Positions 1 through 53,978 of a DNA stretch of 53,978 nt are shown here, in pieces. The stretch comes from a virus (lineage: Duplodnaviria; Caudoviricetes), in IMG/VR virus record IMGVR_UViG_3300009609_000027, positions 1 to 53,978 of that record; one strand, given 5' to 3'. The first letter of the stretch is position 1. Each line of letters opens with the position of its first letter. Under the pieces are notes generated by a model that did no database searches, was not told the origin of the DNA, and worked only from the letters and a program-made list of their open reading frames with translations. A program made the position numbers and the translations under genes.

Positions 1-20
1 ACCGGTCGTATAGTCGCAGC

Positions 21-848
21 ATGAGGGTGCCGGGAATCCCCTACATCCAGGGGCGCAACTACGCGACCAACCCCGCTGGGCGCCACTACGGCATAGCTGT
101 GCACTGCACGGCGAGCACCGCCACCGCGCGCCAGGAAGCCGACTACGCCACGCGGCGCACCGACGGCATCGGGTCGCACTTTTACGTCGACGGCGTCGAG
201 GCCATCCAGTCGGTCGACACCATCTACAAGGTGAACCACGCCGGGTCGGCCAACGGCAACAATAACGCCATCTGCCTCGAGCAGACCGGCCGCACCGACT
301 GGACGCGCGAGCACTGGCTCTCCGCGATCAACTGGGGCCAGATGTCCTACGCGCTCGCCGCGGTCATCAAGGCCGAGCTCGGCGGCTTCCAGGTGCGCCG
401 CGCCAGCATCGCCGAGATGAAGGCCAACCCGCGCGTAGCCGCCTTCTACTCCCACGACGACATGCGGCTGGCGTGGGGCGGCACGACGCACACCGACCCC
501 GGACCCAACTACCCGTGGGACAAGCTCTTCGACAGCGTCAATCAGGCGCTGGGTGGCAGCAGTGGAGGTGGCACGATGACGCGCGAGGAAGAGATCGCCC
601 TGATCTACCGCACCTACGGCATGTACTCCGACGTGCCCGTGGCGCCGGCCGGCACGATGCCCGACGATCAGCGCCCCAACCTGCTGCACGAGCGTCTGGT
701 GGCGTTACAGGTCAGCCTCGACCGGGTAGAGGAGAAGATCGACGCGCTGATCGAGTTGGGCGGCGGCGGACCCGGCGGCGTGGCGCCACACGGTCACAGT
801 GGGAGCGCGACCACCACGGTCAGCGTCGGAGATGTGATCACGCCGTAG
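21..848 (+). CDS. Endolysin, N-acetylmuramoyl-L-alanine amidase (Amidase_2-like)
   Basis: Zn-amidase motifs VHCTA, SHFYVD, NHAG, SHDD, HTDPG. First gene of a membrane-protein/holin cluster. TATAGT (9-14) lies 6 nt before the ATG, suggesting a leaderless transcript. Confidence 0.88.
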   Translation: MRVPGIPYIQGRNYATNPAGRHYGIAVHCTASTATARQEADYATRRTDGIGSHFYVDGVEAIQSVDTIYKVNHAGSANGNNNAICLEQTGRTDWTREHWLSAINWGQMSYALAAVIKAELGGFQVRRASIAEMKANPRVAAFYSHDDMRLAWGGTTHTDPGPNYPWDKLFDSVNQALGGSSGGGTMTREEEIALIYRTYGMYSDVPVAPAGTMPDDQRPNLLHERLVALQVSLDRVEEKIDALIELGGGGPGGVAPHGHSGSATTTVSVGDVITP

Positions 849-857
849 CATGATCGT

Positions 858-1136
858 GTGGGGTGGGCTCAGGTACTGATCAGCAGCGGCGCACTCGCCG
901 CCCTGCTCGGCGCCATGCTCGCCCTGGTCCGTATCGCCATCGCTGCCGAACGACGCCGCGCCGACGACTGGCGCGAGACCGCGCGAACCCGCGGAGAGGC
1001 CAACGCAGTGCTGAGTGCCAACAACGAAAAGCTGATCGGCTCGATCGAGCAGGTCTCGGCCTCCAATCGCGAGATCATGGCCACCCTGCAACGCGTACTC
1101 GCCACGCTCGAGGCGACCGGCCGGGGCGCGGCCTGA
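858..1136 (+). CDS. Lysis-cassette membrane protein (N-terminal TM plus coiled coil)
   Basis: Hydrophobic N-terminus, directly after the lysin, TGATG-coupled to the next gene. Confidence 0.6.
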   Translation: MGWAQVLISSGALAALLGAMLALVRIAIAAERRRADDWRETARTRGEANAVLSANNEKLIGSIEQVSASNREIMATLQRVLATLEATGRGAA

Positions 1137-1360
1137 TGTGGGAGCGACTTATGGACTGGTGGCAGGCGCGTCACAGCGTCAGCAACGGTGAGGCCGCCAG
1201 GGTGGCGCGCGTCGAGGCCGTCGACGAACTCATCGAAGCGCACGAGCGCACGCACAAGGTCGACGCGACGGTGCGTCACGCACGAGCGGTCAGCGACCGC
1301 GCCGAGCGCTTCGCCATGGAAGCCGAACGGGCGCTGCATCTACGAGGGGGTGCGACGTGA
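1136..1360 (+). CDS. Hypothetical protein in the lysis cassette
   Basis: ATG 1136 overlaps the previous stop (MWERLMDWW...); GTGA overlap with the next gene. Confidence 0.6.
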   Translation: MWERLMDWWQARHSVSNGEAARVARVEAVDELIEAHERTHKVDATVRHARAVSDRAERFAMEAERALHLRGGAT

Positions 1361-1662
1361 GCGCCGGTCAACGACTGACCGTCGAAGTGCTGCTGCTCGT
1401 CTCGATAGGACTGGCGCTGCTCTTCGCGCTGGGAGTGGGTTGGCCGCGACGTACGCGCTACGCCGCGATGGCATGGCTCTGGGTCGCTCTCGCGCTGGTC
1501 GCCGCGGCGCTGGACGTACTGCTCATGTTGATCGTGCTGCGGGTGGCCTTCCCGGTCTGGCTGCTCGTCATCGTCCTGTTCGCGCAGAACGGCGTGTGGG
1601 CCTGGCGCCTCGTTGCGCTCTATCGCATCAGGCGCGATGATCAGACACATGATCTGGAGTAG
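1357..1662 (+). CDS. Membrane protein with about 3 TM helices, holin-like
   Basis: Three hydrophobic stretches; position in the lysis cassette. Confidence 0.6.
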   Translation: MSAGQRLTVEVLLLVSIGLALLFALGVGWPRRTRYAAMAWLWVALALVAAALDVLLMLIVLRVAFPVWLLVIVLFAQNGVWAWRLVALYRIRRDDQTHDLE

Positions 1663-1885
1663 GCAGTTCTGGAAGGCCACCGCCGAGCGTGCCCTCTCCA
1701 CGGGAGCGCAGGCGGCGCTGCTCGCCTGGGGTGGCGGGACGCTGCCTGACGTGTCGCTGCCGTGGTGGACCGTGCCGGCCGCGTTCGCCGGCGGCGTAGC
1801 GCTGGGCGTACTCAAGGCACTGGCCGCGGGGGCGGCGACCGGCGACGGGCCGTCGCTGACCAACGCCGAGCGCCTCGATGGCTGA
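1649..1885 (+). CDS. Holin, r1t-like
   Basis: MIWSRQFWKATAERALSTGAQA matches the FWKxxxERAxxTxAQ signature of r1t-type holins; 2 TM segments. Confidence 0.8.
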   Translation: MIWSRQFWKATAERALSTGAQAALLAWGGGTLPDVSLPWWTVPAAFAGGVALGVLKALAAGAATGDGPSLTNAERLDG

Positions 1886-2042
1886 GCCGATGCCACGCCT
1901 CACACTGGCCGAGATGCTTGACGCTGTCCGCCGGACAGCCATCGACCAGCAGGACCCCGACGCCCTGCGCCAGATCGTGAAAGCGGTAACGCCCCGCGAC
2001 GTGGTGACGGTCGACGTGGCCAGGTTCAACTCCTCGATCTGA
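1878..2042 (+). CDS. Small hypothetical protein (54 aa)
   Basis: Read manually (MAEPMPRLTL...NSSI); overlaps the holin stop and ends before the terminator. Confidence 0.5.
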   Translation: MAEPMPRLTLAEMLDAVRRTAIDQQDPDALRQIVKAVTPRDVVTVDVARFNSSI

Positions 2043-2056
2043 GCACAGACACAGAA

Positions 2057-2098
2057 AAGCCCCAACACCTCGCCTGCTAGAACGAGGTGTTGGGGCTT
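2057..2098. terminator. Probable bidirectional intrinsic terminator
   Basis: Perfect 16-bp stem AAGCCCCAACACCTCG / CGAGGTGTTGGGGCTT with a 10-nt loop, between convergent genes. Confidence 0.75.
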
Positions 2099-2145
2099 CC
2101 TAGTTTGCATCCCGCAGCGTCTAGCAGGACCGCTGCCGGTCCCTG

Positions 2146-2802
2146 CTAGCGCTCGCTCGCTGCCATCATCTCTGTGGCCTCAAGTCGCATCGCGGGGACG
2201 AGGTCAGTACGCTCGCGCTTCGATGCGCGGTCGCGGTAGGTCTTGGACCACTTGGCCTTCGCCGCACGGTTCATGTCGTCGTAGCCGGCCCGCTTCCTGG
2301 CCTGCTCCTCAGCTTTGGTGATCTTGCTGTTCACCTTGACTGCGACCGCCGGGGCATTCGCTGCCATGACCACACTCGCGATGCGACCAAGCTCGATGAG
2401 TGAGATCGTGGCGACGACCATCATGCCGTCGATGATCAGGGGGTAGATGAACTGCGCGCCGCCCGTCTCGCCGAGCAACTCGCAGACGCCAACCATGTGC
2501 CAGTAGCTCACCCAGCCGGAGAAGCCGGCAATGACGAGCGTGATGACCAACCGGAACCCACCCAGCACCTTGCTGTGGACCGGGATTCGCGTGACCATCT
2601 CCGTCGAGACGAAGAGGACAAGCGGCGCGAGGGCCGCGAGACCCGCGCTTGCCCAGACCTGCCACTGCACGAGATGTGCCAGATCGGGGCGGGTGAGCGA
2701 GTGGATCACGTTTGCCGTGATCGACGTTGCGATGCCGAACCCAAGCGCGACGCGAACGCCGCGGGTAAGACTCCGCACCTGCTCGTTGGTGAAGTCGTAC
2801 AT
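2146..2802 (-). CDS. DUF2637-like (SpdA-like) multi-pass membrane protein
   Basis: Start ATG 2802 with GGGAGG SD; about 4 TM segments; VSYxH...PLxIDG pattern; basic C-terminus. Confidence 0.6.
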   Translation of the reverse strand: MYDFTNEQVRSLTRGVRVALGFGIATSITANVIHSLTRPDLAHLVQWQVWASAGLAALAPLVLFVSTEMVTRIPVHSKVLGGFRLVITLVIAGFSGWVSYWHMVGVCELLGETGGAQFIYPLIIDGMMVVATISLIELGRIASVVMAANAPAVAVKVNSKITKAEEQARKRAGYDDMNRAAKAKWSKTYRDRASKRERTDLVPAMRLEATEMMAASER

Positions 2803-3564
2803 GATGCCTCCCAGCATCTCGATCCGGCGACCACTTCGCCGGGCCTCGACGCCCGCGCCGGTACTGCCCCGGCGGCACATGATCGAGCAGGGAGGAAACT
2901 TAGGTGCCGGGATACGCTCCCGGCCGGCGATGGCATGGTTCGGCGCCTTGTCCCTACACCGCGATTCGGCGATGGTCCCTAGACACATTTCTCGGCGTGC
3001 CGTCCTTCGCCCGATTACCCCCGGCGTCGGGGCGCTGATTGAGGCTCAGCGGCTAAGCCTTGTCGAGCGCCGCCCCTTGAGGGCTGGCTGACCGGCCGGG
3101 TCCGGTTCGCGCTCTGGTCTTCGATTTGGTAGCTACTTCGCTCGGCGCTTGCGGGCCTTTCCGAATCCCTCGCGGGGCGGTTGAGCGGTTCACCTGTCGT
3201 TCTGCCTCAAGTGTAGCACACGTGATAGCACGCACGCTAGTCGCTGAGCGGAGAGTCTGCGCAGGTCAGCGCATCGTGGCTCACGTTTGCGCAGGTCAGT
3301 GGCGGTCAAGAGGACAAAGCGGACGACTTTTTGGCCTACGTCGCTATGCCCTAGTTCGTCATGGTCAAATGGGACACTCGATTATAACGATTTGGCATAG
3401 GAGAATCGTGCATAAGTAACGAACTAGGACACGCGGCGTAATGCCCGAATTGCGCACGTGCTCTGAATCAGGTCAAACTAGGACACCGTTTTGCGTTGTC
3501 GCAGGTCAGAGAGTTGGCGCACCTAACATCGGGGCAATATGGACACTGAGCGTGAGTAGGTTGC

Positions 3565-3600
3565 GTGACAGCGCGCGTGAGCGCTGCTATGATGGCACGC
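3565..3600 (+). promoter_or_regulatory. Sigma70-type promoter, leaderless
   Basis: GTGACA-N17-TATGAT-N7-ATG(3601). Confidence 0.65.
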
Positions 3601-3885
3601 ATGACACAAACACTCGGCTCGCTGATGGAAGACCTGGACGCGTTCGACCTGACCGGCCTGGGCGCGCTGCACGAGATGCTGCTCAGGACGCTGGAGCAGC
3701 TACGCCCGGTGCTGCACGAGAAGATGTGCGAAGCGCGCGCGGCCGGCACGACATACCAGGAGCTGGTGCGCCTGTCCGGCTACACCAGCATCACGGCGGT
3801 GCGTCAGATCGTCACGCCTGGCGTGCGCGAGCAGGCGCGCCAGGGCGAGCGTGACCGACGCGCTCAGCGGGTGCGTTGGGGCTAG
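3601..3885 (+). CDS. Small HTH-like DNA-binding protein
   Basis: ARAAGTTYQELVRLSGYTSITAVRQI resembles an HTH; lone rightward gene with its own promoter. Confidence 0.55.
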   Translation: MTQTLGSLMEDLDAFDLTGLGALHEMLLRTLEQLRPVLHEKMCEARAAGTTYQELVRLSGYTSITAVRQIVTPGVREQARQGERDRRAQRVRWG

Positions 3886-4172
3886 CCCTTGGCCTTCGCG
3901 TCGTAGGCGGCGAGCGCGTCGGGCTCGACCAGATTGCGCAGGCGGTCGATCTCGCGGTTGGCGTCATAGAGTTCTTCGTTCAGGCCCTCGATCGCGGACT
4001 CTTTGGCTTCCTCAGCCTCGCGCACCGCGTCTTCGATAAGTTGATCCACGTCGTGCGCAGGCACCGGGTCGCCGAACTCCCAGCGCTCGCTGAAGCGCAA
4101 CGTCTCAGCGCCGCGCCGATGGCGCACGTTGAGCTGCTCCAGGTTCTCCGCGATCGACAGGCGAAGACTCAT
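3882..4172 (-). CDS. Hypothetical protein (coiled coil)
   Basis: ATGA-coupled chain of leftward genes; GC3-rich codons. Confidence 0.6.
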   Translation of the reverse strand: MSLRLSIAENLEQLNVRHRRGAETLRFSERWEFGDPVPAHDVDQLIEDAVREAEEAKESAIEGLNEELYDANREIDRLRNLVEPDALAAYDAKAKG

Positions 4173-4498
4173 CGCGCCATCCTCCAAGGTCGTGTCGCGA
4201 CGTGCATGATCTCGACGAACTGGCGATGCTCCTGCTCGCGACGCGCGCCCAACTCGCTCAGGCGCGCCATGGCCTGCGCCACCGTGGCGTCGACAAGGCT
4301 AGGCGTCGGTGTGGCAGGGATGGCGTCGAGCGGCACGCCGAGCTGGCCGGCCAGGAAGGTCTCGCGTACCGCTAGCAGCTCCGCGCGACCCTCGAGCTCG
4401 CCGGCGCGACCGGCCAGGACCAGCGACCAGAACCAGCCGCCCACGACCGCGGCGGCGACGTGCGATACGACCAGGATGGCCAGCGACGTGGCGCTCAT
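4169..4498 (-). CDS. Hypothetical membrane protein
   Basis: Start MSATSLAILVV at 4498; N-terminal TM; ATGA overlaps on both sides. Confidence 0.55.
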   Translation of the reverse strand: MSATSLAILVVSHVAAAVVGGWFWSLVLAGRAGELEGRAELLAVRETFLAGQLGVPLDAIPATPTPSLVDATVAQAMARLSELGARREQEHRQFVEIMHVATRPWRMAR

Positions 4499-4674
4499 AG
4501 CGACCTGTCCGACTTCAGCCCGACGCCGACCAGGAGGATGACGCAACTCGTCGCCGCGATCTTGACGGCGAGCCAACTCGGCGTCAGCCAGATCACAACC
4601 AGCGACGCGACGAAGGTCTGGCCGATGCACCGTGCGGCGATCGTGGCCCTGACGCGCTTGCTCACGGCGCTCAT
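4495..4674 (-). CDS. Small membrane protein (59 aa)
   Basis: Read manually (MSAVSKRVRA...DRSL); two hydrophobic segments; fills the gap with ATGA overlaps. Confidence 0.5.
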   Translation of the reverse strand: MSAVSKRVRATIAARCIGQTFVASLVVIWLTPSWLAVKIAATSCVILLVGVGLKSDRSL

Positions 4675-4949
4675 GACGACAGCTTCAAGATCTGTTCAAC
4701 GATGACGCCGATCACGAGCAGACCGCCGAGCACGACGACCGCGCCGAAGAACGAGAACAGCGACTCGTGCCACGACACCTCCGCGTCGCCAAGGAGTTCG
4801 CACGCGTGATCGGCGTGGGCCTGGACGTTGTTGCCCTCGTCGAGGCCGGACACCGTGAAGCCGCAGGCGCAGGTGATTGTCGGCATAGGGGCGCCCGCCG
4901 CCCGCTCGGTCGCCAACTGGTCCTCGTAACTGATCTCGTCGTCGCTCAC
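4671..4949 (-). CDS. Hypothetical protein with CxC...HxxH motif and C-terminal TM
   Basis: GAAAGGA SD before the GTG; TCACG and HADH motifs. Confidence 0.6.
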   Translation of the reverse strand: MSDDEISYEDQLATERAAGAPMPTITCACGFTVSGLDEGNNVQAHADHACELLGDAEVSWHESLFSFFGAVVVLGGLLVIGVIVEQILKLSS

Positions 4950-4976
4950 GGTCGATTCCTTTCGATCAAGCCCAAG

Positions 4977-5015
4977 GCCGGGGCGTGCGGCTCTGTCTGC
5001 TCAACACGCCCCGGC
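4977..5015 (-). terminator. Hairpin (terminator or RNA-stability element)
   Basis: 11-bp stem GCCGGGGCGTG / CACGCCCCGGC just after the 5023-5736 gene. Confidence 0.5.
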
Positions 5016-5022
5016 GGGATCT

Positions 5023-5736
5023 TTACTGGCCGATGCTCGCCAGCACCTGCGCGCGCTGAGCGTCGGTCAGCGACGCCCAGGCTGCCGGCTGCCAACCGAC
5101 CGGCGGGGGCGGCGTAGCTGGCTGCTGCGTCGCCAGCCACTGCTGATACGCGTCGACCTGCGGCGCTGGTGTTGCGGGGGGCGCGGCCTGGGGTGGTGGG
5201 GCGTACTGGACGACGCCCTGCGCTGGCGCCTGGGGGACGCCGGCGATCGGCTGGGGCTCGTTGTAGCGCAGTGCGCCCAACTGGATCTGCGACCAGATGC
5301 CGATGGCCTTCGCCTCGTCCGGCGTGCCCGACACCGCCATGGCCAACCACGGGCGGTTGCCCTGCGTGCCGCGCTGTACGCGACACAGCACGAACTGGCC
5401 GACCAGCGCCTGACGACCCGGCGCAAGCGCGTTGACGATCTGGCTGGAGTTGATCCAGCACGCCGGGAACTTGGCCGGCCCGACGATGGTGTGCGTGTGT
5501 GGCGCGCCCTCGTCGTTGCCGCCGATGGCGATGGGCGCACCGTTGGCCGTCTCGAGCAGGTACACGTCTGCCGTGACGCGGTCCGCGGCCGGCCCGTTCT
5601 TGTAGCCCGGCTGGTCGAGGTCGATGCGCAACGGGGCGTAGGCGACCAGGCAGCCTTCCAGGTCCTTGGTCCGCGGTGCCGGCCCGCCGCTGCCCGGCGG
5701 GATCGGGTTGGTGAATGGACTGACGCTCTGAGTCAT
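5023..5736 (-). CDS. Hypothetical protein, possibly ssDNA-binding
   Basis: GGAGAG SD; beta-rich core and Pro/Gln/Ala-rich tail; own promoter. Function inferred from architecture and context only. Confidence 0.5.
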   Translation of the reverse strand: MTQSVSPFTNPIPPGSGGPAPRTKDLEGCLVAYAPLRIDLDQPGYKNGPAADRVTADVYLLETANGAPIAIGGNDEGAPHTHTIVGPAKFPACWINSSQIVNALAPGRQALVGQFVLCRVQRGTQGNRPWLAMAVSGTPDEAKAIGIWSQIQLGALRYNEPQPIAGVPQAPAQGVVQYAPPPQAAPPATPAPQVDAYQQWLATQQPATPPPPVGWQPAAWASLTDAQRAQVLASIGQ

Positions 5737-5750
5737 CGCTGACGCTCTCC

Positions 5751-5808
5751 CTAGTGACGTGTCATGTAGTTGCGTTCGACGCTAGACCCTGACCTAGTGA
5801 CGTGTCAA
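5751..5808 (-). promoter_or_regulatory. Promoter with two copies of the phage operator motif
   Basis: TTGACACGTCACTAG (5808-5794) gives TTGACA-N18-TAGCGT; a second copy ATGACACGTCACTAG (5765-5751) sits just before the SD. Confidence 0.8.
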
Positions 5809-6111
5809 GGTAACGAAGAGGTCGAGCGCCTCGAGCAGTGGGCGAACCTCAGAGTTCAGCGTGTAGAACGTGTTGACGCGACGCTTCTCTCTGGTCACCA
5901 GCCCGGCGTGCGCCAGTCTGCCCAGGTGGTGTGACACCGTCGGCTGGGACAGCTCGCCAAGATTCTGCGCGTGGTCGATGGTCTCGGTCTGCGAATGCTC
6001 CTGGCCGTCCAGGAACAGAGACAGGATGTGCAGGCGCCTCGGGTGGGACAGCGTTCCAGCGAGTTCCGCGGTCGCGTAGTAATCGACAGTCTTACCGTTT
6101 CGTTTAGTCAT
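5794..6111 (-). CDS. ArsR/SmtB-family winged-HTH regulator
   Basis: LSHPRRLHIL...LSQPTVSHHLGRLAHAGLV...FYTL; upstream GTGACC-N18-TACCGT-N6-ATG. Confidence 0.88.
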   Translation of the reverse strand: MTKRNGKTVDYYATAELAGTLSHPRRLHILSLFLDGQEHSQTETIDHAQNLGELSQPTVSHHLGRLAHAGLVTREKRRVNTFYTLNSEVRPLLEALDLFVTLTRH

Positions 6112-6132
6112 ATCTGCACGGTATCACATGCG

Positions 6133-6219
6133 TCAGTCACGGGTCACCAGCCATGCGAGGAGAGCGACCAGAAACCCACCGACACAGATCGCGGTACCGA
6201 TGACAAGGACCTCAGCCAC
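6133..6219 (-). CDS. Putative 28-aa single-TM peptide
   Basis: MAEVLVIGTAICVGGFLVALLAWLVTRD with a purine-rich SD; read manually. Confidence 0.35.
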   Translation of the reverse strand: MAEVLVIGTAICVGGFLVALLAWLVTRD

Positions 6220-6286
6220 CTCTCGCCTCTTTCTTCGATTGAGGACCCCCGACCCCGCCTTCAATACGGGGCCGGGGTCGGTCCAA

Positions 6287-6457
6287 TCAGCGCGCCGGAA
6301 TCCCTAGGCTCGCGTGGTACTTGTCACGCCAGCGCTCAGCCGCTTCGCGCCATTCGGCAGACTGCTTACTCCAGTCCCCGCCGCTGACGTTCGCGATGAT
6401 TCCCCAGGCGATCTCGTTGAGGTCGCCGATTCCCTTGGCGTTCTGCTCGTCGTCCAT
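6287..6457 (-). CDS. Hypothetical protein (56 aa)
   Basis: AGGAG SD before ATG 6457 (MDDEQNAK...). Confidence 0.6.
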   Translation of the reverse strand: MDDEQNAKGIGDLNEIAWGIIANVSGGDWSKQSAEWREAAERWRDKYHASLGIPAR

Positions 6458-6467
6458 TTTCGTTCTC

Positions 6468-7229
6468 CTAACAACCGAGGTTGAGCCCGAAGGCCCGTGC
6501 TGTCTGTGCCGTGTTGCCGCCGCCGCTCGCTTCGAAGTGCAGGTGAGGGCCCTGGGCGTTGCCGGTCGCGCCGACCTGACCGATGACCGAGCCCGGTGCG
6601 ACGTTGGTGCCGACCCGCGCGCCCTGGACGCGCAGGTGCATGTACGTCGAGGTGTAGCGGCCGTGATCGACGACGACATACCAGCCGGCCGAACCGGAGT
6701 AGCGCGAGACGGTGACCTGACCGCCGCCCACAGATCGGACCGCCGTACCAGATCGCGCCGAGAGGTCGATGCCCCTGTGGGTGTGGCCGGAACGCGCCGC
6801 GCCGGGGCAGGCGCCCGGACCTGAAGCCCTCACGCCGGAGGCCAGCGGATGCACCCAACCCGACGAGCGCGCCACACCGGTGTGGCGCGCTCGTCGGGTT
6901 GGGCGTACGGTCACCGCCGTGGCACCGGCCCTGCGAGTGCAGTCGATGTCGTAGGTACGTCCACGCAGCACCAGGTAGCCGGACGATGCCGTGATGCCGT
7001 TCGCGGCGGCCTGGGCCTGCCAAGTGGAGGCGTTGCCACAGGTGCGCACGGTCATCTCGATGACGCCGTGGCCGTTCTTCGGCACGACCGGCTTGGCGTT
7101 GGCCGGCGCGGCGAAGGTGGCGAGCATGGCGAGCGTTGCGACGACGATCGTCGCCAACCGGAGCTGGCGCTGTCTTGAGTGCCGCTCGGTCTGCGTGATG
7201 CGCGATATGCCGTGTCGGATCAGGTTCAT
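6468..7229 (-). CDS. Secreted M23-family metallopeptidase with LysM-like N-terminal region
   Basis: Signal peptide ending APANA; M23 motifs HRGID, YMHL, GPHLHFE; GAAAGGA SD. Confidence 0.88.
   Translation of the reverse strand: MNLIRHGISRITQTERHSRQRQLRLATIVVATLAMLATFAAPANAKPVVPKNGHGVIEMTVRTCGNASTWQAQAAANGITASSGYLVLRGRTYDIDCTRRAGATAVTVRPTRRARHTGVARSSGWVHPLASGVRASGPGACPGAARSGHTHRGIDLSARSGTAVRSVGGGQVTVSRYSGSAGWYVVVDHGRYTSTYMHLRVQGARVGTNVAPGSVIGQVGATGNAQGPHLHFEASGGGNTAQTARAFGLNLGC
6854..6903. repeat. Perfect 50-bp palindrome without spacer
   Basis: CCCAACCCGACGAGCGCGCCACACC|GGTGTGGCGCGCTCGTCGGGTTGGG, checked base by base. Confidence 0.95.
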
Positions 7230-7257
7230 TGCGGGTAGTTCCTTTCCTCAGCCACCC

Positions 7258-7734
7258 CTAGATGAGGTGGAAGCATCGCACCGTCGCGGCGGCCGGACCG
7301 CCGATGACCACACTCGCGTCCGATGAGCCGGCGTCAGTGACAGGCAGCGGTGCGCCGTCGGCGAGCGCGCGACAGTGGATCGACTCGCCGTCACTGCCGA
7401 ACAGCACCGCGGTCATGGACGCGCTGACCAGCCCAGGGCCGAGCACCACGTCGCCCGTCCAGGGCGTGTCGCGGTCGAAGATCGACGGGCCGGGCATCGG
7501 GCCGAGCGTGGGGTCGACATAGTTGCCCGGCGCGCCGTCGACCTGCGTCGTGAGCATGGTGATCTGCACTTTGCGCGAGGTAGGCAGGCCGTCGGCCGCG
7601 AAGGTCTCGACGATGAAGGTCACGTCGACGAAGTCAGGCGCTTCGCTCTTGGTCTGCTGGCCGGCACACCCGATCAACGTGCAGACGATGATGCCGACAG
7701 TCCAGGTAGCGATCAGCCGTAACGCGGGCCTCAC
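7258..7734 (-). CDS. Putative lipoprotein
   Basis: GTG 7734 overlaps the previous stop; MRPALRLIATWTVGIIVCTLIGC ends in a lipobox-like LIGC. Confidence 0.6.
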   Translation of the reverse strand: MRPALRLIATWTVGIIVCTLIGCAGQQTKSEAPDFVDVTFIVETFAADGLPTSRKVQITMLTTQVDGAPGNYVDPTLGPMPGPSIFDRDTPWTGDVVLGPGLVSASMTAVLFGSDGESIHCRALADGAPLPVTDAGSSDASVVIGGPAAATVRCFHLI

Positions 7735-7958
7735 TGGTCGGCCTCGCGAGCTTCGAGGTAGTCGGCGAAGCGTGGCGCGTGGTGATAGTCCGGCCACGAG
7801 CGGTCCCAGTTCGCCTTATCCGCCATGCCGTCGGCGCACCACTGGTCGTACGCTTCGCGGTCGCGCAGGGCGCTGGCCGCCCGCAAGTACCCGGCTCGTT
7901 CAGCCGCCTTTAACGCGCTGCGCACGATCTCGTTGAGCAGTTCTCCGTTAATCGTCAT
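7731..7958 (-). CDS. Hypothetical protein
   Basis: ATGA-coupled start at 7958 (MTINGELL...). Confidence 0.55.
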   Translation of the reverse strand: MTINGELLNEIVRSALKAAERAGYLRAASALRDREAYDQWCADGMADKANWDRSWPDYHHAPRFADYLEAREADQ

Positions 7959-8224
7959 GACGAGACCTCGGCCAACTCTTCGACCACGACGCGTACGCCC
8001 GGCGCGATCTCGGCATTGCCACGAGCGACCTTGACGGCGATGTGCGGGGGGATGCCGGCGGCGACCAGGCGGCCCATCGTCCGAGCGACCTGGATCTCGT
8101 CCTCGGGGAATTCGCGTGCCACGCCCTGGCCGGGGGATGGGTTGAGCGGGCGCAGATAACCCTTGCTCACCCACCAGTCCAACTGTCGATAGGTCACGCC
8201 GACGATTTCGACGTCGCCCTTCAC
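7955..8224 (-). CDS. MerR-like HTH DNA-binding protein
   Basis: VGVTYRQLDWWVSKGYLRP...G.G..REF is a MerR-type winged HTH pattern. Confidence 0.75.
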   Translation of the reverse strand: MKGDVEIVGVTYRQLDWWVSKGYLRPLNPSPGQGVAREFPEDEIQVARTMGRLVAAGIPPHIAVKVARGNAEIAPGVRVVVEELAEVSS

Positions 8225-8607
8225 CGCGAACCATCCATGGTGACCGCGATGATCTCCGCGTCGGGCCTCATCATCGCTTGCAACTCGACCAGCGGATCGA
8301 TGTCGGTGTGATCAGCGAGGGCAAGCGGTGCAACCTCGCGGTCTGCGCCATACCGGCCGACCTGCTCGGCCAGCCAACGCCAGACATGCTCTGCGTCGTC
8401 GAACTCGGGCACTTTGACTGCGGCCAGGTCGGGGAACTGCTCACACAGTGATGACCTGCACTCATCGAGCACGCGTGGGATCTGGTGCGTGAAGACGTCT
8501 TCGCCAGTCATATGCCGCGTGAAGGTGTATATGTCGGCTATGCCGTCGGGGGCAACCAACTTGCCACTGAGGGCCGAGAGAATAACGCCGATATGAAAGG
8601 TCTTCAT
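8221..8607 (-). CDS. Hypothetical phage protein
   Basis: Coupled overlaps at both ends; normal composition. Confidence 0.6.
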   Translation of the reverse strand: MKTFHIGVILSALSGKLVAPDGIADIYTFTRHMTGEDVFTHQIPRVLDECRSSLCEQFPDLAAVKVPEFDDAEHVWRWLAEQVGRYGADREVAPLALADHTDIDPLVELQAMMRPDAEIIAVTMDGSR

Positions 8608-10076
8608 CGCGAGCCGACCGGGCAGTAGTCACGCGAACCGCACGAAACGCACAGGTTGGTGCGATTGGGGACGAAGACGCCGGCCTGCGTGCCACGCATC
8701 GCCTGACCATAGCGGAACTGCAACTCCTCGAGCGGATGGGCGGCGAGCACGTCGACCAGGTCGGTGTAGATGCCCTTGCGCGCCAGCCAGTATCGACCGG
8801 TGATGGTCGGCGAGATCATCGTGGCCGACGTGATCAGTTCCATTACGAGCGCGTGCGCGTACTCGCCGAGTTGGAAGGTCTCTGACGGCTCGCTGCGCCC
8901 GCTCTTCATATCCGTCACGACGACCTGGTCGGCCTCGACGTCGCGCCACGCCTGGTCGACGAAGCCCTTCGACGTGACACCAGTGCTTCCGTCCAGCGTG
9001 CGCACCGTCATCTCGTACGGCCACTCGATGACCGGTCGGCCGTCGCCCAGGCGCAGGATCTGATAGCGCGCCCTGAACTTCTCGTCATGGTGCTCGACGT
9101 AGCGCTTGAGCATCCCTACGCCCTCCACGCGCCACCAGTCGAAGCCCTCGCGTCCGCCGTTGGCCACGTGCCAGGTCGACGGGTCGGCGTACGGGGTGCC
9201 GACCATCTCGTCCAGCACGACCTTGACCTGTGCGTCGAGCATCGCGTTCCACTGATCTTCGACGCTGGCGAGGTCGGTATGCACGCCGGCGAGCTCCAGG
9301 CGCTCCACCGTCTCGATCGCGGCATGGAAGGCGTTGCCACCGATCAGCGACCAGGACGGCTTGCGCGCGCCCAGCGCCCCGGCGCGCGAAGCGTCGGAGA
9401 GCAGCGCCGACAGCGAGCAGCCCTCATACGAGGAGACGTAGGAATGTGAGACATGCTCACGCGCCGCGTCGCCGGTGCTCATGTGCGTGATCAGCGCGGG
9501 CAGCGCCGAGAACGGGACGGCCGCCACCGGGGCGCGACGCGCAGGCGGGGCGGGCGAAGTGAACGGGCTGTCGACGAGTTGCGCTGCGGTGGGTCCTGCG
9601 GTCACGTCGGGCATCTCTTTCTTCAAGGCGTCGAGTACCTGCTCAGGGCGTGGCGTCGGCTCGTAGGTCTTCGACGTGCCGGTCAGGTAGTCCATCAACG
9701 GGTCGACGATCGGGGCGGCGAGCTTCGCCGCGACAGCCTTGGCCTCATCGCTGAGTTCGACATGCGGCGCGCTGAGTGGCGACTCCGCATCGATCTCGTA
9801 CTCAGCCGCCGAGAGATCCCTGGTCAGGTTCACGGCGAAGCCCGCCAGACGCGTCGCCGCATCCCTGATCGACTTCGCCGTGCCGAGACGCCCCTTCTTA
9901 GTGCTGGCCTCCCACCAGTTCGCCTCGTCACGCCACACCGCGACGAGCTCCATCATCGCGGCCTTGATTCGCTCGGTCGGTGCGAGATTCTCGGCGCTCG
10001 CGGCGTCCATGACGCGCTTACGTCCGTCGGCGTTGCGTTGCTGTATCTCGGCGATCTCGCTCGATGTCGTCGTCAT
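8604..10076 (-). CDS. Cas4/RecB-like PD-(D/E)XK exonuclease with N-terminal extension
   Basis: SHSYVSSYEGC, GNAFH, GFVD, DMKSG, QLGEY and CVSC...YC. Start placed at ATG 10076, 8 nt after the -10 box. Confidence 0.82.
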   Translation of the reverse strand: MTTTSSEIAEIQQRNADGRKRVMDAASAENLAPTERIKAAMMELVAVWRDEANWWEASTKKGRLGTAKSIRDAATRLAGFAVNLTRDLSAAEYEIDAESPLSAPHVELSDEAKAVAAKLAAPIVDPLMDYLTGTSKTYEPTPRPEQVLDALKKEMPDVTAGPTAAQLVDSPFTSPAPPARRAPVAAVPFSALPALITHMSTGDAAREHVSHSYVSSYEGCSLSALLSDASRAGALGARKPSWSLIGGNAFHAAIETVERLELAGVHTDLASVEDQWNAMLDAQVKVVLDEMVGTPYADPSTWHVANGGREGFDWWRVEGVGMLKRYVEHHDEKFRARYQILRLGDGRPVIEWPYEMTVRTLDGSTGVTSKGFVDQAWRDVEADQVVVTDMKSGRSEPSETFQLGEYAHALVMELITSATMISPTITGRYWLARKGIYTDLVDVLAAHPLEELQFRYGQAMRGTQAGVFVPNRTNLCVSCGSRDYCPVGSR

Positions 10077-10114
10077 GACGTCGGACGCTACCGGGTGACC
10101 TAGTGACGTGTCAA
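10077..10114 (-). promoter_or_regulatory. Operator-promoter, leaderless
   Basis: TTGACACGTCACTAG; TTGACA-N18-TAGCGT-N8-ATG. Confidence 0.85.
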
Positions 10115-10212
10115 CAGCGACGGTCACGACGACAAGATCTCGCTCTCAGGGAAGGACGCGAACAGCGCCGCCAGCACCATCGACAACAGCAACGCCTCGA
10201 ACGCCTCGTCCG

Positions 10213-12426
10213 TCATGACCTGACCGCCTGACGTGCCACGCGCTCGAGGATCAAAGGTAGGTAGGTCGCCTCGCGCTCGATGGCGATGCACCGGAAGCCC
10301 TCAGCCAGGCACGCCTCCACCGTCGTGCCGCTCCCCGCGAACGGCTCCAGCACCACGCCATCGGGCGGCGTGACCAGGCGCACCAGCCAGCGCATCAACT
10401 CCAACGGTTTGACCGTGGCATGGGCGACGCCGTCGACCTTCGGGCGCTCTTTCGTCGACGCCTTCGCCTGATATCTGAACACTGGAAAGAACCGCGATGC
10501 CCCGCCCGCGTCGGTCTTGCGGGCGACTAGATCGTCCTGCCCGGCGAACTCGCCGTAGGTGTCGCGGAACTTGTCGCTGCCACGGCGCGTCGGGTTGGCG
10601 CCGGACGTCAGCGTGCCGCTCTGCGCGTCAAGTTCGGCGGCGGCGTACTCGTCGAGCAGCACGTTGGTTGGCCAGCGACCGGCGTCGGTCGTGCCCGCCG
10701 CCACGGACCCCTGCAGCCCGTCGCCATACACGTCGTTACCAGACCGCCGGTTGGACACAACGAGCGGTCTGCACTCGCCGTGCACCCGCGTCGCGTCGAT
10801 GTTCAGCGCTCCCGTGCCGTGCGCGAGCACATTGGCGACGACCGTGCCGACGAGTGGCTTGCGGGCGACGACGATCGGCTCACTCGCCGGCTTCAGGGCG
10901 ACGTTCCAGCCTTCCCAGCGGCGCGCGGCGTCGGTTGCTGGTGCAGTCTCTGTCTTTCCCCGCGCAGTCGTACTCCACTCGTCCTGCGCGTACGTGTCGG
11001 CCGGCGTCCAGTGACCGGCCGTCCCGTCGGCGTAACGCCGCGCTCCGATCACCTCGCGCTGCGCGCCGGACGCCTTGTCGATCGCCTTGCTGACGTCGAG
11101 CCCCTTGGGGAAGCCGCTGTTTCCGGTGATAAAGATCTTCCCGTTGCGGCGAGCGATGAAGGCGCCGGTCGGCACGCGTACGCACCAGACTTCGCCGGCG
11201 TAGTCCTGCTGACTGTCGACGAGGTGACGCGCCTGTAGTTCGGTCGTCGCCCGGTCGCGTAGGTATAGGGTGCCACCGGGACGGTTGGGGCGCATGCCGA
11301 CTTTGCCGGACCTGCCGATCAGGGCCAGCAGCGTCTGCAGCCAGATCAGGTCGTCCTCGTACTGCTGGTAGAACTGCTGACTGTGCGTCGCCCAGCCGGA
11401 GCCGTCACCGAGCATCGCAGCACGCAGCAGAGCTCGCTTCTCCGCGCCGGTCATACGCCAGAGCAGGTCGTAGGTCGGACGTTTCCCCGGCAGGTCGGCC
11501 CTGACGCGCCGAGCCAGATCACCGCTAAAGAACCACGTCGTGGCGACGTGTGGATGCGCTGCGCCGTTGCGTCGGGTGTAGGTGCGGGACTGGTCGTAGC
11601 GCTTGTGAGCGCCCAGGCGGTCCAGCAGTGCCGCGATCTCGGCGACCTTTTCGGCGTTGACGCTCGACTGATAGATGCGCACGCCGGTGCCGGACAGGTC
11701 AAAACCGCCCTCCGTCCAGACCCAGCCGAGCAGCGCGGCGTAGTCATCGCCGCCCACTCCGGGGCCTTCATGTTCGCCGGCGACGGGCAGTCGAATCGGA
11801 TTCCAGGTGCTCAGAGCGCCGGCCTCGGCCACCTGCCACTGATCGTTGTACCAGCGCCGGCGATGTCCGTTCTCAAGGCGCCGCTGCGACGGCTGGTGAT
11901 AGACGCGGTGATTCGGCGTCAGTAGTTGGTCTGTGTCGGCGTTACGGAGTACGCGCATCGGACCATCCCACGGCGCACGGAAAGTCTCCTCTACCGCAGT
12001 CAGACTGATCTCGCCCGACCTCGCGTCCCACTGGGCGACGCGGTCGCCCGCCTGAACGTCGATGCCTGGGCGCCAGCCGTGCTCGGTCAGAATCTCGGTG
12101 TCTGCGGACAGACAGCCGTAGATCCACGTGATCGAGTCGCGGATCTCGAAGCCGGCGTCCTCGATCGCGCAGGCCAATCGGTGATAGGTGCGCGTGCCGC
12201 CGAACGCGAGCAGGTGCCCGCCCGGCTTGAGGATGCGCAGGCACTCGCGCCACAGGTCGACGTTGTACGCGATGCCCGAGTCGTCCCACGACTTGCCCAT
12301 GAAGCCGAGCTCATAGGGCGGATCGGTGATCACCGCGTCACAGATGTCCGACGCCAGATTGCCGAGCAGGACCGTCGAGTCACCGTGGTAGAGGGCCACC
12401 CGGCCGTCGAAGTGGTGCGGCGTCAT
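10213..12426 (-). CDS. DNA N6A/N4C methyltransferase (beta class) containing an intein
   Basis: DPPY at aa 35-38; HATVKP and EPFAGSGTT near the C-terminus; WIYG/SGFPK is rejoined after intein removal (405-aa extein). Confidence 0.92.
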   Translation of the reverse strand: MTPHHFDGRVALYHGDSTVLLGNLASDICDAVITDPPYELGFMGKSWDDSGIAYNVDLWRECLRILKPGGHLLAFGGTRTYHRLACAIEDAGFEIRDSITWIYGCLSADTEILTEHGWRPGIDVQAGDRVAQWDARSGEISLTAVEETFRAPWDGPMRVLRNADTDQLLTPNHRVYHQPSQRRLENGHRRRWYNDQWQVAEAGALSTWNPIRLPVAGEHEGPGVGGDDYAALLGWVWTEGGFDLSGTGVRIYQSSVNAEKVAEIAALLDRLGAHKRYDQSRTYTRRNGAAHPHVATTWFFSGDLARRVRADLPGKRPTYDLLWRMTGAEKRALLRAAMLGDGSGWATHSQQFYQQYEDDLIWLQTLLALIGRSGKVGMRPNRPGGTLYLRDRATTELQARHLVDSQQDYAGEVWCVRVPTGAFIARRNGKIFITGNSGFPKGLDVSKAIDKASGAQREVIGARRYADGTAGHWTPADTYAQDEWSTTARGKTETAPATDAARRWEGWNVALKPASEPIVVARKPLVGTVVANVLAHGTGALNIDATRVHGECRPLVVSNRRSGNDVYGDGLQGSVAAGTTDAGRWPTNVLLDEYAAAELDAQSGTLTSGANPTRRGSDKFRDTYGEFAGQDDLVARKTDAGGASRFFPVFRYQAKASTKERPKVDGVAHATVKPLELMRWLVRLVTPPDGVVLEPFAGSGTTVEACLAEGFRCIAIEREATYLPLILERVARQAVRS
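11119..12114 (-). mobile_element. Intein (332 aa) with in-frame LAGLIDADG endonuclease
   Basis: Starts CLSADTEILT; block B LTPNHR; LLGWVWTEG and LLRAAMLGDGS helices; ends VWCVRVPTG...FITGN with +1 Ser. Confidence 0.92.
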
Positions 12427-12477
12427 GGTGTCGGACTGTATTGACCAGCTAGTGACACGTCAAGTAGCGTTCCGGCC
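12427..12477. promoter_or_regulatory. Overlapping divergent leaderless promoters sharing one operator
   Basis: Plus: TTGACC-N18-TAGCGT-N7-ATG(12478). Minus: TTGACG-N17-TACAGT-N8-ATG(12426). Operator at 12449-12463. Confidence 0.85.
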
Positions 12478-12732
12478 ATGAGAAGTTCCCCCCCACGCAT
12501 GGCCTCGCACGGCGGCGCGCGAGGTGGACGTCGGCCCAGTCCCGCCGAGGCCATCTTCACCGAGCAGGTCGTCGTGCAGGTCACCCCGGCCATCCGCGAG
12601 CGCATCGACACCATGACCACCACGCACGGCGTGTCCATGGCCAAGATCGTGCGCGCCATCGTCTGGGCCGGGATCGACGACATCGAGAAGCGACTGGGCG
12701 ACGGCACGCTGAGCGCCGGGCAACTGGCCTAG
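12478..12732 (+). CDS. Ribbon-helix-helix (CopG/Arc-like) regulator
   Basis: VVVQVTPAIRERIDTMTTTHGVSMAKIVRAIV fits a strand-helix-G-x-S-helix pattern. Confidence 0.6.
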   Translation: MRSSPPRMASHGGARGGRRPSPAEAIFTEQVVVQVTPAIRERIDTMTTTHGVSMAKIVRAIVWAGIDDIEKRLGDGTLSAGQLA

Positions 12733-12822
12733 AGTCCGACCAACAGACCAGGAACGACGAAGCCCGGCCTGCGAGGTGACCGGGCTCATCGGCGTCGCCG
12801 CCATAACGAAGGGGGAACTTCG

Positions 12823-13380
12823 TTGCCCGCACATGATATCGCGAGCGTCGCAGCCGCGTACTGCCGCCGCGGCTGGCGCGTCATCCAACTGCACGACTAC
12901 ACCGCCGGCGCCTGCTCGTGCCGCGCAGGCCAGCACTGCGGACGCTCGGCCGGCAAGCATCCCATCGCGGACGCCTGGCAGCACAACTACCTGTCGACGC
13001 CACCGGAGGTCTTCGCGGCCTGGGCTGCCCGCCCGCAGGCGAACGTCGGCATCGTGACCGGGCCGGCCAGCGGCATCTGGGTGCTCGACGTCGACCCCGA
13101 CCACGACGGGCACAACCGCCTCGGCGAGCTGGAGCTGGCCTTCGGGCCACTGCCCAAGACCTACACGGTGCGCACCGGGTCGGGCGGCATGCACTTCTAC
13201 TTCGCGTTGGACGACGTCGACTTCGACCTGACCAACTCGCGCGGACGCCTACCGGCCGGCCTGGACGTGCGGGGCCGTGGTGGCTTCGTGGTCGCGCCGC
13301 CCAGCGTCTCAGGTCGAGGCCCGTACCTGGTGATGAGCGACCCCGACGAGCTCGCGCGGATGACCGGCGGTGAGCGATGA
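12823..13380 (+). CDS. Bifunctional DNA primase/polymerase (Prim-Pol) domain
   Basis: CSC...C..SAGKHP, ANVGIVTG, VLDVD, TGSGGMHFYF, LDVRGRGGFVVAPPS. Confidence 0.9.
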   Translation: MPAHDIASVAAAYCRRGWRVIQLHDYTAGACSCRAGQHCGRSAGKHPIADAWQHNYLSTPPEVFAAWAARPQANVGIVTGPASGIWVLDVDPDHDGHNRLGELELAFGPLPKTYTVRTGSGGMHFYFALDDVDFDLTNSRGRLPAGLDVRGRGGFVVAPPSVSGRGPYLVMSDPDELARMTGGER

Positions 13381-13841
13381 GCGACATGCGCCTATGGCGC
13401 CAGGTGACCAAGTTCGACACCGCAGCCTGCGCGCTCGCTGACCGACACTACTCGAGGCGCAAGCCTGGATCGGGACAGTTCATGCCGCCCGGCCAGACGG
13501 TCGTGTTGCTGTCACTCGACGGGACTGCCGTCTTCGGTTGGTGGCGCCCCCATCCGGACAGTGGCATCAAGTCAATGAACGGCCTGGACGGTTGGACCTG
13601 CACGATCTTTCGCAACGAGGGGGCGCAGTTGTCCAGCGTGTTGATCCTCGACGCCGAGCACGCCCTGGACGTCCACAGCATCGGGCCGGACGGGATGCTC
13701 ACCTACGTGTGGGATGCGAAGGTGCGCTCAGTCAATCCCGGCGCGTGCTTCAAGGCCGCAGGCTGGCGACGCATCGGTCGCAGTGCGGACAACCGCAAGA
13801 CGCTGCCACAGAAGATGTCGACCCGGCAGGTGGCGACATGA
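13377..13841 (+). CDS. Conserved-looking phage protein, possible GNAT/Mom-like fold
   Basis: ADRHYSR, FRNEG and TYVW...NPGACFKAAGW..IG, the last resembling the C-terminal motif of Mom/GNAT proteins; ATGA overlaps both neighbours. Confidence 0.45.
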   Translation: MSDMRLWRQVTKFDTAACALADRHYSRRKPGSGQFMPPGQTVVLLSLDGTAVFGWWRPHPDSGIKSMNGLDGWTCTIFRNEGAQLSSVLILDAEHALDVHSIGPDGMLTYVWDAKVRSVNPGACFKAAGWRRIGRSADNRKTLPQKMSTRQVAT

Positions 13842-15463
13842 GGGGCGCGCCAGCATGGCTGACCGACCTGCTGCGCCCCAAGGCCGTCGAGGCCACCCGC
13901 TCGCTCTACGCCGAGTACGTCGGGCGAGATGGGCACGCCTACGCCCTGGCCGCGGTGCGTGGCGAGCTGGCGCACATGTCGGCCGCGGTGCCCGGCACGC
14001 GCAACCAGGCCGCCTACCGCGTCGCCGCCCGCCTCATCGAGTTGTGCCTGGCCGACTGGTCGCACCTGGACTACGCCGAAGTGCAGAGCGCCTATCTGGG
14101 CGCCTGCGAGCTGGCCAACACCGACGGGGAGTTTCTCGACGGCGAAGCCTGGGGGGTCTGGTTCAGCGCAGAGCGACGCATCCGCGACCCGGCCACCCTG
14201 CCCGCGCCGGAGCATCTGGGCACCGTCATGCCCTGGATCGACGTGGCCGGCGCAGGTGGTGTGTCGGATTTTGATCAGGCCGCGGTGCCGGCAGCACAAC
14301 GCGTCGCGGCCATGCTCACGGCCGACCCGTACGAGCGCGACGTCGCCTTCGAGATGCACCGGCTGCGCGTACGCCAGGAAGCGACGCGACGCCTGGCTAC
14401 GCTCAGTGAGCGCCTGACCGATTTTGACCAGGAAGTGCTCGACGACGAAGGTCTCGCCGCACTGCCCAGGCCGGACGCGCTGGTCGACGGCTACCTGGAC
14501 CGCGACTCGCTGGCGCGCGTCAACGGGCCGAGCGGGCACGGCAAGAGCTTCGTGACGCTGGACCTTGCGGCCTGCGTCGCATCGGGGCGCAACTGGCATG
14601 GGCGCGCCGTCACGCAGGCCGCGGTGCTCTATCTCGCCGCTGAGGGCGTGCAGGACATGGGGGACCGGGCGGCGGCCTGGGCGCAGCGTCACGATGTCGA
14701 CTCGACCGGCGTGGTCTTCCTGCCGCGGGCCGTCCAGGTCGGGGGGGCGGAGTGGCCGGCGCTGTGCGCATGGGTGGCCCGACGTGGCTTCGGGTTGATC
14801 GTCGTCGACACCCAGGCCAGGGCCACGGTCGGCGTGAAGGAGAACGACGCCACCGAGATGGGCGAGATCGTGGCCGGCCTAGACCTGCTGCGTGGCGCGA
14901 CCGGGGCGTGCGTGCTGCTCGTGCATCATCGTGGGCTGACTGGAGAGCACGGGCGTGGCTCGACCGCCATCAAGGGCGCCATGGATGCCGAGCTCGACGT
15001 CTCCAGATCGGGGGCGACGATCACGGTCAAGACGACCAAACAGAAGCGCCGGGCGGAGGCGTTACCGATGCTGCTGACCATGCAGCCACTCGGAGCGTCG
15101 ATCGTGTTGGTCGGCGAGCGCGACCAGGTCGACGACAGCAGCCCGTTCACCTCCCCGGTCATGACGTTGAGCCTGCGCGACAAGTGCGCCATCGCCATCG
15201 CGCACGCGCTCATCGACGCCAAGGGCTCCGGACTGACCCGGAGTGAGGCTCAGGCACATGCCAGAGTCGCGCTCGATCTCGCGTCCAATGAGTCGAATAA
15301 GCGCGTGGTCCGCCGGGCGTGGGCCGACCTGGTGGGGATCGGTCGCATCGCCCGTGCGCAAGGGCGCGAAGCGTACTTCTTCCTCGAGATGGATGGATTG
15401 CCTATCTTGTCGGTGAATCCTGACAAGGTCGTAGAAGGTGGTCCAGAGTTGTATATGCCCTGA
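13838..15463 (+). CDS. RecA-like AAA helicase (AAA_25/RepA type) with primase C-terminal region
   Basis: Start ATG 13838; GTRN helical domain; Walker A GPSGHGKS; YLAAEG; Walker B IVVDT; LVHH...RGSTA. Confidence 0.88.
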   Translation: MRGAPAWLTDLLRPKAVEATRSLYAEYVGRDGHAYALAAVRGELAHMSAAVPGTRNQAAYRVAARLIELCLADWSHLDYAEVQSAYLGACELANTDGEFLDGEAWGVWFSAERRIRDPATLPAPEHLGTVMPWIDVAGAGGVSDFDQAAVPAAQRVAAMLTADPYERDVAFEMHRLRVRQEATRRLATLSERLTDFDQEVLDDEGLAALPRPDALVDGYLDRDSLARVNGPSGHGKSFVTLDLAACVASGRNWHGRAVTQAAVLYLAAEGVQDMGDRAAAWAQRHDVDSTGVVFLPRAVQVGGAEWPALCAWVARRGFGLIVVDTQARATVGVKENDATEMGEIVAGLDLLRGATGACVLLVHHRGLTGEHGRGSTAIKGAMDAELDVSRSGATITVKTTKQKRRAEALPMLLTMQPLGASIVLVGERDQVDDSSPFTSPVMTLSLRDKCAIAIAHALIDAKGSGLTRSEAQAHARVALDLASNESNKRVVRRAWADLVGIGRIARAQGREAYFFLEMDGLPILSVNPDKVVEGGPELYMP

Positions 15464-15473
15464 CATATTCGGG

Positions 15474-15705
15474 CGGACAGCTAGCCCGGACAAGATCATC
15501 GGACAGATTGATCTTGTCCTGTCCGGGGCGCTGTCCGCAAAGGGTAATAAGCGCAGGTCAGACCCCGGACAGGGGGTTGTCGGGCATTGTCCGTGGCCGT
15601 TACCCGTAGACGGACGGACAGGGGGGTTGTCTCGTAGAGACCCCCGTTGTCCGGACGGGCTGTCCGGGTTGGTGGTTGAATTAATAACTTAAGACTTCTT
15701 AAGAT
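15474..15705. repeat. Putative replication origin: CGGACA repeats plus AT-rich tract
   Basis: CGGACA at 15474, 15487, 15500, 15566, 15615; TGTCCG at 15520, 15532, 15588, 15648, 15661; AT-rich 15679-15705; directly after the helicase. Confidence 0.6.
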
Positions 15706-15712
15706 GAGGCCC

Positions 15713-16012
15713 ATGACAGGAAACGAGGCTCCAGACATCGCCAACGGGTTTCCGAGCGGCGGAGTTCGAATCGGGCCGGCGTGGCGTACGACGTGGAACA
15801 TGCTTGCCGATCATGAGTGGCATAAGGGCGTTGAGTTGTCGAAGGCGGTGGCTGAGTTGCACGAGCTCAGCCCTACCACGATCAAGGGATTGTTGAGCCA
15901 AGCCGCGAAGGCTGGGCTGCTCGATCGCGAGACGCGCTTCGCCGGCAAGGTCGGCGGCTACACCACGAAAACGCCCCCGATGCGTCCAGCCTGGTATCGC
16001 CGACCGGCATGA
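15713..16012 (+). CDS. Hypothetical protein, winged-HTH-like
   Basis: GAGG SD; LSPTTIKGLLSQAAKAGLL...WYR. Confidence 0.55.
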   Translation: MTGNEAPDIANGFPSGGVRIGPAWRTTWNMLADHEWHKGVELSKAVAELHELSPTTIKGLLSQAAKAGLLDRETRFAGKVGGYTTKTPPMRPAWYRRPA

Positions 16013-16170
16013 TCAAAGGGTTCTGGATCATTGGCAAAGCATTGCTCCGGGGTGTCTATCCGTGCCGGTGCTGGGAGTCGACGCGATCGTGTGGCTCGCA
16101 GTGGTGCCCGTGCTGGGGCCGGCCGGATGTGGCGCTCATGCCGGCCGACTGCTGTGCCCGACGCAAGCTC

Positions 16171-16207
16171 TTGACGCGTCACTAGGTTAGTCCGTAGGGT
16201 CGAGGAC
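16171..16207 (+). promoter_or_regulatory. Operator-promoter, leaderless
   Basis: TTGACGCGTCACTAG; TTGACG-N18-TAGGGT-N7-ATG(16208). Confidence 0.85.
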
Positions 16208-16384
16208 ATGAAGCGCGCGAAGATCGAGAATCCAGACCTGGAGCTGGCCCGCCGACGTCTCGCCCAGGCGCGTGGCCGGTGCGCCGACGAGCGATGGGTC
16301 TGGGGAACCGCGACGCGTCTGAGCGCCGCACGCCTCGACGACGCCCTGCGACGCGTGGCGTACCTGGAAGGCCGCGGCGCGTGA
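16208..16384 (+). CDS. Small hypothetical protein (58 aa)
   Basis: MKRAKIENPD...EGRGA read manually; GTGA overlap with the helicase start. Confidence 0.6.
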   Translation: MKRAKIENPDLELARRRLAQARGRCADERWVWGTATRLSAARLDDALRRVAYLEGRGA

Positions 16385-19143
16385 GCCAACTGCTCAGCCT
16401 TCGGCCCTACCAGCGCGACGCCGTCGACGCCGTACGCGCAGCTCTGGCGCGCGGCATGCGGCGCCCGGCGGTCGATATGGCGACCGGGCTGGGTAAGACC
16501 GTCGTCTTCGCCCACCTCGGCACGGAGTGGCTGGCTGACAACCCTGGTCGACGCGTGCTCGTCCTGGCGCACACCGGCGAGCTGCTCGACCAGGCGATGG
16601 ACAAATGGCGCTCGGTCGCGCCGGGGCTGCGCCTGGGGCGCGTGCAGGCTGATGCCAACGAAACGCTGGCCAGGGTGGTCGTGGCCAGCGTGCAGACGTT
16701 GCGCAACGAGCGGCGCCGGCGGATGCTGCGCGACGTTGGATTAATCATCGTCGACGAGTGCTTCCCCGCAGGGACGATGATCGGCGATCAGCGCATCGAG
16801 GACCTGCGCCCAGGCGACCTGGTGCCGTCCTACGACGAAGAGACCGGCGAGCGCGTGGCGCGTCCCGTCGTCGCGACGATGAACCGCAGGCCCGGATCGT
16901 TGGTGCGCGTACGCCTAGCGTCGGGCGAGGAGTTTTGCTGTACGGCGAATCATCCGGTCATGACGCCCGGAGGGTGGTGTATGGCCGGGCTATTGCGTGG
17001 TGAGTCGGTGCTATCGTTTACTCATGACACAACAGATGATATGTACGCAGTGCGGCGTGGCGCTTACGCCGACGGCGATCCAGGTACAGAACTGGAAGAA
17101 GTCGGGGCGGGTGTATTGCGGGTCCGAGTGCGTCCGCGCGATGCGCAAGGCCAAGGGTGTCGCGGAACGTCAGAGGCCACAGGTCGAATGCGTAGAGTGC
17201 GGGATCGCGTTCGTGCTGGAGAACCGAGGTCGGATCTCGACCTGGAAGCGTTCGGGTCGGACGTTTTGCTCGGAGACCTGCAAGGCGGCGGTCATCGGTC
17301 GGGAGTCGTCGGAGCGCATGGCGCAGACGAATCGTCTCCACGCCTCTGCGCGTATGAAGGCGAAGAATCCGATGCACGACGAGGCGACGCGAGCCAAGAT
17401 GGCGGCGACTCTGAAAGAGATCCATCACGCTCCGCGCGTTCGCGGTGGCAATGGAGCGCCCATGCCGGAACCGCACAGGCGCATGGCGGAGATGCTGGGC
17501 TGGCCGGTCGAGGTGTCGATAGCGCCGGGCGATGGTCAGCGGCCGTATCACTACAAGGCGGACATCGCCCATCCTTCGATGATGGTGGTCGTAGAGATCG
17601 ATGGGGGGTCGCATTATTCGCTGGCGCGCCGAGAATCGGATCGTCGTCGCGACGCGCGGCTCGCTGGGATCGGGTGGTTGACGTTCAGGTTCTCCAACCG
17701 GGACGCGATGGAACGTACGGCGGAGTGTGTCGCGACGGTCTTGTCTACAACATCGAAGTGGCAGCCACGCACACGTACCTGATCGGATCGGGGATTGTGG
17801 CGCATAACTGTCATCACGCCGTGGCTGCCACGTACCAGGACATCCTGACGCATTTCGGGGCGTTGGGTGAGCAGCGCGACGACAGCGCGGTCGCCGCCGG
17901 CTTCACCGCCACGATGATGCGCGGCGACGACCTGGCGCTCGGCCAGGTCTGGCAGGACGTCGTCTACTCGCATGGCATCGTCGAGGGCATCGCCGACGGT
18001 CACCTCGTGCGCCCCCGCGGCATCCACGTGCACGTCGACGACCTGGATCTAGGCAAGGTGCGCGTCGAGCGTGGCGACTGGAGGGCCGGCGATCTGGGCG
18101 AGGCGCTGGAGTCCTCGCTCGCGCCTACCGCCATCGCCAAGGCCGTCACTGAGCATGCCGACGAGCGGCGCATCATCGGATTCGCACCCACGGTCTCGTC
18201 CGCAACGGTCATCGCGGACGCCCTGAGAGAGTCTGGGCGCGCTGCGGGCCTCGTCCATGGGGGAATGGGCAAAACGGAGCGCAAGGCCGTCCTGAGCGAT
18301 TTCAGCCCCGGTGGCGGCCTGCAGATCCTGATGAACTGCTCACTGCTGACCGAGGGCTATGACGAGCCGGCCGCGGACTGTGCGCTGATCGCTCGGCCCA
18401 CCCGCTCGCCGGTGCTCTACCGCCAGATCGCCGGGCGGGTGTTGCGCCCCTATCCGGGCAAGGTCGACGCGCTGCTGCTCGACGTGGTCGGCGTCACCGC
18501 CAACCATTCGCTGATCTCCGGCGTCGACCTGTTCGGCGACAAGCTCGAGCGCGAGGTCAAAGAGAAGACCGAGCGCGACGAGCTGGAGCTCGAAGACGCC
18601 GACGATCTGGCCGACGGCCAGCAGGCCGCGCGACGCGCGTTGGAGTGGTCCGGGCCGCTGGCCTCGACCGAAATTGATCTGTTCGCGTCCTCGCCGATGC
18701 AGTGGCTGCGCACCCGCGCCGGCGTGTTCTTCCTCGCGGCCGGCGAGCGGTACCTGGCCATCGTGCCCGCGGCGCCACAGTCGCAGGACCAGTGGATGGC
18801 GCACTTCGGCGGCGCGCCGATCTTCCTCGGTTACGACGTGATGGCGATGGACAAGAGCGGCGGCGGGCTGGGTCGTGCGATCGTGTCGGGCGTCGCCGAC
18901 CTGTCCTACGCGATGGCGTGGGCTGAGGGCGACGTCAGCGCGGGCGAGAAGATGACGGCGACGAAAGAGCGTGCCTGGCGCGCCAGGCCGCCGACCGAGA
19001 AGATGAGCGCCTTCGCGGCACGTCTGGGCTTGACGCCCGCGCCGCACGCGCGCATGGGCGAGGTGTCCAACATGATCACGTTGACGTTGGCGTCGCGTCG
19101 TATCGATCCACACATTCCGGCATACATGAGGGGGAGATCGTGA
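16381..19143 (+). CDS. SF2 DExH helicase containing an intein
   Basis: LRPYQ, ATGLGKT, IIVDE/CHH (DECH after splicing), FTAT, LTEGYD, QIAGRVLR; start GTG 16381; 570 aa after splicing. Confidence 0.92.
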   Translation: MSQLLSLRPYQRDAVDAVRAALARGMRRPAVDMATGLGKTVVFAHLGTEWLADNPGRRVLVLAHTGELLDQAMDKWRSVAPGLRLGRVQADANETLARVVVASVQTLRNERRRRMLRDVGLIIVDECFPAGTMIGDQRIEDLRPGDLVPSYDEETGERVARPVVATMNRRPGSLVRVRLASGEEFCCTANHPVMTPGGWCMAGLLRGESVLSFTHDTTDDMYAVRRGAYADGDPGTELEEVGAGVLRVRVRPRDAQGQGCRGTSEATGRMRRVRDRVRAGEPRSDLDLEAFGSDVLLGDLQGGGHRSGVVGAHGADESSPRLCAYEGEESDARRGDASQDGGDSERDPSRSARSRWQWSAHAGTAQAHGGDAGLAGRGVDSAGRWSAAVSLQGGHRPSFDDGGRRDRWGVALFAGAPRIGSSSRRAARWDRVVDVQVLQPGRDGTYGGVCRDGLVYNIEVAATHTYLIGSGIVAHNCHHAVAATYQDILTHFGALGEQRDDSAVAAGFTATMMRGDDLALGQVWQDVVYSHGIVEGIADGHLVRPRGIHVHVDDLDLGKVRVERGDWRAGDLGEALESSLAPTAIAKAVTEHADERRIIGFAPTVSSATVIADALRESGRAAGLVHGGMGKTERKAVLSDFSPGGGLQILMNCSLLTEGYDEPAADCALIARPTRSPVLYRQIAGRVLRPYPGKVDALLLDVVGVTANHSLISGVDLFGDKLEREVKEKTERDELELEDADDLADGQQAARRALEWSGPLASTEIDLFASSPMQWLRTRAGVFFLAAGERYLAIVPAAPQSQDQWMAHFGGAPIFLGYDVMAMDKSGGGLGRAIVSGVADLSYAMAWAEGDVSAGEKMTATKERAWRARPPTEKMSAFAARLGLTPAPHARMGEVSNMITLTLASRRIDPHIPAYMRGRS
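16759..17808 (+). mobile_element. Intein (350 aa) in helicase motif II, with no in-frame endonuclease
   Basis: CFPAGTMI...IEDLRPGDLV; block B CTANHP; block F/G VYNIEVAATHTYL...VAHN with +1 Cys; the central ~210 aa look like off-frame sequence. Confidence 0.92.
17024..17782 (+). CDS. Vsr/DUF559-like endonuclease with Zn-finger and NUMOD3-like repeats, nested in the +1 frame of the intein
   Basis: Two CxxC...CxxxC units, NPMH...RAKMA, YKADIA...VVEIDGGSH...DRRRDARL...GW..FRFSN; codons are GC3-rich in this frame; TGCTATCGT-N6-ATG upstream. Confidence 0.85.
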   Translation: MTQQMICTQCGVALTPTAIQVQNWKKSGRVYCGSECVRAMRKAKGVAERQRPQVECVECGIAFVLENRGRISTWKRSGRTFCSETCKAAVIGRESSERMAQTNRLHASARMKAKNPMHDEATRAKMAATLKEIHHAPRVRGGNGAPMPEPHRRMAEMLGWPVEVSIAPGDGQRPYHYKADIAHPSMMVVVEIDGGSHYSLARRESDRRRDARLAGIGWLTFRFSNRDAMERTAECVATVLSTTSKWQPRTRT

Positions 19144-19352
19144 AGATTCCGCGTTGGGTTCATCGCGTTTGGGCGCGCGTGTTCGGCTATTTCTGGATGC
19201 CGTGCTCTGAGTGCGGCGAGATGTACGGCGGCCACGAGTGGAAGGTCGGCGCGGCCGTTCACGAAGAGACCGGCCTGGGCGTTTGTCCGAGATGTGATCC
19301 GATCGTGCACGCTCGCAACATGGCTGAGATCCGTCGTCGGCTCGGGCAATGA
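19140..19352 (+). CDS. Hypothetical Zn-ribbon protein
   Basis: CSEC and CPRC; coupled overlaps. Confidence 0.6.
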   Translation: MKIPRWVHRVWARVFGYFWMPCSECGEMYGGHEWKVGAAVHEETGLGVCPRCDPIVHARNMAEIRRRLGQ

Positions 19353-19801
19353 GCGAAGGTCTGGCCGGCATCGAGGTGCTCGACTTCTGGGTGCCGGGCC
19401 ACCCCAGGACCAAGGGCTCGCTGACGGCACGCGCCCGTAAATGTCTTTGCTGCGACAAATGCACGGGCTATGTCGGCAAGATGCAACTCGTCGACACCGA
19501 GGCGTCGAAGCGTTGGCGCAAGCTCGTCGCGTACCAGGCCGAGCAGGCGATCGCGCAGTCGTTGTACTCGTTCCCGATCGTCGATCGCGTCGGCCTCGAC
19601 CTGGGCTTTGCGCTCGACATTGACGATGTGATCAAGGATGGCGCTGGCGACACCGACAAGCTGTACCGCAACGTCCTCGACGCGCTGACCGATGCCGGCG
19701 TCTATCGCGACGACGTGCAGGTCGTGAGACTGACCGGCTACAAGATCGAGGCTGAGGTCTTCGACCAGGGGTATGGCGTGCGCGTGCGGGTGTCGGTGTA
19801 G
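19349..19801 (+). CDS. rusA: RusA-like Holliday junction resolvase
   Basis: VPGHPRTKGS...DTDKLYRNVLDALT...YRDDVQVV. Confidence 0.85.
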   Translation: MSEGLAGIEVLDFWVPGHPRTKGSLTARARKCLCCDKCTGYVGKMQLVDTEASKRWRKLVAYQAEQAIAQSLYSFPIVDRVGLDLGFALDIDDVIKDGAGDTDKLYRNVLDALTDAGVYRDDVQVVRLTGYKIEAEVFDQGYGVRVRVSV

Positions 19802-19803
19802 CG

Positions 19804-20280
19804 GTGGACCAGGCGGCGTGGCTTGAGCAGTTCGACCAGCGCGTCACGGCGTTCGTGGCGGCAGAGCGTGAGCGCATCGACGAGCGGCTGAGGCAACGAC
19901 GGGAGGCTGAGCGTGGCGAGATCAAAGTCGTGGCTGATGTGGTCATCCTTGGGTCGTCTTGTGACGACGGGGATCTCGTGGCCGCGAGCAGTGTGGTTCG
20001 ACGAGTCGTCGCGAGTGCGCTGGCCGCTGGGTGGAGCGCCAGGACGGTACGGGCGCTGGCGGCAGACCCGACCAAGGGCCTCATCGAGAGCGTGACCGTG
20101 CGCTTCGCCCGTCACGACGAGCGTGGCTTCGCGGCGTGGTGGGGCGGGCGGTTCCAGTGCGCGTGGCTGCTCGGCCCGTTGGGTTTCGAGCGGCTCGGCA
20201 TGCGCACCACGCTCAAGATCCGGTCTGTCGCCGACGCGCTCAATGGTCTACGCTTGACGCGTCAACAGCAAGGGTCATGA
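19804..20280 (+). CDS. Hypothetical protein
   Basis: Fills the gap between rusA and the small terminase. Confidence 0.55.
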   Translation: MDQAAWLEQFDQRVTAFVAAERERIDERLRQRREAERGEIKVVADVVILGSSCDDGDLVAASSVVRRVVASALAAGWSARTVRALAADPTKGLIESVTVRFARHDERGFAAWWGGRFQCAWLLGPLGFERLGMRTTLKIRSVADALNGLRLTRQQQGS

Positions 20281-20299
20281 TGAAGGGTGGCGAGGTCGC

Positions 20300-20965
20300 G
20301 TGGTCATGGCGCCCGTGGCGGTCTTCTGCGCGGCCAACAAGCGCCAGCAGGAGGGCACCTGTCGGCGCCCCGCGGGCTACGGGACGAGCCACCCCGGCAT
20401 CGGGCGGTGCAAGTATCACGGCGGCTCGACGCCCACGCACGTCGCTTCGGTCGAGCTCAGCCAGGCGAAGAGCGTCGCGCAACTCTTCGGCGTGCCGCGC
20501 GAAGTGCATCCCGTCGACGGACTGATGGAGGAGTACTGGCGCACGGCCGGCCTGATCGACGTCTACGAGGCCATGTGCATGCAGTTGCTGCCCAGCGATG
20601 TCGTCTGGGGCGTTCAGTCGGTCGAAGAGTCGAACACGGTTCAGCCGGTTGACAGTTTTGGCAGTGATGGTGGCAGTGATTCGCTGACACCGCCGGAGCG
20701 CAAGACGAAATCCGGAACAGCGGTCAACATCTGGGTGAAGCTGCTCAACGAGGAGCGCGACCGGTTCGCCCGACTCGGCGCCGAGATATTGAAACTCGAC
20801 CTGGCCTCACGTCAGGTCGAGTACAGCGCTTCGCAGACGGCCGCGCTCGCCGGCGTGCTGCTCAGCGCTGAGTTGGGGCTGAGCGAGGAGCAGCGGCGCG
20901 TGGCGGCGCGTCTGCTGCGTGGCATGGAGCAACGGGCGGCGATCGAGGGGAGCGTGGCGCAATGA
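20300..20965 (+). CDS. Terminase small subunit (HGGxSTG-type)
   Basis: C.A...C...GRCKYHGGST motif; upstream of the large terminase; start may be ATG 20306. Confidence 0.65.
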   Translation: MVMAPVAVFCAANKRQQEGTCRRPAGYGTSHPGIGRCKYHGGSTPTHVASVELSQAKSVAQLFGVPREVHPVDGLMEEYWRTAGLIDVYEAMCMQLLPSDVVWGVQSVEESNTVQPVDSFGSDGGSDSLTPPERKTKSGTAVNIWVKLLNEERDRFARLGAEILKLDLASRQVEYSASQTAALAGVLLSAELGLSEEQRRVAARLLRGMEQRAAIEGSVAQ

Positions 20966-21258
20966 GCGCTGACTGGCCTTCGATGGTCGACAGCGTGATG
21001 CGCGACGCGCTCGCGGCACATGCTGCGCGTCTGAACGAACTGATCGTCAACACGCCGTTGTGCATGGATTGCCACGCTCGGCCCGTCGAGGTCATTCATC
21101 GACAGTCGGCTCCGGATTTTGCGCTCACTGGCGAGGACGGCGAGCATTGGCTGACATCCGACGGCGACATGCGCCTACAGCTCACCGAGGTAGTTCGACT
21201 GCTCTGTGCGGAGTGCTCGAATCGGCGATTGGCGATCGAGGGGAGCGTAGCGACGTGA
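20962..21258 (+). CDS. Hypothetical protein with two CxxC motifs
   Basis: CMDC and CAEC; flanked by a direct repeat. Confidence 0.55.
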   Translation: MSADWPSMVDSVMRDALAAHAARLNELIVNTPLCMDCHARPVEVIHRQSAPDFALTGEDGEHWLTSDGDMRLQLTEVVRLLCAECSNRRLAIEGSVAT

Positions 21259-21388
21259 GGGTCTTGCGGATGGTCTGGGATGTGCTGCTCTACGTCTTCG
21301 TCGATCGACTCTCCCCGTCGCGTCGGTACGTGCGTTATGGGCGCGGAGCGATGGCGGCGTTCCGTCGTGGATTCGACGAGGTTGTGCG

Positions 21389-21619
21389 ATGACGATCACC
21401 GCTGCGGGCGGCTGGTGCGCGCCGTCTACGACTCTTCCCGTGGACGTCACTCAGGAACTGCTCGACGAGGTGATGCTCGGACCGGTGCGCCCCGAGCAGT
21501 GGCCAACGGGCCTGACGTCGGACGATCTGGACTGGATAGCGCACATGCTGCATGCCGGCGAGATCGATCCGCGCTATCCGTTCGCGATCCGGCGTGGCGG
21601 GATTCGGTGGGAGTTCTAA
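21389..21619 (+). CDS. Hypothetical protein
   Basis: GAGG SD; AAGGWCAP motif, also present in the major capsid protein. Confidence 0.5.
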   Translation: MTITAAGGWCAPSTTLPVDVTQELLDEVMLGPVRPEQWPTGLTSDDLDWIAHMLHAGEIDPRYPFAIRRGGIRWEF

Positions 21620-23121
21620 CCAGCGTTGCCGACATGATCGACCCTGATTCTCGGCCCGATCGTCCCGAGATGGCCACCCCGACCACGCTCGCCGCGCACC
21701 TCGACCGCACCTATCAGGTTCGCTCGCATCTGACGCTGATCGGCGAGGAGCTCGCGGCGCTGGAGCGTGGCGACGTCTTCGACCGCCTCATGATCAACAC
21801 CCCGCCTCGTGTCGGAAAGACCCGACTTGCGGTGGAATGGTTCGTTTTCTGGTGGTTGATCAAGCATCCGACGCATCGCGTCGTCATCGCGTCCTATGAC
21901 GACTCGCTCGCCCAGCGCGCCGGCAAGCACATCCGATCACTAATCACCCATTACGGCGTGCAGTACGGGCTGATGCTCGAGCGCGGGTCGGCCGCGGCGA
22001 AGGACTTCTCGCTCGCCACCGGCGGCGGCGTGCGATCGGTGGGCATCGGGTCGGGCATCACCGGCCACGACGGCGACCTGCTCATCGTCGACGACCCGAC
22101 CAAATCGCGCGCCGAAGCGGAGAGCGTGCGTCGCCGCGACGCCATCTACGACTGGTGGTCGTCTGAACTCTCCACGCGCGTCGTGCCCGGCACCAAGATC
22201 ATCATGGTCCAGACGCCCTGGCACCCTGACGACCTGCGCGTGCGCGTCGTGCAGCAGGAGGGCCGCGTCGAGGACGGCGGACGTTGGCGCGAGGTCATCA
22301 TGGCCGCGCTGGCCGAAGGCGACGATCCGCTCGGCCGCGCGCCCGGCGAACCGCTGCCTCACCCGATGCTCGCCGAGAGCGACAAGGAACGGCTTCAGCG
22401 TTGGTGGGAGCGCATCCGCTCGTCTATCGCCGTGCGCGACTGGCGGGCGCTGTACCAGTGCGACCCCAAGGCGCCAGAGGGCGCGCTGGTCACCGAGCGT
22501 TTGTTGCGCGAGCGACGCTGTTTCATGGCTGATCGCGACGACTGCTCGACGCCTGTGCGCGTCGGCGTGGCGGTCGACCCGTCGGGCGGCGGGCGCGACA
22601 CGGCCGGCGTCATCGGCGGCTTCCTCGGTGTCGACGGTCGCGCCCACTTCACCCACGACCGTTCCGCCGTGATGGCTTCGGCGAACTGGGCGCGCGCCGC
22701 CTGCGAGCTCGCCGCGGACACCGGCGCCGACTTCATCGTCTACGAGAAGAACTACGGCGGCGACATGGTGCTGCTGGCCATCCGCACCGCCTGGGACGCG
22801 CTGCGTCGCGAGCAGCCCGATCGCTTCGGCGCGCTGGTGCCACGCCTGATCCCGGTCAGCGCCAAGGTGGGCAAGGTGCTGCGCGCTGAGCCGATCGCGC
22901 AGCAGTGGGCTGAGGGGCGCTGCGTCACGGCGGCCTACCTGCCCGACTTCGAATCAGAATGGTCAACGTACGTGGTCGGTTCGCCATCGCCGGGCCGCAT
23001 CGACGCCGGGGTGTATCTGGCGCTGGAATTGCTGCCCGTGCCGGCCAGTGGTGAGACGTCGATGGTGGGTGCGCAGCAGCTCGCGGAGACGGATCTGTTG
23101 GCTGGGCTGTGGCGACGCTGA
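21607..23121 (+). CDS. terL: Terminase large subunit
   Basis: Walker A PPRVGKT; GITGHDGDLLIVDDP; QTPWH.DD; YQ..P; nuclease VAVDPS and RID. Start GTG 21607 or ATG 21634. Confidence 0.92.
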   Translation: MGVLTSVADMIDPDSRPDRPEMATPTTLAAHLDRTYQVRSHLTLIGEELAALERGDVFDRLMINTPPRVGKTRLAVEWFVFWWLIKHPTHRVVIASYDDSLAQRAGKHIRSLITHYGVQYGLMLERGSAAAKDFSLATGGGVRSVGIGSGITGHDGDLLIVDDPTKSRAEAESVRRRDAIYDWWSSELSTRVVPGTKIIMVQTPWHPDDLRVRVVQQEGRVEDGGRWREVIMAALAEGDDPLGRAPGEPLPHPMLAESDKERLQRWWERIRSSIAVRDWRALYQCDPKAPEGALVTERLLRERRCFMADRDDCSTPVRVGVAVDPSGGGRDTAGVIGGFLGVDGRAHFTHDRSAVMASANWARAACELAADTGADFIVYEKNYGGDMVLLAIRTAWDALRREQPDRFGALVPRLIPVSAKVGKVLRAEPIAQQWAEGRCVTAAYLPDFESEWSTYVVGSPSPGRIDAGVYLALELLPVPASGETSMVGAQQLAETDLLAGLWRR

Positions 23122-23125
23122 GCAC

Positions 23126-23162
23126 TTGACGCGTCACTAGGTCATTGGCTAGTGTCGGAGTC
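23126..23162 (+). promoter_or_regulatory. Operator-promoter, leaderless
   Basis: TTGACGCGTCACTAG; TTGACG-N18-TAGTGT-N7-GTG(23163). Confidence 0.85.
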
Positions 23163-23405
23163 GTGGATTTCCGCATCACGCCGGACCAGCGCACGAAGGA
23201 GCCCAACCCCGATGTGGCGTGGCAGGTCATCTGGATCGGACTGCTGGCGTTGGCGCTGACGGTCTTCCTGATCGCATGGAAAGCCACACATGACGATGTG
23301 TGTCCGGAGGGTATGCACGCCGCCACTCAGCGCGGCCCTCATGGCACGATTCAGGATTTTCCAACGATTGTCTGCGTTTACGACGATCCGACCATGGAGC
23401 GCTGA
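23163..23405 (+). CDS. Small single-TM membrane protein
   Basis: VIWIGLLALALTVFLIAW; start set by the promoter geometry. Confidence 0.6.
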   Translation: MDFRITPDQRTKEPNPDVAWQVIWIGLLALALTVFLIAWKATHDDVCPEGMHAATQRGPHGTIQDFPTIVCVYDDPTMER

Positions 23406-23638
23406 TGTTTCGAGCGAAGACGGCACGTGACCAGCACCCCGATCCCGGCGGTCCATCTGCGACACGTCGTGATCACGGGCCGAGTGAAGCCGGACGTCTG
23501 GCGCGTGGCGAGGGTTATCAGCCCGACGAAGCCGGGCGACAGGGCTGGCTGAAGCGCGTATACGGCGCCAGGACCGGTTCGTCGAGCATGTCGGCACGCC
23601 AGCCGCGCAAGAGCCTCAAGTTTCGCCGGTCGCGCTGA
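23405..23638 (+). CDS. Hypothetical basic protein
   Basis: TGATG coupling at both ends; GGAG SD. Confidence 0.45.
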   Translation: MFRAKTARDQHPDPGGPSATRRDHGPSEAGRLARGEGYQPDEAGRQGWLKRVYGARTGSSSMSARQPRKSLKFRRSR

Positions 23639-23964
23639 TGTTCATGTCGACGTGGCTGCCGCCCGAGATCGGGCGCTCACAGCCCTACAGCATGGGACCA
23701 CTGACGCGCTGGGACGACACGATGGCGCGCATCAGCCCTGCGCTCGGCGCGGTGGTGTCGATGGATCGTCCCGACATGGCGGTCAAGACGTGCCTCGTCG
23801 CGCCGGCCGCCGTACAGCGCCAGGCGCAGCGCAGCGGCATCGGCGCGATCATGATGGTGCGCGTGCCGGGGCTGATCGAGTCGCTCAACGATCCGCGCTA
23901 CTGGCCAATCGGCAGCCCGCTGCGCGCACGCTTCGAAGCGGAGAAGGCGGAGGGGACGTCATGA
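23638..23964 (+). CDS. Hypothetical protein
   Basis: Coupled ORF with GC3-rich codons. Confidence 0.55.
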   Translation: MFMSTWLPPEIGRSQPYSMGPLTRWDDTMARISPALGAVVSMDRPDMAVKTCLVAPAAVQRQAQRSGIGAIMMVRVPGLIESLNDPRYWPIGSPLRARFEAEKAEGTS

Positions 23965-24167
23965 GGTGGAAGCGAGGCTGCGACGCCGGCAGTTGCGTCG
24001 AGGTCGGCTTCGGCGCCTATCGCCACAAGACGCGCCTGGAGCCGATCGTCGTCGTGCGCAACTCGATCAACCTCGATGCCGCAGAGTTTACCGAGCAGGA
24101 GTGGGCGGCCTTCGTGACCGCGGTCAAGCGCGGCGACTTCGACCTGGAGGTGTTGCGCAATGGCTAG
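23961..24167 (+). CDS. DUF397 (BldB-like) protein
   Basis: W...C..GSCVEV...VVVRNS...FT..EWAAFV.AVK.GDF is the DUF397 signature; GGAGG SD. Confidence 0.8.
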   Translation: MRWKRGCDAGSCVEVGFGAYRHKTRLEPIVVVRNSINLDAAEFTEQEWAAFVTAVKRGDFDLEVLRNG

Positions 24168-24272
24168 CTGGTCGGTGCGCGTGCTCGGCACGGTGCTGGT
24201 GGTCATCGCGGCCGGCGTGATCGGCTTCGCGGCGCTGTTCGTTGGCGCGCTCGTGGCCTTGGCGGTGGGGCG

Positions 24273-24665
24273 ATGAGGGTCCTGTTCGTGATCCTGCTGG
24301 TGCTCGCCATCTGGCGCACTACGCGCCTGCTCGTCGTCGACGAGTTTCCGCCCGTGCGCGCCGTACGCGAGTGGTTCATCACCACGTTTGGCGAGATCAG
24401 CAAGGCCGGCGAGATCACCGGTGGGCGTCGGCTGGGCGGCATCGGTCACGCCATCGCCTACGTCTGGGACTGCCCGTGGTGCATGAGCGTCTACGTCGGC
24501 GCCGGCCTGGTCGCCGCGGCCGACTGGCGCCTCGACGTGCCGTTCCCGTGGCTGATCGTGGCCGCCGGGTCGCTCGCCGCAGGGCTGGGCGCGACGCTCG
24601 AGCAGGCGGCAGAGCAGCGCTACAAGCTGCGCGAGCGCGAGCTCGACGACGATCGGAGGCGATGA
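24273..24665 (+). CDS. DUF1360-like membrane protein
   Basis: WRTTRLLVVD...VR...CPWCMSVY pattern with TM segments. Confidence 0.65.
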   Translation: MRVLFVILLVLAIWRTTRLLVVDEFPPVRAVREWFITTFGEISKAGEITGGRRLGGIGHAIAYVWDCPWCMSVYVGAGLVAAADWRLDVPFPWLIVAAGSLAAGLGATLEQAAEQRYKLRERELDDDRRR

Positions 24666-24892
24666 TGAGGACCATGAAGCCGTCGGACGACGACAAGCCG
24701 GACGACCTCGATTACGTGGTCGCGTATCGCGTCATGAAGCGCACGCGCGAAGCCGCGACAACGTTGGTCGAGGAGGCCAGCCAGCGGTTGGCCGAGATCG
24801 GCGAGGCGCAGGGCTGCGAGGCCGTGGCGTCGCGCAGATTCTACGAGGGGCGTCTGTCGGCGCTCGACGATCTGGGGCTGAGCGGGTCGTGA
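24662..24892 (+). CDS. Hypothetical protein
   Basis: GGAGG SD before ATG 24662. Confidence 0.5.
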   Translation: MMRTMKPSDDDKPDDLDYVVAYRVMKRTREAATTLVEEASQRLAEIGEAQGCEAVASRRFYEGRLSALDDLGLSGS

Positions 24893-25122
24893 GAAACCTG
24901 GTCGGAGGCGTGCTCACGATGTTGCTCATCGTGGTCGTCGGCGTCGTGCACATGTTCTGGCATGACTTCTTCGGGGCAGCGATGGGCGCAGCCGTGGCGC
25001 TGGCCTTCCTGCTCGGTCGGTCCGCTGGCCGTGAGCAGCAACTGCGAGAGCAGGACGAGCAGGACGCGTACATGCGTGAACACATGGCGTCGAAGTGGCG
25101 TGGCGTCGGCGGCGTTGGATAG
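24889..25122 (+). CDS. Small 2-TM membrane protein
   Basis: Two hydrophobic helices; GTGA coupling. Confidence 0.55.
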   Translation: MRNLVGGVLTMLLIVVVGVVHMFWHDFFGAAMGAAVALAFLLGRSAGREQQLREQDEQDAYMREHMASKWRGVGGVG

Positions 25123-25162
25123 GGTCGATGTTGTGACTGAGCCCGCAGGCGAACTACTCGAC

Positions 25163-25732
25163 ATGCAGCCCTACGACGACGCCAGCGAGGTCGCGCTTAA
25201 GGCCGCCGCGGACGTCATGGCCGGCGCGCGCTTCGCTGAGGTGGCCTGTGTCGCCGGCGATCAGGGCGCCGCGTTCCGCGTGACCGAGGTCGCCGACGTT
25301 TTCGTCGCATGGCTGCGTAGGCTCAGGACTGTTCGACTCACCCTGGTCGCCATCGAGGAGATAGACACGGGGGAGATCGCCCGAATACCAGGAGAGGGAG
25401 AAATGACTAACATCGACACCAGCCAGCGCGCTCGCTACGTCATCGACGCCACCGACGACCGCGGCTTCCCCGTTGACGCCACTCTCGCCGCACGCTCCAG
25501 CGACCCGGCCGTCGTCACGGTCGAGATCCTCGAGGCGACCACCGGCACGGCGTCCGGCAAGGACGAGTTGCTCGCCACCTTCGCCGGCACGCTCGGCACT
25601 TCGACCGTGGAGGTCTTCGACGCCGCGGCGCCGGACGTCGTACTCGCCGCCGACGTGGTCGTCGCCAACCCCGGCAACGTGGCAACCGCATCGCTCGGTG
25701 AGGCCGTCATCGAGGAGATTCCGGTACCGTAG
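25163..25732 (+). CDS. Hypothetical protein with beta-rich, Ig-like C-terminal half; possible second start at 25403
   Basis: GC3-rich frame; strong SD GGAGAGGGAG before the in-frame ATG 25403; the upstream start is uncertain. Confidence 0.5.
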   Translation: MQPYDDASEVALKAAADVMAGARFAEVACVAGDQGAAFRVTEVADVFVAWLRRLRTVRLTLVAIEEIDTGEIARIPGEGEMTNIDTSQRARYVIDATDDRGFPVDATLAARSSDPAVVTVEILEATTGTASGKDELLATFAGTLGTSTVEVFDAAAPDVVLAADVVVANPGNVATASLGEAVIEEIPVP

Positions 25733-25764
25733 GTTCTGCGCGATCCTGTCCCCGCGCGCCCCCC

Positions 25765-25810
25765 GACGTGCCCTGCCTCGTGTGTGACCCCGTGCGAGGC
25801 GGGGCACGTC
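25765..25810 (+). terminator. Long hairpin before the portal gene
   Basis: GACGTGCCCTGCCTCG / CGAGGCGGGGCACGTC 16-bp stem with one G-U pair. Confidence 0.55.
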
Positions 25811-25870
25811 GCTGTATCCGCCATGGATGATCTGCGGCTACGATGAGGCGCAACTGCGGCGATCACGGGG

Positions 25871-27421
25871 GTGAGCGTGCCGGACAGCCGACGCCTACCT
25901 GAGCGCCTACGGCCGGCGATGACCGCCGCCGCCGTGGCCTACACGCCCACCGAGTGGCGCAACAGCCAACTCTTTCCCGGCATGATTCCGTGGCAGCAGG
26001 AAGCCTGGAACTTCCGGCGCACGTTGGGCGAGTTCAACCAGGCTATCGACTGGCAGTCGCGCGCCATGTCACGCGTGCGCCTCGGTGCGGCTGAGGTCGT
26101 GCCCGGCGGCGACGAGCCGGAGATGCTGACCGAGGGCGCCGCGGCCGAGTTGATGGAGATGTTCTGCGGCGGGCCGCCTGGACACTCGGCGTTCCTGAAG
26201 GCGATGACGCCGCAGATCTTGGTGCCCGGCGAGGGCTGGCTGATCGCCGAACGTTTCGACGCCAACACGCCGCTCGCCGCGGCCGACTGGGGCGTCTACT
26301 CCACCGACTGCGTGCAGGCGCTGGGCGGGCAGTTCCAGGTGCGCGTCGGGCCGGGAACGTGGCGCTACCTGGCGCCGGACAACCTGCCTATGCGCATCTA
26401 CGAGCCCGACCCGCAGTGGCCGTGGCTGGCCACCAGCAACGCCGAGGCCGCGGTGCCGATCATGCGCCGCATCTTCCTGATCGACTCGCGCATCGTCGCC
26501 ATGATGGTGTCGCGGCTGGTCATGAACGGCCTGATGCTCATTCCGCAGGAAGGCACATTCAGCGTCCCCGAGCAGTACCAGCAGGCGCCCGACCCGTTCG
26601 TCGCCATGCTCATCGACATCGCGTCCAAGAACATCGCCAACCCTGGCCAGGCCAGCGCCGGCATCCCGATCCCGGTGCGCTTCACTACCGACCTGATCGA
26701 GAAGTGGCGCATCCTCAAGGCCGAAGATCCGCTCGACGAGTGGCTGCTCAAAGAGCGTGAGGACGAGCTCGGCCGACTGGGCGACACGCTGGGTATCGCG
26801 CGTGAGCGCGTCAGCGGCGGCATGGGCGAGCAGAACCACTGGGGCGCGCAGATCGCCTCCGAGGAAGAAACCAAGATGACCTTCGCGCCGCTCGCGGAGA
26901 CCATCTGTAGCGCGCTCACCAAGGCATACCTGCAACCCATGCTGGCCATGCTCGGCCTGTCGCTCGTCGGGCCTGGCGGCGGCAAGCTGATCGTCTGGTA
27001 TGACGTCTCCGAGCTCGCGGCACGCCCGGACAAGTCGGCTCCGGTCCGTCAGGCGTACGTGGACGGTGTGGTGGGCGGCGCGGCGTATCGGCGCGAGATC
27101 GGCGTCGACGAGTCCGACGCGCCCGACGCCACCGAGCAGGCCCAGATGATGTGGTGGAAGGCCGCGGGCACCGAGCAGACCGCCATCGCGGTCGCCCAGG
27201 TCACCGGGCAGCAGACTCCGACGCCGGGGGTCGCAGCCCCCGATGCCGCGGGCGGCGGGGCGGTTTCCTCCCCGGACGTCTCTCCCGCGGCCCCTGGCGT
27301 CGGCCCGGTCACCGGCGCACCCGAGACGCGTAACGCCCCGCCGCCGCCGGCCATCACTCCGATACCCACCATGGCGGCGTCGGCGAACGGTGTGAACGGC
27401 AAGCATCTCGCAAGGCGCTGA
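25871..27421 (+). CDS. Portal protein
   Basis: 516 aa between terL and MuF; WQ.EAW, VPGE, NG.LLIPQE and NHW motifs typical of actinophage portals. Confidence 0.8.
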   Translation: MSVPDSRRLPERLRPAMTAAAVAYTPTEWRNSQLFPGMIPWQQEAWNFRRTLGEFNQAIDWQSRAMSRVRLGAAEVVPGGDEPEMLTEGAAAELMEMFCGGPPGHSAFLKAMTPQILVPGEGWLIAERFDANTPLAAADWGVYSTDCVQALGGQFQVRVGPGTWRYLAPDNLPMRIYEPDPQWPWLATSNAEAAVPIMRRIFLIDSRIVAMMVSRLVMNGLMLIPQEGTFSVPEQYQQAPDPFVAMLIDIASKNIANPGQASAGIPIPVRFTTDLIEKWRILKAEDPLDEWLLKEREDELGRLGDTLGIARERVSGGMGEQNHWGAQIASEEETKMTFAPLAETICSALTKAYLQPMLAMLGLSLVGPGGGKLIVWYDVSELAARPDKSAPVRQAYVDGVVGGAAYRREIGVDESDAPDATEQAQMMWWKAAGTEQTAIAVAQVTGQQTPTPGVAAPDAAGGGAVSSPDVSPAAPGVGPVTGAPETRNAPPPPAITPIPTMAASANGVNGKHLARR

Positions 27422-27424
27422 GCC

Positions 27425-30400
27425 GTGCAGCGCGTCACCGGCCTGACCGACGAGCAGGTACGTCAGTACGAGTTGCGCATCGAGTCCGTCATCCGCGTGC
27501 AGCTCCAGATGGTCATGGATCGCATCGCCGATCGTATCGCGGCCATTCAGACCGCCTCCGCGCTCGTCCTGGTCGCCGCCGACGTCGACGACGGCCTGCC
27601 ACCAGGGCAGCCCTACGTCTCGCCCGACGACCTGGCCTCGATCTCGCCGCTGTGGCAGGAGGCCGTCGCGCAGACGATCCTGCCCATCGCGGCTGAGGTC
27701 TTCCAGGCGGCCGGCGGCGCGGTCTACGCCCAGATGGTCGACGCCATCGGCCACGCGCTGCCCTCGGTCGGGTCGCTCGCCGCGGAGCAGTATCTGGCGC
27801 AGGCGCGCAACACCTTCGACGACATCGGTAACGACCTGTGGCAGACGGCGCGCAACGAGTTGCTCGACGGCTTCGAGCAGGGCGAGTCCATCCCGCAACT
27901 GGCCGAGCGGCTGCGCTCCAGCGCCGGCATGACGGCGAAACAGGCCACGTTGGTCGGGCGCACCAAGGTCATCGAGGCGTCCAACGCCGGCTCGATGGCG
28001 ACGGCGCGGGCGTCGATGCTCGACATGGTCAAAGAGTGGATCGCGACCATGGACCCGCGCACGCGCCCGACGCACCTCGCCGCTGACGGACAGCGCGTGC
28101 CGCTGGCTGAGAAGTTCACCGTGGGCGGCTTCCAGGCCGACTTCCCCGCCGATCCGGACCTTCCTCCATCGATGGCCTTCAATTGCAGGTGCACCGTCGG
28201 ATATCTCATCCCCGATGACCAGCCCGATTTGGTCCCGATCGACGGCGCGCCGGGCACCACGACCATCGATCGCGCCATCGCCGAGCAGGGCATCGCGCCG
28301 CCGGACGGCACGACGACGGTGGAGCGCGCGCTCGAGGTGCAGGAAGCGTTGCCGCGACTACCCGGCACTGACGTCGATCTCGGCGGCGAGTTGGTTGAAG
28401 CGTCAACTATCGTGCGCCCAGTGCTTGCGCGCGCAAAGACCGAGCGCGAGCTCCAGGCCGCGTGGCGCGCCGAGTTCCAGCGCATCGCCGGCCGCGACGT
28501 GCTCATCCAGATGCCGCCCAACGCCTCGCTCAAGACCATGTCGCAGTACGCCGAAGGCACGCTGCAGGCGTTGGAGCGTTTCCCTGAGGCGAAGATCGGC
28601 GAGATCTCGTGGTGGAGCGCGCCTGGCAAGGCGTACGCGCAGGTCACCCCCGGCGGTCGCCATGGCTCAACCCTGCAGTTCAACGCCTGGTGGGCCAGCA
28701 ACGACAACCGGGCCAAACTGCTGCGCGCCATGCGCGGCGACACGAAAGGCTGGGACGAGGGCCGCAGCGCCTGGTCGGTGCGCAATGCCACCAACCCGAC
28801 CTCGACGGCCTATCACGAGTTCGCGCACGTGCTCGACCTGGAGAACCTGGGCGGGCGCGTCGGCCCGCAGGCGCTGGCTGTCGTGCGTCGCAACGCCATC
28901 CGCGAAGGCGTCGACGAGGACGCGTTGGTCAGCCGCGACATCTCAATCTACGCAGGGTCGGACGTCAACGAGATGATCGCCGAAGCCTTCACCGACGTCA
29001 TGATCAACGGTCCGCGGGCCTCGCTGGTCTCGCGCGAGATCTACGACCTGATGGCGGTCGAGTACCGACGCGGCGGCTTCAATCTGCGCCTCGGCCCGGT
29101 CGACGCCGACGTCGACGTCTTCCCACGCCTGCCGGCGTCGCGTCTCAACTCGATGACCGTGGCGCAGTTGCGTGCGCTGGCCGGCGAGCGTGGCGTCACG
29201 ATCCCGCCCGGGGCACGCAAGGCCGACCTAGTGCGACTGCTCGACGAAGGCGACGCGGCCGTCCCGGACATCCGCGCCGTCGCCATCGAGCGCGTCAACA
29301 CCCTGATCAAAGACATCCCGGCCGGCACTCCAGGCCAGTTCCGCAACAAGGTCCGCGACGAGATGCTGCGCCAGGCCGAGATCGCACCAACCGCCGTGCG
29401 CGACCTGCTGGGCATGAAGATCGCCACCAGGGCCGAGTGGCGGGAACTGCACCACGAAGGCATGGACCCGCAGGCCATCTACGTCTTCAACCGTGGCCGC
29501 ATGTACTTCTCGCCAACCTGGGCCGAGGACAACGCAGCGGCGAGGGCGACCGCTCGGTCGGCCTTCGAGAACGACCGGGTCGCGTGGTCCTTCCCCGACT
29601 TCAACATGCGCAACCTGGACGTGACGGCAGGCATTCTGCGCCACGAGTTCGGCCACCACGTGGCCGGCAACTTCCGGTCGGACGGCTGGACCGACGCGCG
29701 ACGTCGTCGGGTGCTCGTCCCACTCGCCGAAGAGCTCAACGTCGCGGCGCCCACGACGACGGACATCAGCGCCTGGTTCGCCAGCAGTGATGTCCAGCGC
29801 GCTGTTCGTCGCCTGATCTCCCCACGCGCGGCGGACAGCCCCGACGAGATGTTCGCCGAACTGTGGGCCGTCTACTCGGGTCGAGGTGCCGAAGCGTCCG
29901 CCATCGCGCGACGCATGGGTGTCATCATCCGCGACACCTGGGAAACGCCCGCCGTTGTCGCCAAGCCTGTCGCCTCGGCCACGTCCAAGCTCACCGTCAC
30001 CGCTCTGCGCAAGCTGGCCAAAGAGCGCGGCATCGACGTGCCGGCCGGCATACGCAAGCCGGATCTGGTCAAACTCATCGACGAGTCGCCAAGCGCCAGG
30101 GCGCGCGTGCTCGATGTCGGGAACGTGCGTCAAGGCGAGGCTGCGCTGAGGTCAACGCAGAGCGTTCAGGACGCATTGCATCGGGCCGAGTTGTTGCCGC
30201 GCGCGCAGGGCGGGATTCGACCGCGCGAGATGTTCGCCCTGCAGGACACTGTCTATGATCCCGACTTCGGCTATGCGAAGAACGGCTATCGGGACATCAA
30301 CCGTGGCTTGCAATTGGCGCGGGGCGGAGATCTTCCCGCCGATATTCGTCAGCGAGTCGAAGACCTTGACCGCGTCATAGGTTTCGGATCGGTGCGCGAC

Positions 30401-31912
30401 GAGGTTGTGCTCTATCGCGGCATTGCCCGGCCTGAACTGCTGACCGGTGGGCGAGAATTGCGCCTTGGCGACGAGTTCACCGAGTATGGCTATAGCTCAA
30501 CGACCGTCAGCCTTAAGCACGCCGACGAGTTCGCCAAGGGTCGATCCACGCCTCTCGACGAGCGCACCGGGAAGCCAGAGCATCCGACGGTGGTTCGTTT
30601 CATCGCCCCCAAGGGTCAGCACGCAATCCAGGTCTCGGATCTGGATTTCCCTGGCGTCGGCGAGGTATTGCTACCGCGAGGCATGTCTTATCGCGTCGTC
30701 GCTGATCGTGGCGTCATCGATGGCGTTCATCACTATGACGTCGAGATCGTGCCGAGCGCTGCCCCGCAACTCACCCCGGCGCAGATCCAGCGTGCGGCGG
30801 CCAGGGCGCGCAACGCGCAGATCGAATCGTCGGCCGGCACAGCACGCCTGCTCGCCGAGGTCGACGAGATCATCGCCAAGGGGGCGAACAGGACTGCGTT
30901 GCGTCAGACGCTCGACGACGCGCTGATCGCCCCCGAGCAGCTCTTCGCCGGCGCCGACCCGGCCGTGCTTGACGCGCTCAAGACGGCGCTGGCCACTGGC
31001 GACATGGCGAAGCTGAAGGCGGCTGTGACGCGCCTGTCGACGAAGGCGAAGATCAAGGTCGTCGGGGGTAAGGCCGGGGCGAAGGTCAAGTTTGACGCGG
31101 ACACCATGGAGGGCGTCGGCGGCATCGACATTCCGGCCGGCGCGCAGGTGACCGTGGTCCGTCGAGGCTCAACGGTGACCATGCCTGACGGCGAAGTGGT
31201 GACGCTGGAGAAGGCACGCGTGACGCCTGTCGCGTCGGCCACGCCCGATGTCCCGACGATTCCGGGCCTGACGCGTCAGACCGGCAAGCCGGCATCGCCA
31301 TCCGTCAACGCCAAGGCGACCAATCCGAATTATGGGTCGACGCAGAATGGCGAGACCTATCGCGCAGCCGGCAAGGCTGGCGAGCGTTATACGCCGGACA
31401 TGGGGCCGCTGCCGTGGGGCGCCTACGAGGAGAACTGCAGCAACGTCGTCTACGCCTTCGAGATGCGGATGCGTGGCTACGACGTCGAGGCCGCGCCGCT
31501 CGACGTGCTCGACAAGTACGGCTACGCGGCCGGTCGCACGTACGACGAGATGGATCAACTCTTGGCGGTGGCGTGGCGCCTTCCCGGCGGCAGGCCGCAC
31601 GGGCGCTCGCTGAACGGTCAGACGTGGCGATCGTTCGCCGAGATTGACACCGAGATCGAGCAGTGGCCAGAGGGCGGCCGGGGCATGATCTTCGTCGGCA
31701 AACACATCTTCAACGTCGTTAAGGTGCGCGGCAAAGCGCAGTACACCGAGGCGCAATTCGACGCCAACGCCACCCGCAACGTGACCGCGCTCTATAAGAA
31801 GAAGTACAAGAGCGCAGGGCTATTCTCGGGGGGACTGCAAGAGGCCAAACTGGTGCGCTTGGACGACCTTGAGCCAACCGACAGGATTCTTGAGGCGGTG
31901 CAACCTAGATGA
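27425..31912 (+). CDS. MuF-like minor head protein fused to two HExxH peptidases, two HeH/Rho_N repeats, an ADP-ribosyltransferase, a GrpE-like domain and a papain-like toxin
   Basis: MuF KEW...D.RTRPTH...DGQ...NCRC; HEFAH (28814); HEFGH (29642); YRG/YSSTT/EVLL (30413/30491/30662); NC...EMRMRGYDVEA...HIFN (31433-31714). Confidence 0.85.
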   Translation: MQRVTGLTDEQVRQYELRIESVIRVQLQMVMDRIADRIAAIQTASALVLVAADVDDGLPPGQPYVSPDDLASISPLWQEAVAQTILPIAAEVFQAAGGAVYAQMVDAIGHALPSVGSLAAEQYLAQARNTFDDIGNDLWQTARNELLDGFEQGESIPQLAERLRSSAGMTAKQATLVGRTKVIEASNAGSMATARASMLDMVKEWIATMDPRTRPTHLAADGQRVPLAEKFTVGGFQADFPADPDLPPSMAFNCRCTVGYLIPDDQPDLVPIDGAPGTTTIDRAIAEQGIAPPDGTTTVERALEVQEALPRLPGTDVDLGGELVEASTIVRPVLARAKTERELQAAWRAEFQRIAGRDVLIQMPPNASLKTMSQYAEGTLQALERFPEAKIGEISWWSAPGKAYAQVTPGGRHGSTLQFNAWWASNDNRAKLLRAMRGDTKGWDEGRSAWSVRNATNPTSTAYHEFAHVLDLENLGGRVGPQALAVVRRNAIREGVDEDALVSRDISIYAGSDVNEMIAEAFTDVMINGPRASLVSREIYDLMAVEYRRGGFNLRLGPVDADVDVFPRLPASRLNSMTVAQLRALAGERGVTIPPGARKADLVRLLDEGDAAVPDIRAVAIERVNTLIKDIPAGTPGQFRNKVRDEMLRQAEIAPTAVRDLLGMKIATRAEWRELHHEGMDPQAIYVFNRGRMYFSPTWAEDNAAARATARSAFENDRVAWSFPDFNMRNLDVTAGILRHEFGHHVAGNFRSDGWTDARRRRVLVPLAEELNVAAPTTTDISAWFASSDVQRAVRRLISPRAADSPDEMFAELWAVYSGRGAEASAIARRMGVIIRDTWETPAVVAKPVASATSKLTVTALRKLAKERGIDVPAGIRKPDLVKLIDESPSARARVLDVGNVRQGEAALRSTQSVQDALHRAELLPRAQGGIRPREMFALQDTVYDPDFGYAKNGYRDINRGLQLARGGDLPADIRQRVEDLDRVIGFGSVRDEVVLYRGIARPELLTGGRELRLGDEFTEYGYSSTTVSLKHADEFAKGRSTPLDERTGKPEHPTVVRFIAPKGQHAIQVSDLDFPGVGEVLLPRGMSYRVVADRGVIDGVHHYDVEIVPSAAPQLTPAQIQRAAARARNAQIESSAGTARLLAEVDEIIAKGANRTALRQTLDDALIAPEQLFAGADPAVLDALKTALATGDMAKLKAAVTRLSTKAKIKVVGGKAGAKVKFDADTMEGVGGIDIPAGAQVTVVRRGSTVTMPDGEVVTLEKARVTPVASATPDVPTIPGLTRQTGKPASPSVNAKATNPNYGSTQNGETYRAAGKAGERYTPDMGPLPWGAYEENCSNVVYAFEMRMRGYDVEAAPLDVLDKYGYAAGRTYDEMDQLLAVAWRLPGGRPHGRSLNGQTWRSFAEIDTEIEQWPEGGRGMIFVGKHIFNVVKVRGKAQYTEAQFDANATRNVTALYKKKYKSAGLFSGGLQEAKLVRLDDLEPTDRILEAVQPR

Positions 31913-32145
31913 TCACCTTCGAGCAGGCCCGTCAAACGGTGCAGCGTCGCTGGCCCGACTACAAGATCGCGCCTTACGGCTACGAAGGCCACACCGACTG
32001 GTTCCTCGTCCTGTCGCCGGAGACGGTGGGCGGCCGCATTCCGGCCGTGTCCAAGTCGACGGGCGCCGTGCGCTGGATCAACGAGAACGCCGACGAATAC
32101 GACCAGAACGCCCTGGTCGGCAAGCCTCCGACGTCGCGCCCATGA
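31909..32145 (+). CDS. Candidate immunity protein for the MuF toxin
   Basis: 78 aa, ATGA-coupled to the toxin stop; MITFEQA...VSKSTG pattern reminiscent of Imm35/YrhB-like proteins. Confidence 0.5.
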   Translation: MITFEQARQTVQRRWPDYKIAPYGYEGHTDWFLVLSPETVGGRIPAVSKSTGAVRWINENADEYDQNALVGKPPTSRP

Positions 32146-33074
32146 CCGCCAGGCCCCAGGCTCAGTGCGGCGCGTGTGAACGCATGCGCTCGCCGCTGTC
32201 GCCGGAGAACGTCGCCGGCCTGCGACGCCCGTTCTGCGCCGCCTTCCCAGCCGGCATCCCCGACGACATCTGGCAGAACGAGGTCGACCACCGTAAGCCC
32301 ATCGTCGGCGACCACGACTTGCAGTGGATCTCGCGCGACGGCGCCCCCTTCCCGACCTACGCCTTCGCGCCCGGCGTGCTGGATACTGGGCCTATGGTTT
32401 CGATGACCGCGGCGGGCAACGAGGCGCTGACCGGCGCGATGATCGCGCTCGTGCCACGCGACGAGGACGCGGCGCGCCTAGCGGTCGAAGGCGGCGAGGC
32501 GCAGGGCGAGTTGCACTGCACGCTGGTCTACCTGGGCGACGCGGTCGACATCGACCAGGACGTGCGCGACGATCTCGCCGCCTGGGCGCGCGAGATCGCC
32601 AAACAGTGGTCCAGCGTCGAGGCCGACGCCTTCGCCCCGGCGCTGTTCAACCCGACAGGCGACGAGCCGTGCGCGGTGCTGGTGCTCTCCGGCAACGACC
32701 TGGACGAGTTCCACCAAACCGCGCTGGCCGACGTCTCCGAGATCTACGACCTGCCCGAGCAGCACCAGCCGTTCGTGCCCCATACGACTTTGATCTATAC
32801 CGAGCCAGCCGGGCTCGCCACGCTGATGCTCGAACTGATCAATCGCGCTGGCCCGGTCGTCTTCGACCGCATCCGACTCGCCTACGCCGGCGAGATCACC
32901 GACATCCCACTCGGCGACATCGTCGCTCCTGCACAGGCTGTGGACGAACCTGTGGATGAGGTCGTCGAGCCAGAGTCGGTGGTCGCGTCGGCAGCGCCAG
33001 CGCGCGAAGAGTGGGACGGCTGCCCTCGCGGGTTCCACGCGGCACATACCGGAGCGTGCCCCCCGGCGCTATGA
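32142..33074 (+). CDS. 2H phosphoesterase (2'-5' RNA ligase/Acb1-like) with N-terminal Cys/His domain
   Basis: LHCTLVYLG (32514) and PHTTL (32781); N-terminal CxxC...FCAAFPAGIP...DH..P..GD; start ATG 32142. Confidence 0.75.
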   Translation: MTARPQAQCGACERMRSPLSPENVAGLRRPFCAAFPAGIPDDIWQNEVDHRKPIVGDHDLQWISRDGAPFPTYAFAPGVLDTGPMVSMTAAGNEALTGAMIALVPRDEDAARLAVEGGEAQGELHCTLVYLGDAVDIDQDVRDDLAAWAREIAKQWSSVEADAFAPALFNPTGDEPCAVLVLSGNDLDEFHQTALADVSEIYDLPEQHQPFVPHTTLIYTEPAGLATLMLELINRAGPVVFDRIRLAYAGEITDIPLGDIVAPAQAVDEPVDEVVEPESVVASAAPAREEWDGCPRGFHAAHTGACPPAL

Positions 33075-33081
33075 TCTCGCC

Positions 33082-34458
33082 ATGCAGCCCGACGAGCCCG
33101 TAGTCGAAGCTGAGTACAACACGCCCTGCTACGGGGTGGCCTGCGTCGAGGGCGTCCCCGACGGCTCCATGCCGCGTCGCCAGTTCGCGCCGGGCGGCAT
33201 GACCTTCGCGGCAACCCCGTTCAGTCTCAAGATTCAGATGGTCGAGGCGCCCGGCCACGACGGCGCGATGATCGCCGGACGTGTCGACGCCATGTGGCGT
33301 GACGGCGCTCTGATCCGCTGGGTCGGCTGCATGGACTCGGCTGGCGTCGTCGGCCGCGAGGCCGAGCGACTGGTTGGTGGCAAGTTCGTCACCGGCGTGA
33401 GCATCCTCGCCGACGACATCGAGGAAGCTGACCTTGAGTACGTCTACCCGCAGATGGCCGAGCCGGTCGAGTTGCTCGAAGAGCTCGGCGAGTCCGAGGG
33501 CGAGATGGCGCTGGACGTCATGCCAGAGCCGACCATGGAGATCTGCCACGCCGGACGCGTGCGTTCGCTAACTATCGTCGCCGAGCCGGCCTTCGTCGAG
33601 TGCTTCATCGCGCTGGGCGAGTCGCCGCACCTGCCGCCGATGTCGCCGCCCGACGAAGAGGTAGTTGCCACTGCGCCAGCCATGAGCGCCGCGACCTGGG
33701 GTGACAACGTCGTGACCGCGGCCGGCTACACCATCACCATCCCTGAAGTCTGGCCGGAGTCGTGGTTCGAGGAGCCGACCGAGCTGCCGCCGTTCGGCGC
33801 GCTGCACATCACCGCGTCCGGGCGCGTCTTCGGCCTGCTCGCGCCGGCGCAGGTCGACCACCGGGCGTTCCGGGCGCAGGGCAAATACGTGACGGCGCCC
33901 AAGGGCGTCGACTACTCCGAGTTCCAGAACAAGCCGGCGCTCGTCGCCGGCGCTGACGGCGGCGTGTACCGCATCAACGCCGGCGCCATCACCTTCGACT
34001 GCGGCCACGCCTCGCCGGTCGACCCGCGTCGCGCCGACCCGGCCTGGGCCTCCCAGCACTACGAGAACTCGTGCTCGATCGCGGCACGCGTACGCGTCGG
34101 CGAAAACCGGTACGGCACGTGGGTGGCCGGCGCGCTGCTGCACGGCATCGACGCCGACACGGTCGAGCGCATGATGGCCTGCGCGCTGTCAGGCGACTGG
34201 CAGGGCGGGCGACTCAAGGCGGCGCTGCTCGTGCCGGTCGAGGGCTTCCCGCGTGCCGCGACAGCCTCGGTGCGTGTGCGCGAGGACGCCATCGTCGCCT
34301 CGTCGGTGCCGGTGCGCTTCGAGGAGCCTGAGCCGCCGGTCGATCTGGGCGCGCTGTTCGACCTGATCGCCAGCGCCAACGGGCGCGACCCAGCGACACG
34401 CCTCGACGAGTACGCTCGCGAACGTTTCGCCGACTACGTCGGGGAGCGTGTCGCGTGA
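33082..34458 (+). CDS. Capsid maturation protease-like protein
   Basis: GHDGA...AGRVD...GVSI...LTIVAEPAF; LSGDW; position before the capsid gene; TATGAT-N6-ATG(33082). Confidence 0.7.
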   Translation: MQPDEPVVEAEYNTPCYGVACVEGVPDGSMPRRQFAPGGMTFAATPFSLKIQMVEAPGHDGAMIAGRVDAMWRDGALIRWVGCMDSAGVVGREAERLVGGKFVTGVSILADDIEEADLEYVYPQMAEPVELLEELGESEGEMALDVMPEPTMEICHAGRVRSLTIVAEPAFVECFIALGESPHLPPMSPPDEEVVATAPAMSAATWGDNVVTAAGYTITIPEVWPESWFEEPTELPPFGALHITASGRVFGLLAPAQVDHRAFRAQGKYVTAPKGVDYSEFQNKPALVAGADGGVYRINAGAITFDCGHASPVDPRRADPAWASQHYENSCSIAARVRVGENRYGTWVAGALLHGIDADTVERMMACALSGDWQGGRLKAALLVPVEGFPRAATASVRVREDAIVASSVPVRFEEPEPPVDLGALFDLIASANGRDPATRLDEYARERFADYVGERVA

Positions 34459-34700
34459 TTCTTTCGGGCAAAGGTCGCATGCGCATCACGAAGCTCGACG
34501 CCGACGGTCAACCAACCGGCGAGCCGTCCTTCGTTGACAACGCAAGTTTCACCACAGATCCGTCTGATTGGCGCATGGAGGAGGTGTGGAGGCACTTCTG
34601 TAACGTCGAAGCCGCGTTCGGTGAAGCATTCGCCGCCGAACGTGACGCGATCCGCGTCGAAGCGACGGTCGGGCGGCCGATCCGTGAGATTGGGTCATGA
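34455..34700 (+). CDS. Hypothetical protein
   Basis: GTGA-coupled ORF with GGGGAG SD. Confidence 0.5.
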   Translation: MILSGKGRMRITKLDADGQPTGEPSFVDNASFTTDPSDWRMEEVWRHFCNVEAAFGEAFAAERDAIRVEATVGRPIREIGS

Positions 34701-34716
34701 TGGGGAGTGATTAGTG

Positions 34717-34830
34717 ATGTCATGTGGACCATGCGCGGCGGCGGCTAAGCGTCGTGCCGAGGAGGCCGCGCGTCAGGCCGAAGCTGAGGCCGAGGCGGCA
34801 CGCCAGGCCGAGAGCGTCAAGGCTGCGTAG
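34717..34830 (+). CDS. Tiny CxxC protein (37 aa)
   Basis: MSCGPCAAAAKRRAEE...; GGGGAG SD; just upstream of the capsid gene. Confidence 0.45.
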   Translation: MSCGPCAAAAKRRAEEAARQAEAEAEAARQAESVKAA

Positions 34831-34920
34831 CAAAACAGATCATTAGCGTCTACGATGACGAGCAACAAACCTGGCGGCATCCGGGGCAAGTGTTTACGCA
34901 CTCCCTGAAAGGGATGTCCC

Positions 34921-36756
34921 ATGCCGAAGGCGAACGCCACGGGTGCCGGCGATGCGGGCACCCCCTTCACCCTGCCCGCTGACCTGAGCTCGCAGACCGT
35001 CGAGCAGATCGCTGAACTCCTCACGGCGGCCAACGCCGAGATGGACACGCTGCTCGCCACCAAGGACCCGGCACACCTCGGCCGGCTTGGTGAGTTGTCC
35101 GCGGCGCGCAAGACGCTCAAGACACGCTCGACCGAGCTCGCCGCCGAGCAGGCCGAGATCGACGCCCAGTTCCAGGCGTACGCCGAAGAGCTCTCCGACT
35201 CCGGCGACGGGACCGAGGGCGAGAACGGCGAAGATGGCGATGGCGGCGACGGTGCCGGCGACGACGAGCCGGTGGTCATCGAGGGCGAGGTCGTGGCGCC
35301 CACGCAGACGCCGGCACCGCAGACCGTGGCCGCCTCGGCACGCCCGACCGGCGGCGCCCGCACCGGCGCCCGCGATCTCGGCGGCGTCAACGGCCCGCGC
35401 CACAGTCTCAACCCGTCGCTGTCCGGCGCCCGTTCGCTCGCGCCGCCACAGGAGGCGCCGCGCCAGGAGTTGGCCATCACCGCCAGCACCGGCCTGCCCG
35501 GACAGTTCGAGGCCGGCGCGCGCATCTCCAGCATCCAGCAGCTCGGCCAGCTCGCCGAGCAGCGCGTGCGCAACATGGGCGACGCCGGCGGCCGTTACAA
35601 CGCCCGCCGCTCCGGCGACCCGTACGGCGGCGTGCAGATCGCCTCGATCGCCAACCAGTACGAGACGTTCATCCCGGCCAACGCCAACCCCGACGTGGTC
35701 TACGCCTACCAGGAGAAGGTTCGCCGGCAGGCCAGCGCGGGACAGATGGAAGCCATGGTCGCCGCCGGCGGCTGGTGTGCCCCGCTCATGCCCCGTTACG
35801 ACTTCTTCAACATCGCCTGCGAAGACGGCATGATCGACCTGCCGACCTTCGGCGCGGAGCGCGGCGGCGTGCTCTTCCCGGTCAGCCCGTCACTGGCCGA
35901 CACCTTCAGCCCGGCGCTGCCCTGGTACACGGCGTTCAGCAACGAGACGGTGCCATGGCTGTGGACCAACGAGGACGACATCCTCGCGGTCACCGGCTCG
36001 CCGACCAAGCCGTGTATCCGGGTGCCCTGCTCGGACATGACGCCGATCCAGCTCGAGTGCTACGGCATCTGTCTGACGGCTGGCAACCTCGCCGACAACG
36101 CGTGGCCCGAGTCGACGCGCAACTTCCTGCGCCTGCTCATGGCCGCCCACTACCACGCGCAGAACGGCCGTTACATCTCGCAGATCTCCGCCCTGGCCGT
36201 CCAGGTCACGGGCTGCACGGCGGCCGGCTCCGGCGCGGCGGCGCCGATCCTCGCCACCGCCGAACTCGCGGCGATCGACTACCGCAACAAGTACGGCATG
36301 TGCGACACGGACGTCATCGAGTGGGTCTTCCCGCGCTGGGTCCGTGGCCCGATGCGTGCCGACCTGGCCAAGCGCACCGGCGTCGACCTGCTCAACGTCA
36401 CCGACGCCGACATCGCCCGCTGGTTCGACACCCGCGGTATCCGCGTGCAGTTCGTCGCGGACTACCAGGTGCGCGCGGGTGGCCAGCCCGGCGCGGCGAC
36501 GCCGATCACGCAGTACCCGTCTTTCGTCAGGGGCCTCATGTACGCGGCCGGCACGGTGGTGCGCGGCAACGGCATGACGCTCGACCTGGGCGTCGTGCGT
36601 GACTCGACGCTCAACGCGACGAACGACTTCACGGCAGCCTGGATGGAGGAGTGCCACCTGATCGCGCAGTTCGGTCACGAGGTGCGCGAGTACACCATCA
36701 ACATCTGCCCCGACGGCACCACTGGCGCGGCCGACCTCACAAGCTGCTGCCCGTAA
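34921..36756 (+). CDS. Major capsid protein (hexamer-type) with scaffold-like N-terminus
   Basis: Strong codon bias; acidic coiled-coil N-terminus; AAGGWCAP...YD, DLP...RGG, LDLGVVRDSTLN..ND motifs recalled from Rosebush-like capsid proteins. Confidence 0.82.
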   Translation: MPKANATGAGDAGTPFTLPADLSSQTVEQIAELLTAANAEMDTLLATKDPAHLGRLGELSAARKTLKTRSTELAAEQAEIDAQFQAYAEELSDSGDGTEGENGEDGDGGDGAGDDEPVVIEGEVVAPTQTPAPQTVAASARPTGGARTGARDLGGVNGPRHSLNPSLSGARSLAPPQEAPRQELAITASTGLPGQFEAGARISSIQQLGQLAEQRVRNMGDAGGRYNARRSGDPYGGVQIASIANQYETFIPANANPDVVYAYQEKVRRQASAGQMEAMVAAGGWCAPLMPRYDFFNIACEDGMIDLPTFGAERGGVLFPVSPSLADTFSPALPWYTAFSNETVPWLWTNEDDILAVTGSPTKPCIRVPCSDMTPIQLECYGICLTAGNLADNAWPESTRNFLRLLMAAHYHAQNGRYISQISALAVQVTGCTAAGSGAAAPILATAELAAIDYRNKYGMCDTDVIEWVFPRWVRGPMRADLAKRTGVDLLNVTDADIARWFDTRGIRVQFVADYQVRAGGQPGAATPITQYPSFVRGLMYAAGTVVRGNGMTLDLGVVRDSTLNATNDFTAAWMEECHLIAQFGHEVREYTINICPDGTTGAADLTSCCP

Positions 36757-36825
36757 CGATCTACCGATGCTCGGCCTCCAAATCCGAGCACAACGCAGAG
36801 GTAACGGACGAAGGGGGTGTGACCG

Positions 36826-37722
36826 ATGGCAGCACCTAGGGCGTTGGTCGCACCTCCCACGTTCAGCGACCGCAACTTCGGCCTGCTCTCCGTCGTGCAG
36901 GCACGTTACGACGAGCCCGACTCACACTGGCGAAACGGCGTCACCTGGCAGGACCAGTGCGGCATCGCCCTGTCGACCTTCAGTCCGTACTGCTCCGGCG
37001 GCGTCGAGGTTCCGCAGGCCAAGACAGCGACCGCCAGCGTCGAGACTTTCGGCGCGCTGCCCTTCACCGCCTACGGTCGCGTCGACTGCTCGCCGGTCGG
37101 CTACACGCAGGAGGAGCAGCGCTCGCGCGCCGTCGAGGCCCTGACCCGCTCGGAAGGCCAGCAGGTCGAGGTCGTCTTCTCGACCGGCACGGCGGGCGGT
37201 GTCGTCAACAAGGTCTATCCACACCTTCAGTCCGATGCCGCGGTACTCGACCCCAGTGACTCCAGCATCAGCCTGCAGTGCGCGGCGACGCCGGTCAGCG
37301 GCGCGGCCACCTTCGAGATCACCGAAGGGCTTGGGCTGCTCGAGGCGCTGATGGCCAACTGCTGGTTCGGTCAGATCACGCTGCATGTGCCGTTGCAACT
37401 CGCGCCGCGCATGATCTCCTCAGCGCTGGTCAAGGCCGACGGCGCGCAGATGAAGACGATCAATGGCAACCTGGTCGCCTTCGGCGCCGGCTACAACGGT
37501 CGTTCGCCGGCAGGTGTAGCTACGCCGGGCGTGGCCTGGATCTACGCCACCGGTCCGGTCTTCGCCTACCGCTCGACGCCGGAGCAGTTCACCTACAAAG
37601 AGTCGTTCAACCGCGAGACCAACACGGCCGAGCTGATCGTCGAGCGTACCTACGTTCTCGGCTTCACCTGTTGCTGCATGTACGCCGTCCCGATCCTCGT
37701 CACCGGCGGCGTGCCGCTCTAA
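36826..37722 (+). CDS. Second capsid protein (pentamer-type)
   Basis: Follows the major capsid gene; HW..GV, PF..Y...CS..G, E...VE and N....ER.Y pattern. Confidence 0.6.
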   Translation: MAAPRALVAPPTFSDRNFGLLSVVQARYDEPDSHWRNGVTWQDQCGIALSTFSPYCSGGVEVPQAKTATASVETFGALPFTAYGRVDCSPVGYTQEEQRSRAVEALTRSEGQQVEVVFSTGTAGGVVNKVYPHLQSDAAVLDPSDSSISLQCAATPVSGAATFEITEGLGLLEALMANCWFGQITLHVPLQLAPRMISSALVKADGAQMKTINGNLVAFGAGYNGRSPAGVATPGVAWIYATGPVFAYRSTPEQFTYKESFNRETNTAELIVERTYVLGFTCCCMYAVPILVTGGVPL

Positions 37723-37737
37723 CGGAAAGGTCCAACC

Positions 37738-38403
37738 ATGGCAGCCAGCCTTCTGTGCGACGCCCCGGCGCAGGGGTTGGTCGTCCGTCTCATCCTTCTC
37801 GACGCGTGCGGCGTGCCGATCACCGGCTCGTCGTCGGCCCAGGTGGTCTGGGACGGCTTCACGCAGGTCGCCGTCTCGCCGCAGTACGACACCGGTGACC
37901 GCAAGATTTCGCGCAAGGCCAACGGCACGCTCTGCCAGAACTACAAGCTGCCCGACCAGTTCACCAACGACGAAGTCACGATCGACTTCTGCGGCTGGAA
38001 TCCCGGCCTGCTCACCACGACCATCGGAGCGCGACTACTGACCGGCAGCACCACGCCGACCGGGTCGGGCTACGCGCACGGCACCTGGTCCAACGCCTCG
38101 CCGACGCATTGGTCGCTGGAGATGTGGGGACCGCCCGACCCGGCCTCGTGCGCAGGCGGTGGCACGCCGCGGTACTCGTACTGGTTCTGGCCGCACCTGT
38201 CCGACGGGAAGAAGGGCGACTACACGCTCGGCCCAGACCCGACGACGCTACAGATCATCGCCAACACCTACGACGGGTCACCGCAATGGACGGCCGGCGC
38301 CGCGTGGCTCGTCGACGCCATCGTGACCGGCGACCACCAGGGCAAGATCCTCACCACAGTGGCGCCGCCGGCGTCGACCTGCGCGATCCTGGCGTACCCG
38401 TAA
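37738..38403 (+). CDS. Major tail protein
   Basis: R...LD.CG.P, ANG.LC, FC..NP, SLEMW; GGAAAGG SD; followed by a hairpin. Confidence 0.6.
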   Translation: MAASLLCDAPAQGLVVRLILLDACGVPITGSSSAQVVWDGFTQVAVSPQYDTGDRKISRKANGTLCQNYKLPDQFTNDEVTIDFCGWNPGLLTTTIGARLLTGSTTPTGSGYAHGTWSNASPTHWSLEMWGPPDPASCAGGGTPRYSYWFWPHLSDGKKGDYTLGPDPTTLQIIANTYDGSPQWTAGAAWLVDAIVTGDHQGKILTTVAPPASTCAILAYP

Positions 38404-38423
38404 GATCTCCTCGGTGGGAGCGC

Positions 38424-38464
38424 GAGGGCAGACGAAGCGGCCACGGGGCGGATCGTCTGCCCTC
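38424..38464 (+). terminator. Hairpin after the major tail gene
   Basis: 12-bp stem GAGGGCAGACGA / TCGTCTGCCCTC. Confidence 0.55.
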
Positions 38465-38489
38465 AGCGTCTAACGGGAGGTGAGCGGGC

Positions 38490-39299
38490 ATGACAGCTAC
38501 ACGCGGGCCGTGCTCACCGTGGGACCCGATCTGGTGCTGCGACCTGACGTCGGAGTCGCCCATCACCACCGGCCAGGCGCTGCAGGTCGCCACCGAGATC
38601 CTCTACAACCTGTCTGGGCAGATCTTCGACGCCTGCGAGTTCACCATCCGGCCGTGCCGGCGCGAGTGCAACGACGACGCGTTCTGGGGTGGCCTGGGCG
38701 GCTGGGGTGCGTCGTGGGGCTGGGGTGGCTTCGGGTTCTGGCCCATGCCGGCGCTGATCGGCGGCAACTGGTTCAACTTGACCTGCGGCGGCTGTAGCGG
38801 CACCTGCTCGTGCACCGAGTTGTCCGAGGCGCTGTTGCCTTCGCCGGTCTCGTCGATCGTCAGCGTGAAGCTGGACGGCGTGACGCTGCCGGCCAGCGGC
38901 TACCGCGTCGACGATTTCCGCAAGCTCGTGCGCCTGGGCGGCGAGCACTGGCCGGAATGCCAGGATCTGACGCTGGCCGACACCGAGCCGAATACGTGGT
39001 CCGTGACGTTGGTGGTCGGCGAGGCCGTGCCGGCGCTCGGCTCGCTCGCCGTCGGACAGTTGGCCTGCGAGATTCGCCGCTCGTGCATCGACGAATGCGC
39101 CATCCCCCGCACCGCCTCGTCGATCACGCGCCAGGGCGTCACCATCGACCTGGTCACCATCACCGAACTGCTGCGCAACGGGCTGACCGGGCTGCGCTGG
39201 GTCGACCAGTTTGTCTCGGTCTACAACCCGCGCCGCCTGATGGCGCCGCCGCTGGTCTTCGACGTCGACGGCGAGCGCTACCGTCGGACCAACACATGA
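38490..39299 (+). CDS. Head-to-tail adaptor
   Basis: GGGAGG SD; RPC, YRVD, WP.CQD, SITRQGV, TGL..VD...NP motifs; synteny. Confidence 0.65.
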   Translation: MTATRGPCSPWDPIWCCDLTSESPITTGQALQVATEILYNLSGQIFDACEFTIRPCRRECNDDAFWGGLGGWGASWGWGGFGFWPMPALIGGNWFNLTCGGCSGTCSCTELSEALLPSPVSSIVSVKLDGVTLPASGYRVDDFRKLVRLGGEHWPECQDLTLADTEPNTWSVTLVVGEAVPALGSLAVGQLACEIRRSCIDECAIPRTASSITRQGVTIDLVTITELLRNGLTGLRWVDQFVSVYNPRRLMAPPLVFDVDGERYRRTNT

Positions 39300-39835
39300 T
39301 CATTGATCTGACGTCGCCCAACTTCGCCGCCATCGTCACAGGCCTGGGCGTGTGCATCATCGACGCGTTGGAGCAGACGCCGGCCGGCGCGCCGACGCGT
39401 CAGTGCCTGCTCGTTCCGACCCAGCTCATCCCGTGGGACAACTGCGACTGTGGCGGGCAGTACGCGGCGGCCATCCAGCAGACCTACGGGTCGGACTCGC
39501 CGCCACAACCGCTGGTCGCGACGTGGGCGAAGTGCGCCTCGACCTGGACACTGGCGGAAGTGCTGTTCTCCGTCACGCGCTGCGTGCCCACTCTGGACGA
39601 GCAGGGGAGGCCGCCGCCCTGCGACGCCGAGCTGGCCGCGGCGCTCACGCTGGAGAACGATCGCACCGCGGTGCGCCAGGCGCTGATGTGCTGCCTCACC
39701 GAGCTCTACGCGGCAATCCCGCCTGAGATCGGCTTCTGGTCGCTGGGGCCGTCGGTGACGGTCGGCGAACTGGGTGGGTGTGCCGGCGTGGAGACGACGG
39801 CCATCATCGGCGTACGGACCGGCTGCGGGTGTTGA
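39296..39835 (+). CDS. Cys-rich virion protein (tail terminator-like)
   Basis: ATG 39296 coupled to the previous stop; PWD.C, RC.P, GGCAG; synteny. Confidence 0.55.
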   Translation: MIIDLTSPNFAAIVTGLGVCIIDALEQTPAGAPTRQCLLVPTQLIPWDNCDCGGQYAAAIQQTYGSDSPPQPLVATWAKCASTWTLAEVLFSVTRCVPTLDEQGRPPPCDAELAAALTLENDRTAVRQALMCCLTELYAAIPPEIGFWSLGPSVTVGELGGCAGVETTAIIGVRTGCGC

Positions 39836-39836
39836 C

Positions 39837-40271
39837 GTGGCCGTCGTGTCGTACTCGCATCGCCTCGACACCGCCGCGATACGCAACCTGCTGACTTCGC
39901 GTCAGGGTCCGATCGTGCGCGACCTGCTGCGCCGTGGTCTGCTCGTCGAGACGCAGGCCAAGCGCAACCTGGGCGGCATCGGCGGACCGAAGCGCGTCGA
40001 CACCGGTCGCCTGCGCGCGTCGATCAACACCAGCCTGGTCACGCGCGACGGCGTCCCGACCGTGCTGGTGGGCACGAATGTGCGTTACGCGATGTGGGTG
40101 CACAACGGCACCGGCATCTACGGGCCGTCGGCGCGCCCGATCAGGCCACGACGCGCGCAGTTCCTGCGCTTCCGGCCGCGCACGTCGCGACGCTTCGTCT
40201 ACGCACGCCAGGTCAAGGGCATGAAGCCGAACGCGTTCCTCAAGAACGCCCTGTCTGCGGCTCGGCGCTAG
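39837..40271 (+). CDS. HK97 gp10-like neck/tail-completion protein
   Basis: VDTGRLRASI...YAMWVHNGT...G.KPN.FL. Confidence 0.8.
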   Translation: MAVVSYSHRLDTAAIRNLLTSRQGPIVRDLLRRGLLVETQAKRNLGGIGGPKRVDTGRLRASINTSLVTRDGVPTVLVGTNVRYAMWVHNGTGIYGPSARPIRPRRAQFLRFRPRTSRRFVYARQVKGMKPNAFLKNALSAARR

Positions 40272-40588
40272 TCGATGCCGTTGTCGTTGAGCGCCTTCGC
40301 CTGATCCTCCAGCCACGCCAACCGCTCGCGCGCCTTCTGCTCGCCGCCGTTGGCCGTCAACTCGACCACGAAGGCGCGCGCCAGGATGTGATGCGGCACG
40401 TGCTCAAGGCGCTCGTACATCCGGTCCGCCCACTCGCGCGCCGACTCCGCTTCGCCACTGATCGAGTCCATGATCGAGGCGATGAGGTCGGCGCGCGTGG
40501 CGTCGGTCAACTCCCAGGCGGCCTCATCGCGCTCGCGCACCTCTTCGTCGGTGAGCAGTGGGCGTGAGCGGTAGGGCTCGTCAGACAT
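40268..40588 (-). CDS. Hypothetical protein, antisense to the tail operon
   Basis: GC3-rich minus-strand ORF, TGATG-coupled to 40588-40890. Confidence 0.6.
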   Translation of the reverse strand: MSDEPYRSRPLLTDEEVRERDEAAWELTDATRADLIASIMDSISGEAESAREWADRMYERLEHVPHHILARAFVVELTANGGEQKARERLAWLEDQAKALNDNGID

Positions 40589-40890
40589 CACGACACCGCC
40601 GCCTGGTCGACGCTGGGTCGCAAAGTGATGTTGCAGCGAGCCTGATGCAACCAGCCGCGAGCCGATACCGCGTAGATGGCATGAGCGGTCGCGTCGTCGA
40701 CGACGAAGTCGCCAACACTCGGCACGTGCTGCGCATCGTGCCAGACCCAGGCCACTTCGTCGGCTCGGTCTGCGTGGTAGAACCAGACGGCCAGACGCCT
40801 CGGCGTCTGGCCGCTGCGTAGCGGGCGCTGAGAGTCGACCGCGATGCCACTGACGCCGGGCGCCGGGTCGGGCTGATCTGTCATCGTCAT
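40588..40890 (-). CDS. Hypothetical protein, antisense to the tail operon
   Basis: Starts 7 nt after the -10 box of an operator-promoter. Confidence 0.6.
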   Translation of the reverse strand: MTMTDQPDPAPGVSGIAVDSQRPLRSGQTPRRLAVWFYHADRADEVAWVWHDAQHVPSVGDFVVDDATAHAIYAVSARGWLHQARCNITLRPSVDQAAVS

Positions 40891-40926
40891 GCCCCTCACG
40901 CTACGACGAACCTAGTGACACGTCAA
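40891..40926 (-). promoter_or_regulatory. Operator-promoter, leaderless
   Basis: TTGACGTGTCACTAG; TTGACG-N17-TAGCGT-N7-ATG(40890). Confidence 0.85.
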
Positions 40927-41127
40927 GTGGTCAGTGTGGCGCGTCGAGCGTACAGTGACGATATGGTGACATGGCGACGGTTCCTGCGTGAGTTCTGGTG
41001 GCTGGCCGGCGTGACACGCCTCGGCTGGGTGCTCGACGCCGTGATGTTCCCTGGTAGCCGATCCTGGCACGCCATCCGCGATGCCCGGCACTCACCATTA
41101 GATCGTTCAACGATCTAGACTCTGCCC

Positions 41128-41631
41128 ATGACCGCACCCAACCCCGTGGGCGACGCCCCGGCAGTTGATGCCGACGGCGTGCGCGACTTCACCATCAGGC
41201 GAGCACCGATCAAGTTCCGCATCGACGATGACGTCTTCGTTCTGCCCAACACGATGGCCATCCCTAAGCTGCGCAAGTTCGCCGCGATGCGGGTGGACCT
41301 CGGTGACACGGTCGGCCTCCTGCAGTCAGACGACGGCGTCGACAAGCTGCTCGACGTCATGAGCCGCATGTTCGGGCTCATCATCGGTGGCGAGCACGGC
41401 AGGCGCTTCGTCGAGCGCCTCAACTCCGGGGGCGAGCTCGACGACCCGCCGCCGATCGACCTGATCAAACAGGCCATGCCGGTGCTCAACTTCGTGCTGG
41501 AGTCCTACGGCATGCGCCCTACGGAGCCGTCCTCGGCCTCACTTCCTGGGTCGACGGACGGGCAGACGGACACCCCGAGCGATGGCACCTCTTCAACGGA
41601 TGGTGCATCGCCAGAGGCATCCGACACCTAG
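41128..41631 (+). CDS. Tail assembly chaperone (gpG)
   Basis: Upstream of the tape measure gene; ends YGMRPT plus a Ser-rich tail; TAGACT-N6-ATG. Confidence 0.75.
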   Translation: MTAPNPVGDAPAVDADGVRDFTIRRAPIKFRIDDDVFVLPNTMAIPKLRKFAAMRVDLGDTVGLLQSDDGVDKLLDVMSRMFGLIIGGEHGRRFVERLNSGGELDDPPPIDLIKQAMPVLNFVLESYGMRPTEPSSASLPGSTDGQTDTPSDGTSSTDGASPEASDT

Positions 41632-41867
41632 AACTGGATCCGGCCGACTGGCTGGATCTTCTGCACGCCTGGCTACTGGAGGGGGTGCCACACGAGCAAC
41701 GCGACCACATCACGGCCATGCTCACCGGACCACTCGACCAGTACGCCATGCCCGAAAAGCCGGCGCCGGCGCCACAGCTACGACCGCCGCCGTGGTCACG
41801 CATCACGCCGGTACAGATCGAGTTCATGCGCAAGGTGAGGCAAGAGCAGGCACAACAGGACCAGTGA
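41128..41867 (+). CDS. Tail assembly chaperone gpGT via a -1 frameshift near 41517-41522 (~246 aa)
   Basis: The -1 frame is open from CCC TAC (41517) to 41867 and reads ...WHLFNGWCIARG...WLDLLHAWL, well upstream of its first start codon. Confidence 0.7.
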
Positions 41868-41885
41868 CAGCCAGGGGGGTGGCCT

Positions 41886-43934
41886 GTGTCGCAGCCGATC
41901 GACACCGCGTCGGTCGCCATCGTCCCCGACTTCAGCGGCTTCTCCAGGCAACTGAAGGCGGGAATCGACACTGCCCTGCGACAGATGGTCGGCGAGGTCG
42001 ACCGGGCCTTCGAGCAGGTTGAGCGCGCCGCCGGCGAGGCCGGGCGCGACGTCGGGCACGAGTTGCAGCGCGGCGGCGAGGTCGCCGAACGGGCACTGCG
42101 CGAAGTCTCGGCGACAGCCAACCGCGAGATGGCCCAGGTCTCGGCGGCGTCCGCAGCGGCCGGCGCCTCGGTACGCGGTCGCCTTGGTGGTGCGCTGAGC
42201 TTCGCCGCGTTGGCGCTGGGCGGTGTGGCGCTGGCCGCCGGCGCCGGCCTCGCCGCCATGACGGGCTTCGGCCTCAAGTCAGCCGCGGCGATCGAGCAGA
42301 CCACTATCGGCCTCGAGGCGCTAACCGGGTCGGCCGAGACGGCGAAGAGTTTCCTCGCCGAGCTCCAGGCGTTCGCGGCGTCTACCCCGTTCGAGTTCGC
42401 CGGCGTCGCCGACGCGTCGCGGCGCATCCTCGCCTTCGGCACGTCCGTGGGCATCGTCCGCGAAGAAGTCATCCCCACCCTGACCGTCATCGGCGACCTG
42501 GTCAGCGTGCTGGGCGGCACGCAGCAGAACGTCGACAGTGTCGTGCGCGCCCTGTCCCAGATGGCGTCCAAGGGCAAGCTGAGCCAGGAGGAGATCCTCC
42601 AACTCGCCGAAGCGCTGCCGGGCTTCAACGCCAACGCGGCGCTGGCCGCCCAGTTAGGCATACCCGTCGCCGACGTGCTCGACCTCATCAGCGCCGGCGG
42701 CGTCGACGCCACGACCGGCATCAACGCGCTACTCGCCGGCATGGCCCAGTTCCCTGGCGCCGCGGGTGCCATGGCCGCCCAGGCGCAGACCTTGATGGGC
42801 GTCTTCTCGACGTTCAAAGACACCATCTCGATCGCGCTGTCCAACGCCTTCCAGCCGGTCATCCCAGAGATCAAGTCGGCTCTGTCGGATCTGACGCCGG
42901 TGCTCGGCGATGCCATCGGGCAACTCGCGCCAAGTCTGGGCAACCTGCTGTCCGGGCTCCTGCCGCTGGTCGGCCAACTCGTCCAGGGCATCGTTCCGAT
43001 CCTGACGCCGATTCTCGACGCCCTCGGTCCGGCGCTCGAGCAGATGGGTCCGAGCCTTGTCCCGCTGGGCGAGGCTCTCGGCCAGCTCGTCGTCGCGTTG
43101 GTGCCCGTCCTGCCGCTCTTCGCCGAGTTCCTGGGCGTGCTGGCGCAGTTGGCCATCCCGCTGCTCAAGCTGCTCGCCGCGGTCCTGATGCCACTCACGC
43201 CGGTGCTCAACTTTATGGCCAGGGCCATCGGTGAGGTCGGCAAGGCGTTGGCGATGATCGACTGGACGGCCGTGGGCGCCGCCATCGCCAACTTCTTTGT
43301 GGTCGCCTGGCAGAAGGTCAGCGGCTTCTTCGTCGGCATCTTCAACTTCTTCACTGAACTATCCGCCAAGACCAACGAGACCTGGCAGAGGTTCACTAAC
43401 GTCATCGCCACGCGCATCGCCGAGGTGATCATTTTCGTCAAGAGCCTGCCGGGCAAGATCCTGGAGACGCTCGGCAACCTCGGCGCGCTGCTCGTCAACG
43501 CCGGCAAGAATCTCGTCCAGGGCCTCTGGAACGGCATCTCGTCGCTCGGCGGCTGGCTCTACAGCAAGGTCAAGAGCTTCGTACTGGACAACACGCTCGG
43601 CGCGGCAAAGAAGCTACTGGGCATCTCCTCGCCGTCCAAGGTCTTCGCCGACGAGGTCGGCGCCATGATCCCGGCTGGCATCGAGCAGGGCGCCATGGCG
43701 GGCATCTCCGATCTACAGCAGTTGCTCTCGCCGATCGTGCCCAGCGGCGGCACCGGCACGTCGGGCGGCAACGTGACCAATCTCGGCGGCCTGGGCAACG
43801 TGATCGTGAACATCACCTTCGCCGGCGTCGTACCCACCGAGGGCGAAGCGCGACGCACCGGCGCCGCCGCGGGCGCCGGAATCGCCAGCGAGTTGCAGCG
43901 GCGCCTGGTCGGCCTCGCGGTAAGGACGGCCTGA
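41886..43934 (+). CDS. Tape measure protein (682 aa)
   Basis: FAASTPFE...SQMASKGKL..EE..QL; Leu/Pro/Gly repeats; LGISSPSKVF. Confidence 0.9.
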   Translation: MSQPIDTASVAIVPDFSGFSRQLKAGIDTALRQMVGEVDRAFEQVERAAGEAGRDVGHELQRGGEVAERALREVSATANREMAQVSAASAAAGASVRGRLGGALSFAALALGGVALAAGAGLAAMTGFGLKSAAAIEQTTIGLEALTGSAETAKSFLAELQAFAASTPFEFAGVADASRRILAFGTSVGIVREEVIPTLTVIGDLVSVLGGTQQNVDSVVRALSQMASKGKLSQEEILQLAEALPGFNANAALAAQLGIPVADVLDLISAGGVDATTGINALLAGMAQFPGAAGAMAAQAQTLMGVFSTFKDTISIALSNAFQPVIPEIKSALSDLTPVLGDAIGQLAPSLGNLLSGLLPLVGQLVQGIVPILTPILDALGPALEQMGPSLVPLGEALGQLVVALVPVLPLFAEFLGVLAQLAIPLLKLLAAVLMPLTPVLNFMARAIGEVGKALAMIDWTAVGAAIANFFVVAWQKVSGFFVGIFNFFTELSAKTNETWQRFTNVIATRIAEVIIFVKSLPGKILETLGNLGALLVNAGKNLVQGLWNGISSLGGWLYSKVKSFVLDNTLGAAKKLLGISSPSKVFADEVGAMIPAGIEQGAMAGISDLQQLLSPIVPSGGTGTSGGNVTNLGGLGNVIVNITFAGVVPTEGEARRTGAAAGAGIASELQRRLVGLAVRTA

Positions 43935-43935
43935 C

Positions 43936-46900
43936 ATGGCGAACTACAACCCGCACTCACCGCAGATCCTCGGCGAGGAGTGGGTGCCGATCCGCGACGA
44001 GGATGTCGCCTTCTCGCCCAGCGTCAACGCCGTCGAGCTCGGCCACAGCTTCGATCTGGATACGTCCCGCCAGGTCCGTGACGCCCGCTTCTACGCTCAC
44101 GAGTTGCCGGCGCCCGCGGTGGCCTACCAGACCGCGCTGTTCGGCATCTACCCGTACGGGCTCGAGGATCAGTCTGGCCCGATCAGTCAGGTCATGATCC
44201 CTGTCAGCAATGGCGGCGTGACCGGCACGGGCTTGCAGATCGCTGGCGCCTCGACCGTGGCCGAGGCGTTGCTCCTCTCCGGTGATGGCAAGTACATCCT
44301 CGCCGACGGATCAAACGTGAGCCCCACGAATCTGGTCATGTTCTTCAACACCGGCCAGTACTCGCAGCTATTGCAGGGCAAGCGCATCTTGAACGTCTCG
44401 CTGCTCTACGTCGGCTGGGCGCGCGACATCAACGGCTCCAACGCCACCGTTCCTTTCGTTGATCCCGACCCGCTCACGCCCGCGACGGTCTTCCGGCTCA
44501 CTAACGACGCCGCTACCCAGACGATTACCTATAGCCGGTTCTTCGGCGCCAACACCGGCAATCTTTGGGACCTCAACACGTCGATACCGCCGTCGTCCGG
44601 CGATCCGGCCTACGGCGCACGGGAGGCCGTGCTCAACCTGGGCGACGTCAACCTCTGGTGGTCCACTGCGGTCGCGCCGTCGGCCACCACGGACGTCATG
44701 CCGTACCGGTACGCCGACCTGTTGCGCTTCGACGCATCCTCAGCCAACCGCATCAACTCGCGTGTGATCTTTCAGGTCCCCAATATCAATAGCTCCAATA
44801 CGCAGATCTTCATCGACTATTTCGCCATGCGCGTCATCTACTGCGAGGAGCAGCGCGTCGTTTATGGCGGCCGGCGCAACGGCTTCGGCAACCTGAACTA
44901 CGGCGCCAACCCGGTGACTCTGCGCAACCCGGCGCACACCGCTGATCCGATCCTGCCCGCCGGGCGTTACGTCCAGACTCTGTCGTGGGTCAACCCCGGC
45001 GACATCGACTTCGGCGGCGGAACGGTGTCGGAGTTTCCGGAGCTCAACGGGCTGCGTCGCCTCTACGAGATTCCGTCGTTCAACGGCGTGCAGCTCAATA
45101 TCCCGTTCCCGCCGGAAGAGCGCCTCGGCGACGTCTTCACCAGTAAGGTAACCGCGGTTCTGCCGCAACTCTCGCTGCACGCGTCGGGCGGGGCGCTGAC
45201 CGAGCCGCACGTCTATGGGCGCCAGGTCGCCGCCCAGGTCTACGGCGCCAACACGGCCACCCAGGACATCTACGACGACATCAGTGGCGTCAACGCCGTC
45301 TACCCGCAGGTGCGCTACTATGCCCGGCGCTTCGGCGACACGACCATTCCGCTCACGCTCACCGGCGTCGGGGCCTTCTCCGGCTCAAGCGCCTCGGTCA
45401 GCGTCGCCGACTTCGACGCCCTGTCGGAGATCATTGACGGCTGGAAAGAGGTCACGCTGCGCTTCGGTACGCCCCCGACCATGGGCGCCGCGGCCGGCAG
45501 TCCGGCATGGACCTGGTCGGCCACCAGCGAGACCGCCGGCAACCGCTGGGAGGTCATGGGGGCCAGCGCGCCCGCCGTCTCCGGCGTGCCGGGCAGCCTG
45601 CTCCACCTCGCCGCGCAGCAACTCTCCGGCGCCACCTACCAGCCACCGGCCGGCGCGACCAACGAGCTCACCTGGATGCCGCAGGGCATCGGGTCGCCCT
45701 ACGTGTCCGGCGCCACCGCCGACGTCACATCGGACGCGGTGCTCATCTTCAGCCAGGACCCACCCACCGTCACCGGCGTATCGCTCACCGCGCAAACCCA
45801 GACCGTGACCGGAATCGGGTTCGACTGCGGCTCGCTACCCTGCTGCATCCCGTCCGGTATCGCCTACCAACAGATCCAGTGGGGCGCGACAAGCCTCACC
45901 AGCCCGGCCCCGGATATCCTCGACACGTTCTCCAGGGTGGCCGCCAACGGCTTCGGCACCGCCGACAGTGGTCAGACGTGGGTGAACACACTGGTCAGCG
46001 CAGGGACGGACGCACAGATTTCGGTCAACGGCGCGACAGGTCTGCATACGCCCCAGGGCATACCGCTGGCGATAGTCAACACCATCGGCGCGAACGTGTC
46101 GGACTCCGACGCCTACATGACGTATTCCACCACCGCCACCACCGCATCGGCCGAGGTCAGCATCCTGGCTCGGTTTACCGACACCAGCAACTACTACCGG
46201 GTCGTCCACAACATCGCCACCAACGCCCTGGTGATTCAAAAGGTCGTGGCCGGCGTCACCACGGCGTTGGCTTCCGGCACGGGCGCCGGCACGACGACCG
46301 CTGCCCTACGCGTACGGTTCAGGGTCGTCGGAACGACGTTGCTCGCCAAGTCGTGGCTCGCCAGTGACGTGGAGCCGGCCGCGTGGACCCTCTCGGCCAC
46401 GGACACCGCGTTGACCTCTGGCGTGGCCGGGCTGCTGACCTATCAGGACACCGCGTCGAAGACGTTCAGCTTCGACAACTTCCAGGTGACCAACCTGAGC
46501 GTGGGCAGCTTCGGCGCCTATGAGCTGCAGCGCTGGGATTCCGTTACCGGCGGCGACTTCGAGACCATCATGCTCGCCACCGACCCGGCGCTGGTCAGCT
46601 TCAACGACTTCGAGGCGCGTGTCGGCATCACATCCGTCTACCGGATACGGTCGCTCAACGCGCTCAACTTCGCCGGCTCGTGGTCGACCTACGTGTCGGG
46701 CGCACCACCGACGCCGGGCGTCATCGGCGGCTGCCCGGACATGACCGGCGCCCTGATCTTCACCAGCAACTCGGCCCAGTCCGGCTACCTCAACGCCGCC
46801 TACGTCATGCAGTGGGAGGGCGCGCCCAGCGAGGACTTCGCCCTGCCCGAAGCCGAGATGGTCCAATTCCAGCCCATCTACGGGCGCGACGGCTCGGTCG

Positions 46901-47175
46901 CTTTCCATGGCACAGAGCGCGGCCTGGAAGCCTTCAGCCGCACAGTGCTGCTGCAGGCCGCGGCGATCGCCCCGGAGCGCCTCGCCGACGCCAAGACGAT
47001 CCGCGACCTGGCCTGGGCCGACCTGCCATACGTCTGCGTGCGCGACGACATCGGAGACCGATGGTTCGCCAACGTTCGCGTGCCCACCGTGGCGGTGCGC
47101 CACAACCGCACCAAGTACATGGCGCGCATCGACATCGTCGAGACGAGCGTCTGCCCGTACCCGGTCAACCCATGA
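43936..47175 (+). CDS. Large minor tail/baseplate protein (1079 aa)
   Basis: Directly after the tape measure gene; beta-rich and Thr/Ser-rich; lectin-like DTFSR...GTADSGQTW segment. Confidence 0.65.
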   Translation: MANYNPHSPQILGEEWVPIRDEDVAFSPSVNAVELGHSFDLDTSRQVRDARFYAHELPAPAVAYQTALFGIYPYGLEDQSGPISQVMIPVSNGGVTGTGLQIAGASTVAEALLLSGDGKYILADGSNVSPTNLVMFFNTGQYSQLLQGKRILNVSLLYVGWARDINGSNATVPFVDPDPLTPATVFRLTNDAATQTITYSRFFGANTGNLWDLNTSIPPSSGDPAYGAREAVLNLGDVNLWWSTAVAPSATTDVMPYRYADLLRFDASSANRINSRVIFQVPNINSSNTQIFIDYFAMRVIYCEEQRVVYGGRRNGFGNLNYGANPVTLRNPAHTADPILPAGRYVQTLSWVNPGDIDFGGGTVSEFPELNGLRRLYEIPSFNGVQLNIPFPPEERLGDVFTSKVTAVLPQLSLHASGGALTEPHVYGRQVAAQVYGANTATQDIYDDISGVNAVYPQVRYYARRFGDTTIPLTLTGVGAFSGSSASVSVADFDALSEIIDGWKEVTLRFGTPPTMGAAAGSPAWTWSATSETAGNRWEVMGASAPAVSGVPGSLLHLAAQQLSGATYQPPAGATNELTWMPQGIGSPYVSGATADVTSDAVLIFSQDPPTVTGVSLTAQTQTVTGIGFDCGSLPCCIPSGIAYQQIQWGATSLTSPAPDILDTFSRVAANGFGTADSGQTWVNTLVSAGTDAQISVNGATGLHTPQGIPLAIVNTIGANVSDSDAYMTYSTTATTASAEVSILARFTDTSNYYRVVHNIATNALVIQKVVAGVTTALASGTGAGTTTAALRVRFRVVGTTLLAKSWLASDVEPAAWTLSATDTALTSGVAGLLTYQDTASKTFSFDNFQVTNLSVGSFGAYELQRWDSVTGGDFETIMLATDPALVSFNDFEARVGITSVYRIRSLNALNFAGSWSTYVSGAPPTPGVIGGCPDMTGALIFTSNSAQSGYLNAAYVMQWEGAPSEDFALPEAEMVQFQPIYGRDGSVAFHGTERGLEAFSRTVLLQAAAIAPERLADAKTIRDLAWADLPYVCVRDDIGDRWFANVRVPTVAVRHNRTKYMARIDIVETSVCPYPVNP

Positions 47176-48299
47176 CCGCGCCGGCGGTAGGTGCCGCGTG
47201 GCCGGGCGTGCGGACGCTGACCACGCAGCCCGTCGTCAAGTCGTTCGACCTGGACGAGTGCGTCGGACAGCGTCAGGCCACCTACCGTTTCGAGTTGACC
47301 GACGGCGTCACCGGCATGCGGCTGGGCGACATCCACCCGATCCGGGCGGCCAGTCTCACTCACGACACGTCACGCACCATCAAGCGCCAGCTCGGCCTGG
47401 GGCTCACCGCCACCGATACGGCGGCCATCAACACTCTGACCGAGCGCATCAGCCCGTTCATGGTCGTGCCGGGCGCCACCAATCCCGACCACGTCAGCGG
47501 TGACTGGCCGCTGGGCCGCTACATGTTCGTCGACGAGTCGCTGCAGATGTATACGTCGGGCGACCTCGGCTCGGAGCAACTCTTCGACGAGATGTTCCTG
47601 GTCGACCAGGAGATCACGCGCGGGCTCAACGTGCGTGGGCTAAGCGTCGCGCAGGCCGTCATCGTGACCCTGGACGGCCTGCCGGTCGAACTGGACGCCG
47701 AGCCCAGTCCATACACCACCGCTGAAGCCTGGGGCATCGGCGCGCACCGTGGCCAGATCCTCGAGGCGCTGTCGCTGTCCGGCGACTACTGGTCGCCGTG
47801 GTTCGACAACGTCGGCCGGCTGCGCTTCCGGCGCACCTTCGACCCCGCGGCGAGTGTGCCAGACCTGGACTTCGATCTGTGGCCGCGTGTCTTCGCCGAC
47901 CCGCCTCCGTCGAAGGGTAACGACCTGCTGAACGCGCCCAACACGTTCGTGGTCATCTCCAACGCCTCAGCCAGCCCCGACAGTGGGCCGGTAGTGGGGT
48001 TGGCCGAGGTGGCGACGACGGCGCCCAACTCGGTAGCAAACCGCGGGTTCGTCATCGCTCAGGTGCTCGACGTGCAACTCTCCGACGCGACGCAGGCCGC
48101 CGCGGTGGCGCAGGGTGTCGCGCAGCGCCGGCAGATCTTCGAGCGTGTCACGCTCTCCACGCCGCCCGATCCGCGCCACGACTCGTACAACGTGATCCGC
48201 TGGCAGGGTGCCAACTGGCTGGAGCTCGCCTGGTCGCTCAACCTGGAGCAGGGCTCGCCTATGGTTCACGTCATGCGCAAGAGCTACGGCCAGGAGTAG
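47172..48299 (+). CDS. Minor tail protein (hub-like)
   Basis: ATG 47172 coupled; TIKR, WPLG.Y, WFD..G, PN..VV, PDPRH motifs. Confidence 0.65.
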   Translation: MTAPAVGAAWPGVRTLTTQPVVKSFDLDECVGQRQATYRFELTDGVTGMRLGDIHPIRAASLTHDTSRTIKRQLGLGLTATDTAAINTLTERISPFMVVPGATNPDHVSGDWPLGRYMFVDESLQMYTSGDLGSEQLFDEMFLVDQEITRGLNVRGLSVAQAVIVTLDGLPVELDAEPSPYTTAEAWGIGAHRGQILEALSLSGDYWSPWFDNVGRLRFRRTFDPAASVPDLDFDLWPRVFADPPPSKGNDLLNAPNTFVVISNASASPDSGPVVGLAEVATTAPNSVANRGFVIAQVLDVQLSDATQAAAVAQGVAQRRQIFERVTLSTPPDPRHDSYNVIRWQGANWLELAWSLNLEQGSPMVHVMRKSYGQE

Positions 48300-48302
48300 G
48301 CC

Positions 48303-49070
48303 ATGAGCCAGCCCGGGCAGGATCAGGCCGACATCACCGCCACGACGATCGAGGCGCTGCGCGCCAACGCCCAACGCCTCGGCCTGATCTGGAACCGGCG
48401 CATGGCCGAGGTCAACGACGGTACCGACCCGGCCGCGGTCATGGCCACCTTCGACGGCGACGCCGAGCCGGTGCCCATGGTCAGCATGATCGGAATGGTG
48501 TCCGCCGGTCAGCGCGTCTACGTCGACATCGTGCCGCCGGGCGCGAATTTCATCGTCGGCCGGCCGGGGGGGTACAGGTCTCGACAGCTACTGGCGGCCA
48601 CGGTCGCGTCTGTCACGTTCTCGGGTATCCCGTCGACCATGACCGGCCTACGGCTGCGCTGGCGCGCCCGCATCGACGCCGCGGTCAACCTGCAGTTCAT
48701 CGGCGCCCGCTACAACAGCGACGCCTCAGCTGTCTACTCGTGGCACTACACGCAGGGCCTCAACGCGACGGCGTCGGCCGCCCCGTTCAGCGCCCAGACC
48801 TACGCCATGATCGGATTCTGCACCGGAGCGTCGGCGCCGGCCAACGTCTACGGCAGCGGCGTGGCCAACTTCATCGGCTGGGACATCGCGCTCAACCCGT
48901 CGTTCAACCACTACTCTGAGGCGCTCGGCACCGGCGTGGCCAACTTCGCCAGTACCAACGGCGGCGGCGTCATGGCGGCCACTGGCACCTGGACGAGCCT
49001 TCAAGTCGTGCCGGCGTCCGGCAGTTTCGTCGCCGGCTCATCCTTCGAGCTGATCGGAGAGTTGCCCTGA
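48303..49070 (+). CDS. Minor tail protein
   Basis: N-terminal OB-like segment, then SVTFSGIP...F.AGS.FEL.G beta domain. Confidence 0.6.
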   Translation: MSQPGQDQADITATTIEALRANAQRLGLIWNRRMAEVNDGTDPAAVMATFDGDAEPVPMVSMIGMVSAGQRVYVDIVPPGANFIVGRPGGYRSRQLLAATVASVTFSGIPSTMTGLRLRWRARIDAAVNLQFIGARYNSDASAVYSWHYTQGLNATASAAPFSAQTYAMIGFCTGASAPANVYGSGVANFIGWDIALNPSFNHYSEALGTGVANFASTNGGGVMAATGTWTSLQVVPASGSFVAGSSFELIGELP

Positions 49071-49339
49071 TGGCCCGCTACCTGCCTTTCGTCGACGCGA
49101 TCCAGTGGACCGGGACCAACGTCACCGAGATCCGCCAGTTCGTGCGTGCCAACCCCGGCGTGATTAACGACGCGGTGATCCGCGAAGGCGTGCTGTTCCT
49201 GACGGTCACGCCCGGCGGCCCGGTCAACTTCGAGACACTGCTGCGGGTCGAAGTGACACAATGGGTGGTCAGGACGGCCGGCCAGGTCTTCGCGCTGGAC
49301 AACGCGCTGTTCATCACCCAGTACACTCTGGCGCCATGA
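49070..49339 (+). CDS. Hypothetical protein
   Basis: DAIQWTG.N motif; coupled overlaps. Confidence 0.55.
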   Translation: MARYLPFVDAIQWTGTNVTEIRQFVRANPGVINDAVIREGVLFLTVTPGGPVNFETLLRVEVTQWVVRTAGQVFALDNALFITQYTLAP

Positions 49340-50031
49340 AGCGCTTTGCGGTCATTCTTAGTCACAACCGACCGGAGCTCTTGCGCCAGACCGTCGAGGC
49401 GATCGGCCCGCAGGTCGACATGGTCATCGTCATCGACAACGCCTCAGATCCGCCGGTGCGGTATCAGGACCTGGCCGCCGCCGACCGCAACGTATCGCTG
49501 TTCAGCGTGCCCGACCAGCCGCCCAACCTCGCCGCGCTCTGGCAGTTCGGCATTGACCGCGCCGCCAACATGCGCGAGTTGAGCAGCGATGGCGAGCGTG
49601 ACGAGCCCTGGTATATCGCCTTTCTGTGTGACGACGCGCCGCCGCCCGACCGGTGGTTCCTCGCCGTCACCGACGCCATGGAGGCCACCGGCGCAGTGGT
49701 CGGCTGCTCGTCGCCCTGGCCGCACCCCGGCCCGGGCGTCAACGTGGTCAAGACCGCGCCGGACGGCGACATCATGGGGCGCATGCCGGGGTGGGCCTTC
49801 GTGCTCGACGCCACGTCAAAGGTCCGTCCGGACCAGTCGATGCACTTCTGGTGGCTGGACACGGATCTTGACCTACAAGCCCGCGCTGCCGGTGGCATGG
49901 TCATGACCGGAGGCCACCCCGTGCCGAATCTGCGCCCCGGCGAGTTCACCGCGACAAAGCCCTGGGCGGCCGAGCGCATCGGGCTGGACACCATCGCCTT
50001 CGAGAAGCGTTGGGGACCGCGGCCCTGGTGA
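49336..50031 (+). CDS. GT2-like glycosyltransferase
   Basis: ILSHNRPELL...VIVIDNAS...FLCDD...WWLDTD. Confidence 0.75.
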   Translation: MKRFAVILSHNRPELLRQTVEAIGPQVDMVIVIDNASDPPVRYQDLAAADRNVSLFSVPDQPPNLAALWQFGIDRAANMRELSSDGERDEPWYIAFLCDDAPPPDRWFLAVTDAMEATGAVVGCSSPWPHPGPGVNVVKTAPDGDIMGRMPGWAFVLDATSKVRPDQSMHFWWLDTDLDLQARAAGGMVMTGGHPVPNLRPGEFTATKPWAAERIGLDTIAFEKRWGPRPW

Positions 50032-50038
50032 GGCGTAC

Positions 50039-50076
50039 TTGACGCATCACTAGCGGCGCCGATACCGTTTCCGACC
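50039..50076 (+). promoter_or_regulatory. Operator-promoter (one mismatch), leaderless
   Basis: TTGACGCATCACTAG; TTGACG-N18-TACCGT-N8-ATG(50077). Confidence 0.75.
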
Positions 50077-50700
50077 ATGGGGTCGCCGCGCATCGTCTAC
50101 GGGGTCTGCGTCGGGTCGTGGGAGCGTTTCGCGGCCAACGTCGTGCCACGCACGCAGGGCCGCGAGGTCATCGCCATCGCCGGGCACACCTCGATCGCCA
50201 CGGCGTACCGGAAGATCCAGATGGCGGCGAGACTGCGGGCGGACATCCTGATCCTGCAGCACGACGACCTGGAGATAACCGACCCGGACGCTGAAGCCAA
50301 GATCATAGAGGCGATCGCGGGCGGCGCGGATCTGGTCGGTGTGGCCGGCGGCGGCAGCGACGGCGGCATCGCCTGGTGGAATCAGAACCCCATCGGGCAC
50401 CAACGCACCGACGTGGGCGAGATCGACTTCGGCGTACGTTTCGGCGACGTGCAGGCGCTTGAGGGCAGCCTGATCGCCATGTCGGACTGGTCGAGTTGGC
50501 TCCAGTTCGACGACCGCTACCCAGGTTTTCACGGCTACGACGCCGACATCTGCCGGCAGGCCATCACCGAGCGGCGGCGTGTCGCCGTCGTCGACATCGA
50601 CACACATCACCACACCCGGATGGGCTTCAAGACCGCGCAGAGTCACGAGGACTGGTTGGCCGCCGATCGCATCTTCCGAGACAAATGGAGACTGTCATGA
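50077..50700 (+). CDS. GT2-like glycosyltransferase
   Basis: SIA.AY, ILQHDD, GVAG, FD..Y.GFHGYDADIC.QA. Confidence 0.75.
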   Translation: MGSPRIVYGVCVGSWERFAANVVPRTQGREVIAIAGHTSIATAYRKIQMAARLRADILILQHDDLEITDPDAEAKIIEAIAGGADLVGVAGGGSDGGIAWWNQNPIGHQRTDVGEIDFGVRFGDVQALEGSLIAMSDWSSWLQFDDRYPGFHGYDADICRQAITERRRVAVVDIDTHHHTRMGFKTAQSHEDWLAADRIFRDKWRLS

Positions 50701-51908
50701 GGCGTGGGACGTGCGGCGGTTGCGGATCTGACGACCTGCGCGACGTGCTCGACCTGGGCGCGTCGGCGCTGGCCGACGACTTCCCCACCACGCGCGGCGC
50801 GGCACTGACGCAGAAGCGCCACCCGCTCGGACTGCTGCGCTGCGACGCCTGCACGCTGCTGCAGATCTCAGAACTCGTCAGCGACGAAGAGCTGTGGGGC
50901 GGCGAGTACGGCTTCTACACCGGCTCGTCGTGGGTGGCCGCCGAGCACCAGCGCCGCTACGCCGACGCCCTGCTCGCACAGTTCCCGCTGCTCGCCAAGC
51001 GACTGACCGTCGAGATCGCCTGCAACGACGGCACGATGCTGCGCCACTTCGCCGCCGCGGGCTGCCCGTCGCTGGGCGTCGACCCGGCCGGCGGACCCGT
51101 CGAGGCGGCGCGCAAGGCCGGCCTCGACGTCATCCACGACGGCTTCGGACGCGAGACCGCCGGGCGCATCGTCGACCAGCGCGGTCACGCCGGCCTGGTC
51201 GTCGCCAACAACGTCGCCGCGCACGTCGTCGACCTCGAAGATTTCCTAGCCGGCGTCAAGATCCTGCTCGCACCCATGACCGGCGTGGCCGTCCTGGAGT
51301 TCCAGTACGTCGTCGATCTACTGCTCGGCAACCAGTTCGACCACGTCTACCACGAGCACCGCCAGTTCTTCTCGCTGCGCTCCTTCGACGCCGCGCTACG
51401 CGTACACGGCCTGCGCGCTACCTCGGTCAGTCAGGTCAAACCCCAGGGTGGCTCGCTGCGCGTCGAGGTCCGTCACGGTGTGCACCACGCCGATCACAGC
51501 GTCAACAACCTGCTGCGCGACGAGGAATGGCTCAACCGTACCGACAGCATGAGCGGCCTGCAGGGGCGGGCCAACCGCATCCGCCAACGCCTGCTCACCG
51601 CGCTACGCGAGTTGGAGGGCGACGGCAAGCGCGTGGCCGGCTACGGTGCCAGCGCCAAGTCGACCACCCTACTCAACTGGTGCGACATCGACGACAAGCT
51701 GATCCAGTACATGGTCGACACCACCCCCACCAAGCACGGCCGCTACACGCCGGGCACCGGCATTCCGATCATCGACCCGTCGGCCGACTCGCGCGCTCCC
51801 GACGTCTACGTCATGTTCATCCACAACTACCTGTCGGAGGTCATGCGTCGTGAGCAGAGTTTCACCGGCCGATGGTTGGTGCCCGTGCCGGCTCCCGTGA
51901 TGCTATGA
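50697..51908 (+). CDS. NDP-sugar C-methyltransferase (TylCIII/NovU-like)
   Basis: Zn site CGGC...CDAC.LLQ; SAM motif EIACNDG; NNV.AH; FD.VYHEH; GGSLR; GYGASAKSTTLLN. Confidence 0.88.
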   Translation: MRRGTCGGCGSDDLRDVLDLGASALADDFPTTRGAALTQKRHPLGLLRCDACTLLQISELVSDEELWGGEYGFYTGSSWVAAEHQRRYADALLAQFPLLAKRLTVEIACNDGTMLRHFAAAGCPSLGVDPAGGPVEAARKAGLDVIHDGFGRETAGRIVDQRGHAGLVVANNVAAHVVDLEDFLAGVKILLAPMTGVAVLEFQYVVDLLLGNQFDHVYHEHRQFFSLRSFDAALRVHGLRATSVSQVKPQGGSLRVEVRHGVHHADHSVNNLLRDEEWLNRTDSMSGLQGRANRIRQRLLTALRELEGDGKRVAGYGASAKSTTLLNWCDIDDKLIQYMVDTTPTKHGRYTPGTGIPIIDPSADSRAPDVYVMFIHNYLSEVMRREQSFTGRWLVPVPAPVML

Positions 51909-52864
51909 GCCGCGTACTGATCACCGGCATCACCGGCCAGGACGGGCACGCGCTGGCTGAGTTGTGCTTACGCGAAGGCGACGAGGTCTTCGGGCTATTG
52001 CGCTGGGTGTCGCGCGAGCGTCGCGCCGGCCTGATGGCCGCCTTCCCGGCGCTGCGCATCATCGACGGCGACCTCATCGACCAGACCTCGCTGGAGCGTG
52101 CGCTTGAGCTCGCCGAGCCCCACGTCGTCTACAACCTGGCCGCGCTCGCCTCGTCCGGCCAGTCCTGGGCGCAACCGATGGCCATGGGTGAGATCAACGC
52201 GCTGGGCGTGCTCAAGCTGCTCGAGGCCATTCGCGGCGCGGCGCCAAACGCCCGTTTCGTGCAGGCGTCGACCTCGGAGCAGTACGGGCGCGTCAACGAG
52301 GTGCCGCAGAGCGAGCGCACGCCGTTCGGGTCGCTGAACGTGTACGGGGTGGCCAAGACCTTCGCACACCAGGCGACGATCAACTACCGCGACAGCTACG
52401 GCATGCACGCCTCGACCGCGCTGATGCACAACCACGTCAGCTACCGTCGCAACGCCTACTTCGTCGACCGCAAGATCACGCGGGGCGTGGCCGCCATCGC
52501 GGCCGGCTTCGAGACGGAGCTACGTCTGGGCAATACCGAGGCCATCCGCGACTGGGGCTGGGGGCCGGAGTACATGGCGGCCTGGCGCCTGATCGCCGCG
52601 GCCGACGAGCCCGGCGACTACGTGCTCGCGACCGGACAGGCGTACAGCGTGCAGCAGTTCGTCGACATGGCCTTCGACGCCGTCGGGCTGCGCTCAGAGC
52701 GTTACGTGGTGCGTGACGAGGCGTTCATGCGCCCCACCGACGTCATGGAGCTACGCGGCGACCCGTCCTTCGCCAACAAGACACTGGGCTGGAAGGCCGC
52801 CACGATGCTGCCGGAGATCGTGCGACGGATGGTCGAGCACGACGTCGATCTGCTGCGCTCATGA
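51905..52864 (+). CDS. gmd: GDP-mannose 4,6-dehydratase
   Basis: LITGITGQDG, YNLAA, QASTSE.YG, YGVAK, FV.RKI, LGN..A.RDWG, DYVLATG, RP.DV..L.GD. Confidence 0.92.
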   Translation: MSRVLITGITGQDGHALAELCLREGDEVFGLLRWVSRERRAGLMAAFPALRIIDGDLIDQTSLERALELAEPHVVYNLAALASSGQSWAQPMAMGEINALGVLKLLEAIRGAAPNARFVQASTSEQYGRVNEVPQSERTPFGSLNVYGVAKTFAHQATINYRDSYGMHASTALMHNHVSYRRNAYFVDRKITRGVAAIAAGFETELRLGNTEAIRDWGWGPEYMAAWRLIAAADEPGDYVLATGQAYSVQQFVDMAFDAVGLRSERYVVRDEAFMRPTDVMELRGDPSFANKTLGWKAATMLPEIVRRMVEHDVDLLRS

Positions 52865-53499
52865 GTCTGCCGCTGGTCTCAATCGTCACTCCTACCCTGC
52901 CGGGGCGCGAGGCGCTGCTCATTCGACGCTGCATGGTGTCGATCATGTCGCAGGACTACGAGGGCGAGATCGAGCATGTCGTCGTCAGCGACGCGAATCC
53001 GAAGCTGCGAAACGCCTTCGACGGCACACACCTCGTACGGCTGGTCGAGATCGGCGACAACTGGCGCAACGCCACCACCGAGCGCTCCACCGGCGGCGTG
53101 GCCTGGATGATCGGCAGTTACCTGGCGCTGGGCGACTTCGTCGGCTTCTGTGGCGATGACGACGAGCTGCTGCCGCATCACGTGAGCGCGCACGTCGAGG
53201 CTATGCAGCGCGAGCAGGCCACCTGGTCACTGTCGAAGGTCGAGTTTCGGGCGCACGGCGAGCCGACCGGAATGGTCGTCGGCGACACCAGCTACGCGCT
53301 CGGCCATCTCGACGCCACCGGCATCATGTGCTTCAAGGGCGCGCTGGGCGTGGCGCGCTGGAATCCCAACGGCGAGAACGCCACCGATTGGCAGATGGTC
53401 AACGGCTGGCGTAACGCCGGCCTGGTCGGCGCGTTCGTCGACGACGTGACTGGCATCCACCACGACGGTTGGCTGATCGGCAAGAGCGGAGTCGCATGA
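52861..53499 (+). CDS. GT2 glycosyltransferase
   Basis: LVSIVTPT...S...Q.Y...EHVVVSD...GDDDEL.P.H...DW. Confidence 0.8.
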   Translation: MSLPLVSIVTPTLPGREALLIRRCMVSIMSQDYEGEIEHVVVSDANPKLRNAFDGTHLVRLVEIGDNWRNATTERSTGGVAWMIGSYLALGDFVGFCGDDDELLPHHVSAHVEAMQREQATWSLSKVEFRAHGEPTGMVVGDTSYALGHLDATGIMCFKGALGVARWNPNGENATDWQMVNGWRNAGLVGAFVDDVTGIHHDGWLIGKSGVA

Positions 53500-53978
53500 G
53501 ACAGACCATCTCAGTGATCACGCCGGCGCACCCGGCGAGGGCGCTCAACGGCAAGCTGGCGCGCGCACAGGCCTCGGTGTTGTCTCAGACGCTGCTGCCC
53601 GACGCGCACATCATCGCCATGGACATCGACGGGCAGGGCGCCGCGGCAACCCGTCAGCGGGCGCTGATGATGACGCAGACCGACTGGATCGCCCCACTGG
53701 ACTCTGACGACCTGTTCCTGCCCAAGCACCTGCAGTGGCTCATGCGCCACGCGCAGGAGACCGGCGCGGATTACGTCTACGCCTGGTACAAGCTGCTTCA
53801 GGAGTTCCCCGACGGGCGCCAGGTCGTACGCGAGGATGACCCGATCTTCCCCGCCGGGCACTACCTGAACGACTTCAATCCTGACGACCCGATCGAAACC
53901 ACCGTCACCGTGCTCATCCGCACCGAGTTGGCCAAGGCCGTCGGATACCACGAGCTCGACCGCGGCGAGGCCAACTCG
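53496..53978 (+). CDS. GT2 glycosyltransferase (truncated by the window end)
   Basis: Read manually: MRQTISVITP...SVLSQT...GAAATRQRAL...WIAPLDSDD.F.P.HL; no stop before the end. Confidence 0.8.
   Translation, partial: MRQTISVITPAHPARALNGKLARAQASVLSQTLLPDAHIIAMDIDGQGAAATRQRALMMTQTDWIAPLDSDDLFLPKHLQWLMRHAQETGADYVYAWYKLLQEFPDGRQVVREDDPIFPAGHYLNDFNPDDPIETTVTVLIRTELAKAVGYHELDRGEANS

Follow-up and report, generated by a model that had tools for sequence, protein, structure and literature searches.

A predicted intein in a phage SF2 helicase gene with a Vsr-like nuclease gene nested in its +1 frame

A helicase gene in the phage DNA analyzed here, a stretch of 53,978 nucleotides (the window), stays open across a segment that resembles an intein, and the same segment can be read in the +1 frame as a nuclease. 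Are both readings genuine, and what is the middle of the helicase frame if they are? We consider it probable (about 0.85) that this DNA encodes two proteins: a spliced helicase with a mini-intein, and a free nuclease made from the +1 frame.

Anatomy of the helicase gene, the intein and the nuclease gene

The features read in the helicase frame (frame 0) are as follows.

16279–19143, plus strand: helicase precursor ORF (SF2, DExH type), 954 aa from the first GTG; from ResIII, Helicase_C and PHROG 16 matches
16279–16758, plus strand: N-extein, ending ...IIVDE, the first half of helicase motif II; from the intein-less homologue
16759–17808, plus strand: class-1 intein, 350 aa, CFPAGT...VAHN, then a +1 Cys; from motifs, alignment and predicted fold
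16759–17028, plus strand: Hint N-terminal lobe, intein aa 1–90, with block B TxxH; from AlphaFold2 pLDDT and Foldseek
17029–17658, plus strand: frame-0 linker, intein aa 91–300, an off-frame reading of the nuclease gene, predicted to be unstructured; from pLDDT, GC3 and identity
17659–17808, plus strand: Hint C-terminal lobe, intein aa 301–350, with blocks F/G, ending HN; from pLDDT and conserved motifs
17809–19143, plus strand: C-extein, beginning CHH, the remainder of motif II, stop codon included; from the intein-less homologue

The exteins matched the Pfam families ResIII (1.4e-21) and Helicase_C (1.1e-12), and the ORF matched PHROG 16, 'DNA helicase' (1.2e-70). As originally predicted, the helicase frame is open across the 350-aa intein; the whole ORF at 16279–19143 contains no stop. 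Its true start is uncertain; alignment with the intein-less helicase of Nocardia phage NS-I begins at helicase residue 41. The predicted length of 570 aa for the spliced helicase depends on the start codon chosen, and the longest ORF gives 160 + 444 = 604 aa.

The NS-I helicase has an unbroken VLVDEAHHA where the window has IIVDE, the intein and CHHA. The insertion is in frame and lies at a conserved site inside the DExH box. The reading ...IIVDE/CFPAGT...GIVAHN/CHHA... places the intein bounds at 16759 and 17808. Among 34 aligned inteins, C1, T62, H65 and N350 were invariant and H349 was nearly so (at least 90%). The window has C1 in CFPAGT, CTANHP as block B, and a C-terminal HN followed by a nucleophilic +1 Cys (...VAHN/CHH). 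The motifs VYNxEV...HTY...VHN are conserved in the C-terminal lobe of the intein alignment.

The frame-0 product was modeled using AlphaFold2. Intein residues 1–80 had pLDDT values of 96–98 in ten-residue blocks, residues 81–90 had 87, and the C-terminal Hint lobe had 87–98, whereas the linker (residues 91–300) had only 39–61. A Foldseek search with the Hint model gave 24 matches at E ≤ 0.001, including the Mtu RecA, DnaB, DnaX and gp41-1 mini-inteins, with a best E of 2.1e-6. Pfam matches of the Hint type in frame 0 were all under the curated cut-offs, so the intein call rests on motifs, alignment and predicted fold. C1, TxxH, HN with the +1 Cys, the Hint fold and insertion at a conserved site are the features of a class-1 intein, and splicing is predicted. 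The frame-0 product, as modeled, is a Hint domain with an unstructured linker of ~210 aa.

The middle of the intein had been described as Arg/Gly-rich with AT-ending codons, and the +1 frame as GC3-rich. Both descriptions agree with the data. The linker contains 17% G, 15% R, 13% A, 10% D and 9.5% S. Read in the host (helicase) frame its GC3 is 0.52, compared with 0.86 in the exteins, whereas the nuclease frame has a GC3 of 0.77, compared with 0.81 in the terminase gene.

The features read in the +1 frame are as follows.

17024–17782, plus strand: nuclease gene, +1 frame, 252 aa from ATG 17024, TGA at 17780–17782, entirely within the intein; from ORF, Pfam, gene caller and fold
17042–17131, plus strand: candidate zinc-ribbon-like module 1, CxxC...CxxxC (nuclease C7, C10, C32 and C36); from alignment, in some relatives only
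17189–17281, plus strand: candidate zinc-ribbon-like module 2, CxxC...CxxxC (C56, C59, C82 and C86); from family-wide conservation
17468–17752, plus strand: Vsr-like/DUF559 nuclease core, nuclease aa 149–243; from Pfam, alignment, fold and profile
17594–17641, plus strand: conserved E191, D193, H197 and D206 of the nuclease core; from alignment

In the +1 frame, no stop occurs between 16964 and the TGA at 17780–17782. A start at GTG 16997 would give 261 aa and a start at ATG 17024 would give 252 aa; a gene caller independently predicted the 252-aa protein (P0001). The original prediction had called this ORF a DUF559/Vsr-type nuclease and had proposed HMM and structure searches of both frames. 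Together with the Hint fold in frame 0, these searches found DUF559 in the +1 product (34.2 bits, cut-off 20.6). A profile of the nuclease family matched the DUF559 protein 3hrl with an E of 2.8e-9, and matched 3r3p marginally (E 0.26). By sequence comparison, 3hrl is the nearest solved relative. E191, D193, H197 and D206 were invariant in 24 sequences and aligned with 3hrl.

The AlphaFold2 model of the nuclease had a pLDDT of 88.6. Its top Foldseek match was the catalytic domain of I-Bth0305I (3r3p; probability 1.00, TM 0.62 by target), with an E of only 1.2e-2. The further matches were 3hrl and Vsr (1cw0 and 1vsr), with probabilities of 0.90–1.00 and E ≥ 0.012; no Foldseek match of this model reached E ≤ 0.001. 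The predicted structure is of the Vsr-type nuclease fold.

The label 'NUMOD3-like' given to the N-terminal part was not supported. A Pfam search at E ≤ 1 found no NUMOD motif, and the N-terminus carries Cys4 modules instead. This result makes it less likely that the nuclease is an I-Bth0305I-type protein, and it leaves unaffected the idea that it works like one. In the nuclease alignment, C56 and C59 of module 2 were invariant, and C82 and C86 were at least 90% conserved. The Cys spacing and weak profile matches suggest both modules as candidate zinc ribbons.

Conservation, selection on the nuclease frame and mobility

The nested layout is widely conserved. In all five GenBank phages examined (Corynebacterium phi673, Vibrio CP-T1, Vibrio 1.088.O, Pseudomonas MR14 and Vibrio 159E43-1b), the nuclease match was in the +1 frame relative to the annotated helicase CDS. 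The same +1 nesting was found in 79 of 80 IMG/VR loci, in 30 of 32 further unique IMG/VR loci, and in 12 of 12 full-length matches from genome contigs. The original prediction had cautioned that GC-rich DNA often lacks stops in this frame relationship. The GC content of the nested loci ranged from 0.26 to 0.70, and the relatives at 0.26–0.35 remove this caveat. These observations confirmed that the layout is real and due neither to chance nor to sequencing artefact.

A few relatives differ. L063 and L135 are free-standing nuclease homologues. L127 and the protein clusters P0114 and P0192 are rare variants with a broken host frame, in which the N-extein, the N-terminal intein part (IntN) and the nuclease are encoded as one ORF.

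A check for purifying selection in the +1 frame had been proposed, and the result was positive. In 21 pairs with 15–35% nucleotide divergence, 50–56% of the differences fell at nuclease codon position 3. In 19 pairs with 25–35% divergence, the nuclease-frame translations shared an amino-acid identity of 0.67, compared with 0.44 for the host-frame translations. The concentration of substitutions at nuclease third codon positions indicates that the nuclease is the selected protein. The sequence comparisons argue strongly for purifying selection on the nuclease frame, with the middle of the host frame apparently unconstrained apart from stop avoidance. Across 70 unique loci, the nuclease frame contained two stops, compared with ~213 expected. 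They were in L028 and L081, one each, and suggest that some copies may be decaying.

The element as a whole was more conserved than its hosts. Mean pairwise identity was 0.27 for exteins, 0.42 for Hint and 0.445 for the nuclease, values compared without a phylogenetic test and with exteins from very divergent helicases. For the pair L068/L080, the values were 0.19, 0.56 and 0.67, respectively. The element was found in three SF2 helicase families, SNF2 and DinG-like included, at two insertion points. Its distribution is patchy: 1767 phage records had the helicase, and only 40 of them had the nuclease. The higher conservation of the element than of the host helicases, together with its presence in three SF2 families, fits homing.

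These data also bear on a different reading, in which homing has been lost, the intein is inherited vertically, and the nuclease ORF either persists as a relic or has taken on a host role such as repair or defence. Gosselin et al. describe vertical-looking patterns for some Vsr-like intein groups (bioRxiv 10.1101/2025.01.02.630785), and the two loci with a nuclease-frame stop point the same way. Against it stand the strong purifying selection on the nuclease frame, the invariance of the putative catalytic residues, the many pairs whose elements resemble each other far more than their exteins do, the occupation of three helicase families and two insertion points, and the small number of records with the nuclease. 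We regard a relic or host-serving ORF as unlikely, although it is the best surviving of the alternatives.

Translation of the two frames

From this anatomy we infer how the two products would be made and used. In frame 0, ribosomes would translate the whole helicase gene into a precursor in which the intein separates the N-extein from the C-extein. That intein would in effect be a mini-intein, with Hint lobes of ~90 and ~50 aa joined by an unstructured tether of ~210 aa, which would have to be free of stop codons and would otherwise be functionless. Splicing would fuse ...VDE to CHH... and restore the DExH box of the helicase. In the +1 frame, an internal start, most likely ATG 17024, would give the free 252-aa nuclease. 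This protein would comprise one or two putative zinc ribbons, a helical part and a catalytic domain of the Vsr-like/DUF559 (EDxHD) type. Its presumed target is the intein-less helicase allele of a co-infecting phage, cut at or close to the sequence that codes for DExH, and repair of the cut allele would copy the intein and the nuclease gene jointly (homing).

In all 70 loci, a start codon was present 2–20 codons ahead of the first CxxC, and it was ATG in 63 of them. In 29 of the 70, an in-frame stop was present 10 codons or fewer upstream of the CxxC; in L010 the stop immediately precedes the ATG. Upstream of ATG 17024 in the window, 20 codons of the +1 frame are free of stops, and no convincing Shine-Dalgarno sequence was found for this ATG; a GGTGAG ends 19 nt upstream. 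Under a loose definition and without a background comparison, SD-like motifs were present in only 39 of the 70 loci.

The open upstream stretch and the weak SD would suit programmed frameshifting without independent initiation, either as a +1 shift followed by a -1 shift back, or as a single +1 shift giving an N-extein–IntN–nuclease fusion. L127, P0114 and P0192 do encode such a fusion in one frame. However, a start codon kept just ahead of the first CxxC in every locus and the upstream stops argue against frameshifting, and a double shift would make the perfectly kept open host frame needless. Frameshifting is therefore very unlikely.

The original prediction had proposed a test for stop depletion of frame 0 in homologous inteins. 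In the 70 unique loci, the host frame contained 0 stops, compared with ~505 expected from synonymous shuffling; the third frame of the same loci contained 923. In the window, none of 200 synonymous shuffles of the nuclease codons gave a stop-free host frame (6.4 stops expected). The avoidance was visible in single codons. In nested nuclease genes, 0 of 3690 and 0 of 1754 risky codon contexts ended in T, compared with 21% and 28% elsewhere. A nested nuclease gene never has a T-ending codon before a codon starting with AA, AG or GA, because a host-frame stop would arise. In the free-standing L063 and L135, 9 of 57 and 29 of 79 risky contexts ended in T, and the frame equivalent to the host frame had 9 and 29 stops, respectively.

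These counts weigh on a split-intein reading, in which ribosomes do not in practice read through frame 0 and each half is produced on its own before splicing in trans, as in 'fractured genes'. Vsr-like nucleases between split-intein halves are known, gp41 helicases included (PMC2677866), and L127 is a rare relative with a broken host frame. If read-through were dispensable, stops would accumulate as they have in the free-standing copies, but none was seen in the host frame of 100 unique nested loci. A split intein is a shade less probable still than frameshifting.

The last alternative is an artefact, either two compensating sequencing or assembly indels that displaced an in-frame endonuclease or a chance open frame in GC-rich DNA. 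The window is a metagenomic contig with 67% GC, in which long spurious ORFs are common, but this reading is for practical purposes refuted. More than 110 independent loci, some of them in cultured phages or AT-rich contigs, show the +1 relation, and the stop counts of the host frame and the third frame also speak against it. In addition, three further studies each supplied a run whose contigs align on the region without gaps. Contig X2 spans 16762–17807 with 6 substitutions; coverage by X3 (3 pieces) and by X4 (5 pieces, some partly aligned) extends in each case to about half of the 30 depth bins.

Sequence comparison strongly supports the core of the original prediction, in which the intein is unsplit and its central part is simply what results when helicase-frame ribosomes read through a nuclease gene that is translated separately; the low pLDDT of the linker agrees with this. 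The further suggestion of an intermediate on the way to split inteins is not supported. Nesting prevails across more than 110 divergent loci, where selection keeps the host frame free of stops, and the state therefore looks stable rather than transitional.

Relation to known systems

The original prediction had warned that similar architectures might already be reported, and out-of-frame and antisense intein endonucleases have indeed been described. The window element belongs to this known kind, non-canonical inteins with an overlapping endonuclease gene in an alternative frame. Gosselin, Arsenault and Gogarten describe actinobacteriophage inteins with endonucleases in another frame or strand (bioRxiv 10.1101/2025.01.02.630785). 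Like the window element, these are contiguous inteins with a structureless in-frame middle and an endonuclease in an overlapping ORF, and their types include a Vsr-like, possibly EDxHD, nuclease. In their account the Vsr-like and LAGLIDADG cases are antisense, and the one on the sense strand, in 'frame 3', is endonuclease VII-like, whereas the Vsr-like gene of the window is in the +1 frame of the sense strand. The host genes in that survey encode DNA polymerase, minor capsid, terminase and thymidylate synthase; here the hosts are SF2 helicases, with insertion in the DExH box, and the element extends far beyond actinophages. Among the published descriptions compared here, we found no case of a sense-strand +1 Vsr-like nuclease in helicase inteins.

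Phillips, DeSimone and Gogarten describe a cyanobacterial dnaX intein with an out-of-frame LAGLIDADG endonuclease (bioRxiv 10.64898/2026.09.14.751524), building on Gorbalenya 1998, 'Non-canonical inteins', and propose secondary invasion of a mini-intein. A sense-strand overlapping ORF, a disordered in-frame reading and frame-dependent selection are shared with the window. The dnaX case has a LAGLIDADG endonuclease, the +2 frame and a cellular host gene, whereas the window has a Vsr-like nuclease, the +1 frame and a phage helicase. Stop-avoidance statistics were obtained here, and none were found in the sections of that account compared with the window.

Dassa et al. 2009 describe fractured genes, in which split-intein halves flank a Vsr-like endonuclease gene that stands free (PMC2677866). 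The nuclease superfamily, the phage setting and DNA-metabolism targets that include a helicase are shared, and the free-standing L063 and L135 are a further likeness. The fractured host gene consists of two ORFs with overlaps of only 6–69 bp, and its helicase is gp41 (DnaB type). Here the helicase is SF2, the host frame is unbroken and the overlap is the whole nuclease gene; the host stop after the N-half that marks a fractured gene was absent from the window and from 100 unique nested relatives.

I-Bth0305I is the prototype EDxHD homing endonuclease (Taylor et al. 2011, PMC3239194; PDB 3r3p). It has in common with the window nuclease a Vsr-like catalytic fold, an N-terminal DNA-binding part before a C-terminal nuclease, and residence in a mobile intervening sequence of a phage DNA-metabolism gene. 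It differs in lying in a group I intron and in carrying NUMOD/HTH motifs instead of Cys4 zinc-ribbon-like modules. The ShiLan insertion in phage DNA methylases (PMC11855218) likewise leaves the host frame open and hides an endonuclease in another frame, but that endonuclease is HNH, its host is a methylase, and the insertion is described as identifiable neither as intein nor as intron.

A broader reading is tentative, and we place it a little below even odds: that this is the largest and oldest dual-coded intein lineage yet, a single Hint and Vsr-like unit with the nuclease permanently in the +1 frame, whose homing has taken it to motif II in three or more families of SF2 helicases and whose off-frame state is stable and selected. 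Its carriers would be phages and contigs of phage-like character that were binned with a wide range of bacterial phyla. If so, the off-frame nuclease may be needed as a free protein. Alternatively, helicase-frame ribosomes may throttle the internal start, so that the amount of nuclease would follow helicase translation. The rare derivatives, which are N-extein–IntN–nuclease fusions and free-standing copies next to helicases that lack the intein, would then show the escape or breakage of the unit.

The element gives unusually clean evidence that long-term maintenance of an intein and its homing nuclease as a pair of overlapping genes is possible, with one frame selected for protein sequence and the other solely for the absence of stops. 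The free-standing nuclease copies, free of this constraint, are a built-in natural control. The arrangement bears on how inteins gain endonucleases and on overlapping-gene evolution generally. Annotation pipelines miss it: the GenBank entries say only 'helicase' or 'hypothetical protein', and intein surveys would file such elements under degenerate or unknown middle domains. As a site-specific enzyme, the compact Vsr-like nuclease with its putative zinc-ribbon modules for DNA binding may also be of interest. Among the cultured carriers is phage phi673 of Corynebacterium glutamicum, a harmless host, in which internal initiation, splicing and homing are directly testable.

A nuclease gene out of frame within a helicase intein

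The original prediction was that an unsplit helicase intein spans a separate nuclease ORF in the +1 frame. Both frames were confirmed in the window as described. The host frame (frame 0) reads the helicase and the intein. The features concerned are the following (slashes mark splice junctions):

16279-19143, + strand, SF2 helicase ORF of 954 aa (ResIII, 1.4e-21; Helicase_C, 1.1e-12; PHROG 16 'DNA helicase', 1.2e-70)
16759-17808, + strand, class-1 intein of 350 aa (...IIVDE/CFPAGT...GIVAHN/CHHA...)
16964 to TGA at 17780-17782, + strand, +1-frame nuclease ORF, open throughout and wholly within the intein; 252 aa from ATG 17024
21280-23121, terminase gene, downstream of the replication module

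At the same point, the intein-less helicase of Nocardia phage NS-I has an uninterrupted VLVDEAHHA, indicating that the 350 aa are inserted between E and H of the DExH box. The insert carried the class-1 marks Cys1, block B TxxH, and terminal HN, which were invariant or nearly so across 34 aligned intein relatives. The +1 extein residue after it is Cys. The gene caller's product, P0001, was the identical 252-aa call from ATG 17024, and the +1 product matched DUF559 with 34.2 bits (Pfam cut-off, 20.6). The predicted contrast between an Arg/Gly-rich linker with AT-ending codons and a GC3-rich nuclease gene was present. Host-frame GC3 was 0.52 in the middle of the intein and 0.86 in the exteins, whereas that of the nuclease frame was 0.77; the host-frame middle was rich in Gly, Arg, Ala, Asp, and Ser.

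The helicase gene lies in a replication module, with a primase/polymerase-like gene (13538-15463) on one side and a RusA-like resolvase gene (19349-19801) on the other. Megablast of the window helicase gene against GenBank phages gave no match. CheckV completeness of the window, the whole IMG/VR virus record, was 71%. A 1495-aa ORF (27425-31912, + strand) had an N-terminal head-morphogenesis/portal-associated domain. Its PHROG matches were endonuclease VII-like at aa 843-888 and ADP-ribosyltransferase-like at aa 970-1111.

3D structures of both products were modeled. In the frame-0 intein model, made with 34 relatives, the Hint lobes (aa 1-90 and 301-350) had pLDDT of 87-98 and the middle 39-61. 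This model matched the mini-inteins Mtu RecA (E 2.1e-6), DnaB, DnaX, and gp41-1 in Foldseek. Together with the DUF559 match, this bore out the expected Hint fold in frame 0 and DUF559 in the +1 frame. The AlphaFold2 model of the +1 product, made with A1 (an alignment of 24 nuclease homologues), had a mean pLDDT of 88.6. Its Foldseek search gave nothing at E<=0.001; the top match was 3r3p, the I-Bth0305I catalytic domain (E 1.2e-2, prob 1.00, TM 0.62 on target), and further top matches were the DUF559 protein 3hrl and Vsr. The A1 profile matched 3hrl at E 2.8e-9 and 3r3p at just E 0.26. E191, D193, H197, and D206 were invariant in A1. An N-terminal Cys4 module (C56, C59, C82, and C86) was conserved across the nuclease family, and the window nuclease had an extra Cys4 module upstream of it. 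The NUMOD3-like motif of the original prediction was not recovered, as Pfam gave no NUMOD match in the +1 product.

An in-frame version of the nuclease family was looked for among longer proteins. With 8000 candidates scored, only partial catalytic-core matches were obtained, which argues only weakly against the existence of such a version. One protein, P0196 (799 aa), is a UvrD-like SF1 helicase with an intein at aa 211-500 that contains an in-frame DUF559 domain (aa 391-452). This looks like a Vsr-like intein endonuclease in the canonical in-frame arrangement, indicating that the nuclease fold does not force the out-of-frame state. In three other proteins (P0197, P0198, and P0206; 1146-1318 aa), precomputed Pfam annotation combined tRNA-synt_1 (class-I tRNA synthetase) and anticodon-binding families with DUF559. 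Such proteins could be a further host of this type of nuclease.

Distribution of the nested layout

We call a nuclease gene nested when it lies inside an intein, +1 to an open host frame, and free-standing when no intein surrounds it. With the +1 product as tblastn query, matches came from 40 phage records in GenBank (37 from Vibrio, 2 from Corynebacterium, and 1 from Pseudomonas), all under CDSs annotated as helicase, P-loop NTPase, or hypothetical protein. In 5 of the 5 records examined, the match began 1 mod 3 past the CDS start and the CDS was uninterrupted. Using A1 as the query against IMG/VR gave 188 relatives, of which the best 80 loci were retained; two of them apparently repeat the GenBank phages phi673 and CP-T1. 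The frame to which the nuclease is +1 was open over the whole match in 79 of the 80 loci. Host ORFs in these 79 were 506-2168 aa long, the shortest being truncated at contig ends, and the third frame spanned the nuclease match in none of them. GC across the loci ranged from 0.26 to 0.70.

A second scan, seeded with AT-rich members and a free-standing copy, reported 318 relatives and 33 previously unseen loci (32 unique). Thirty of the unique loci were nested likewise, one was free-standing, and one was frame-switched. For genome contigs, a single-sequence scan gave no confirmed nuclease relative, and an alignment-based scan gave 74 matching loci. All 12 near-full-length matches were nested; the remaining 62 covered the catalytic core only. 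When 1.84 billion cluster representatives were searched with a profile, 614 proteins reached E<=1e-30. Nearly all of the 150 matches listed were 140-330 aa long, indicating that the nucleases had been called as separate small genes.

The nested layout is neither chance nor artefact. A chance ORF was ruled out by the nesting across loci, their GC range, and the missing host-frame stops. An indel artefact was ruled out by the same +1 relation in many loci and by contigs from three other runs of three other studies, which were gapless over 16700-17900. One contig (X2) covered 16762-17807 with 6 substitutions; X3 and X4 gave partial cover only, in 3 and 5 short pieces, respectively, some X4 pieces aligning in part. 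A run with full cover of 16700-17900 was left out of this count, as it may be the window's own source.

The original prediction had cautioned that similar architectures may already have been reported, and overlapping-frame intein endonucleases have indeed been described in actinophages and cyanobacterial dnaX. Gosselin, Arsenault and Gogarten (bioRxiv 10.1101/2025.01.02.630785) report non-canonical endonucleases for 63 actinophage inteins. The HNH type is in frame, the LAGLIDADG and Vsr-like types are antisense, and an endonuclease VII-like type is in sense 'frame 3'; the host genes encode polymerase, minor capsid, terminase, and thymidylate synthase. The Vsr-like genes described there are antisense, whereas that of the window is sense-strand, +1, in an SF2 helicase. 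Phillips, DeSimone and Gogarten (bioRxiv 10.64898/2026.09.14.751524) describe a +2-frame LAGLIDADG gene in a cyanobacterial dnaX intein under frame-dependent selection, and credit Gorbalenya 1998. Vsr-like genes between split-intein halves were found by Dassa et al. 2009 (PMC2677866), and the EDxHD family was defined by Taylor et al. 2011 (PMC3239194). No helicase intein with a Vsr-like gene in the +1 frame of the sense strand is described in the accessible parts of these four papers or of the ShiLan paper (PMC11855218). We found no published report of one in an SF2 helicase, though related cases might appear in Supplemental Table 1 of Gosselin et al. The window family is a new, unusually widespread member of a known, recently described kind.

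Selection on the two frames

A host-frame stop is possible only if a nuclease codon ending in T is followed by one starting with AA, AG, or GA. Synonymous codons were shuffled within each nuclease gene at 70 unique loci, including the window and leaving out the free-standing L063. About 505 host-frame stops were expected and 0 were observed. For the window alone, the expectation was 6.4, and none of the 200 shuffles was stop-free. The third frame of the 70 loci contained 923 stops. In the converse shuffle, about 213 stops were expected in the nuclease frame versus 2 observed, one each in L028 and L081. T-ending codons were absent from risky contexts (0/3690 and 0/1754), versus 21% and 28% in other contexts. 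Free-standing homologues had them in 9 of 57 (L063) and 29 of 79 (L135) risky contexts, indicating that the constraint is present only when the nuclease gene is nested.

Nuclease codon position 3, which is host-frame position 1, held 50-56% of the differences in 21 pairs at 15-35% nucleotide divergence. Amino-acid identity in 19 pairs at 25-35% divergence was 0.67 in the nuclease frame versus 0.44 in the host frame. Selection keeps both frames open, and only the nuclease frame is selected as protein. Host-frame stop depletion among relatives and purifying selection in the +1 frame, both foreseen by the original prediction, were thus found. These comparisons strongly support an intein with a separately encoded, off-frame nuclease, and the off-frame reading of that gene probably serves as the linker of the unsplit intein.

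A start codon lay 2-20 codons ahead of the first CxxC in 70 of the 70 unique loci (ATG in 63), and a nuclease-frame stop lay within 10 codons upstream of it in 29. This left little room for frameshift entry from the helicase frame, and production of the nuclease by a double frameshift was disfavoured. Compared with the window, X2 had C>T at 16996 and G>A at 16997. The GTG start at 16997 was lost, which makes ATG 17024 more likely to be where the nuclease begins. In a subset of loci, the start was preceded at about 9 nt by a GAGG that falls within the intein's Asp-Glu-Val-Leu codons. The window start had no convincing ribosome-binding site by a loose Shine-Dalgarno motif list, used without a background model; this motif analysis was given no weight. 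In nearly all loci, the nuclease stop lay 4-18 codons short of the C-terminal splice junction, and the tail of the nuclease therefore overlaps the intein's conserved last strands. No RNA run was among the sequencing runs listed as containing the window stretch.

Exceptional loci and mobility

Two free-standing homologues were found. One (L063:2980-3606, 208 aa) is surrounded by unrelated genes, a DnaB-like helicase gene following at some distance downstream, and had 9 stops in the -1 frame. The other (213 aa, within L135:3001-5269) had 29 such stops and lies directly upstream of, and slightly overlaps, an intein-less DExH helicase gene (LIIDEAHRA). It resembles a free-standing homing endonuclease gene stationed next to the gene that it probably targets. 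In the frame-switched locus (L127:2314-4577), ORF 1 contained the N-extein, N-lobe, and nuclease, and an overlapping ORF 2 contained the linker, C-lobe, and C-extein; the linker region was still without stops. Two of the 150 proteins listed (P0114 and P0192) had the same N-extein/N-lobe/nuclease fusion. A recent frameshift, a sequencing error, or a true split form could account for each of the three.

A FastTree nuclease tree (106 sequences, 192 columns; rooted on P0048, a protein of undefined genomic context), read without branch support values, placed the two free-standing and the frame-switched copies inside the nested diversity, a placement taken only as a hint. The original prediction took the nested state as a possible intermediate toward split inteins. 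This state is ancient and under constraint, and exceptions and host-frame breaks were rare, so the reading was not retained. A trans-splicing split intein was also judged unlikely, because the host frame was without stops across nested loci, unlike in free-standing copies.

In L028 and L081, the single stop lay within the nuclease match, and the host frame was open. These nuclease genes may be decaying, leaving mini-inteins.

Among 66 loci, exteins had a mean pairwise identity of 0.27, Hint lobes 0.42, and the nuclease 0.445. In many pairs, similarity was far higher for the intein and nuclease than for the host genes (L068 and L080: 0.19, 0.56, and 0.67 for extein, Hint, and nuclease, respectively). 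Extein and nuclease identities were nearly uncorrelated (Spearman 0.12). The intein-plus-nuclease unit was also present in SNF2-type helicases (L053, L122, L128, and L171) and a DinG-like helicase (L136), inserted two residues later (DEAH/C...HN/CYK, CFK, SYK, or CGV). The helicase family occurred in 1767 phage records versus only 40 for the nuclease. The identity contrast, the multiple helicase hosts, and the patchy nuclease can be read as signs of mobility. Two more loci, L174 and L175, end in SN/CYK and may belong with the SNF2-type/DinG-like group.
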